DNA of 64,000 nucleotides, from assembly GCA_015680685.1 (NCBI GenBank), contig MNCI01000405.1:540521-604520 (forward strand). The letters are read 5' to 3'. The notes under the pieces were generated by a model. The model ran no database searches, was not told the origin of the DNA, and saw nothing but the letters and a program-made list of their open reading frames with translations. A program made the position numbers and the translations under genes. The stretch is from Gnetum montanum (lineage: Eukaryota > Plantae > Gnetophyta). Below are positions 1-64,000 of the stretch, one piece after another (position 1 is the first letter of the stretch; each line of letters opens with the position of its first letter).

Positions 1-71
1 ACCAAGTTAATTGAATAATCAATGACCAAATTCCAATTATAGGAGATGTATCCTCATCTTTTAATGATTTT

Positions 72-3000
72 GTGAAAAGAATGATTCACATAGAATGGGT
101 GATTGACTCTAGATGTGTGAGACATATTATTGGAAATAAGATGTTTAAATCCATGAATTCATTAGTGACTAGAATGGCTATAACAAGAACAAGAGACTTA
201 TGTAGTTATGAAGAAGTTAAAGAGGTTGATGTAAAGATCACCCAAATACCTCTAAAGGTTAAAGATGTTTACTATGCCTTAGAAGTAAAAGATTAAAGCC
301 TACTATTTGTTGATCAATTAGTTAGATCAAAAAATTATTTGATATACAAAATAGAGGAGGATGATAAAATCCATTGTAAAATTATAAATCAAAGAAAGAA
401 CAAAGTAATTGTTAATACAATATAAAAATAATGGAGTGTTTACTTTAAAACCATTGATTGAATCTATATATTCTATTATACATATTCAATCCAAAAACAA
501 GATATGGCATGCAAGATTTGGAAATTTAAGCATAACATATACAAAAAAACTACCAAAGACTATGGAATGATTAGCAAACCTTGATCTAAAGGAGATTCAA
601 TTATACAAATCTTGTGCATTGGAAAAAATGTAAAAATTCCATTTTTACGAACATTAGAAAATACCACTAAGGCCAAATTCAATCTAATTCATGTACTTTA
701 TAGAGATTGGGAGATATAGAGATGTGAAAAATAAAGGTGGAAACATGTACTTTATAAGATTCATTGATGACCTCTTAAAGAAAATATGGGTATATCTTCT
801 AACAATAAAGAGTAAAGTCTTTAATGCTTTTAAAAGATTTAAGAAGTTGATGGAGAAATAATATAAATATAAAATCAAGAAGGCTCAATTTCAAAATGGC
901 ATGGAAAATATATCATAGAAATCTAAGATATTTCTTCAAAATAAAGAAATTCTTCATCAATTAAAAATAACTTGCTTACCTCAACAAAACAGAGTGGAAA
1001 AATGGAAGAATAAGGGTATAGTCAAAATGACACAAATGTATGCTATCCTAATCAAATCTAGATAAAAATTTTTGGGAATAAGCTATATGAATAGAAGGCC
1101 ATATTCCAGAAAAAAAGTTTCACTACAGAACTAAACTTCAAATATCCAAATAAGATATGAAGTAAAAACAAACTGAAGAAGGAATTCTTCAAAGTATTTA
1201 GGTCCAAGGTGTACCATCATGTATATAACTAAAGAAAAAGTGACATAAAGAAAAGGGAAGAAACCTTTGTGGATTATGCTAAACACATCAAATAACACAT
1301 GATTTAGGATGGTGAAAAATATAATCTTATAATATTAAGAGGTGCTGTCTAGGACAAAAATAATCTAATCAATGGAATGACTAGAGCACATAGTTTATGA
1401 ATAGACAAGATAAAAGACCTTAATGAAGAAGTATACTAAGAATAAGAATCTATGAAAAGAGACCATGACACCAAAACTTCTAGCTTAGGGAAAGAGCATG
1501 AAGAGGTCTAGAAGGATCAAGGTACTTAAAAAGAATATATAAAAAATAGAACCTAGAATGCTCATTAGAAATGTTGAAATGATGGTGCAAAACCATTGAA
1601 AATGTAGGAAAGATACTACTAAGAGATATGAGTTAACTAATAATGACTAGGGACTAGTGAAGACAATATGAAGAAGAAATTTATCTCTATACAAACATCC
1701 TAGATAATGAATCTCCAAAAAATTAAAGAAGGCACTTATAAAACCACATTGGAAGGATGTCTCGAATATGAGATGATGATTAAGAGAAAGATGTGAAATT
1801 TGATGCTAAAATCAAATAACAAGATTATTATTATTATAAAAAATGAGTATTCATAACAAATTTAAAATAGAATGAAATTTTGGATAAGTATAAGGTCATA
1901 CTTGTTTTAAAAGGTTTTCTTCAAGAGAAAGGAATTGACTATAAAGAGACATTTTCATTGACCATCAAGATAAAGACTGTTAGAATAATGATTCTAATTG
2001 CAAAAAGGAACTACTGGAAGCTATATCAAACTAATCTAAAATCTACCTTTTGTATGGAAAATTAGAAGAAGAAATATATATGGAACAACTAGAAGAATTC
2101 ATACAAGATGGGAATTTGGTATGCAAGTTGAACAAAGCCTTATATGAATTTAAGAAAGCCCTAAGAATGTGATATCAATGAATTGAAGAATTTCTGAAAT
2201 ATTATGAATTTCAAAAATCAATTAAGAAATAAAATATATTCTATTAAAAGGATAATGAGATGCTACAAATATTGTTTATACTTCATGTGAATGTTATCTT
2301 AGTTCCTAAAATGAATTAACAAATGTTGAATAACTTTAGTCAACCTTGAGATTTTAAAATTTTTAACATAGTATTAACATATTTCTACCTAGAAATGGAG
2401 ATCCAAGAAGAACAAGGTAAAATATTTATGATACAAAAGAAGTACGTAATGGAATCATTGAAAAATTAAATATGAAAGGCTATACAACAATAATAACACC
2501 AATGTTCTTAGGATTCAAAATAAACACAAAAGAACTAGAGATTAATCCTACATAAGCATACATTAAAGTTAAAGTGATCATTCTAAAATATATAAAAGAA
2601 ACCACAAGCATTGGGTTTCAATATACAAATGATAAAAAACTACAAATAATTACATATTCTAATGTAAACTATGTAAGATATCCAATATTAACAAAATCAT
2701 GAATGGAGTTTGTGATACAGTTTGGCTCATCAACATTAAACTAGGGTAGTGTAAAGTAGAAGAGTGTATCCATATCATTGATGGAAGCAAAATATCATGC
2801 AATGAGAGAAACATTAAAAGATCTTAAGTGGTTTGACCAACTATTTTAGGATATCAAAATCAAATTATCAAAACTAATCACATTGTACTATGATAATACG
2901 ATGGTAATTAAGATTCATCAAAACAAAATTTATGGTGAGAGAAGCAAGTATAGTAAAGTCAATATTCATTTTCTAAGGTAGATATATAACAACAAGTTTA

Positions 3001-3110
3001 TGACATTGCAATACATCAACATCAAAAGTTAAAATATAGATGGCTTGACTAAACCACTACCAAAGAAAGAATTTCTACAATTCTAGGAGTTACTAGCTTT
3101 AGGGAAATTG
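72..3110 (+). pseudogene. Degenerate Ty1/copia pol (protease-integrase-RT-RNase H), 5' part outside the window
   Basis: Colinear copia motifs, broken by many stops and frameshifts: WVIDSRCVRH (protease), WHARFGNL (~506), YFIRFIDD..KKIWVY (~748), PQQNRVEK (~979), YKVILVLKGFLQEKGIDYKETFS (ORF 1880), LNKALYEFKKA (~2128), S..EAKY and YYDN (RNase H). Confidence 0.9.
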
Positions 3111-3287
3111 TCCAACAAAGAAGTGAGGAGGAGTTAAAAATCCATGGTGACCATTAAGAAAGAAGAAAAGGAATATAGGTAATAGGAGGAGATTATGAAT
3201 TTGGGCTATTCTAATATCTAAAAACATACCTAAAAATTACACTTCGTACTTGGTTGGATCGTTCATGATTAATGAATTAAGAAGAAA

Positions 3288-4377
3288 TGTTAAAATATTC
3301 ATTCATCCTCATGGAGAAACAAAAATAGATAATTCTATAGTTGAATATAATTGATAATAATCTATGAAAATTAATTATATCAAATGAATTATTCATATAT
3401 TAAATGAAATAGTGCATAGAATTCATGTAGAAGGATAGTAATATTAGATAAGTAACCATACAAATGAACTATTCAATGGAATAAAAAAAATATTGAAAAT
3501 TGATTATGAAGAGCTCCATGACCATTGATGAAAAGACATTATGGTTTAAAAATGTAAAATGAAGCAAGACCACCAAATTAATATCATAATAATAAATGCA
3601 AAGTAAGTTATAGTTATTTAAAAGGAAAAGATTTAGCGAATGCATGAAGATATTGGAAAAGATGAAAAATCATAGATATGAATTAGAGAAGAAAAAAACT
3701 AAGATAAGGAAGAAGATTTTATGTAAAATAATGAGATACGTATAAAATAGATGTACAATAAGGAAGTTACCTTAATTTGTAGACATCTTAGTAAATGAAA
3801 ATGAGGTTTAACAAACACTAAGTGTGGTGCATACTAAACCCTTGGTCCATATGTTTGTCTAGTTGATGAGGTGGAGAGGGAAATTGAATTGTGATGAATT
3901 CTTGAGCTTACTAAATGATTATATTATGTCATGCTTGTATAATGCATGTTCAATGTTGACATGTGCTTGCAAGTCGAAGTATCATTGCCTAGCCCTAACT
4001 CATAACACTTGTTTACCATTGGTCAAGAGGAATTGCCATTGATTCTGTGGTTTTTAGGCATTTCTTTTATTGTTGTAAAAATTTGATACATTCATGGTGT
4101 TAGCTTATAGATGGATATTTATGTGCTATTCATATTAGTTATTTCTTTCTTAGTTGAATGTTGGTTATAAATTCCTGATAGATGCATTAAATTATTTTCA
4201 TGCCTAAATTATAGACTATTTATGCTTGATATAAGATGTAGTTATTTTTCTTTACATGGTTGACATAATAGCATGTGATTCTACTCTTATGATATATTAT
4301 CCTTTGGTTAGGAATCCCTTAAACATTGGCTTTTGATTCTTTCCATGACCATGCTTTCTTTGGGGTTCAATCCAACA
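3288..4377 (+). repeat. Probable 3' LTR of the copia element
   Basis: Purine tract AAGAAGAAA directly before TGTT (3288), and the segment ends in CCAACA (4377). The partner LTR is outside the window, so the boundaries are unconfirmed. Confidence 0.4.
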
Positions 4378-4689
4378 TAGCACTCTCCTACCTAAGTATA
4401 GATGAGAGGATGTTATACATAGCTTCTTTTTCAACTTAATAAAACATCATAAAATATTTCCAAATAATCATATACTTTTACAACTAACTATGATCTCTAA
4501 AACATAAAGATAGTAGGAAATTACAACTTAATAATGTAATGTGTTCCTATACCAACTCTTTCATAATTGAAAATATAAACCTAGGTAAAATATATTTTGG
4601 GGATAGTAGTAATATCCCACTCAGCTAGTTGACTCTCATGAATTGATATATTATCAATAGCATTTTAATCCTTCCAAAGAATTAGGTAC

Positions 4690-7600
4690 TCAAACCTCCC
4701 TATGCCCCTGTGTGTGTAAAGCCTTTCTCTTCTTTAAGAAAATTTCCTTTCTTTCCTCAAAAGACTTAGGATCAATAATAAAAATCTTTGAATCCTTCAT
4801 GTTGCTTTTCAAATTTTGATTATCATCTAATTTATGATAATAGGTTAAATCCATATCATTAAATGAAAAATCCATGTCAACATCATTACACATTAAAATT
4901 TCAAAAGCATTGTCATTGATTTTAAAAGGCCCCATTTTCTTTACTTTTAATTTAGATAGTTCACTCTTCTTAATATGTTTTCTTTAAATGGATCCAAAAG
5001 ATATTATCAACTTTAAATTTTAGTGTCATCTTACTCTCATTCTTACTTTGGAACACATCTTATGCCTTCTTAGTTAACCTTTCCCTTACTTGGGATTATA
5101 AGTCTTTTTGTTCTTGCATAAATTCAACACTCAATTGTGCATTCTCATCAAAATGCCTTGCATTATCCAACATTCTTAGACTAAATCCATAACTTCCTGA
5201 AAAGAACTCATTTGAATGCTAAAATAAAATGCACTATTATTAAAAAATTCAACATGAGATGAATTTTTTTGTGTTGATTTAGCTAATCATCACACAAATA
5301 CCTCAAGATTTTTAACAAAGATTTATTGGCCACTTTAGTGTTATCATGAAATTGAGAATGATAAGCACTATAAAAATTAATTTTAATCCTCAAATCCTCC
5401 ACAATAATGTCCATGGTAAAATTTTAATTTATATTACTCCAAATATTTAATGGAATGTCATGCAATGTAATAACATGCTAGAAAAATAAATTTATCACAT
5501 GAGAGGCATCACTTATCTTCTTGCAAGGAATAAAATATTTCATCTTAGTAAATCTATCCACTATAAAAAAAATATAATCATTTTCATTTTTAGTTTTAGG
5601 AATGTCCCGAAAAAAATCCATTAACATAAATTTTCATAATAACTTAGGAATAGGAAATGACAAATAATGACCATCTACTTCCTTTTCCCCTTTGAATTTT
5701 TAATTTGTCATATATTTCTTCATAAATTTAGAGATTTGGATAGACATGCCTAGCCAATAATAACTTCTCATCAATATCTCAAAGGTTTTTTCCCCTTCTT
5801 ATATGGCATATCTTCACAATGCCTTTCCAAGATAATCTTGAACTTGAAATCACATTTAGGAACACATAATTTTCCATTCCTAAAGAAAATACCATTTTGG
5901 ATGTTATAATCTCTTCATTGATTAGCTTTCCCAATCAAAGGCTCACTCAAATCCTTCCAAACCTATCCAAAATCATAATTATTAATGTACAGGTGATCAA
6001 AATCATCTATATCTTTAACTTATGTTCAACTAAAATACAGAGCATACATTCTCAACAATGCTTTAGCCACTAGATTATCCTTCTTAATTTTATACTTTAA
6101 AATTTAATTGAATTCTTTTAATCATGTCATCCATTTCATGTATTTGAGACTCAAATTCTTTTAAAAATTCAAAAAGTCTACTTTGTCATTAGATATTAAC
6201 AAAAATTCTTTGAACATCAAATGATGTCTTCAATATTTTATGTCATGAATGATTGCATATAGCTCCTCAAAGATGTACTTTTGAATTGCTTTAATGAGTG
6301 TTTCTAAAATGAAAGCAATAGGTCTATCTTCTTGTGCATGGATCCCACTAATTATTAGTGTACTAGCACCCACATCCACTTGAGAGAGTTTGTGAAAATA
6401 TGGAATTTCAAGCATTGGTTTACTTGCAATCTTTTCCTTCAATAAATAAAAGCTCTCTTACATCTCATTGTTCCACCTAAAGGTCTAATTATTCTTCAAG
6501 AAAAAAAACATAGGCCATGAAATACCACTAAAGTTCCTTATGAACCTTCCATAGAAGCCTATTAAACTAAGAAAATAACATATCTTCCCAACATTTTTTT
6601 GGAATTCACCACTTCTTTATGATCTTAGCCTTCATTTCCTACATCTTCATTTGATTTTTTGAAATTATGTGTCCTAAATATGTGATCTTTCTCTTCATGA
6701 AATGATATTTTTTAGTGTTAATTAGAAGTTGAACCTCTTCTTGATTTTACCACATAAGTCTCAAACTCATTTAAGTTATAAATAAGAATACCATCAAAGA
6801 AAACAATGCAATATTTATCAATAAATTTATTCAAAAAATTATATATCAATCTCATGAAAGTGGCAAGGGAATTTATGAAACCAAATAACATCACAAGTCA
6901 TTTAAAACATCATTTAGAGTCTTAAAAGTGATCTTCTATTTATTTCTTGGTCTAATTATAATTTGATAATATCCACTCTTCAAATTAATCTTACTAAATA
7001 CCTCATCATATGTTAAAGCATCAAGAATATGGCCCGTAATTAAAATGGAAAATTATACCTTATCATAACTCTATTTACTACCCTTAATTTGATGCAGATC
7101 CTACATTCTTCAATTTGCTTCTTTATAAAAAGCATCACTAAGATTAAATAAGGAGAGATTGATTCTCTCACAAATCCATTTGTAATAGCTCCTTACTTAC
7201 TTTTAAAGTTCAAATTGCTCATTTGGTGTCATTCAATATGTTCTCTTATTTGGAATTTTAGCACTCAAAATGAAATCAATTTTGAATTGTGCATTCTTCA
7301 TTGGTGGTAATTCATCCAACATTTCCTTGAAGACAATAGAAAATTATTTAGTTTGTCCTTCAAATGCTACTGAAATTTCATATTAATTAGTTGATGAAGC
7401 ATCTAATGGCAATTTTTATGTCAATTATAAGCCCTAGATTTGGGAAGCATTTTGTCCATCTTATGTTTGTAGTCTAGTGTGTTTAGTTAAGGTTCTCGAT
7501 TCTTAGTGATGCATTCTTGTCCCCCTGAGTCACACTATGAGTTTCATGCCTAATTCCAAGCTCTTTAGGATGACTCCAACTTTATTTATATGTTCTTAAA

Positions 7601-9400
7601 TAGTTCTAGCTTGTTCCAATTGCAAAGTGGTAGATTGTGGCTATTACAAGGTGCACTAACTACACTATGTCAATGCATCCCCTACATTAGTGCAAGGACA
7701 TTGACACATCTCCTGTTGGTCCTAAATGACTGTCTCTACTAGCAATGTGATTGGGATTGGCCTAGGTGGCATTGACAAGCCTTTGTTGATGCTCAGGCAT
7801 TAATGAATGTTCTTCATTCCCATGCAAAAACTATAAATACCTTAGGGAAGTTCTTCTATAACAACAAGTTCTTAGAGCTTGTGGCATCTAGTTATATAAA
7901 GAGCTCTTCATCCCTTGGGTAATTTAATTTCCTTCCCTATTTGTACATGTTTTAAGTTGTCTCTTTTACAAGTATGGCTAGACTTTGGCATAGTACTACC
8001 ATGCTTATGTAGCCAAAAATTGTTTGGTTGATGTCAAGTCCAATGTTTTTGTAGTGAACAAATCTTATGATTTTTTCTTATTTTTGTACTATTGATGCCT
8101 TAAACACTAAAATATTAAAAAAATCATAAAACATTAAAATATAAAAAATGTTTATTCATTTTTTGTTTTCATAATCTATGAAAATTCAACCTTACCCAAG
8201 GAGTTCACAACTATACAATGTGATGTTACGCCATCAAGGTTGTAGTTAAGAGTCATTTTATTGCATTTCATGTATGGTGTTATGCCTATCCCCTGAGGGA
8301 TTATGACATATATAAGGATGTGCATGAGAATTGTCCATATCCCTAGGTGGGATTACAGTGGATGTTTTTTTATTATCATTTTTTTCTTTATAAATATAAA
8401 ATGCATAAAAAATCATAAAACATAAAATTATAATATATTTTATCTCTCCCACCATGGAAATACATGTTTGAATTGTATTATATGTATTATAGTATCTTTT
8501 CTATTTCTTAAACCTAATGACATATACAAGTGTCCTTGGCGATCCACTCAACATCATCTTCAAAACTTACAACAAACTTACACCATGATTCTAATGATAT
8601 ATTCCTTGGTTTAAAATTGATAGGACTCCTATCTTGAGTCATGGATGATGCAATTGTAAACATTACAACAAAAATAATGTCCACCTCATCATTCTCTTTA
8701 ATGTATTCTCTTTCTCATTCAGGAGAATCAATGATGCATTTATGAAGGACTAATTTATCACTTATTTAGCTATCATAGGAATGAAATCATGGATATCATT
8801 ATTTTTAGGCACTGGCCATACATTTTTTGCACTAACAAATTCAAAACCATTATTAAAATTCCAAGATCTAGCAAGGATTGCATCAACATAATCAATTGAT
8901 AATACAACATAAACAACATGATTAATGAAACTAGAAATCTTAAATATCAAGATATATTGCTCCTTCACATCTTGAGAGAAATACCTTCATTAATAATGTA
9001 TCTTGTAAGGTCTAGGATAAGGATGAGTCACTAAACCCAATCTAGCAACATCCCTAAAAGAAATAACATTCTCTTGAGCACCTCCATTAGTCAAAATATA
9101 AATCCATTCACCACTCTTGAGACATCTTGCTTGAACTCTAAATAATAATTTCCTAGAAGGATTATCATTTACATTCATATTATTCATAAATAAATTCATT
9201 TTAGTCACATCCACAATTTTAGAAGTATTAGAATTACCTCTTTGAGAAGTATGCTTTAATGTCTCATTCTTCTCCATTATTTAGATTTTCTTACTTTGAT
9301 GACCTTTTGAAAAGAATACTCTCATGACTTATTTGTTACTTCTTCATATCGGAAGCATTGGATTTTTGGAAGAATTACTACCCTTAAAATTCTTACCCAC
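4690..9400 (-). pseudogene. Element A pol pseudogene (PR-RT-RH-INT)
   Basis: ORF-track fragments 4690..4935, 6230..6442, 8762..8968 and 8990..9277 (LGLVTHPYPRPYKI), plus hand-translated RT motifs, match CRM-type gypsy polyproteins. Confidence 0.85.
7426..8553. repeat. Probable solo-LTR-like insertion between protease and RT of element A
   Basis: About 1.1 kb of non-coding DNA interrupts the polyprotein and contains CTATAAATA (~7831). It ends in CAACA. No clean TSD was found and the boundaries are approximate. Confidence 0.35.
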
Positions 9401-10284
9401 TGATGAGGGGTGGAGGTATCCCAATACTCTATCATACAAGTCATAAGTGTATATATGTGACTAGATTGTATCCATGATGGACAATGTAATTATGCTAGTA
9501 ATTAATGTTAATTTCAAGATCATTGTCTTCCCACTTCGAGTTAGTAAAGTTTAAGTGTATGGTTTAATTCGTAGTGAGGCATATGATTGGTTGATGTTGT
9601 AAGAACTCTCCTAATGGTAAACGTGATTGGATGAAAGGTAAAATTCTACGTCTAGTGAATTATGAAAACACAAATCTATCTTAGCCTAAAGCGATGGATA
9701 TCTAATCTTGGTCTATCATACATGCCTTGGACTCATGTAGTTATCATTGGGATTACCAAGTGGAATTACTACTAAGAAAATTAAGCAATGCCACTACTGG
9801 GTTACTAGATAACTACACTTAGTGCTTGAAACTAGTTGTATCCATTCTAATTACTAATAAAATGTAAATTAAAGTGCTTGAAATGTAAATGATTAACTAA
9901 GAAACTAAGAAAATTATTCTAAGTAAGCATCGAGAAAACTAAGAAATGCTACAATGATGAGCAACAACTTCAATCTTTATTACTACACATAAACTATGTC
10001 CAAGTACAATTTAATTGAATAAAGATTTAGGTTGATTACTTAACACCACACTGCGGGCATTTACTCTATCACTAAAACTATGAAACAAAACTACAAGAGT
10101 TTGGCTAAGTGTTGAAATGAAAAGTTATCTATTGTGTGCCCAAGTGCTAGTATTTATAAGACTACACAGATCTTTCGACATTGCATCAATGATGACATAG
10201 GATGAGCTAAGACATGTAGCTACAATATCATTGATATGATATCATAGTTATGATATTGAAATGGTCAAAAATTTGGTTTTATCA
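9401..10284 (-). repeat. Element B 3' LTR
   Basis: TGATGA...ATCA termini. Aligns along its length with 28183-28620 + 29201-29652. Confidence 0.92.
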
Positions 10285-10589
10285 TACCCCCATAGTTGAC
10301 TGGAAAGTCATCCCTGAGTTAAAACAAAATGAGAATAGAGTCCCTTACAAAATGTGGAGGTAGACTTGAATTGACATGACTACTATTTACATGACCCTTG
10401 AATACTACGTTGGTGTTTTTACAAAATGACATAGTAAACATGACAAAAAAAAGAAAAACAAAACAAAACAAACATGACAAAACAAAACAAAACAAAACTG
10501 AAGTAGCACAATGTAGCCTTTGTTGGTGGTGGACCCTCTTCCATCGACTTCTTCCCCTTGTCATCAAGATTCTAAAATTAATAACAGTT

Positions 10590-13308
10590 TAGGAGTGCCT
10601 AAAGTTTTTCTTCTTTTGTTCTCAGATCATGTACTATCCATGTTGATTGATCAATGTTTAATGGAGTTGGTACATCCCATGGACATGGAAGTTGTAGGAA
10701 CATTTTATTTTCTTTCACGTACCATGCCATGAATTGCCATCTTTCTTCCTTAGAAGCCCTGAACACCTTTCTTAGTTCTTGATAATCTGACAATTGATGT
10801 GCTAGGTTTGCTACTACATCTTTTTATCCCTGGTAGCTAGCTTTGACAATTTCTAGTTTTGAGTTTTCCACGTGTAATTTTTTCAAGGCATCCTTTTGAT
10901 TAGCAAACTCCTTCTCATATATTGCATAGACAGTCACTACCTGTTGCTCTAGCTCATTTCTTGGCCTTCCTGCTATTAACATGGCCAGATTAGCATACCA
11001 AAGGTTTTCTAATCCCATGTACTCTATAAGATATTCTATCTATAGGTCCTTATTTTTTACTTTAGCTTGGTGGACATGAGGGAGGCTATCCAAAATTGGT
11101 TGCCAATCTAGTGTTTGAGATGTGATTGAGTTGATTTTGGCCATTACCATCTAGATTTCTTTTTTTTTTTGATTTTTTTATACATGTCCACATGATCCTT
11201 GAAGTATTTTTTGAGCTTTTCATGTCTTTTAACCTCATTCTACCATGTGCTTATCTCAATGGTTGATTTCTCTCTGATAACATGAACTTCTTCCATTGAT
11301 AAGGTCCTGTTCTCTTGGGCTAATTTTTTCATGTCCTAGTTGACTTGTAAGAATTGTTCTCATAGTTGATGGATGCTTTCTTTAAGAACATTCTTTTGTT
11401 TCTTCACATCAGTAAGCCAAGGATTGTTTGCAACAAGTTTCTTATTATCCTCCTCCAAGGCTATGCGAGCTTTGGCTTATGCATATGTCTGGGCTTCTGC
11501 TACTAAGACATTTCACATAGCCTTCTCTCTTTTTAGCTCAAACTTTATGTTATGGGCAACTATTTATCTTACCTAATTAGTCTAGAATTGCTTAAGCTGG
11601 TCTAGGACTATGAATCATGCAAGATCTTACAATTCTACTTTGAGAGCTACAAATTCATCTTGGAGTCTTTGCACTTCATTTTTAGCATGTTCTACCCTCA
11701 TTTTAGCTATTACTAGCTTCCTCTTAGTGGCTATTAGATCAGATTGCACTACAATGATATCACTGGGAATATCAAAAAGATTCTGCATGACTTGGCCTAT
11801 TTGAAGTAGTCTATCTAGAAAATCCTCATGTTCAGTAGGATTCATTAAGGTTTTGGCTAGAATTTGAGCATCTCTTGTTCTAGAAATATTAGCCAGTGGC
11901 ACAACAACAACATTGAATACTTCCTTAATATGATTAGTGATTACCTCTATGGCTCATGCTGCATCCTTGTGCTACATACTCACTACTGTGGCACCTTCCC
12001 TAGTTTCTAACATCACTTGGAATGATGTAGCATTTTTAAAAATTTGTTGTGCACAATTGTCCTCTCCTCCTATGTACAATGACACCTACCCACTTGTAGG
12101 GTCTATAGAAACTATGGGCCTAATGGAGCTCTCTCTAACCCTATAGAAATTGGAGCCTTTCCTTGCTCCCTAGCTGATGGTTTCTATGAGCTATCGTAGA
12201 TGGCCAATTGATGATTTGTAGTCTTGTGGTAGTGGTGGTGGAGCCTATTGTTTAGGTTTGTCTCCAACAGGTGTTTGATTGCTAGGTTTTGCTTGTTCCT
12301 ATTGCTTGGTAGTTAGATGGTTATTAGTAGGATTTGAACCTATAGCTACCTCAATGCTTAGTGGCTTTTATAGCTAATCTTTCTTTGATGGCATTGGCTT
12401 GAACATTTAACATAAGAGTTGTTTTGGGCCTTCTTGAGGACATCATTGCTATAGTCTAGAATTCTGGCTTGTTTTCACAACTTTCTTATTAGGCAAGAAA
12501 ATGGTAGTGTTGGCTTCCCTACCTTCTTCTTCTCAAATTGCCTTTGAATCTCTAGAAAGATGAGGTGTGCAATGTCAGCATTGAATTTTCCCATCAATAT
12601 TTCACTTCTCTTGGCTACATACGTTGAGATTTTGTTGAGCCATTTTGTTGGAAACAAGTGATAAGTCCCAATCTTAAAGTAAATTTTCTCCTCAGCTGTG
12701 AGTTCATTGTAGTCTTTGTCTTCTTTGCCATTGGGCCTTTACAACCATAACTTCTTTGCATATGTATCTAATTTGGTTGAAATCTATGCCACTTTCGCTC
12801 CTTCATTGGGAATGTTCAAGGCTTTGGTAGTTGCCTCTATTGAGTAAGGCACTAAGATACCTTCGATTTGCACACTTGCATCATCTTGTTTATTTTTCTA
12901 CAATTGGTAAACCTTTCCTATTTACCATTATGCATTTTTGGATAATATTAATCATAAGGGAGATACCTAGAGTTGTGTCCTGATGGCTTCTGAGGAAAAT
13001 TCCATGAATGGACCAAAGTTTAGTTCCATAATGACTGTGGACATGATGGACTTTTCTTGGATGGCCTAGAGGCATTCATTGAACAACCTGAGGCATTGTT
13101 CCTATTCTAGTACTAGTGGTGCCTTTACCTCTGCTTGTGCAAAGTGCTTAGTAGTAGGAGTGTGCTAATGAATCCTAAATGATGAAACCTCCTTTTCTAC
13201 ATGTTTGGCTTGCAGGGTTAATTCTCCTGCTTGGCCTCTCCCATGAGCTCTTGATCTTTTACCACCTTGTTAACAAGATTTTTTAGATACTGGTCTTTTT
13301 GGGATCAT
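10590..13308 (-). pseudogene. Element B extra ORF downstream of pol (Athila-type accessory protein with coiled coil), degenerate
   Basis: Starts MIPKRP (~13308). Fragment FPTKWLNKIST...ADIAHLIFLEIQRQF...LPFSCLIRKL resembles the Athila accessory 'plant transposon protein' domain. Heptad-rich fragments follow (ORFs 11627..11902, 10824..11018). Confidence 0.65.
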
Positions 13309-15559
13309 TTTTAATTAATAAGAGTTTGAGATTATTAAAGTGTTAGTTCTTAATAGATCATGATCCTTCTCATACTCTTGGTTTGATCAAGTTCTTATCT
13401 TATTATGATTGCAGAGTTAGAAAAATTCCAGAAAGAAACCCCTAAGTATTATATTTCTTATTATTATATCCTTCCATAGTTATCATTTTCTTGTTTATTA
13501 GATCCTTATTTGGTTGATATGATTAATTAGGAAAATTGTTTAAGTTCCTTGGTTGAAATTTGGCTAGTTAGATGTAATGTTCTTATTATTCTCTTATACT
13601 TACCCTTTATAATGTCTTCCAAATGTTAGGATATTTTGGCTCAAATTTTCACATGTATGTGCAATGAACACACCCACAACTATGTTGAGCACTCTAGAAT
13701 CAACAAGTTTCAAGAATTTTGCAAATTGAAGGTGTGATGAAAAAGTGATGGTGTTAGGAAGTTTGCTTGTCAGAGCTCAAAAAAAAAAAAAAACACCAAA
13801 AATTCCCCTTAATTCAAAGTGGAAGAATGAAAAATTTTCTAAATCCCATGTGTATATATACTATTTTTATCAATGCAACATCATAGATGCAACAACATAG
13901 CTATGATGTTGTAGGACATATGACATCATAACTACAATGTCACTGTCAAAAAATTTCAAATTTTTGATAATTTTTAATGGAATAAATAAGTCAATTGGAT
14001 GATTTCAAAGGCATAAAGGTTGTCTAAAGGTCATGGATCATATATGATACTTAGAATTTAAAAATTTAGCAGTTGAAGATCTTAAGGAAATATATTTGAG
14101 TAATGAAAGTTTATTAAGCCAGTATGAGATCCCATGAAGATTCTTAGTTGATGGATAGGTTATAAGATTTTGTGGGAGGTGTTTGTTGAGGATTAACATA
14201 TTGGAAGGCACAAGATGATGTGGAATCACCTGTCAAGTATGAGATACAATAGTTATACAAGTGGGTCCTTCCCAAAGTAGGCTTCAAACTTTAGTGCCCT
14301 TATATAACCATGCATAAAAGTGTTCGTAGGCACTCAAGGAGTTGAATGTAAGACATACTTGTCTAGCAAAACAAACATGTTAATATCACTAGATTGGGAA
14401 AATAACACTATATTATACAAATCATAAAGTTATAATTAAATATAATAATGAGGTGAAATGGAATGTAGAAGGGATTGCTAAAATCAAGACGTGAGGTGCC
14501 TTACCATAGGCACAATGAATCCTTGTGTTTGATGTGTGGTTAAAGTAATCATCAGCCTTTCTATCCAAGATTCAAACCAAGTCCAAACCACTTTCCAGTG
14601 ACATCACACTATTTCATCTGCAAAACTAACAACCACAAGACTACCACTTTTGCAAGGATTATTACCTCATGGAAATGTATTTCAAAGGAGTTTATTAATA
14701 GCACACTTTTTAATTTTTTTTATTTCCAAGGTACCTTCCTTTAGGCATAGGTAACATGTCTTTCTTGTGGAATCCCTAGAAATTTTATTCTATGCTTTTT
14801 ATTTTATTTTTACTATGTTGACCTTACTAGAGGACTACCTTATGGCATGGGTAGTATGTATTTCCAATGACATGATAAGGCAACAATTATTTTACTCTGA
14901 CTTCCATTTTTTGTTAGAATGCAAGAAAATAAGATATTCTTAGCAATAGGATAAAACTCATAGTGATAGTTTGAAATAATCCACAAGTTCCCTTGATGTC
15001 ACATCCTTTTCATTCCCACTTGGTTCTTCACTCTTTTGTCTAGGCATAATGATCATGAGTTTACTCTTAGTTTTATCATGAAGAGAATATCATTATGGAA
15101 ATGGTAAGAACCTCTTATTGTTGGAAATGAGTGGATGGATAACATGGTCTCACTATATAGGTAATCAGTCCTTCATGATTTGATAATATAGGACAATCTT
15201 CACCTTATTAGAACTACATCTTGCTTTATTGCTTGTGCTTATATTAGAAAATTAACAAAAATATGTACAAGAAAAATAATGGCAAAGTATAGAAAAATTG
15301 GAAAAGACATCAAGAATTGTAATGATAGTAAGAATGAAAAATTGTAAAAATAATTTAGAAATGTCAAAGAATAAGAAATCGTTAAGAAGTTCGAAAATAT
15401 AAAAGTATAGAAAAAACATTAAAAAATAAAAATGTAGTAAGAAAGTAAAAGATTTAGTATGGTAGCTACGTGTCACATGGGATACCCCATGACTATTATT
15501 AGAAATAGTCAACCATAAGATCAAACAATTAGAGGATGATTTGAAAAATTGGGTTGTAT

Positions 15560-18500
15560 CCATAACAGAATTGGGATGTTCATAATAAGGCTTGACTTGT
15601 TGGATGTTTACTAGAATGAGCTTTTGGGGGCTAGCTAGATGGTAAATTTACAAGGTTCTAGATGGATAGGTTGCTTGGATGATATATGGTCCTTCCCATA
15701 GGGTTTGAAACTTAGCTTTTTGTGGTATATGGTTGGGATTATAATATAAGACCTTATCACCTGGCTAGATTGATACTTGATGTATTTGCGCATCATGCCT
15801 ATGCTTAGAGTAGTTATTATGGATTTCATTGCTCATAAGGGCTACAAGCCTATTCTCTTCTGAAAGGTTGAGATTCATAAGTCATTCTTTCTAGGCTAAG
15901 CTAAAGTCTAGGTCTAGTTTATTGGTAGTAGCTAGAGTTCAAAGCTTTACCTAGATTGGAAGTGTAGGTAATTTACCATAGACTAACTCATAAGGAGACT
16001 ATTAACTGGGGAGTTTCCATGTAGTTCTATAGGCTCATAGAACATAATTTAACTTAGTTCTCCAATCCTTCCAAAACCAACTAACCATCCTAGTTAATAT
16101 TCTTGTAATTTCTTAGTTAGTTACATCAACCTAATTGTTTACTTGAGGATGATACAATGTGGTCAATTTATGGCTCACCCTAAGCTATTGCATGAGCTTC
16201 TTAAATGTAGCACCTATGAAATGTGTTCCATTGTCTAATATGAGAATCCTTGGTACTTTGAATCAATTCACCACATGCTATTGGAAAAATTTGGTAGTTG
16301 TTTTGGTTGTATAATCCTTAACTACAACTGCTTTTGTCCACTTTGTATAGTAATCAATAGTTACTATGATATAATATTTCTCATTTAACATTGGTGTAAT
16401 GGATCCCATGAAGTCAATTCTCCATATATAAAATGGTTCTAACAGTTAAATCCATTGTTGGGGTTCTTCATTTCTAGCCATTATTCCTCCATCCCACTGG
16501 CATCTTTCATAAGATTGGGTGAAGCTATGAGCATCCCAAAATATGATAGGCCAAAAGTAGCCTACCATCATTAGCTTAAGTATTGTCCTACACCTAGCAT
16601 AATGACCACCACATGGAACTTCATGTGCATCTTATAGAATCCTCTATTGATTATCATCCAAAATATACCATCGTACTAACCCATTAGTATAGATCTTGTA
16701 AAGATTCCCATTTATCTCAATTTATCTTTTGACTTTATGAAAGAATCATTCTCTATATTTCCTACTCCACTTAATAGGAAGCTCTTGTGTGGTCAAGTTG
16801 GTCATGTAATTAGTAGTTCATGGCTTCATTATTAAGTTAATAGCCATTGCTATCCTTGTGAAAAAATTTTCATTGGGAAATTGATGTGATAACGAATCTT
16901 CTAGGTTTTGTAGTTCTCATCTTAACCTTGACAAGTGATCCACTACTACATTTTCTATATCTTTCTTGTTGATCATGGTAATGTCGAACTCTTGTATTAT
17001 GAAGAGTCATCTGATCACCATTAGACTCACCATTGGTTTATTCATTAGGAATCTTATTGCACTATGATTTGTATAGACATAAATGGGGTACCTGAGCACA
17101 TAGTATCTAAATTTTTCTAGCACGTACATCACTACCATAAGCTCTTTTTCTATGATGGTGTAATTAAGCTATGCTCCAGTGATGCTTCTACTGACATAAT
17201 GTATGTAATATGGTCTTTTTTGTTCATCTAGCTGTATTAGTACTACACCTAATGCATGATTTGAAGCATTTTTCATGATATGAAAGGGCTTAGACCAATC
17301 CAGAGCTCAGAGGATTGGTATTTTGATTAACTTTTGTTTTAAAGTTTCAAATGCCTTATCACATTGTTTTGACCACTAAAATGGTGCATCCTTCTTTGTT
17401 AATTCTACCAATGGCTTCTCTATTTTTGAAAAAATTTCTATAAACCTTCTATAATATCCTATGTGGCTGAAAAATGATCTAACATCTTTGATAGTTTATG
17501 ACCTTTGGGTGATGTTTTGAATGACTTTGATCTTCTCTAGATCTACCTCAACCCCCTTTTGTGATACTTTGTGTCCTAGAATGATTCCATCTTGGACCAT
17601 TAGATGATTTTTCACTAGTTGAACTTCAAATTGGTTTCTACAAGTATTTTTAATACTTTCTCTAAAAGGTCCAACACTTGTTTGAAGTCTAGCCTGTAAG
17701 TTGAGAAAACATCCATAAATACCTCCATGCCATTACCTATTTGCTTTTGGAAGATGCTTAGTACTAGTCTTTGAAAGGTAGTAGGCGCATTATAGAGATT
17801 GAAAGGCATTTTCTTGTAGGCAAAAATTCCCCATGGATTGGTAAGCATAGTCTTTTCTTGGTCTTCTAGTGCAATGTGGATCTAGTTGTATTTGCAATAT
17901 TCATCAAGAAAGCTATAGTATTGATGTCCTACTATGGTATCTAGAACTTGATCAATAAATAGTAAAGGAAAATGGTCTTTGAATGTGGCAAAGTTCAACA
18001 ACTAAAAGTCAATACATACTCTTGCCACCCTTCGTTGGAATAATAACCAAAGGGCTAATCCATTTGTTGTCTATGATGGGGTAGATGAATCCTAATTGTA
18101 ATAAATTTTCCAATTTCTACTTTACTACTTCTTTAAGCTTAGGATTCAACCTTTTCTATGGTTGGCATCATGGCTTCACAACTAGATCTATATATATCAA
18201 GTGTTGACAAATGCATGGATCAATGCCTATTATTTTATTATAAGACCATGCAAATATTGTTGGCCATTTATTGATCACTTTCAATAATCTCTTTTTCTAA
18301 TCTTTATCCAAGTTGGCATTGATGATTACCAACTTTTTATTATTTAAAAAAGCACAATCCAGTACTATCGGTAGGGCTTGTAACTTTAGTGGTTCTAGTT
18401 CAAACTTATATGGGATCTCAAGATATCCCCATTCACTATCTTTTTCTTGGCATGAATATGTATAGGCGTGTTTTCTTCTTAACTATTATGACTTATCTAT

Positions 18501-19060
18501 TTCCTTCACATAGGCACTTATAATCTAACTTTTTGCATCGATAATTAGCCACTAGGTGCCTTCTTGCTTAGTGGCTACTACATACAGGCATTTTTGTACA
18601 CATATTTCTTCTACACATCTCTTGCATGCTATGTTGCTTTCTTGGTTAACGATCCATATTCTTTTACACATAATTGCACCTATTATCAATGTATGCAATA
18701 CATTGAACTCTATGTTGTTCAATGACTCCACCTTCATCCTCCTTGGAAATCTCTAAGGACAAGTCTTTGATTCCAAGCTTAGCATCCATAGTACTAAGCC
18801 AAGCTCTTCCAATGATGATAGGAAACTCCTCCTTATTGTTTCTCACATGAACAACTAGGAAATCAATAGGATAGAACTAGCCACTGATGGTAGTGATGGC
18901 ATCATCTATCTATCCTAGTTAAACTATGATTGATTTATTTACAAGCTCTAATTGGATGTTACTTTTCTTCAAAAGTGGAAGATTCCAAGCCTTGTACATG
19001 TCTTTTGAGATCAATTTTACTCCTAACTTAGAATCAAGTAAAGCTTGCATGGTTTATGAC
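15560..19060 (-). pseudogene. Element B pol pseudogene (PR-RT-RH-INT)
   Basis: Protease LLDS (~19030), FPIIIGRAWLST (ORF 18664..18846), DHFPLLFIDQVL (~17950), WGIFAYKKMPFNLYNAPTTFQR...VFMDVF (ORF 17615..17848), integrase W.IDFMGSI (~16410). Confidence 0.9.
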
Positions 19061-19099
19061 CACGATTTGGACCAAGGGATTTTTTGAGTACATTCTTTT

Positions 19100-20931
19100 C
19101 TAAGAAAGTGCTCTTGCCTTTATCTAGTGTGTGACATTTTGGATGAGCATAATAGTTGTTAAGTTTGAATTAGTAGAAGAAGGAAGCCTAGTGTTTCTTG
19201 GAGGGATATGTGTGAATGGAGTTAAAGTACATAAGACACCCAACCTTTGAACCTTTTCTAGAATTTTTCAAAAAAAAAAAAAATTATTTCTTAGATTGAG
19301 GTTCATTCATGATTATCTCCTCCTGCATTTTTACCATCCTTGTTGCATTCTTTTGTTATGGTTCTGATGATAGCTCCTCTTGCATTATTAGTGGTGGTAC
19401 TGGTAGTAAAGGATTTGAGGGTTGACTTTATGGACTAGTTGTTGGTTAATGTACATATGGATTGAAATCCATCTTTGGAGTGGTAGGTCTATAATACTTA
19501 AGTGGATAATATTGAGAGGTATGAATTGAATTATTTCCTAGAGAGATTGGATGCTTTACATAATATCCATAAGGATTTGGTTGCCTATATGGATATTGTT
19601 GACTCAGTAGTAGCATGGACCATAGTTTTGAATGTTGCCACTACTACTGCTATTACTCCTATGGTTAAGGGTAAGCTCCACTTGGATAATACGTTGGCTA
19701 GAAGGATTGTCTAAGATTACCTTGAGGGTAAGGTAACTGTCTTGGCATCTACTTTTTGACAAATCTTAGGTTAAGTACATATGTTCCAGACTCTTGCAGG
19801 TGGGCCATGATAGGGCAACATCCCTTAGGATGTTCATACTAGCACACCTTACATTGCTCCTCATCCTCTAAGCAAGAGTCAATACATTTTTCTATCGAAG
19901 AAAATTTTCCTTTATGTTTGTAGTTTTCTCATCCATAGTCTCTTTTCTTCTTCTTACCCTTGTCCTTATTAAAGGATTGTTCAGTTCTTTCCTCTACAAT
20001 CCTTAAAGCTATAGTAAACTTTTCTTTCATTGATTCCCATATCTTTTCTACCCTAGTCACTATATCATTGATAGATTTTTGAATTGGTAGAATTTTCTTC
20101 TAGATCATATCCTCAAGGTTTCTTCTTCTTGCTTATCACACATTTGTACATCCTATTTTTTGATAGATGGATCTCAATTATATCCCTCAATTGATTCTCT
20201 CCTTTTCAACTCACCTTCCCCTTTTGCCACTTGGTCTACTAACATTTGAATCTGATGGATGGTCCTCTATGATAGTCTTCCTTAGGTGTAGACCCTAAGG
20301 GTTTCTCTGTTTTTATTCCTTAACCCATTGATAATATGTCTAAGTTGCTCCCTTTGTTAAAATCCATGGCTTGGACATCTATGTAGAAGAGAGTAGTATT
20401 TGTCCATTGCTACATCAAGGGATTCATGTGTCTCTTGCTTCATCCTTGGATTTTCTTTCTAAGATTAGACACCCTTAAGTAGGTTTGATATTTGTCATTA
20501 AAGAGTTTGAGTATGGTATTCAATCTTCTAATTGATTCTAGTTTCAACGATTTGTACTAGCTCTTTGCCTTGTTGATGAGTGTTCAAGGAAATAACTTGA
20601 GCTTTTTCAAATCACTTTCAATATTTTGAAGGGAATAGACATCATGGAATGCTTGAAGGTGATGTGGATTTGCATTGCATCCACCTTCAAACTTAGGAAT
20701 GTTATTCATATCTAGTCACTTGATGTGACTACCTTCACATAACTATTGGAATATGTACTACTTTCCTAATATTAATCATGCTGTGAGTGGCCAATAGGGG
20801 CTCTTCATGATCATTGGATTCAGACACTCTATTGTAGGGATGTCTCCTTTGGTACTCATAATGCTCTCTCTTTTCATACCTATTTCTCTCTCTTCTTGGT
20901 TCATACTCATCCTCATCTTCTTCAAGATGCC
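19100..20931 (-). pseudogene. Element B gag (3' part, 5' part lies at ~26805-27990 beyond insertion C)
   Basis: Minus translation IPKFEG...HLQAFHD...KLKLFP.TL.NKAK..YKSL (~20540-20700) matches the gag fragments of elements D and E. Confidence 0.75.
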
Positions 20932-22184
20932 TAATGAGTCAGGAAAAATTCAATGTTGGATACCTTTAGTCTTTATCTTCTTTTCTTTCATTATAGAGAT
21001 TTTCACCTTGTCTATAACTAACTCATGAGTCGTATCCCATGGAGGAACAATTTAAAGTCAAAAGATCATCAAGACATAAAACCAATGATTAGATCTATGT
21101 TCAATTGAGAACACCATACTTACAATTGTCACCCATAAGTAAAATTGACAATATTCACCTTAACTTCTAACATTAAGTTCAAAGATTAATACAATCAATT
21201 AAACTAAATTGAATTTAAATAATTTTATGAGAAAATAAGGAAGATTACAAAGAAGATATTGCCTAATTTGTAACCCTACTCTATTGTCTTTGTAGTGCAA
21301 CAAATTCACAATCTTAAAGCAATGTTGGCTATTAATTGCCATAAAGCATCAACACTTTTTCTTCGTAATTTTGTGCTCAAATAAAAATTCTAATTTGATG
21401 TAGGTTTTTCAACAGTATCCTCTCTCTATTTCTTCATATCCTTTTCTATTCTCTCTCCCCTTTGTTGCATTTGGCTAGGGAATTGATAAGGATTGGTCTG
21501 ACACCTAAGGAGCCACCACCCATGTGTAATGACCATGGTAGTTACTACCCACACGTAACATTCACTGTAATGTCCACCGCTACCACTTTCATAGGTAATT
21601 TTCACTATAATGTCCACCACCACCATGTGGCAAAGAAATGCATAGCTCCCACCACCCACGCGTAGGTAATGGCAATAGGAATGTGCAATCATAAAAATGG
21701 ATAGGAACCACGTCTCATTATCCATGTAACATCCACTTCAAAAAAATAACAATCTCCATTAAGATAATGTGTAAGAAACAGCTGTAGTTACATAGCCAAA
21801 GAACATGGTTGATGGAATAGCACATCCACATTACAACGCCAACATCCAAGTTGTAGCTCCATTGCCACCATAAATCCTCAATGTGCATTCCTATTAGTGA
21901 TGCAAAAATAAAACTAGAAAACATAACACCAGTATAGATCAAGGAATTGGATTCTTCAATTGCCACCACATGGTTGCCCAACAACAAAACCTGCACCTCT
22001 GGTTCGAGTCTCTAGTACATAAAAACTAATAAACTAATAATAAACTGATACTCATCACTATAATAAAAAAATACCATAAACTAAAACAAATGAAAATAAC
22101 AAAAATTAACATTAATTAAACACTACTTAAGTAATTAACAATATGTAATTAAGATTTAAAAACTACCAATTTTTTGGTTTAACA
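20932..22184 (-). repeat. Element C 3' LTR
   Basis: Colinear with 25511-26799 and ends AACA. Contains short internal repeats of ACTATAATGTCCA..GCCACCAC. Confidence 0.88.
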
Positions 22185-23980
22185 TAGCCCCTAACTAGCC
22201 TTTGGCTAGCGCCTAACCATAAAGGCAAAAATAAAATAAAATAAAACATTAATAGATGTATATGAAAATAGAATTATTCCAAGATATTTTTTTAGGCATT
22301 CAAAATTTAACATATTGGAAACATGTAGAAATTTAACAAGAAAAATATTAAAACAAAAATAAATTTGTCAATTGCCTAAATGTCCAAATATTTATTTGGT
22401 AATTATACCTATTCCTCTTTTGATCATAAATTTTTATTCTTGGATATAAGTTCACATATAACTTGGTTAGGAAGGTCCTACCTAGGATTAATTGGACTTA
22501 ACCTTGCCTCACAAGGTTTGCTTCATTAGGTGCAAGAATGTCTTATAAACTCAAGGTTTAAACCTTTCCTATGATTCAAGGATCCAAGATGCATTACTCA
22601 CATCTAACTCATTCCCTAACTTGATCTTGGCTCAGCTTGAAATTTGGTTATACCTTACTATCATATCCTTTATTAATTGGCTATCCCCTTCCCCTAATTA
22701 AGCTAAGGTATGTAACATACCTAGGTTAATTAGCAAATATAAATTATTAAAAAGAGATATAGTTAAAGGATATACTAAAAGCAAAAGTTGCCCTAAATTT
22801 TATATATTTAGACTAAGAGGAAACCAAAGGCAATGGGTGAACGAGTGTTAGTATCCATCATCAGCTAACATAGTAGGGATTTCAACCACTAACACCTATA
22901 GAAGACATGATGGGAAACACAAAGAAAACATATGCACAAAAGTGCCACTAGTTAAAGAGATGACCATGCAAGAGAAAATAGGAAGATAACACAACAAAAA
23001 TTGAAAAAGAGAAATAGAAAATGGTAAAACTAAGTAAAAGAAAAAGTAAAAAGAATAATAATTTGAGAATTACAAAGAAAAAAAAGCAAAATAACTAAAT
23101 AATAGAGTAAGAAGAATGATTAAAAGTGAAGGTGCTTGTTAAGATACTAACTATGGAGAAGTTACTCTTTTGTTGCTAATGTTATACCCTAGTTCTAAGG
23201 TAGTGGCACTTTGATTTGATTAGTGATTATTTTCTATCTCTTAAACACTCTATTTACAAAAGGACATTCTTGTAGGATGCTTAAAATTGTGAGCTTGGAG
23301 CATCGCCCCAACTACAAGGTTCTTGTGGGAGTGGGGCTCAACTCATGATTGAAGGTTCTTGTGGGGTCATTCATTTTTTTAAAATTTTATTTCTTACTTT
23401 TTTTCTTTTTTTCTCTTTTTTTTTCTTTTTCTTTTTTCTTTTTTTATATTTTTCTTTTTTCTTTTTTTCGCAAGAAATTTAATATCTAACCAGCTTCAAC
23501 CATGAGGTTCTTGTGAGAGCCAATTTCATTTTGTAAGGGTTTCTCACATGGCTTGATATCAATAGATATCTTTTGCTACTCGAGAAACTAGGTCCAATAT
23601 AACACACACTTTTCATTGTAATGACTCATCCAATTAGGTATTTAATAGAAACTAAGCACTAATAAACATTACCCTAAATTAAGCTATTTAGCCACCTTTA
23701 CTTATGAAATTTGTACTTAAAGAATATTATTGAGAAACAATAAAGTTTATTATGAGTAAGACACTTATTAATCTAAGACTTACCCTTAGATTTTGGGTTT
23801 AAACCTACTTGTCTCAAGGTAGGAGTTTTTCTTCTCCCTTGCATTCCAGACATGATGCTATTGAATTCTCTATAGTCCCAATTAACAATGCAATTTCTTA
23901 TTGCCTTCTACATTTTTCAAGATTAAAGTTGTAGATTGTAAATGCTACTTCATAGTTTATTCTATGACATAAGAGTCTTG

Positions 23981-25505
23981 TTAAAGGTTATTTTTAAGAG
24001 CTAAGACATCTAATGGATTATTGTTATGTAATTCATCAGTTATGAGATAAGTTGGGTCACTTAGCTCTACAATTTCATCTTCTCTAGGTTCCTTAATTTG
24101 ATGTTGATGATATAACTTAAGTCTTTGTCCATTGACTAAGAATGTAGTTGAGGAATCATCAATAGGTGATATGAGAATGCTTCCATTATCATGGGGTTGG
24201 ATAATTAAATAAGGGCCTTTCCACCTAGTTGTTAACTTTCTTCGAAATTTATGTAATCTCATATTGTAGAGACAAACTTTATCACCTATGGAAAAGTGTT
24301 TTTTAAAGATATTCTTATCATATAATATCTTCATTTTTTTCTTTAAAATTTTTTATTTGTCAAGAGCATGTAGCTGCATTTCATCAAGTTTGTGAAGTTG
24401 GTTGATTCAAGTGGCTTGGTTCATGTCTTCATCAAAGTTGAGTTGTTGGGCTAACTATAAAGATTGATATTTAAGTTTAATAGGTAATAGAAATAAATTA
24501 CCAAAAACCAATTGATAAGGTGAATATCCTAAACTTAGTTTATAGGCAATTTAATAAGCCCAAAGCTCATCTTGTAATTTTTTAGACCAGTCCTTTCCTT
24601 TAGCACATGAAGTTTTTGTAATATATTCAAGATAATTCTATTAGCATTCTCTACTTGGCCATTTGGTTGAGAATGATAGGCAGTAGCTATTTTATGTTGA
24701 ATACCACAAGACTTAAGGAATTTTTCCATGATTTTATTGACAAAATGGGTTCCTTGATCACTAATGATCACTCATGGAGTTCTAAAACATGTTAAAATAT
24801 TTTCTTTAAGGAATGCTACAACAACCTTAACATCATTTGTTGGGGTAGCTTTTACTTCTACCCATTTGGTGACATAGTCAATACAAACCAACATTTATTA
24901 ACATCCATTAGATGGTGGAAATGGTCCTAAAAAGTCTATATCCAACACATCAACTTGATTTGTTATTAAAATTGGTTTTAATGGCATTTCATGTCTTTTT
25001 GTTATGGCTCCCATTCGTTGACATTTATTACATTCTTGCACATACTTATGTGCATATTTAAAAATTGAGGGCCAATCAAATCCACTTTGAAGGATTTTGA
25101 TAGCAGTATATTTGCTATCAAAGTGGCCATCCCCTAAATCGTCATGGCACATTTATAGAATTTCTTATTGTTCATTCTCAGCCACACATCTCCTCCATAT
25201 GTTATTCTTATAAATTCGATAGAGATATGGACTACTCTAGATATACCTAGATATGGTGCGTAAGAAAGATTTCTTTTCTTCCTTAGTCCAGTTGGTAGGG
25301 TTTTCATAGTGGCTAGATAGTTGGCTATATAAGCAAACCAAGAATCCTTTCTTGTAGAAAAAGTTATTCATAAGGAAATTCATCATGAAAGACTCCTTGT
25401 GTTTAATTCTCATCAATAGTTTCTAGCCTTGAAAGATTATTTGCTACTACATTTTTCCTTCCTCTTTTATCTAAAATATCTACAATATCTAGGTGAAATT
25501 CTTGC
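23981..25505 (-). pseudogene. Element C integrase pseudogene (with end of RNase H)
   Basis: CH...GDGHF...KILQSGFDWPSIFK...CNKCQR, IDFLGPFP, IISDQGTHF, AYHSQPNGQVENANR, WKGPY. Confidence 0.92.
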
Positions 25506-25510
25506 CAAAT

Positions 25511-26799
25511 TAACAAGCTAGGCAAAATTCGATGCTAGATACCTTTAATCTTCATCTTCATTTCTTTTGTTGTAGAAATTTTCACCTTGTCTATGACTGA
25601 CCTATGAGTCATATCTCGTGGATGAATAGTTTAAAGTTAAAAGATCATCAAGACATAAAACAAATGATTAGATCTAGATTCAATTGAGAACACCACACTT
25701 ACAGCTATCACCCATAAGTAAAATCAAAAATATTCACCTTAACTTCTAACATTAAGTTCAAAGATTAATACAATCAATTAAACCAAATTGAATTTAAATA
25801 AATTTATGAGAAATAAGAAAGATTACAAAGGAGGTGTCACCTAATTTATGACCCTTATGTGTTCTCTTTACAGTGCAACAACTTCAAAATCTTAAAACAT
25901 TGTTGGCTATTAATTGCCACAAAGCATCAACACTATTCCTTCACAATTTTGTGCATAGCAAAAATTCTAATTTGATGTGGTTCTCTCAATAGTATCCTCT
26001 CTCTATTTCTTCATATCCTTTTTTATTCTCTCTCCCCTCTATTGAATCTGGCTAGGGAATTTATAAGGATTGATCTTGCACCTAGGGAGCCACCACCCAT
26101 GCATAATGTCCATGGCAATTGCTACCCACATGTAACATTTACTATAATGTCCACTGCCACCACCCATGCAAGTAACATTCACTATAACATCCATTTCCAT
26201 CACCCACATAGGTAATCTTCACTATAATGTCCATTGCCACCACATGGCAAAGAAATGTGTAGCTTCCACACCCATGCATAGGTAACGACAACAAGAACCT
26301 GCAGCTGTAAAAATAGTTAGGAACCATGCCTCATTACCCATGTAATGTCCATTGTAGAAAAATTGGCAATCTCCATCAAGGTAATGCGTAGGAAATAGTT
26401 GTAGTTGCGTGGTCAAAGAATGTGTTTGATCGAGTGGCACAACCACTTTGCAACGCCAATGTCCAAGTTGTAGTTCCATTACTGCCATAAATCCTCAACA
26501 TGTATTCTTGTTACTACTGCAAAAAGAAAACCAGAAATTAGAAAACATAACACTAGTATAGATCAAGAAATTGGATTCTTCAATTGCCACCACATGGCTA
26601 CCCAACAACAAAACCTATGCCTGTGGTTCAAGTCTTTAGTATATAAAATAATAATAAACTAATAGTAATCTAATAATAATAAACTAATACTTATCACTAT
26701 AATAAGCTAAAATAAATTAAAATAAGTAAAATAAACATTAATCAAACAATTAACAATAAGTAATTAAGATTTAAAAACTACCAATTCTGGGATTTAACA
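25511..26799 (-). repeat. Element C 5' LTR
   Basis: Partner of 20932-22184, with one additional internal repeat unit near 26140-26180. Confidence 0.88.
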
Positions 26800-27130
26800 A
26801 TGCCTTTGATGATATTTGTGCCTATCATGAGCCCAACATCTTTCCCTGTCATAATCTCTAAGTCTTCATTCCCTTTTGTCAGAGTCCATTGATGATCGTG
26901 AGAAGGAAGATGAAGTATTTGGAGAATGATGTCAATTGGTTCTCCTTCTATGACTCTAGAATTCATCCCTTTGTGATTCCACAGAAGCTCTAGGCCATGA
27001 GCTCTACCCATGTTTAGAGTCCTTTTCTTGGTGTCTTTACAAGGGCTTAATGTAGTTGTACTTTGACTAGTTCTTCCAAATGAATAATAGGTGTTTGTGA
27101 GTGTGCTTTATGATTATGACAAAGTTTCTC

Positions 27131-28072
27131 TATTAAGAATGCCTTGTCATGAATTTCTTCTAGAAAAACATTAGGATTGACATTCTTTCCTTTGTTATTC
27201 TCATGCTTTATTTCCATAGAAGCATCTCTTTGTACTTGCACCTCTATGGGTTGGTACAACCTAGTCATGTGTTTTGTCACATGATATCCTTCTTGTGCAT
27301 GGCTCAAATTCATTTCCCTTAAGGTTTCTTGAAGCATGGCTAGTGTTGAATGCTCTTGGAGGCAAGACAATGTTGCCTTGCAAGTCCCTCCAACTCAGCT
27401 GCTCATCTTGGTGAAAGATGAATGTAAAATTAGGGTAATAAGGATCAATGTGAGTGTATGAGATCCTTGTTTGCATAGGTGTACTCTAGTCTTCATCATC
27501 ATGTGTTCTATCATTACCCATTTACAGCTCCTTTACATGTGATAATTTTTCTTTAAGTGTTGAAGCCATATTATATATTTGATGCTTAGGTATGTGTGTG
27601 TTATTAAGAATTCCTTATCATGAATTTCTTCTAGAAAAACATTGGGATTGACATTCTTTCCTTTGTTATTCTCATGCTTTATTTCCATAGAAGCATCTCT
27701 TTGTACTTGCACCTCTATGGGTTGGTACAACCTAGTCATGTGTTTTGTCACATGATATCCTTCCTGTGCATGGCTCATATTCATTTCCCTTAAGGTTTCT
27801 TGAATCATGGCTAGTGTTAAATGCTCTTGGAGGCAAGACAATGTTTCCCTACAAGTCCCTCCAACTCAGCTGCTCATCTTGGTGAAAGATGAATGTAAAA
27901 TTAGGGTAATAAGGATCAATGTGAGTTTATGAGATCCTTGTTTGCACAGGTGTTCTCTAGTCTTCATCATCATGTGTTCTATCATTACCCATTTATAGCT
28001 CCTTGACAAGTGATAATTTTTCTTTAAGTGTTGAAGCCGTATTATATATTTGATGCTTAGGTATGTGTGTGT
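27131..28072. repeat. 471-bp tandem duplication (27131-27601, 27602-28072) over the 5' coding start of element B
   Basis: Near-identical copies. ORFs 27047..27370 and 27533..27841 are duplicates. TATTAA occurs at all three junctions. Confidence 0.93.
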
Positions 28073-28182
28073 TATTAAAATTAATTAAAGGTATAACAAT
28101 AAACTTTGTGATTCTTGATCCAATGAACCTTATAAAATTAACTACTTATCACACATTGACACATCCCTAACAATAGCACCAA

Positions 28183-29652
28183 TGATGACTAGTCGAGGTA
28201 TCCCAACACTTTACCATACAAGTTACGAGTGTCTGCACATGACCAAATCATATCTATGGATGGACAATGTAATTATGTTAGTAATTGAGAGTAAGTTCAA
28301 GATTGTTGTCTTTCCACTTTGAGTTAGTAAAGTTTGAGTGTATGGTTTAATTCTTAGTGAGGCATCAAATTGATTGATGTTGTAAGGCTCTTAACATTCC
28401 TAATGGTAAGCATGATTGAGTGAAAATAAAATTCTAAGTCTCGTAAATTATGAAAATACAAATCTATCTTAGCCTAAAGCAATGGATATCTAGTCCTAGT
28501 CTACTATACATGCCTTGGACTCATGTAGTTATCATTGGAATTATCGAGTGGAATTACTACTGAGTGAACAAGCAACACCATTACTAGGTTACCGGATAAC
28601 TATACTTAGCAATCAAAACCTATCACATCCCCATTCCCAAATGGTGTTGTTTCCTAATGAAGATGGTGTCTCTTCATAACAAGTGTTATTGTTATCTTAA
28701 CAAGACCTGAAAGTGTAGTTGTAATTAAGACTTAAAAGGGCATATTGTAATAACAAACATGTCTCTTAAGGTAACCTTTGGGGGTTTGACCTAAGGCATT
28801 TATACCTGGGGTTAGAGGTCATGCCTGCATGGAGTGGTAGAGCTAGTACAAGGAAGTCACAGGAAGCTAGGTCAAGTGAGATAGGAAGTGGATTGGCCAT
28901 CCCTTCTAGTCAAGTTATAGGCTTAACCATGGTGGCAATGCTGGATTGCCTCTAAGGGATAGATTCCAAAGGAAGAAAAATCCCAAGGAACACTCTTGGA
29001 GCACAATATGGATGCGCTATTTCATATCAATAAAGCAATTTTTCTTTCTCTTTCTACATTTTCCCTAATATTTCCTTTATACATAATGTTGAATATCACA
29101 TATATTTCATAGTTGGCATATTTTCTTCATACGCATAATGTCTAATATATTGTATATTTGACGTTTTCTAGGACATCCAGGGATGGGATGTCACAAAACC
29201 AATCATATCCATTCTACTTACTAATAACATGTAAAATAAAGTGCTTGAAATGTAAATGATTAACTAAGAAAGCAAGAAAATTAGTCTAAGTAAACATAGA
29301 AAAAACTAAGGAATGTTACAATGATGAGAAATAGCTTTGATCTTTATTTTCACACATAAACTATGTCCAAGTATAATTTACTCAAATAAAGATTTTGGTT
29401 GACTACTTAACACCACACTGTAGGCATTCACTCTATCATTAAAACTATGAAATGAAACTACAAGATTTTGACTAAGTTTTGGAATGAAAATTTGTTGATT
29501 GTATGCCCAAGTTCTAGTATTTATAGGGCTACATAGATCTTGAGACATTGCATCAACCATGACATAGGATGAGCTATGACATCATAGATACAATATCATT
29601 GATACGATATCATAGTTACAATATTGAAATGGTGAAAATTTTTGTTTTATTA
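28183..29652 (-). repeat. Element B 5' LTR, interrupted by a solo LTR
   Basis: Matches 9401-10284 on both sides of the 28621-29195 insertion. Confidence 0.9.
28621..29195 (+). mobile_element. Solo LTR of the element F family
   Basis: T(A)TCACA...TCACA termini and a perfect TSD AAACC (28616-28620, 29196-29200). It is the reverse complement homologue of 33492-34048 and 43909-44481. TATA-like TTTATA at ~28799 and AATAAA at ~29029. Confidence 0.9.
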
Positions 29653-31477
29653 TCCACCCTGCTTGAATTCTCATTAGCCTTATCTTTGACTTCACCCTTT
29701 TCATAATTCTTGTCCTTGTGGTTCTTTAACCTCAAATTTGAGTTTTAATCTCTTCTTAAATTTGTATCCCTTATTTTTTCTCTTTGTTAATCCTTCACCA
29801 TTGCTTCCAAAGTAAGTTAGTTTTTACTCTATCTTCAATGCTAATTCATAAGCCTCATCTAATGTTCTAAACTCATAGAAGAGCAACTCCTACTAGTATT
29901 ACATCTTTATACCTCTAACAAATATAGATATCTACTCATATTTATCACACCCAACTTTGGAATAATGGAACAATTAATAAAATTAAATTTGAGATTCCTT
30001 CACATATTTCTTACCTTGTCTTAAATTTTTTATCTTCGTTATAGCCTCTTATCTTTACTTGGATTGCTTATATTTTTTCCTCAACATGTATTACATTAAA
30101 TTTTATTCCCTTATTTACATATTGTTTTACACAAGTAAGGCATAAGACTTATTTTCCAACCAAATAGAAGTCATTCTCTCCAATTTGGATTCACCAATTA
30201 GTACCTTAAGATGATTAGGCATCTTCTATAACTCAAAGTTCTTATTTATAATCTTTAATAATCACTCAAATGCATAAGATCCACCTATACCATTAAAGTA
30301 TTACAAGTCCACATAAGGAAGCCTTAATGCATTCCTAAATGCTCTTGCAAGTCTAGCCCCATCTTCATCATGTTACTTGGAGTTCCTTAATGTACTTGAT
30401 GAATGAGCAACTAATTGAAACCTTTGAGATCTAACATGAGGACTAGGCTTCATTCCTCTTGTAACCCTTAGACAATGGAATCATCCACGTTCATGTGTTG
30501 AATCGATAGCCATCTCACCATATCCTCTTCCATTTTTATATTCTACTTCATCTTCACCTACAACAAATGAATATTTATGTACATGTTTCACATGAGAGGG
30601 ACTTTCATTAGAACCAAGTTTAGCATCCAATTTCTCCAATCTATCTACTGTCATTTTAAGAGCACCTTTATTATCTTCCATATCTATATTAAAATCTTGA
30701 ATAGATTTCTTTTTTGAAGCTTTATTTTCCCAAGTAATTCAAGACAAGAATTTACACCTAATTGCATATCTAAAGTAATTAACATTGATTTAAGCTCAAA
30801 AGGCATAATCCTTTAGTTCAAGGCATAATTGAAACTCAAAAACATCAAGAAATGTATCCAATTAGACATGCATGAAGCCTAAGATTTGATTTCAAACATG
30901 GTATTGAAGATCCAATTATTTAAATCTAGTCTTTGATATCACTAAGCTAGTATAGCCTCAAGGATTAATGAACCATTCCTTAAAAAAATCCCCAAAACTA
31001 GACATATTCATTCCCAATTCAATTAGAAAAGAAAAACCCACTAAAACCCTAACTAACATGAGTGAATGAAAATACATTTGAAATATAGTGATAAGGACTC
31101 ATAAACATAAAAGCTACAAGATTTAGAAAGTAATACACCTTCCAAAAACTTAAACTCACATGACTTAATGCTAGTTATAGAGCCTGAGGCTCTACAACCT
31201 TAACAATCCTCAACTTTGCTTTAAAAGATGAAGATTAAATGTCTAAGGAATTCTCATGAATGACTCAAGAACTCTTTTCCTTAGCTAAGAGATAATTAAA
31301 GAATGGCTAAAATACCCTCATTACATCACTTATTCATTGGTTTATAGGCTCACACTTTTAAAAATCATCAGGTGTCATGTTGCAAGCCACTATGAGTTAC
31401 ACTTGCTTGTAGTTCCTTCGTGGTTGTTGCCTATTATGGATCCTAGTTAGTCATAATTCTAAAAGTCTAGAAAACTT

Positions 31478-32742
31478 TATGGACCTTTTGGTGTATCCAA
31501 ATCATTAAGTAAAATGGAGTTAAAGGTTGTTTTCATGGTTGTGTGATTATTGTGTTTGTAGGACTTCATACATGGGAAACCAAGATGAGCTAAAGAGGAA
31601 AAGGAATGAAATGTTTAGAGCTCAAAGGAGGATGTCATCCACACAGTCTTCAAAAAAACATACAAGAATTCCAAAGAACATGGATAAGGACTAGATACTG
31701 CACAAGAAATGTTAGCATCATTAAAGCATGCATAAGATCAAGGTTGAGTACAAGGAACGATGACTTCAAAGGACAAAGAAAGATGAAGAAAGACGTCTCT
31801 AAGAAGTAGTAAACGTATTTAAAAAAATGAAATGAACTTAGGCAAAGACATATTTAAGAAATAGTAGACATCTTTCATCATGCAGAGTCATCTTCCACCA
31901 AGCAAAGATGTCTTCATAGAATGCAAGCCAATTCCAAAAAGATGTCTTTCTCCAGACAAAGATGTCTTCTGTAATGAAGATTCTAGAAAGATATCTTTCC
32001 CAAACAACAATGTCTTCCTAGAATAGAAGGCAATTTCAGAGAGATGCCTTAGGCATGGAGAAGATGTCTCCCATGATCATTAATGATCGTTGGCTAGTTG
32101 TTGCACAAGTTTCAAGATAGATTTAGAAACACGATAGCTATAAGAAGACTTCATATGCATCGGGAAATGGATAAGATCATGTGTAATCATTGTACAATCA
32201 TTTTGTAAAAATTGTATTCTCTGTTGCTTCTCATTAGATCATCATTTTACATTGTAAAGTGTGTTGTACCTAAACATACAAGGATTAGCAAACCTAGTTG
32301 CATTCATCCCTTGTAATTGTTATTCTCTTATTGCCCTACAACATTGATGTGCTTCTTGTAGAAAGACATCTTGCTTGAGCTTCTCAGGATCGTACAAGAT
32401 TGAGTTGTTGGTGCTGCAGTACAACACTCTAGTGTGTCACTTAAGATTGTAAAGGTTGTCGAAGCCTAGAACCACATTCTAAGCCTAATAGGACCTTGAG
32501 GGGTTGAGTGGTTGGTGTTGTAGCACAACATTCTAGAGTAGGGGTTGATGACTATACAAGGTGTGGATCCTTCAACCACATTTTGAGAGCAACAAAGTTT
32601 AGAGGTGTGCCAGCAATCTACCCTTCAAGTGTGAACTACCCAAGTTGGGAAACCATGTTAAATTCAGTGTGTGTGCTTTTGTGTTATAAATATTTAATTT
32701 AGGGAACTTATTTGTTCCCCCTTCTAAGTTCAACAATCCACA
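31478..32742 (+). mobile_element. Solo LTR, probably copia SIRE/Maximus-like, inserted in the 5' LTR of element A
   Basis: Terminal inverted T(A)TGGA...TCCACA and a perfect TSD AACTT (31473-31477, 32743-32747). Repeated palindromic AAGACGTCTT-derived motifs and a C-rich TTCCCCCTTCTAAG near the 3' end. Confidence 0.8.
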
Positions 32743-33491
32743 AACTTGAATCCATATTATTCTTGATTTGGGGCACATGAATCAACACCAAATTTCATTT
32801 TTTAGATTGTAACAACTTATCAATATGTGTATTTGCAAGGTGTAGCCTCCTAGGTGATCTATGACCTCATTTAAGTTGCATCACCATTACAATACTAAAT
32901 ATAGGCTAGTTTTTTCCATAAAAATCAAATTTTCATCAACTGTGAGCTACTTTGGATCATATTGTGCTCACATTACCATATTGTAACTGACTACAAGTTG
33001 CGACAAGTCAAAATTATCTAAGACTATTTGATGTTCAAGAATGAATGTTGAAAGTAATATAAATATTGCTAGACTAAGACCATATTCCCTACCAATAATT
33101 CATTTATTGATTTTTCAAAGCATTAATTTTAACATTGTGCACATGAGTAAATATCTCTAAAATTAAAATTTTTTCCTTTCTATATATTTTTTGATACTCA
33201 ATGTTAAGTATGTAATGTACTTTGAATTTTTTTCTTATTATTAATATTTTTTGTGGCTAAACAGCTCCTCGTACAAAATTTTATAATGTCACGAAAGATA
33301 AAACATGGTTTCATGTAGGAAACAAATGACTTCATATTCTAAAAAATGAATTCAAAAATAGAATATTAAAAAAATATAAATTTAAAAATCAAGAAACTTA
33401 GAAAAATAATTTAAAAGAAAAATCTTGACACTTAAATCTGAGAAAGATTCTTAATGTAAAAGTCCACTTATATGTCATACTATATCTCTAT

Positions 33492-34048
33492 TTTGATATC
33501 CCATTCCCAGATGTTATGGAAAATTTTAAATATACATTATATTAGATATTAGGTATAAGAAGACAACATAGCAAATGCCAAATATATGTAACATTTGACA
33601 TTGAGCATAAAGAAAATAACATGGAAAATGCAAAAGGAAATATGAAAGAATGCTTTATTGATTTAGAATAATGTATCTAGATCATGCTCTAGGTGTTCCT
33701 TGGGATTTTCTTCCTTTGGCATCTATCCCTTAGAGGTAATCTAGCACTACCACCATGGTTAGGCCTATCACTGGCTAGAAGGAATCGGGAATCCTCTTCC
33801 TATCTTGCTTCACCTAGCACACATTACTCACCTTTACTAGCTTTAGAACTCCATGCTAATATGACCTCTAATGCATGTGTATAAATACCTTAGGTCAAAT
33901 TCCCAAAGGTCACCTCAAGAGACATGTCCGTTATTACAACATGCCCTTTTGGGTCTTAATTACAAGTGCACCTTTTTGGTCTTGTTATACTAATCTTAGG
34001 ATTGGTTATGAGGAGACACCATCTTCGTTATGCAACGATGACATTACA
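33492..34048 (-). repeat. Element F 3' LTR
   Basis: Colinear with 43909-44481 and ends ATTACA next to the PPT. Confidence 0.9.
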
Positions 34049-34515
34049 ATCTACCTCCTTTAGGATTCCTTCATCCTCAAACAAGTCCATGTTCACTATC
34101 TTTTGCTAGCTCCAATTCTTCTTTTATGCTCCTACGCTTATATACTTTGATTTTTCCTTTGGACTTAAAGTTATATATTCTAAAGTTATCTTGCTTATTC
34201 TATAAGAAAAATATATGTAAGAAGAATATATGGGAATTTAAATATTACTTTATTAATACTTACCTCATTTTCTAAGATAATGACAAGAGGTGAATTAAAG
34301 GTCTACCAACCACCAATTACTAGTGTTAACCAAGGTCACACAAAGTGCAACTCATATCTAGTTATCCAAGTGAAGGTAGGGAAAATCCATATTCTCAACT
34401 TGCATTGCCTTAGATATTTTACTTATCTAATTAAAATATAAATTAAACAATGGAGAAAATTATAAGATTATAAAATAAAATGATCTTGATAAACCTTAGG
34501 AATAAATGGAAATAA

Positions 34516-35577
34516 TTATAGTTCTATCATAAGTGATATATGATCAGATGGTCTTGTTCGGGACAGAAGGACTTGATCATGCTTATTCTCAACTTCTTCT
34601 TTAGAAATTAACTCTAGTAACTTGATAACTTGAAAGAATTAGACATTGTACCAAATATAATCTTGGGTCTCAATGAAGAAGGATGTTGATCCATCTTCAT
34701 TAATCATGGTAAAGTAATTACTAAACTATGATTCTACATCATTTTTTCATAAATTCTAGGATCTAATTTATCTATTAAAGATTCGAAGTATGCAAAATAT
34801 GCACTGGTCAATTGAATTGCATGTTGAATTTATGAGAACATCTTATTCCAATCAAGTGTGTCTTTCAAGTATTCCTTTACAAATCCATATTTTAAGACTT
34901 GATAAACACTAATTCCAACTTTCACATTAAAGTCTCCACAAAGGACAATTGGCACTAGATCGATATGTCTTAGGAATAACTTATTCTTCAAAATTTCCTC
35001 TATTTTTCAATCAAATATGCTTCTTAGCACACTCTAATGTCTAGACATGTTGATTTGGCAATTAAATGTGTGTTAGCCATGCATACACATCCTCCTAATA
35101 ACTCAATTTTTAGTATCATTGCCAAAGCTATGTGGCTTCTCTGGAACCTTTATCATTTTTCTTTCTCATGATTTGAATTTTTGGGATTCAAAAATAATCT
35201 CTTCTAAATTTCATTCAAATATTTGTACCAATCCAAACCTATCTTCTTTATAAAAGATTGCACAACCATCTATGTTGTGATTTTTGCAATAGGCTAATTT
35301 GTATGGCTCAAAAAAAGGGCTTCCACAATAACCTTTTTTGCTTATAAATACCTCTATATCCTATCTTTTCCAAGTTTAGTTGGAATTGGTATAGGAATTC
35401 CCATAGCAAGACTTTTTGTAGACACAAGATATCAACATTTAAATCTTGCAACTCTTATAAGATGTATGGGTATTAATACTCATGCCAATCCAAGGATCAT
35501 CATGGACATAGTAGATGTTTTTCTTCACTGGCTAGGGATCTTGCCAATACATTATATTTTACCATTTTTATTTTCAT
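34516..35577 (-). pseudogene. Intronless CCR4/nocturnin/Angel-family EEP deadenylase-like pseudogene
   Basis: Hand translation of the minus strand gives family motifs in order: VKYNVLA (~35542-35562), CP..SLDW, DILCLQ(K)V (~35411-35433), GYRGIYKQK, NIDGCAIFYKEDRF (~35238-35276), HIALAMIL, CMANTHL (~35063-35083), PIVLCGDFN (34926-34952), HAIQLTSAY, ETQDYIWY, KLLELI, RPSDHISLMIEL then stop (34516-34518). Several internal stops and frameshifts are present. Confidence 0.88.
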
Positions 35578-36305
35578 TCTTGGACTTTCTCTTGGGTCAT
35601 TTATCTTCATGGGTATTATATACCTTGTTGAAACAAGATTATAACTCTCAATGTTGTTTTACCAAATGATTTGGTTGCAAGGCAAATTGATATACATCTT
35701 CATGACTATTCTAGTTCATCAACTAATTCATTAACTAATTTTGGTTTGGTAACATTTCGCTTTATTATCTAACTCTAACCTTTCTACCCCTCCTTAAGAC
35801 ACTGACTCTGGAAATGTAACTAATAACACACTTGGGATTAGTAATCTATTATTATCTATCTATAAAGGCTAAGCTATTTAATCTTAAGGCCCAAGAGGTT
35901 AAATTTAGTAGTCTCAACGATTAAATTATTAGGCATGATTAGTTAGTCTAAGTTTTGGATTTTTAAGGCATAATTTAAGATATCATCAAATTATTAAGTA
36001 CATAGATGATAAATTTGACCTTTCAATTGAGATTAGAAGGCTGAAAAATATTAGAAATGGTCATTTAAATGTTAAAAATGGATATCATATGCCCAAGTTA
36101 TGCCAAAATTGAGCTTTTGAGGGTCTTGAGTCACTATGTTGGGGGAGTAAAAAGTAATTTTTGAAGTTCCATGGAGTATATCTAACTTTACCATTGTGTT
36201 AAAGAGGTTGAAATCTATAGAAAACAACTCTTTGTTTGCCAAAAAAAAGGCCTTTGAAATCAAAAGTTATGGCTTTTGAAGTTTAAAATTGTAAGCATAT
36301 AGAAT

Positions 36306-36393
36306 GGGACTTCCCAAGAAGTCATCCACTCCAATACTACTCCATAATAAGCATGCTTAATTACAGAATTTTTATCTCAATTGCTATTAGTGC
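36306..36393 (-). pseudogene. 5S rRNA-derived fragment (internal control region, A/IE/C boxes)
   Basis: The minus strand reads GCACTAATAGC...AATTCTGTAATTAAGCATGCTTATTATGGAGTAGTATTGGAGTGGATGACTTCTTGGGAAGTCCC, against plant 5S GCACTAATGC...AACTCCGCAGTTAAGCGTGCTTGGGCGAGAGTAGTACTAGGATGGGTGACCTCCTGGGAAGTCCT (recalled from memory). Both ends of the gene are missing. Confidence 0.8.
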
Positions 36394-36509
36394 ACAAAAT
36401 TCCTTTTTAACAAAATTTCCTCCATGTTTTACATTTAAATCAACTACCTATTTTCTTGATTTTTTTAAACTTTTCTGTTACAAGATAAAAAATTTTATGG
36501 TTGATGATA

Positions 36510-36812
36510 TGGTCTACGAAGCTTTGTGGTAGGTAGGCTTGGATAGTATCCATGGAGCTCCATGGGAGGTAGCCTTGGGTGATGTTTATAGAGCTCTATG
36601 GGAGGCAACCTTGGGGTTTGTCCTCGATGCTTTATGGAATGTAGCCTTGGGTGGTGTCTATGGAGCTCTATAGGAGGCAGACATAGGTAGTTTTCATGGT
36701 GTACAGTGTGCTCCATGGAAGGTAGCCTTGGATGGTGTCTATGGAGCTTCATGGAAGGTAGCCTTGGGCAGTGTGTATGGTGCTCTATTGGAGGTAGCCT
36801 TGGGTGGTATCC
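36510..36812. repeat. 36-bp minisatellite, about 8 degenerate units (GAGCTCCATGGGAGGTAGCCTTGGGTGGTGTCTATG-like)
   Basis: GGTAGCCTTGG recurs at about 36-bp spacing and produces the 12-aa HPRLPPIELH repeat in ORF 36495..36929. Confidence 0.88.
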
Positions 36813-37329
36813 CCAGTCTCCACAGTGCTCACGAACGTTGAAAATTGCCAAAATTTCCGATGGGTTTTTCGGTGAAGGTGAAGGCGAAGGTAGCAGCAAC
36901 GTCAGCGGTGATAGCGGCGGTGACAACAACTACAACAATGAAAATGTGGAAGAAACAATGGTAGAAAATGTAGAGAATAGCACAAATGGCTACCAAGAAT
37001 AGTAGTAGAGTTAAGTGATAGGCATCAACTAGGTGGCGGTAGTGTAGTGATGGCAAAGAAGGCATAGCAACGGAGTGGGAGGTGAAGGTTTGATTCTTGC
37101 TGGCATGGCCGCTCGGTTTAGAGCTGTAAACTAGAAAAGAAAACCTTAAAACCATATCCTTAATAGAGCCCAAAGTTGCAAGATGACCCCCCAGTCACTT
37201 GCAATAAGACAAAATCTTATTGCACCCCTTAGGACAAAAGCTAAAAAAAGAAATCAAAACAAGCAATTTCAAAAGAGAAACCAGTTAAGAAAAAGTAATA
37301 TTATTGGTAAAGCCTAGTTCTTAACATTG

Positions 37330-40300
37330 AAGTTGAATATTACTAGCAATAGATCATTTCATACCATAGTCAAATTTAGTGTAATTGGTGTTTTGATACT
37401 AGGAATCTAGACAACATTTCCAAATAAAGGAAATAATCTCAAATAAGAGGATTTTCCAAGCTTTTTGAAGGTGTTTCTTAACACAATCATCTTTGAAGAT
37501 ACATAGAGGGAAACCAACATAATGGTTAGGAAAAAAAAACTTGGAGAGGTTGACACAACTTCCAAATTTTTTGAGAGAATGAGCAATCCCAAAAGACATG
37601 CACAAAAGAGTCATTGGCTTGACAAATGGTGCATTTAGGGCAATCAACTACTAAGAAGTGAAGCCTATGTCCAATGGGAACACCTTGATGAATCAAGAAC
37701 CAAAAAAATAAATAGTGCTTAGGTGGGGCCCTGGAAGTCCAAACATGATGAAAAATAGCTTTCCAATGGTGATTCTTAAGATGAACACTACAACTTCTAT
37801 TTAAAGTGGAGAGTTGGAATTATTGCACATGAAATCAAGATTTGGCTTTAGAAAGGCATAAAAAATGCAAAGGGGAACCATAAAGACAAAACCAATCATC
37901 ATACCAAGGAGTATTATTATGCAACTTAGGAACACCAAAGTTGGAGAGAACATGCTCAATGTGCTGGTAAATAGGAGTATCTTATCTTTGAAACCCCCAT
38001 TGTACTTTGGCATGTTGCTAAGAAAGGGTAGTAGAATCATTCCTAATAGTAACTAATTGAGCAATTTGATGGATATTGTGATAAGCAAAATGATTGGCTC
38101 GATGAGAGAATTCATCATAAAGACAACGTAAAATATTTTTAAAAATAGGAGACCACCAAATGGAGTGCATCGACAAAGAGTTCAAGCTTATTTGGGAAGG
38201 TTTCCATTGCAAAAAGCCTTTAAGTTAACTCCAACACCGATAAATGTTCTTGAACAAGAAAGAACCTATAGTCTTCAGAGAACCTTTGCTAATGATCCAA
38301 TTACTCCAATGGGTGTTTTTCCATCTATGGTGATTACCAAGACAAGAAATGTTATGCCTAAAAAGGATCTTTCAAGCTTCATCTCCTTCTATATAGCAAG
38401 TGATCCACTTGGAGGCCAAGAGAATACTTTGATGCTCAATAGAGGCAAGGCATAAGCCCTCATGTTCCTTGCTTAAAGTCTAGATATCCAAAGCAACTTG
38501 ATGAAAAGCTTTGTGATTGTCCTTATTCCTTGATAAATAATTCCTAAGAATTTTGTTGATGCACTGAAAGGAAGATTTGGAAGGAGCCATCAAGGAAGAT
38601 TAGTACACATGAGTGGAGCTCAAAATATGATTAACTATAATAAATCTACTTGCAGTACATAAGGGTTTAGAAGTCCATTTCAAAGCTTTATGTTTTACTT
38701 TTTCCATCACATTATTCCATAAAGTAGTGGGAGTGGTGAATAAAGCAATCGGGATACCCAAAAGTGTCAAAACATCGATAGGAGAAAGCCACTTGATATT
38801 AAAATGATAAGTCCAAGTAGGCCTTGGGGAGAAGCTATACCAAATAGTTTGCATTTTGTTCTAATTGATTTTATCTCCTAAGGCTCTACAATATGTGTCA
38901 ATGCAATCCAAGGTGGTGTTAAAATTATTATGGTCCTCATGCAAAGTGAGAAAAGTGTCATCCACAAACTGGCTATAAATGAGATCCTTTCCTTCTTGTG
39001 GAAGAGAGATACCTCTTAGCCTCATAGATTCATTGTGAGATCTAATAATAGCTCCAAGAACATCAACAACTAGGATAAAAAGATAAGGAGCTAAAGGGCA
39101 TCCCTGTTGTACTGATTTTTGAAGCTCAATAATCTTAGAGAAGGTTTCGTTGATACAAATAGCTGAAGGGGCCTCTAAAAAAACCATATCAATATGTCTA
39201 TTAAAAATAGTACCTAAGTTATGATGTTTGACTATACTTCTTAAAAAGGACCAATTAAGCATGTCATAAGCTTGCAAAATTGAGCGTACGAAGAATGACA
39301 TTTTGATCTATGGAAGAAGCCTAAAGCAAGACCTCAATAGCATTAACAACATTGTCTAAAATATATCTACCTTGAACAAAACCAATTTGCTCTTTGCTTA
39401 TGAGATGAGGAAGAAAAGGTTTTAATTTATTAGCTATAGCTTTAGCAACAATTTTATAGATAACATTTACAAGAAATAGGGCACTAGTTGCTAATGCACA
39501 TATGATCTCCTAACTTGGGCAGAAGCTTAATAATACTGGCATTGATCAATTTGTCAAAGGAACCTTTCCTAAGAGCTTTCTTATACACACTATACATAGT
39601 ATCTTGAAGAGTAAGCTAGAATTTCTTGAAAAATTTTGTAGGAAGGCCATCCATACCAGGGGCTTTGCCATCATGGAGTTGTTGAAGAGCTTTACCAAGA
39701 TCCTATTTAGAAAGTAGAGAAGCATCACCAAAGATAGAATGATTAAAAGAAGTAATAACTCCTAAGCAGCTATTAACTGTAGTGGGATCAATAGCTTCTT
39801 TTTGAAAAATTCGAGAGTAGAACTCAAAGAAAGCCTATAGAATGTTAGTCTTGGAGGTAAAGATATTATCATCGACTTGAATAGTTGAGATTTTAGGGGA
39901 CAAGTGTCTCCCTTTGAGGAGATGAAAAAATCCTTTAGTAGCCTGGTCACCCATGTGGAGCCAGGAAAGATGGGTGCAAATGTGAGCACCTCTAACTTCA
40001 TGGTGATCCATTATACACATGTTCTCCTTGGGAATTTGCAAGCTATAGAATTGAGCCCTAGTAGCTTCAGCTCTATTAATGACATTTTGTAATAAGAAGA
40101 TTTCCTTATGAAGGTTGGACTTATGAGAATTTAGTCTTGAAGCAACCAATTTACCTACATGTTTGGAAAACCACCAGGGGCAAGTACAAGCATTAGTACA
40201 CCAATCAATTCAACTGTCTTCTCCAAGGGGTTTAGGATATAGATTCCATATTGGCATCAATAAAGATCAAAAGGAGATACTATGAAGAAAGGTAGTGTTA

Positions 40301-41065
40301 AAAATATAAAGGTCATTAGAAGAGCAGGAGTAGCCACAGAGGAAATGAGACCAGTGAATAGGATAATGATCTAACAAAACTTGGGTATAATCTACCTAAA
40401 CAAGAGCACCATTTAAATTGAATAGAAGCATCTATAGATAGGTAAATCCAATTCAACATAGAAGAAGTGTAAGAGTTTCCATATCTAGCATTGCTCCAAG
40501 TAAACCAATTAGAAGTACAGAAGAGGGGTAGTTTCCATTAGCTTCTTGCAAATTCAATTTGTTCTTCAACAAAAGCTAAACAGAAAGCTCCCTATTATCT
40601 AAACCACCTCTCTATCCTCCAAATTTATCCTCTAGATGCCCAAAAATATTAAAGTCTCCTGTGATGATCCAATTAGCTGTAGGCAAGTTGTGCCTAAGCC
40701 AATTCCAAAAAAGCTTATGATAATTCAAATTACAAGGAGCATAAATGGAAATGATCACTAGGATTTCATTAGTGTACTATAATAAAACCCAATAACAATG
40801 CAAAAAAATTTTACAACTGTGATTAATAATAGACTCCTACCACTTATAGTGAAGAAGAATTATAGCTCCCCCTTTGCCCTGTTCATGGTGAGAGGAGATA
40901 TAATAACTATTGGGAAAAATACTCTTACAATAGGTTTGAAGATGAAATCCTTGAATTTTAACTTCTTGAATACAAACAACATTGAGGGAATGCCTATGAA
41001 TATAATCTTAGACTATATATCTTCTACGGGGATTCGAGAGTCCCCTAACATTCCATGAGCAACAC
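37330..41065 (-). pseudogene. LINE ORF2 (AP endonuclease - RT - zf-RVT)
   Basis: SWNVRG (~41050), CIQEVK, WIITGDFN (~40650-40672), KAPGMDG (~39650), QGCPLAPYLF and QFVDDT (ORF 38861..39301), CPIC...HVFWDC (~37585-37635). Confidence 0.92.
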
Positions 41066-41099
41066 TTCATTGTGTTTGTGAAGATGATGGAGGATCCCC

Positions 41100-42199
41100 C
41101 TCAACTACTAAAGCCTTAAAAGAATTCCTAGACTCAAAGCTATTTACTGAAGGATGATGAGCACTTGTTCTTCTACTAGTAGTCTAATTAGCATTAACAA
41201 AAATTGGGGATTGGTGCCCTTTAGGGAAATTTCTAAAGATAGGATTATCTCATGTGACTGAGGCATAAGATTTCTGGTAACTCACTCCTAGCCACTAGTC
41301 GGATCTTTTGGGACCCCTTCCTGGTTAAGAGGAGTATTATAATATCAGTATCATCAATATTCATATCCTCTGCATCTGACATCTTGGGGTTTGAAGAAGA
41401 AGGATTAGCCAAGCACACCTTGACAATATCATTACCTATATCCTTAGATATATTTTTAACTTTTAATTCTTTACTAACCTATTCTACTAAAATTCTCTCA
41501 GCTTCAATCTTGGCCAATAATTTTGTACATTAAGCTTTTCAATGGTTAGGATTAAGACAATAATAACAATAGTTTGGAAGCATAGGATTTGAAATTTTTT
41601 TGAACAAAAGTCCTTTCCTTCACATTAAATTCTAGTGAGTCAAGACATGGCTTTTGCATATAAATTTTAACACACACTCACCAAGTTGGTCTTGGATGGA
41701 AACCTAAAAAGGACTCCATAACAATGGCCTCCCCAACCTGCATAGCAAGAATGTCAACATGGGGAGAAAAATGAGAAGGGAGCCCTAGAAATTCTATCCA
41801 AATTGGCAAAATACTTTTACTCTCTTTTTTAGGGTCAAAATCCTCCTTCCATGGTTGAAGCACTAAACAGGATCCATAGACATCCCAAATTGATTATTGT
41901 TTCACGAAATCTACCATAGCCTTGGTTTCAAAAGCAAAAAGAAAAAACCCTTTGGTGAGATTAGAAGCCAAGGTTAATCTAATGTTATGAGATTCCCAGA
42001 ATTTTTTGGCCCATTATTGAAAAACTGAAGTAGGAGGAATCCTGCCAATAAAAAATTTGATTGCATAAAGATGGTTAAAGGTTTGAACAATTTGATCAAA
42101 GATGTCTTCAGGGAAGTCAAACCATAGAATGTTGTCATTATCATCCATTTTAGTAGTATTCACTCCAACATCAAAAAATGAAGAGACAATTTGGGTCAT
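41100..42199 (-). pseudogene. LINE ORF1 (DUF4283-like + zinc knuckle)
   Basis: KGFFLF.F (~41935-41952), LQPWKEDFDP...PIWIEFLGLP (ORF 41678..41863), CYYCLNPNH (~41542-41568). Confidence 0.85.
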
Positions 42200-42769
42200 G
42201 TAGACTGCTTCAAGAAATCAGAGCAAAGAATGTATTAAGAAAAAGAAAAACAAAAAAAAAGGTACAGACTCACCAAGATGCTAGAAGAAAAATCCACAAC
42301 AAACTAGTATTTGTAGCAATAGATAATTCTTGGGGCCACTAGCTATCACAGTCCCCAACGCAACAATAAGAAACCCTACCGTTCACTAGAACTATGGACA
42401 AAAGTGAAGAAGAACCCTCAATCGTGACCTTGCAAACCCTACCATAGAACCAAAGCAACAAAACCCCAACAGCTAAATCCTCAAAGCTTTCACCAATTGT
42501 CCTTCATGTGGAAAAATCCTCAGAGTGGCAAAAACCCTCAAAGGTCAACCAACCTACAACAACAATGTCAGCAACATCCACTGACATGGATCACAAAGCT
42601 TCCACCCAAACACCATCAACCTCGCAAGCGCCGCTGTTCATAGATGAATTCATGAATGAGAACCTATACCTAGAAGTTGTGCAACCCACAAGGATTACAA
42701 TCAATCTATGCTAATCTCAATAATTATTTAAACATATAAGTAACTACCTCTATTTAAAAACACCGCATA

Positions 42770-42935
42770 ATCTGGTTGGCTTGTTAGGTGGGGCTTAAAA
42801 TTTAGGTTGGATAATTGATAAGTTACAACTTCAATCCCTAGTCCCTATCTATTAAAATTATTATTATTATTATCATTATTATTATTATTATAAATATTAT
42901 TATTTATTTTATTTAATTATTATTATTTTATCATG
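42770..42935 (+). repeat. Possible tRNA-derived SINE-like remnant followed by an (ATT)n microsatellite
   Basis: A-box-like TGGCTTGTTAGG (~42777), B-box-like CTTCAATCCC (~42829), then an imperfect (ATT)n tract at ~42857-42930. The microsatellite is certain and the SINE call is weak. Confidence 0.3.
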
Positions 42936-43908
42936 CCTAACAATCAACTTTAAATAACCTTATCTCTTAAATTGTAAGTTCAATCAGGACAAAATTTGTA
43001 CCATTGGAATCATCTCAACGAGTAATATGCATTAGACATGGTTTTAGGGTATGAAAACTAAGTTGTATTTTCATAATTTGAATGGCCCAAACTAAATTAT
43101 TTTGATGATTAATATCATTAGGTTGATGTATGGGTAACCTAATGACTTCTAGATGACTTATATTTTAACTATAAAGGATATACCAACCCTTGAACATGAA
43201 TATAATACTTTTACCTTATAATTTGGCAAGTATGATGTACGCTTGTTTTCTCGTATCATGACTATACCCTAGTGAGATACTAAGAAGAAGCAAGACATGA
43301 AAACATTACCCACCAAGTATTGGTTTTCCTATGAGTATCATGGTAATAACCCTTGGTTGAGTAGGAATGAAATAATCTTATAAATAGGTTGAATCCCTTA
43401 AAACTTACCAATGCATATTCCTTAAACCTACCGATACAACCTTTATGACTAGATTGAATCCATTAAATTTAATACATAGATCTTAGGTAAGATGAGTAAT
43501 GCCAAAATACAGGGCTTTGGTGCTTAGCATAATGAGTTTTAACAAGACAAGATCAACTTAGCTTATGGTTACTAACCTTTTAGGAGAAACTTGATAATGA
43601 TCTCAATTAATTAACATTTTATCATTAGTACAACATGGGTAAGAATTACTTTGACTAATGTATCTTTGTCTTACCAATGTCTTTTGCAATTGATGAATCT
43701 TGATGAGGAGTAATCAAATCTTCCTTGGTCAGGGATATCCATGAAACAATCTTCTTATTTGGTGGGCTAAGGATAATATTGAACATATGGTGCACCTAGT
43801 GGTAGTCCATGACTCTCTATGGGTCATGCCTTCATGGTTTATCATTGGATTGTAGTCGACCCTTTCATTCTAATTGGCCCTTGGGTTATGGTTTACTCCA
43901 ATACCAAA

Positions 43909-44481
43909 TGTGACATCCCATTCCTATATGTTATGGAAAACATCAAATATACATTATATTATACATTAGGCATAAGAAGAAAACATAGCAAATGCCGAAT
44001 ATGTGTAACATTTGACATTAAGTGTAAAGAGAGTAACAAGGAAAATGTAGATGAAAAGAGGAAAGAATGTTGTATTGATATAGAATAATATATTTGGATC
44101 ATGCTCTAGGTGTTTCTTGGGTCTTTCTTCCTTTGGCATCTATCCCTTAGAGGCAATCCAACACCACCACCATCGCTAGGCCTATCATTGGCCAAAAGGG
44201 ATGGATAATCCTCTTTATGTTCTACTTCACTTGGCACCTATTACTCACCTATACCATCTCTACAACTCCATGCTAATATGACCTCTAATGCCCATGTATA
44301 ACTACCTTAGGTCAAACCCCCAAAGATTACATTGAGAGATATGTCCATTATTACAACACATCCATTTGGATCTTAATTACAACTACCCCTTTCGGGTCTT
44401 GTTATACTAATCTTAGGATTAGTTATGAGAAGACACCATCTTCATTATGCAATGACACCATTTGGAAACAAGGACATTACA
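43909..44481 (-). repeat. Element F 5' LTR
   Basis: TGTGACA...ATTACA termini, adjacent to the PBS. Confidence 0.92.
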
Positions 44482-44904
44482 TTTATTAAGATAGAATGGT
44501 GGATTAATCTTTTAAGACCATAATGCATATGTAGATTCTATCCATAACTAGTAGTGGAAGATGAAGACATGGCTTTATGAAAAAATTCAATTTTTAAAAA
44601 ATTTATTTAAACTTAAATATGACATTTAAGCAAGAGATTTTTTATAATTTTTCAAGTTCGAATTATCAACCTTTGGGCACTTCTTTAATGAGGTTTTTAA
44701 GACTTTCCAATAATATATTAAAACTTTGTAAATCCTTTTTTGTTTATACTATAGACTCTTTTGAGGATTTTCTAAAATGCAATAAATCATTTTCATTCTA
44801 TATTTATTACCAAACTCAATTCACATCAATGTTTTTTAAGAGAAATATACTTATATTATATCATATGAAATCAACTCAAACTAGGAAAAACATTACATAG
44901 CTAC

Positions 44905-45774
44905 TGATGAGTGGCGAGGTACCCCTACACTCAACCATACGAATATGAGCGTTTCACGCACAATCCAGTCAAACTCCATAGACGAACTAGTTATGGTATC
45001 TAGATAGTTATTCATAGGTCACAGTTCGCTGTCTTCCCACCTAGAATAGTATTAGCTTTGTCACATATGGTTTAGTCCAGAGTGAGGTGTATGATGTGTT
45101 CCTACACTAATGCTACTCCTGGGTAGGATGGGAAATAGTATTAACTAAGCTAGGAGAGAGAGAGGGTGAGAGAGAATCTAAGCTAGCCTAAGTTCAATGA
45201 GCATCCATTCCTTAATCATCCATACACATCTTGGACCTCATGCATGACTACCACTGGGATTACCAAACGCATGGCCTAGGTACGCTACTGGGTTACCAAG
45301 TAGTTACACTTGAATGCTCGTGATTAAGTCGTACTCATTCCACATTACTAGGAGATAAGGGTAGAGAGATATTAACTAAGAAAGCAGTAAATAACAATTA
45401 AATAAATAAAAAATTAAGCTAAGTAGATGCTGCAATGATGAAGTAATCTTGATCTTTATTGCCAGTCATGTGCATGTCCAAGTACGTCACACTCAAATAA
45501 GGATGTCGTACAGTTACAATCACCACACTGTAGGCATGCACTGAGAGAAAAGGGTTGAGAGGGAAAACTAATGTACTAAAAACTTATTGAAAACTTAAAC
45601 TTAATAACTCTAAAAACTACCTACCATATTTTCCTACCTCTTATTTATAGATGAGCAGACAGGTTGTGATATCGCATACACGATATCTCGTCTAGGCTGT
45701 GATATTGTGTACGTGATATCGTGTATGCGATATCATGGCTACGATATCGCAGCTAACAAATTTATGACTCATCA
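44905..45774 (-). repeat. Element D 3' LTR
   Basis: TGATGAG...CTCATCA termini and high similarity to 50777-51646. Confidence 0.95.
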
Positions 45775-45965
45775 TACCCCCACGACTGAATGAAAACTCG
45801 TCCTCGAGTTAAAGTGAGAACAAGCTCTATTGATTACATAGTGGATAGGTATGGGATTATTAATTGATGAGAATGGATTCATGCTATAGTGTGGAATCAG
45901 AACAAAATTGAGACATAACAAAGAGAATGTAAAAGAAAATCTTATAGCTACAAAATTGATGAAAC

Positions 45966-46732
45966 TCATGTAGTTCCTGGTGGTGGTGGCTCTTCCATGT
46001 GTGTCTTTCCCTTGTCTTGCACTCCAGATCTTGGGATTTGATGGCATTGAAGTATGTCCTGGAGTTTCTCCTCTTGTAAGGCCTTGAGTGCCTTGGTGTG
46101 TGCATAAGTTTGTGCTTGTTCCATAGAGGCATCCCAGTCAGCCTTCTCTTTTTCTTTCGCCACCCTTTTATTCTCTGTCAATAGTTTATTGAGTTGCTCG
46201 GTTTGAAAGTGTCCAGCTAGTTCTGAGCAACCTTTGGCCCTGTATTCGGAAGGTTTAATACTTTTTAAATGGCTTGAACAGAGAAATCAACACTCACACC
46301 ATAAATGTTAACTGTGGTGCCTTCTTCTTTGTTGTGCCAAAATTGGTACATTTCCCCTAAGTCCCAGGCACTACTTTCAGAGAGGGTAATCCATAATGGG
46401 AACCCTTTGAGGTGATCCCTAATGGCCTCTTAAGAAAATTTTGTGAAAGGTCCAAAGTTTAATTCCACAATCACTGCAGTTAATATGGACCTTTCATGGA
46501 TGGCCTAAACATAATCCTGAGGAAACGTGAGATGTCGTCCCTATTCAGACACTGTAGCAACTCCTCCTTCTACCTACCTTGATTGTACAATGGTAGGGTC
46601 TTCTTGGTGGATACTAAATGATTGTTCCTCCTACTCTACATGTTGTTTAGCAGGAACTTGTCCTTCACCTCTCCTAGGTTGCTTGCTCCCACCTTGAGCA
46701 GGACCTTCCTGTTGTTTGCGTTTCAAGGCCAT
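45966..46732 (-). pseudogene. Element D truncated accessory ORF (homologous to the start of the element B extra ORF)
   Basis: Starts MALKRK at 46732. Region ~46430-46660 aligns with B ~12960-13215. Coiled-coil fragment in ORF 45966..46181. Confidence 0.6.
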
Positions 46733-48719
46733 CTACAATCACATAGGGCCAATCGTTAGTAAGGTTGTTACCAAAGTTAGGTTATACCTTACTACTTGCC
46801 TTAATGAATTTTATTTATCTTTGTGTGATGTTACTTATTAGGAGAAAATGTCCCCGAAAGATTATAATATTGAATCCTCTTTACTTAGGTGGTTTCCAAA
46901 TCTAGTTTCCTAGTATAACTAAGGAGATAAAATTGTTTTTGGAGCATTTATCCTTAATTTTATAACTAATTACCCTTAATAATGTCCTTTGGGTGATGAA
47001 AAATTTCAAAACATTTATGTGCTATTCGACATGTGCCCCTCTCCCATGACTAAGCTGAACACTCCAGGTTCAAGTAGGTTCAAACAGAATGAAAATCGAA
47101 GTACCAACGAGCGCGTTATGGATATGAAAGCAAGGGACATGCAATCGCAAGTCGTGGAGAGAAATTTGAAAAACTTCCCCTGCATGAACAATTGCAAATG
47201 ATGTTGATTAATGTAGGGGAGTTGCATAGATATATATTTTTGGGATACGATATTGCATACGCAATATCGTGGCCTATCGATGTTAGGGCACTTTATAGAA
47301 TGTACTGAATTTTTAAGATTTTTCTAAAATTAAATGATGTAAACTAAGGACATCTGAATGAGTGTTAAGGGGTTCTAGGGTAATTCAAGTAGTTCTGAAG
47401 GCACGAAAATTATGATGGTGTGGAATTTATCAATAAGGACCTTAGATGGTAAGGGGGAGAAAAAGCCTATGTGATTGTTCATAGGAATGTTTGAATTAGA
47501 GGGATAGTAATAAGGGAAAGAATATCATTGACAATATGCTAAGGGTAATAGATGGTGTGCAGAAGATGTGTTACGAGTGCAAATTATAAAAATTTACGCA
47601 AGTGGATCCTCCCCAAAGCAGGTTCCAACCTATAATGCCCTTGCATAACCACACTTAAAAGTGTTCGTAGGAATTAGAATGGTTAAATGTAATCCACACT
47701 AGTTCCATAAAACACACACATGTAAGTATCACCAGAATGAGGTAAGAATTCTATGTTGCACAAGACATGAGTTACAATTACATGAACAACAAGATGAGAT
47801 GGACTGCAGAAGGGATTGTAGAGATTGGGGCATGAGGTAACTGACCTAGGGCACAATGAATTCTGCGTGTAAAGCATGATTAATGTGTCATTAACCTGTT
47901 GTTCCAAGATCAGGACCAAGTCCATTCCTCTGATTAGTGACACTGCATTGTTTCATCTCATGATGAGCAACTATGAGAGTACCATAACAACAAGGTGGAT
48001 GATCACTTGGCATTTTTTTCAAGGGAGGAGTGATTTTTTCCTTATGGCACTTTCTTTGTTGTTGTTTTTTTTTTTTTTGGATTGCTGAATCCAGAGAAGT
48101 TGCCAACCTTCAGGCATGGGTGCATGTCTTTCCAGTGAAACCCTCTAGAACACCATTGGATTTTTGAGTGCCTTTTAATTACTCCTACTCCCATTTTGCG
48201 TTAGATCTACAAGGATCTTAGTACAACCAAGTTGCGTGATAACTCTCACAGACATCACCAAAGAGAATCCGCAAGTCCCCTTGATGTCACATCCTAATCA
48301 TTCCCTCTTGATCCATCCCTCTTCATTCTGGGTACAATGAACACAAAATTAATTTTAAGTTTTAATATTGTCAATAATATCACTGTACCCTCGAACAAAA
48401 CCTCTTATTTGTAGAATGGATGAGTGGGTGTAATGGGCTCACTGTCCAAATAATTGATCACTCGAGACTCGATAACATAGAACACACCTCAACCAATGAG
48501 CCACATGAGTGTTTTATTCGTAGATGAGATTACTTATAAAAAGATAAAAAGACAAAAAGATAAAAAAGCAACAAAAAAGAGATTGAAAAACTGGAAAACA
48601 AAAAGTTGTAAAATTAAAGAAAATGAAAAATATTTATTAATCCTACTTGTTATTAAAATGGGGAATATCCCCCATAACTAAATGGTTGAGCATGGCAAGG
48701 ATTAATAAATGAAAGAGGA

Positions 48720-50640
48720 TCCTTGCATGTTGGAAATATCGAAACTTGGTCATACTTACCTCATTGGGGTTCATACACCTATTTATAGTAAGCATAGTGG
48801 GGCAATTTATAAGATGTGGTTCTTGGGTAAAGCGTTGACCCACTATGATGCTTGAGACTATAAGATGGCATGCAAGGGTTGGGATGTCGCTCTCCATGGC
48901 TATATTCATTGGGTTGTATGGTTTTTGGAGTGTTAATTGGTGGCCCTAATGAGGTGACACGAGGCGTTGGGTTCGAGGAGAAGGATGCACCACAGTGTTG
49001 GACTTGTGCTGAGTTAGAGAATGCAATGGCCTTGGAACTATGTTGTCCCTTCCTACAGTCATGTCTAAAGAATGGATGCCTTTGATGTTGAGGAGGTCTC
49101 TCACTGCTATTGGCAATAGTATCACAAGTAATGTTCGTGGGTTGTTGATGTGGTGTAGACACTTCAGGAACAGTTGGTGGCAGTGTAGAAGGAGGGAAAG
49201 GATGAGAATATTGAAATTTACGAGAAGTGTAAGGTAAACAAGGCAGTGGTTATGTTGAGGACATGGTCTGATAGTACTGAGGAGAATGATAATGCGGCAA
49301 GATAGAGTATGTTGACCCAGTTGGGGGAATAGGATGTTGAACTAGATAAGCATTTGGATTCAGATGATACGAAGGGTATCTCAAGTTTAGGGATGGCTTC
49401 CCCCACAACTAGGATTGTTGCCACTGTGATCGAACACAGTATCTCTGTACGAACTTTAGGTGTAACATGCTTCCCCAATGCTCATATAAATGTAACAAGA
49501 TTGGGAATTGGCCCTTGGGGTGATCATATAGGCAAATGTTGCATTAATGCATGTGATTGGCAGTTGAGCTCTTATTTTCTTCATCCCTTCTTTCTTATTC
49601 TCTAATGACATTTTTTCCTGCTTCTCGGGTTGTCAAAACTCTCTCTCCAATAATATTAATATATTCTCCATACTTTTTATGCATCCATTCTAGCATCTTA
49701 TTGATCTTTGCCTTGATTTCATCTAATGATTGTTGTACTGGCAAAGATGGTTCTTCCTCCTTGGGATAGGTTAATTTCTCCTTTTTATGATTATGGACCT
49801 CTGTTAAGTTGAGATTTTGGTCCCGTTGATTTTTTTCAACACTCTCCCATCTAGCCATTTCTCCTTCTTCTTTTTCTACCCACTTAATAAGCTCTTGGAA
49901 TTGATGGGTTCACAGTTCATATAGTTGACATTGGGTATACATCCCTAGGGTCACTCTTGTTTCATCATGAAGCCCATCAATGATATGGTACATTAGCCTT
50001 TCCTCGAAGAACTCATGGCTTGGATAGTTGTTTAACAGTGCATAATATCTTTCTAAGGCCATGTCCAGGGATTCATGTTGTGCTTGTTTCCACTCTTGTA
50101 TTTGTTTCCTCAAGGCTGACACTCTTGCGTAAGTTTGATATCTTTCATTAAAGAGTTCTACCATTTTTGGCCAACGTCGAATTAAATTTGGTTTTAATGA
50201 TCTATACCATAATTTTGCTTGGCCAACGAGTGTCATAGGAAAGAGCTTAAGTTTTTGCCAACCTCTATCAATGTTGTTCCATGCACAGGCATCATAGAAG
50301 GCTTGTAAATGTTGTTGTGGATCTAAGTCATAGGCTCTTGAAAAATTGGGAAAGTTGTTTAAATCGAGCTTGGGTAGGCGGCTCTCTTTACGATGCCTAC
50401 GAGAGATTCAAATAGCCTCTTGTATTTGCGTTAGGCTTGTGGTGGCTAGTAGGGGTTCATCGTCATTCAGTAAGTTATGCTTTCGTGCATTAGGACGATG
50501 CTGCCTTCATTTATGTTTATAAGAAATCCCCACCTTAGATTGCGTACTCCAATCTTCATTTTCATATAATTCATTGGTTCTCCAATGAATTACCTCACTA
50601 GATGTGGCATTATCGTAGTTTTGTAGGAGAGGCATGGTTG
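48720..50640 (-). pseudogene. Element D gag
   Basis: ORF 49910..50236 (TLVGQAKLWYRSL...W..MVELFNERY...QAQHESL..A.ERY..LL) is a Retrotrans_gag domain. A Cys/His cluster (~49540) and a Pro/Gln-rich tail follow. Confidence 0.85.
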
Positions 50641-50776
50641 TGAAATTGTGTGTGAATTTGTATGTGACTTTTTATAATTATTTCTTCCTAAAAGATATAT
50701 CGTTAATTCCTATACAGCGACCTTGTATGGTATAACTAATCTAGATAACTAGCACCGTCCCTGGCAACTGCGCTAA

Positions 50777-51646
50777 TCATGAGTGGCAAGGTACCCCTAC
50801 ACTCAACCATACGAATACGAGCGTTTCACGCACAAACCAGTTGAACTCCGCAGATGGACTAGTTATGGTATCTAGATTGTTATTCGTAGGTCGTAGTTCG
50901 CTGTCTTCCCACCTGGAATAGTATTAGCTTTGTCATGTATGGTTTAGTCCAGAGTGAGGTGTATGATGTGTTCCTACACTAATGCTACTCCTGGGTATGA
51001 TGGGAAATAGTATTAACTAAGCTAGGAGAGAGAGAGGGTGAGAGAGAATCTAAGCTAGCCTAAGTGTGATGAGCATCCGTTCCTTAATCATTCATACACA
51101 TCTTGGACCTTGTGCACGACTACCACTAGGATTACCAAATGCATGACCTAGGTATGCCACTGGGTTACCAAGTAGTCACACATGAATGCTCGTGATTAAG
51201 TCATACTCATTTCGTGTTACTAGGAGATAAGGATAGAGAGATATTTACTAAAAAAGCAATGAATAATAATTAAATAAATAAATAATTAAGCTAAGTGGAT
51301 GCTGCAATGATGAAGTAATCTTGATCTTTATTTTTGATCATGTGCATGTCCAAGTATGTCACACTTGAATAAGGATGCCGTATAATTATAATCACCACAC
51401 TGTAGGCATGCACTGGGAGAAAAGGGTTGAGAGGGAAAACTGATGTACTAAAAACTTATTGAAAACTTAAACTTAATAACTCTAAAAACTGCCTACTAGA
51501 TTAGCCTACCTCTTATTTATAGATGAGGAGACAGGCTGCGATATCGTGTATGTGATATCACGTCTAGGTTGTGATATCACATACATGATATCGTGTACAC
51601 GATATCATGGCTGCAATATCGCAGCTAAGAAATTTATGACTCATCA
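50777..51646 (-). repeat. Element D 5' LTR
   Basis: Partner of 44905-45774 and adjacent to the PBS. Confidence 0.95.
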
Positions 51647-52228
51647 GTTAGCATCATTAGTAACCTCATTGAAAGGGAACATAAGCCATATGCATCTCTA
51701 TAGATAAGAAATCAAAACAAATTTTAATCTCTCAAGACATAGCATGTATAAACAAAATGAAACATATCAACAAAATTATTAAATTTCATTAACATCCATT
51801 AAAATTTTTCTACAACATCAAATAACTCATTACAAACTATTGCTCTTTCTTAACTTGCATAAAGTAGCATTTGTAATTATTGTTAAAAGAATATGATTTT
51901 TGAAGTTTTTAGGATGTACAATGAATAATCTTTTACTTAAATAAGACAAAAAGGAAATTACAATGATAACTTCATGTTTACCAAGCGATAACTATTTAAG
52001 ATATGTGAAATGACATGTACATGAAATAAACCATTGTAACTATACTAGATGGTTAACAATGTAACTTAATGATCCATTAGTTAAAGTGATTAATAATGAT
52101 CATTTATTATAACACAACAACATTGGTATACTACATCATTGAATCATGATAGTATGATATATTATTATTAATAATAACAAAAATAATAATATAACCAAAG
52201 AAAGTAAAAGAAAATGAAGAGTTAGGAT

Positions 52229-53130
52229 ATTTTTAACACCCTCTATCAAATGAAGAATGTATATTATTACAAATATTACAAATTCAATCCATTTAAAATA
52301 TTTTTGAAATTTTTAACACTCAATAGTTTGGTAAAATTGTTAGCAACTTCGTCATTAGTATTAACATATACTATAGAGATAAATCCTTCAACAAAGACAT
52401 GATGGATGTTATGCATAGTAATTTTAATATGTTTTATTCTTTCCTAAAACACTATATTCTTAATCAACTTTATTTCACTTTGATTATCATAGAAAATTAT
52501 GCTTGGAAATGTAACATCCTTCTTAAGTTCTTTGAATAATTGTTGAGGCCATCTTAACTTAGTAATATGATTTACTATGTCCTTATATTTTGAATCTATT
52601 GAAGATAATAAAACTACTTTCTATTTGGTTGACCACTTTGAAATTATATTCCCATGGTGTTTGACAAAAAAACCTCTAGTGAAGCACCATGAAAATGCAT
52701 CACCACCATAGTTTGCATTTGTATAATCCTCTAGAACAACTTTTAAAGAATAATCAAAATTTAATCCCTAACCAACTATACCTTTTCAAGTATCTTAATA
52801 TATCCATGGCTAGAGTCATTTGAATATTTGTTGGTTTTTTATTAAATTTAAATAATAAAATTACTAAATATAAATCAACTTTCAATACATTGTGTGACTA
52901 GAAATGGGTTTAAAATCATCTACCCATGATGTTCCTTGATTTCAATTGTGTTGATCTTCATTTATAATCCATCATATGATATTCCTTTAACAAATCTAGA
53001 ACATACTTCTTCTGAGTGATTCATATATGGATTAATGATTGATGAATTTCAAAATTGATTAAATAACTGACCAAGCCTAGATCTGATATCTTAAATTTTT
53101 TAATTTATTTTTAACGTGATTAATTAGTAA
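52229..53130 (-). pseudogene. Ty1/copia RT C-terminus / RNase H remnant with PPT
   Basis: Minus translation FYDNQSEIKLIKNIVF.ERIKHI...YVNTNDEVANNFTKLL. GATAGAGGG|TGTTAA at ~52223-52237 marks the PPT/LTR junction. Confidence 0.8.
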
Positions 53131-53135
53131 ATATT

Positions 53136-55797
53136 TGTAATACCATTCTTTCTAGCCTTAGGATGGAGACCATTATGTTGGGTATAAAACCCTTAAATCA
53201 ATGCTTGGTTATGGTAACAAAAACTAGAAAATAGAATGAACTAACATAGCAATAAGGAAGTGAAAGAGAAAAAACACAAAGAATCATGAATGAAAGGAAA
53301 AAGAAGAAATGATAATAGTGGAAGATAAAGAGTAAAATTAATTAACAATACACACACACACACACACAAGAACTGAAAATAAAAGTTAAACTAAAAGAAG
53401 ATAAATAAACATAAATCTAGAAGTCTAAAATATAATCATAAATATCTAGAAATACTATAATATGCTCATCCATATATAATATTCATTATCTTTATACATG
53501 AAACATGAAAGTTAATAATCTAATACAAGTATATAAAATTGTTGTCACATTTTCATCATTATTATGGAGCAGTGATGATTCTTGGTAGGCTTTTAAAAAG
53601 TTGATAAAGTTATGCTAGTTTGGGTTTATAAAAATATATTTGAAGCTAGCTTGCCAAATACCAAATACAAGGCAAAGGTTTTGAATTTGATATTTCAATT
53701 AAAACATCAAAGCAACATTGGAGGAAAATATTGGATTTACATGAGGGATATATCCAAGCAAGGTAGCTTATATTTTAATTAGGAAATTGATAAACTTTAA
53801 AAGAGAAGTTGATAAACTTTCAAAATTAAATAATCAATTCCAAAATTCCTAAAATGGAATTCATCAAAATATTAAATTTTATCCAAGATTTTTATGCAAA
53901 GTTCCTACAATGGATGTCCAAGAAATCAACTACCATGGCATGGCACATGGTGTTGATTTGAACTACAAGAAATACTAAACGGTCTCTAAAGGTGCCAGAT
54001 GTGTCAACTTCTAGAATCACACCATTGCTTCTTAAAAAGGAAATTTGGCATCCATGGCTTGAAATGTGGCCAAAAGCGTAGCCTAAAATGCAGTAGTTGG
54101 TCATGTGCATCATATATTTAAGCCAAAATAGGTCATGGGGATCATTTTGTGTAGCACCAAGCTTTTCCAAGCATTAATGCTCTTAGATCCATGGCTTCCA
54201 TAGCCATTAAAATCATGCGTTTGTAGACAAAATTGCAATTTTGGAAGTCTCCTTCATCTATGGATACCTTGATAGTAAAACCCTTGAAAACCTTGTAATA
54301 CTTACCTCATTGTTGATGTTGATTTCTTAGTAAAGGGCATCATGGAAAATGATGGCAAAAATTACAGAGGCTTGGTGGCAAATTACCTATCCATGGCAGC
54401 ACTAATATAGGTAGTAAAGATGGTACCGTTTTTACAACCTTGAATGTTGGAAAGTGGTGTTTGAAAAAGTAACCAAAGATGATACACTACCATGCTAGAC
54501 ATAAAGGCAAAGAGGGAGCTATGAATAAGTGGTTGTGGCCTTGCAGAGGCATGCGGTGTTGATGAAGGATGTGGAAGCACATTGTAGTTGCTTACCAACA
54601 GTTTGGCCACATTTACTATTGTTATTTTTCATTTCCATTGGCACCTGCAATTATTTTCCAAAATATTATGGTTTTGCATTACATATATTTGTGTTAAGGT
54701 TTTGGTATGAAATCATAAAATGACCAAATAAATAATCATAAGATTAAACCATGATATGGAAAGAAGAATAATAAATATAATGATTAAATATGAACCATAG
54801 ATTGGATATCTTGCAATTCGATTTGGATGACCTGGGATTGAAAAAGTCACCTTGGATTAGAGTTATCTCTGCTTTAAAAACATAAATTATTTTTACCTCA
54901 TGGAAAGATGTATTGTAAGGTTTATGTGTAAAAGAATTAAGAGCTCATATTAAAGATAAATCTTCAAAAATATTAAGGAAAATAAAATAGAAGATTTATG
55001 AGTTAGTTATTGGGTAGGACACTTGCCAATAATGGCTTAAATTTCTCATGTAAGTTATAACTTCTTAGGGTGGTTATGAATTAATCCCCTAGATATTTCT
55101 GATACTCATAATCTCTCATAATTATTATAACTACCCTAAGGTCACTATAAAAGGGCATTCAAAAAGGGTAAAAAAAAAAGGAAGGAAGAAGAATAATTGG
55201 AAAAATATACTTTGAATAATATTGAAGATTGTAAAGCATGACTTGCTAAAGGCATCAATTTAGCTACTTTGTTTTAATCCTATGAGTTCATTTCTTACCA
55301 TTTTGTTTTAGTTACATAGCTAATGGTTTAGATAGTATCGTGCTTGACATTTAATTTTTGGATTTTTCTAGGTTGTCCTTATAGCTCAATTTTTGCACAA
55401 TATTAGACTTCTATTAAGGTTTTCCAAATAAGAGCTTATGTTGTATTAGAAAATTTATTAGAAAAGCATATTGAGTAATTTAATAGTAATGTCTTATAGA
55501 AATTACCTATTTGAGTTTAGGGAATCTAGAAAATCTTTGATGCTTTGAGATGACTGAAATAGCTTTTTTATTTTTAAAGTTTATTGCCTTAATATTGCAA
55601 TCTTGAAATTGTCAAATTTTTCTGCAAGTTCTATTGTTTGCAATTCTTGATCAATATTGACTATCCAAATAGAAGCTTGTACTTTGTCATTTACAAAGTG
55701 TTTTGGTAGTTAAATAAAGTATCTTTTATAAAATTGCTAATTAAGCTCAAAAGGTTTGGATGATTCATAATAGATTGAATTGGAATAGCTTTATTGT
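53136..55797. other. Non-coding, probably LTR-derived sequence of unresolved families
   Basis: Starts TGTAATACC where the copia coding sequence breaks off. CTATAAAAGGG at ~55145 and a (CA)n tract at ~53351-53368. No partner copy in the window. Confidence 0.3.
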
Positions 55798-56716
55798 TGA
55801 TGAGTCACAGTTGGCTACGTCGACAAGGCCTCGTTGACTAGGCCCCATCAATTGGACTCTATTGACATGGCCCCGTCAATGCATCGTTTCATGCATTGAC
55901 GTGACCTTGTCGATTAGGGTTCATTTTTTGCTTATAAATACATGCTCACTAATTGCATTTATAGCATTAGATTCATAGTAGTAGCCAAAATCTTGCAATT
56001 TGTTCATTTGAAATTTAGAATATTATTCCTGAGTTCCCACAACAAGGGCCATTAAGTGTACGGATCTTTATTCAAGCACTATTGTACCTGAGCATGACAG
56101 TGTGTGTAGCAATAAAGACAAACTTCTTGATAAACCTTGTAGCATTTTGAATAGTTTAAATGTTTCATTTATGCATTTAATACTCTCAGTTATTTATTCA
56201 ATGCTTTCTAGTAATTAAACTAATTAGATAATTAAGTAAGATAAGCTAGATAGATTAATTACACAAGTACGATTGCTTTGAGTGTAACACACATCCACTT
56301 GGTAGTCCCAGTAGCGTTATTGCTTGGTGCACCTAGTGGCATAGCACTTGGTAACCTAGTAGTGAATACATGGGTTTAGGATGTGTATGGAAAGTGGGAT
56401 CAGATGCTTCTGTTAGGAATAATTAGAGATCAGTTAGTTAATTTAGATTAGTCATTAAATTACCTTATCTCTTTTTTCAAAGCACCAAAGAACATAAAAT
56501 ATAAAATGGTAAAAATCACATGCCTCAATTACACTTAACCATACCTTTGTACTTCACAAGTGTAATTTGGAAGAAAATGAATGACCTTAGGGAAAGATTC
56601 ACTTCCTAAAAGACTAGTGCAACAAAAGCTAGGCAATCCAGAAAATTTAACTAGATTGCATGCGAATGCTTTGTGATTCTTATGGTTGGGCATAGGGGTA
56701 CCTCAACTACTCATCA
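55798..56716 (+). repeat. Element E 5' LTR
   Basis: TGATGAG...CTCATCA termini, TATAAATA at ~55933, AATAAA at ~56111, and a 3' end homologous to the B and D LTR ends. Confidence 0.88.
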
Positions 56717-56868
56717 TTGGCACCATTGTTAGGAACTTCTGTTTGTTGAAACGTGCACTATTTAGGTTTAGTAAATATTATTAATATCATTGGATAAACC
56801 CAAGGTCAACATCACTCTCACATGACTTATAATTACAAAAGCACACTGACTATTTTATTTGTTGCAAA

Positions 56869-59340
56869 ATGTCTTGTTCTCACAGGCATGAAGATGTCAA
56901 ATCGCTAGTCCCACAAGAGTGCAAAGTGGTATCTACTCATCCAGATGAGTATGTGCTAGACTTGACCTTCATCCTACAACAGGATGAACAATTGCGATGG
57001 CGTGATATGGAGGGCAACATTGTATTACCCCCTGATTGATCTATTTCAGGGATGCTCTCTCAAACTCTTAAAAGGTTGGGCATCCTAAATCTTCATGAAG
57101 AATAACTTATGAATGGTTATGACACTTGAGACTACCATCCCACTAAAACACAATGTAGGAGATATCGACACCAGGAGAAGTACCATGAGTTTACGAAGGG
57201 GAAACACTTCACTAAACCTTTGTTCTTGCTAAACCAAGATGACAATCTGGATCCTCCCCCAAAGGGTTCCCAACATGAAGATTCTCCACCCTCTATTGTT
57301 GGTGATGAGGGTGTGACCTTGAACCTATGATCCACTATTCATAAAACAAGTTTAGGAAAAAGTGACAATTAAGGCAGAGACTTCGGTAAACATCACAATG
57401 GCAAGGGATCTAAGGATGGTGGTTGTAATGAGGGAACAGGTGGTGATGGATACCACAATGGCAATGGTAGTCCACCTTCCTCTTCATCCAATTTTGAACA
57501 TTCCTCTTCATCATTTGGTTCTGATAGAAGTTACTAGAGAAATAATCATGATGAGGGTGATCAACGAGACAACAATGATTGTATAGCTCACCAAGAATGT
57601 CCGGGTAATAGAGGACATCATCAAAGATAATGCAATAATGATGATGATGAGCCTCTATTGGTAACTCAAAGAATGCTTAACATTGTAGAGGTATTAAAGA
57701 TTCCAACTAGGCATGTGAAGGATAGTCAGATCAAGCGCTTAGACATGAACAAGATCTCAAATTTAAGGGGGGATACAACTCTAATGCATAGAACCATCTA
57801 CAAGCTTTCCACAATGCTTATGCCTTATAGAACATTGAAAATGACTAGCAGAAACTCAAGCTATTCCCTAGGATACTTATCAAGGAAGCTAAAAGCTAGT
57901 ACCAGTCCTTGGAGCCAAAATCCATTCACCAATGGAGTACCATGTTAAAACTATTTAATGATAAATACCATACATACTTCGGAGTCTAACCTAAGAAGGT
58001 AAATCTAGAGCTGGAAACAGGGAATACATGAACCCTTGTATGTTGCCATGGGCAAATATTATTCACTCTTACACAGATGCCCTAGCCATGGTTATTCTCA
58101 GAGGGAACAACTCTGCCACATCATCAATGGGCTTAGAGTAGAAACTAGAAAAGCTCTTGTGGTGTATGCCCAAGGGATATTGTCTAAACTAAGAGCTCAT
58201 TGGATCCAAAGACTAATAGAGCAAGTAGCTAAAGAAGAAGGCAAGTTGCAACAAAGGAAAAGTGTAAAAGAGTATAATAGGGATCCTTTGTCAAGAAAAG
58301 GGAGGTCTAATTTTGTGATGAGGGGGAGTCACCACTTGATGAAGTGATGAAAAGGAAAACCTTGCCCATCCAAAAATCTATCTTTGATATTTTGATAAAG
58401 GTTGATAAATTATGGGACTCTTTGGATGAAAATTTTCAAACTACTATGAAGATTGTTGAAGCAATAATATAATAGTGATTGTGAATGTAGGAGATGAAAA
58501 GAAGCCAAATGTGCCTACCAAAGAGGTAAAGGCAAGGTTGCTACAGTAAAAGAAATTGTGAAAACTGACTCTGATAATGATACTGGTTGTGACATCTGTT
58601 AATACAAACATCTAAAGAGGTGCCACCCTATGGAGTCACACTTACAAGAGTTTGGGGTGTATGCAATGAATCCTTGACTAGCACATAGGCAAGCACCTAG
58701 ATGATTACCTTATCCTCAAGGAAATCTAAGGTATCTCCACCAGCAACAACAAGCTTATTACCTAAGTGGTGTTCCACCATAACCATATGAGCAATACCAA
58801 TAGTGGCACCAACCACAATCATGGAGAATGCCACTACCAAGGCAGCAATACCATAACAGGAAACCAAATCCATATGGGTATTATGTTTAGCAACCCATTG
58901 CTCCATGAAGTTTTACAAGCTACACCTCATTTCAGCATCACTATTACCATTCAGAGTACCTCCAAACATATTCACAATCTACTTAGGGAGAGAACCCATA
59001 TCCATACCATCCTCTACATCCATCTGTACACATTCCTCCATCCTCAACCTAGTTACCTCCTACTCCATCCATGCAGGATGAAATTTCTCCATAGCCACAG
59101 TAATGAAATGCTACAAGGGTTGTACATTCATAACTGACTTTTTAGCTGAGTGGTTCAGATATTTTTTCCAAGAAATGATCATTTTTTGACCCAACAATTC
59201 TTCCAAACCCTCACAACCTAATGTGACCGATTATCTTGTATCTCCAACATCCTCATCCTCTGAATCAAATACATTCGAGTACCCTTCAAACCAAGTGCCA
59301 CCTCATATTTTCACTATGATGCTCATGCTATTTCCAATTG
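56869..59340 (+). pseudogene. Element E gag (with N-terminal extension)
   Basis: HLQAFHN...KLKLFP (~57795-57870), YYSLLHRCPSHG...HIINGL (ORF 58036..58347). Confidence 0.8.
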
Positions 59341-59362
59341 GATCAAGGTTAGAAATCTTCCC

Positions 59363-62300
59363 ATGAAAATATTTGACCCAGGAAGTCCTCGCATTTACTT
59401 GCAGATTGCTAAACATGAGCCATGCAAGGCTCTTCTTGATTTTGGTTCTAGTGTCAATCTCATCTTCCATGACATGTACAAAGCCTGGAACCTACCATCT
59501 CTCAAGAAGAGCACCATCCATTTAGAATTGATAGATCAATCAATCACTATTCCTTTGGAATTAGTCAAGGACATTATGACCATAGTTTGCAAGTGGTCCT
59601 ATCCTACCAATTTTCTGGTGATCAAGGTTGAAAACTGCAAAGGTGACTTTTCCATCATTATGGAAAGGGCTTCATTAAGCACAATAGATGTGCGTATGGG
59701 TATAAGGAACCTCTCCTTAGAAACCTCTAAGGAAAATAAATTTAGATGTTTATAGAAGAAGCGTATTCTATGTATCGCATAGAGTGATAATGGGTGCAAT
59801 TGTATGCAAAAGATCTAGTTCATCAAAAGTACATTTATTAAAGCATGTAGTCAGTGTGCACATGAACAAGGTATCCAAAGGTGTTTATACGTAGTAGCCA
59901 CAAAATAAGAGGGCATCCAGTGGCTAATAGTTGACTTTGATAATAGCACACTATGCATGGAACCAACTAAGAGCCTAACATGTGCTTATGCTGAAGGCAT
60001 GGATTAACTTGAGAAAGTTCATCACAAACTCTCTAATGATGAAGATGATGATACATGTTGGAGAGAGTTGGAAATCCTTGATAACTTTAAGCAAGAGGCA
60101 CTAGAGTTGAAAACTCTACCAACTAGCATGGAGTATGCATTTTTAAACAATGAAAAGATGATCATAATCAATGTCAAACTTGCTCCTGAACAAAAAGAAA
60201 AGTTGTTATAGGTTATTAACAAGTGGCCAATAGCCTTTACTTGGTCATATCCTAAGCTAACTAGAATTGATCTAAGGATATGCTAGCATCGCATTTACAC
60301 CAACCCAGCCATGAAGCTAAGAAGGTAGTTGCAAAGATGGCTAAACCCCAAATTGAAGTACATCATCAAGGAGGAAATAGAACAACTCCTTAAGGCAGGG
60401 TTCATCTATCCCATTGTGAAGAGTGAGTGGGATAGCCCAATCATAATTATGCTAAAGAAAGATGGCAAGTGGTAAGTCTGCACTGATTTTAGGCTGTTGA
60501 ATATGGGAAAATTTAAAGATCATTTTCCATTGTCATTTATGGATCAAGTACTGGACATCATATCTAGGTATTGCTATTATAACTAAATCCAAATTATGCT
60601 AGAAAATCAGGCCAAGACAACATTCACGTGTTCTTGGGGAGCTTTTGCATATCGTAAGATGCCATTTGATCTATTCAATGTTCCTACAACATTTCAAAGC
60701 TTAGTCCTTAGTATTTTCCAATAGTAGATTGGTAGCAAGGTAGAAGTCTTTATGGATGATTTCTCTACCTATGGAACTATGTTTGAGCAAGCCTTGAACT
60801 ACCTTGAGTAGGTATTAAAATGATGTGTTAAAAAAAACCTTAGGCTCAATTGGCAAAAAAGCCATCTAATGGTCTAGGAGGGCCTAGTGCTGGGCTACCG
60901 AATTTTACAAAAGGATATTGAGGTATACTTAGAGAAGATAAGGGTTATCCAAGGAATAACACATCAACCAGAGATAATTAAAGATGTTCAATCATTCCTT
61001 GGATACACTGGTTACTATTGACGATTCATAGAGAATTTCTCGAAGATCACAAATCCATTGGTTGAACTTATGAAGAAAGATGCTCCATTCATCTAAACTA
61101 AGAAATGTGAACATGCATTCCAATAACTAAAATACAAACTCATAGAAACTCTAATTCTATAGGCACTAGACTAGTTCAAACCATTCCACATAATGATGGA
61201 TGCCTATAATTATGTCTTGGAAGCTATGCTTATGCAGTTTGATGATAAGAAACATTAATATTACATCCACTACATGAGCTAAAGCATTATGGGTGCATAA
61301 TTGAATTACACCACAACTGAAAATGAATGAATGGCAATGGTGTATGCTCTTGAAAATTTTAGGTACTATGTACTTGGTTATAAGGTATTTTTGCACATAG
61401 ACCATAATTCCATCCACTTCTTAATGAATAAGGCAACAGTGACCCCTCGTATCATATAGTGGCTCATGATCTTCCAAAAATTTGATCTCTCAATGATAGA
61501 TTGGAAAGGAACTGCGAATGTGACCATTGACCATCTCTCTTAAATAAGATGGGATAACAAAGAGAAGGAGAGTTTTCTCTCTAATCAATTTTTAGATGAA
61601 CTCCTCTTTACAGGGGTGATAAATGACCAAGTGCACACATAAATGAAATGGTATGATGGCATCCTCACTTACCTTCTCACTCAAGAGATACCATAAGGTT
61701 TGGACTTTAGGAAGAAATAATATTTTCTTCATCAGGCAAAGTACTTCATGAAAATCAATGAATACCTTTACAAAGTGTGTGCCAATGATCTGGTTTTTTA
61801 GTATGTCCCTAATGCAGATCAACTACATGTTCTCTAGGATGCTCATGAAGGTCCTTGCAGAGGGAACTATGCAGGGAGGTGCATGGCCATAAAAATCTTG
61901 ATGGTAGGATATTATTGGCCTAAAATATTTAGGGATGCACACCAATTTGTCCAATCTTGTAAATGATGTCAACAAGATGGTGGGATGACCATGTGAATGG
62001 AGGATCCTCAATAGTGGATTCAACCACTAGAGCCCTTTGACATATGGGGCATTGACTTCATGGGTTCCATCACACCCATGTCCAATGGAAAGGTGTATAT
62101 CATCATAGTAGTTGACTACTACATAAAATGGGTAAAAGTAGCAGCTATCACTGATTGTACATCATCCACTACTACTAGATTTGTACAACAACATGTTGTA
62201 AATAGGTTTGGAATGCCACATGCACTAATTTCTAACAATGGACCTTACTTTACAGGTTCCACTTTTTGAAAAATTATGCAATGCTTGGGGGTTGAACATA

Positions 62301-62920
62301 AATTAACATCCTATCACCCCCAAGCCAATGGTCAAGCAAAGGTAACTAACAGGGAGATCACAAAAATCCTAACAAGGACCATTAGTAAATATAAGAGAGA
62401 TTAGAGCACAAAACTCAATGATGCCCTCTGGGCCTATCGCTCAACATGGAAGCTTCCTATTGGCTACTCCCCCTACGAGCTAGTGTATGGAAAACTTCCA
62501 ACGCTCTCGATTCAATTCGAGCTCCATACACTCTCAACAACCTACAATCTGAATCTTGACCTAAGTCTGGCATAGAAAAAAAGACTAAGAAACCTCAATG
62601 TGCTAGATGAAAACAAATTAGTGGCCCTATCTTTGAATGAAATGCACAAGCCATTTAACAAGCAACATCATAACCTACAAATATGGAATGTGAAATTTGA
62701 ACTAGGAATTAAGGTTCTCTAGTAGAACCCCACACACGTACCCCAGAAGACAAAGTTTCAAGTGTTGTGGAAAAGACCTTATATAATTGATCAAACCTTT
62801 CCCTATAAGGCCATGTTAATCTACAAGCCTAAAAGCCCAAATAAAAAGTAGTTGGTCAACATCGAACAAGTGAAACTTTTCTTAGAACCAAGACAAGCTA
62901 GTGCAACTACCACCTAAATA
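59363..62920 (+). pseudogene. Element E pol (PR-RT-RH-INT)
   Basis: KALLDFGSSVNL (ORF 59363..59755), DHFPLSFMDQ, VFMDDF (~60747), WGIDFMGSI (~62044), YHPQANGQ (~62312), LWKRPY (~62765). Confidence 0.93.
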
Positions 62921-64000
62921 GATGGACAGCCACATTCAATTTTTTGGATCTCCTCCTTTCAACTCAGTCATGTGGGAGATGGCCATCCATGCTAATCATC
63001 CATATGGCTCATAAATTTTTCACTTTTTGTTTTACACATTTTTGTTTTATACTTTGTTGATTTTTACCTTTTTCTTTGGTTTTTCATTCTTTTGGTTTTC
63101 TCATTTTTTTTGACATCATTAGTATGTTTTATCTTTCTTGAACATTTTATACTTTTTTCTATATTTTACTTTATTATGTTTCTATGTGTCACTTTTCATC
63201 ATTTTTCCTAATAAAAGTGTTTTATTATCATAGGACATGGTGTCACTATTGTTGTTTACTAATGATGGTTTGTGCTTAATGTTGTAATCGTTAATGTCTA
63301 GTTTCTATTTTTGAATTCTAATGTCTAATAACTTTGACATGGTTTATTTTTCATAAAATAGGTAATGAGTCCACCACATCCACTCATTCACAAATGTTAT
63401 GGTTTTACTTGTTTTGGATGTTTGAGGTCCCTTCCATTAAGGAAAATTTTAATAAATTGGTGACCTTGATAGTTTCTGGAATTGGGAAGGATTCAAAGGT
63501 TTGTATAGGGTATGACTTCAAGGGGACTCAATACTCTTTGTACTCTTCTACTTTCTGAGGTGCTTGATTGTTTTCATTGACTACTTACCATTCCATGTTC
63601 NGAGGTGCTTGATTGTTTTCATTGACTACTTACCATTCCATGTTCCAATAACAAGAAGTCAAATAAAGTCTTTGCATGATGTGGTTCCCATCCAAAGATA
63701 AAAATTAAAAAATGAAAAAACACATGATGGAAATTCAAAGCACACCCCTTAAACAAATAAATAGGCTACAAGCACTAGTTATGGGACTAGAAAGCCATGA
63801 TAGCCATGTCTAAAGGTGTCATCTAACTAAGGCCCTATCTCACTTCCTACTTCTCTTTGTGGAATAGTGGTTGTTTTTGGGAGCACTCTCATGTCTTAAG
63901 GGGATGGATCAGTCTTGGAGAGGCAATGTGAAGTCACTGAAAGAGGTTGGTTTTGGTCTAGACTATGGATGGATCTTCTCAAGTCATTTTAAACACAAAC

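Follow-up and report, generated by a model that had tools for sequence, protein, structure and literature searches.

An LTR retroelement of Gnetum montanum carries the pseudogene of a CCR4/nocturnin/Angel-type enzyme between its LTRs. The element is oriented along the minus strand of the window, the 64-kb stretch of DNA analyzed here (contig MNCI01000405.1, positions 540,521 to 604,520), and is probably a decayed, non-autonomous member of a Ty1/copia-like family that took up a host CCR4-type mRNA by transduction. The copia-like reading is based on the remnant of a Met-type primer binding site (PBS), a 5-bp target site duplication (TSD), and TG..CA LTRs of ~570 bp. The novelty lies in the cargo and not in the mechanism, as gene capture of the kind seen in maize Bs1 is already known.

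LTRs, target site, and priming sites

The two LTRs are direct repeats in the same orientation, with 84-86% identity (84% over 543 aligned positions, E=5e-170) and a K2P distance of 0.187. The 5' LTR (573 bp, 43909-44481, minus strand; TGTAATGTCC...GGGATGTCACA) has TG..CA termini. The 3' LTR (557 bp, 33492-34048, minus strand) starts with TGTAATGTC and ends with TCAAA, giving TG..AA termini; the other copies end with TCACA. Relative to the other two LTR copies, the 3' LTR also has a 19-bp deletion near its own 5' end. The third copy is a solo LTR of the same family at 28621-29195 on the plus strand (28616-29200 with its TSDs), 75-77% identical to the other two. Its perfect 5-bp TSD, AAACC at 28616-28620 and 29196-29200, shows that integration of this family makes 5-bp duplications and fixes the LTR termini.

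With the termini so placed, the element is flanked on the plus strand by tctat at 33487-33491 (3' side) and tttat at 44482-44486 (5' side), read from the sequence as ATAGA and ATAAA in the minus-strand sense of the element. The flanks agree at four of five positions and the mismatch is a single transition; by our own arithmetic, about one change is expected between TSD copies at 16% LTR divergence. A PBS remnant, TGGTATTGGAGT, is located at 43895-43906 (minus strand), 2 nt past the 5' LTR. It matches 9 of 12 positions of TGGTATCAGAGC, the Met-initiator PBS, and the three mismatches are all transitions. No tRNA genes that could serve for comparison with the PBS were found in the 64-kb window. 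The polypurine tract (PPT), AAAGGAGGTAGAT in element sense, lies immediately upstream of the 3' LTR at 34049-34061 (minus strand). Both the PBS remnant and the PPT face inward beside the correct LTRs.

Thus the anatomy proposed in the first-pass annotation, namely two LTRs of ~560-570 bp, a 5-bp TSD with one transition, a Met PBS, and a PPT, is borne out, the last two as a PBS-like sequence and a PPT-like purine run. The imperfect TSD and the incomplete PBS match were both counted against the preferred explanation. The objection that the two could be independent solo LTRs does not apply, given the four-of-five agreement of the outer flanks, with termini set by the third copy, and the inward-facing PBS remnant and PPT.

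The CCR4-type pseudogene

An intronless EEP pseudogene of the CCR4/nocturnin/Angel type occupies 34516-35610 on the minus strand, running from an ATG at 35610 to a stop at 34518-34516. Its contiguous, element-sense frame of ~1.09 kb (~364 codons) lies ~470 bp upstream of the 3' LTR and corresponds to the sense, intronless domain of ~1.06 kb with ordered CCR4 motifs that had been described earlier. The motifs KYNVLA, DILCLQKV, DGCAIFYKEDRF, ANTHL, LCGDFN, LTSAY, DYIW, and PSDHISL follow one another in the order of the CCR4 family. The catalytic Asn (KYNVLA), Asp/Asn (LCGDFN), Asp (DYIW), and Asp-His (PSDHISL) are kept, also in order. The catalytic Glu is replaced by Lys in DILCLQKV through a GAA>AAA transition, the QE-to-QK change by G>A already claimed for this copy. 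Its Asn-to-Glu(Lys) spacing is 46 residues and so CCR4-like; this spacing is 46 residues in CCR4 enzymes and ~29 in APE-type LINE endonucleases. Together with the lost Glu, at least 10 premature stops and at least four frameshifts confirm that the copy is dead. The cargo is a pseudogene of the CCR4/nocturnin/Angel family, not an active member.

The assignment to this family is based on the motif reading and on matches of three stop-free pieces to PDB sequences. The piece at 35214-35360 matches CNOT6L (residues 99-139), nocturnin (87-130), and CNOT6 with E values of 0.003-0.008. The piece at 35311-35454 matches Angel2 (93-131), and the piece at 34833-35006 matches yeast Ccr4 (589-622; E 0.04) and Angel2 (228-253), with E values of 0.36-0.49 for the Angel2 matches. 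All three are collinear along the CCR4 family domain, and the remaining pieces gave no match. The piece at 35214-35360 also matched the CROP repeats of Clostridioides difficile toxin A several times, but weakly; none of these matches is individually significant and they are attributed to chance.

Other searches returned little. None of the eight stop-free pieces, which are too short (28-58 amino acids) to be decisive, matches a Pfam family, including PF03372. Compared by HMMER with 1.84 billion representative proteins, the 58-amino-acid piece had no match at E<=0.001, and the cargo is therefore strongly diverged. A homologue search with two of the pieces gave no candidates under a length filter that excludes full-length relatives, and seven open reading frames of the window were absent from the protein collection by exact look-up. 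The ESM Atlas provides a lead only: its top clusters are short "hypothetical proteins" of Streptophyta, and clusters of EEP and nocturnin proteins score 0.85-0.88. The LTR pattern had a single match (L001, 50% G+C) in metagenome and viral contigs, which shows no similarity and is ascribed to chance. These blank results mean little, because the databases within reach hold hardly any plant genomic DNA. The literature search found no paper linking an LTR retrotransposon to a CCR4, nocturnin, or deadenylase cargo; an onion genome paper describes LARD expansion without mention of CCR4-type cargo (PMC13477061).

The nested LINE and the remaining internal region

The internal region is interrupted by an L1-type plant LINE, as the first-pass annotation had claimed. 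Its recognizable coding part spans 37399-42199 on the minus strand and is defined by Pfam domains: DUF4283 of ORF1 (41678-41863), RVT_1 (38861-39301), and zf-RVT (37526-37696), with an APE endonuclease at ~40270-41070 that matches PF14529 and PF03372. The ends of the LINE are less clear, as neither a poly(A) tail nor a convincing TSD was found; the best TSD candidate, AGGACAAAA at 37231/42986, is unconvincing. Beyond its 5' end, the stretch at 42200-43894 (minus strand) comprises the LINE 5' UTR followed by the non-coding 5' internal leader of the element, with a boundary between ~42700 and ~42985 and an AT-rich microsatellite at 42840-42930.

The RVT_1 domain of this LINE, accompanied by its zf-RVT and DUF4283, is the sole reverse transcriptase between the LTRs. 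No gag or pol signature was detected elsewhere inside the element, where three longer pieces of 35611-37398 were compared with Pfam and the others were inspected as translations. The CCR4-type gene is the only recognizable cargo of this element, as had been proposed.

Two features stand out in the stretch at 35611-37398, to which no strand is assigned: a degenerate 36-bp tandem array (36507-36847) and a block in which G+C is raised. The stretch shows no signature of Pfam families, Rfam families, or Helitrons, and it may belong to the element, represent the 3' end of the LINE, or be a further insertion. The Helitron insertion claimed earlier is not upheld. No Helitron ends or other evidence were found; the single hairpin, at 37200-37224, is AT-rich but has no CTRR after it, and the 64-kb window contains no other copy of the putative Helitron stretch. 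Nor is the earlier figure of 2.4 kb for the internal region supported, since removing the recognizable LINE alone leaves ~4-4.5 kb, a value that counts in the ~1.8 kb of 35611-37398 and may thus include sequence that is not the element's own. The whole element without the LINE measures ~5.2-5.7 kb. Compared with Rfam, the window gave nothing at the gathering score, and its part at 33000-45000 gave nothing even at E<=1. A Cassandra-like, 5S-bearing element was rejected, a 5S rRNA-derived segment being absent or unrecognizable by Rfam.

Origin and fate of the cargo

The enzyme family of the cargo is what points to a host gene as its source. In the preferred explanation, a spliced mRNA of a host CCR4 homologue would have become linked to the element RNA when reverse transcription switched templates, as in maize Bs1. 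The cargo would then have been copied passively through the family whenever an autonomous partner mobilized the element in trans. After this copy integrated, at a time reflected in the LTR K2P distance, the L1-type LINE presumably inserted between its LTRs, and the element decayed throughout. The count of premature stops compares with ~3-5 expected since insertion (K/2 ~0.09; a rough, knowledge-based estimate), a ~2-3-fold excess. This excess hints that the cargo had perhaps become a passenger pseudogene before this copy integrated.

Several other routes could bring a CCR4-type sequence between two LTRs. LINE-mediated formation of a processed pseudogene was rejected, as no poly(A) run lies downstream of the cargo stop and no direct repeat of at least 11 bp surrounds the cargo. 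The same lack of surrounding poly(A) or TSD speaks against a one-off event, in which a single retrocopy of a host CCR4 homologue landed in an ordinary LARD-type element, or was taken up by one a single time, and has evolved neutrally since, with no propagating family. This scenario is unlikely, although it would fit a heavily decayed copy, the presence of only one CCR4-like segment in the 64-kb window, and the absence of related sequence from the public protein and DNA collections searched, which hold hardly any plant genomic DNA. It is very improbable that the EEP segment is not cargo of the LTR element but derives from a LINE, as a piece of its endonuclease or by 3' transduction. Such an origin draws on the same-strand LINE that lies 1.8 kb upstream and on the membership of LINE endonucleases in the EEP superfamily. 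However, the nested LINE carries its own APE domain at 40270-41070, and the cargo is therefore not the endonuclease of this LINE. Furthermore, the cargo pieces match CCR4, nocturnin, and Angel and not L1 endonuclease, the Asn-Glu spacing is CCR4-type, as are the motifs DGCAIF and LCGDFN, and no poly(A) tail follows the cargo.

A different question is whether the cargo was ever of use to the element. An LTR family might keep and spread a working deadenylase, with the present copy as an old, dead member; the benefit might be, for example, poly(A) trimming of element or host RNAs that aids packaging or dampens RNA silencing. A whole catalytic domain with a plausible start codon and all motifs in order is suggestive here, given that Bs1 holds only fragments. 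On the other hand, the excess of premature stops suggests that the source copy was already broken, and most genes captured by LTR elements are passengers (reviewed in PMC13317346). A functional cargo is thus doubtful, as is the benefit proposed for it. It is similarly a long shot that a high-copy copia-type family amplified a complete CCR4/Angel-type deadenylase and that some members are intact, expressed, and under purifying selection. Transduction of a host mRNA by a non-autonomous element stays the favored reading.

Significance

LTR retrotransposons that capture genes usually carry only a fragment, and at low copy number. If this family had spread a whole deadenylase domain to many sites, it would offer a clean natural setting in which to tell passengers from tools among captured genes. 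Such a family would also be a warning for annotation, as CCR4-like pseudogenes in the genome would be transposon cargo and not host paralogues. If members proved functional, they would represent a transposon-supplied RNA-decay enzyme and a new kind of accessory gene in transposons, which might, for example, shorten poly(A) on its own or host transcripts and so permit escape from RDR6-dependent silencing. The dead copy described here adds anatomy only, and its value rests in the family.

Comparison with known systems

The catalytic motifs of the cargo are ordered and spaced as in CCR4, CNOT6L, nocturnin, Angel, and PDE12, and members of this family are the best matches of three of its pieces. 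The cargo differs from them in consisting of the domain alone, without an LRR or other N-terminal region and without introns, inside a transposon. It is also inactivated by stops, frameshifts, and the Glu-to-Lys change, and it is too diverged for piecewise recognition by Pfam. The APE endonuclease of the LINE is also a member of the EEP superfamily and has GDFN and SDH-like motifs in common with the cargo, whereas its Asn-Glu spacing is different, the DGCAIF block is absent, and its PDB and Pfam neighbors are others.

Gene capture by plant LTR retrotransposons has been reviewed (PMC13317346), and LTR-mediated retroposition is also described in metazoans (PMC5131818). Maize Bs1 and the gene-transducing LTR elements of rice and sorghum are likewise non-autonomous, lack pol, and contain spliced host-gene sequence in sense orientation. 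In Bs1-type elements, too, template switching is the probable route by which the cargo was gained, and the cargo is copied along with the element. Bs1 itself fuses three gene fragments into a chimeric ORF, whereas the Gnetum element holds a single ORF for a complete catalytic domain of the CCR4-type EEP class. LARDs such as Sukkula, Dasheng, and the onion LARDs (PMC13477061) similarly combine LTRs, a PBS, and a PPT (in the present element a PBS remnant and a PPT-like purine run) with an internal region of a few kb that lacks gag-pol, and they are likewise presumed to be mobilized in trans. The internal regions of LARDs are normally non-coding, whereas this one contains a recognizable cellular-type enzyme gene.

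The CCR4-type cargo

The dead LTR element carries a decayed, intronless cargo whose frame, on the element's sense strand, runs from an ATG at 35610 to a stop at 34518-34516 and is traceable across four frameshifts. Ten blocks follow one another in order along this frame: MVKYNVLA, LLCP..SLDW, NVDILCLQKV, GYRGIYK, DGCAIFYKEDRF, CMANTHL, VPIVLCGDFNV, LTSAY, QDYIWY, and PSDHISL. They correspond to the blocks of CCR4-type EEP enzymes (CNOT6L, nocturnin, Angel). The Asn-to-Glu spacing in the cargo is 46 residues, and this spacing is 46 residues in CCR4 versus ~29 in LINE APE endonucleases. The first-pass annotation read the catalytic QE as QK, and this is confirmed: the Glu is now Lys, encoded by AAA from GAA by a G>A transition.

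Three pieces of the cargo (stop-free stretches of its broken frame) match CCR4-family structures at collinear positions. The piece at 35311-35454 aligns with Angel2 residues 93-131 (E 0.49), that at 35214-35360 with CNOT6L 99-139, nocturnin 87-130, and CNOT6 (E 0.003-0.008), and that at 34833-35006 with yeast Ccr4 589-622 (E 0.04) and Angel2 228-253 (E 0.36). None of eight pieces matched Pfam, for which they are too short. The first named neighbours of the cargo in the ESM Atlas are EEP and nocturnin clusters, which serve as leads only. Separately, the DGCAIF-containing piece at 35214-35360 (minus strand) matched C. difficile toxin A with a whole-sequence E of 1.6e-5; this was judged a repeat artefact because the match consists of many weak CROP-repeat alignments, none individually significant.

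LTRs, priming sites, and integration

A repeat search of the window yields a 300-nt direct repeat with copies 10.4 kb apart, and extending its alignment defines minus-strand LTRs at 33492-34048 and 43909-44481. The pair is 84% identical over 545 nt (BLAST, E=5e-170), with a K2P distance of 0.187 (61 transitions and 27 transversions). In element orientation, which is the minus strand, the LTRs start with TGTAATGTC and end with GGGATGTCACA, TCAAA being the terminal bases of the 3' LTR. The termini are fixed by a third copy, a plus-strand solo LTR at 28621-29195 (28616-29200 with its target-site duplication), which has a perfect 5-bp duplication, AAACC, exactly at its aligned ends. The duplication also demonstrates retrotransposon-like integration for the family to which the LTR belongs. 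Because it is only 75-77% identical to the element's LTRs (BLAST), the solo LTR is assigned to an older or different subfamily.

With termini so defined, the flanks of the full element in element sense are ATAAA and ATAGA, identical at four of five positions and differing by one transition. About one change is expected in a pair of 5-mers at 16% LTR divergence, so these flanks fit a single integration of the full element. A PBS-like sequence, TGGTATTGGAGT, lies at 43906-43895, 2 nt past the 5' LTR; it matches the Met-initiator PBS, TGGTATCAGAGC, at 9 of 12 positions, the other three differing by transitions only. The polypurine tract AAAGGAGGTAGAT (34061-34049) is immediately upstream of the 3' LTR. 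No 5S-derived promoter is detectable in the element. Together, the Met PBS and 5-bp duplication suggest an autonomous partner of the Ty1/copia type.

The window is rich in transposons and has no evident host gene. Two open frames, of 117 aa (23981-24334, minus strand) and 130 aa (59363-59755, plus strand), resemble remnants of other LTR retrotransposons; the former matches MLVIN_C weakly (E 0.009) and contains WKGPYLI, a motif like the integrase C terminus.

The nested LINE and the internal region

A plant L1-type LINE lies within the element at ~42.2-37.4 kb, also on the minus strand, with matches to DUF4283 (E 7e-7), RVT_1 (E 4e-11), and zf-RVT (E 4e-6); a search for its ends fixed neither. 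It has its own APE endonuclease at ~41070-40270, where PF14529 and PF03372 match weakly; the CCR4-like domain of the cargo is therefore a second, distinct EEP domain. An AT-rich (ATT/ATA)n microsatellite (42840-42930) coincides with, or lies close to, the LINE's 5' boundary. A perfect 10-bp hairpin, TGCAATAAGA / TCTTATTGCA, with a 5-nt loop, lies at 37200-37224, a short way downstream of the LINE's coding sequence; it may be a LINE 3' UTR structure or the source of the earlier suspicion of a nested Helitron, for which nothing in support was found in the element.

Removal of the LINE alone leaves an element of ~5.2-5.7 kb with an internal region of ~4-4.5 kb, rather than the 2.4 kb first proposed. 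The stretch at 35611-37398 contains a degenerate 36-bp tandem array and has higher G+C. A Pfam search with three of the longer ORFs in this stretch gave no family, and the stretch has neither an Rfam match nor a further copy within the 64-kb window. The array itself (36507-36847; period 36 bp, 60-82% unit identity) sits within a block of 38-42% G+C; on the minus strand it can be read as an open frame of 144 aa, with many HHPRLPP repeats and without a Pfam match.

Decay and origin of the cargo

The cargo frame contains at least 10 premature stops versus ~3-5 expected from decay after insertion (a rough estimate, from K/2 of ~0.09), which hints, weakly, that the cargo of the source copy was already broken. 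The cargo flanks contain neither a poly(A) run nor a direct repeat, so the cargo does not resemble a processed pseudogene made by a LINE and inserted into the element. It is the only CCR4-like segment in the 64-kb window, and no relatives of cargo or element were found in the public protein and DNA collections searched. Any functional role for the cargo would be speculation, moot in a dead copy. The first-pass observation is largely right and its interpretation partly supported.

LTR retrotransposons are well known to capture spliced host sequence, and no report was found in the literature of an LTR family with a CCR4, nocturnin, or deadenylase gene. The element would therefore represent the same kind of event as known LTR-retrotransposon gene capture, with an unusual, CCR4-type cargo.
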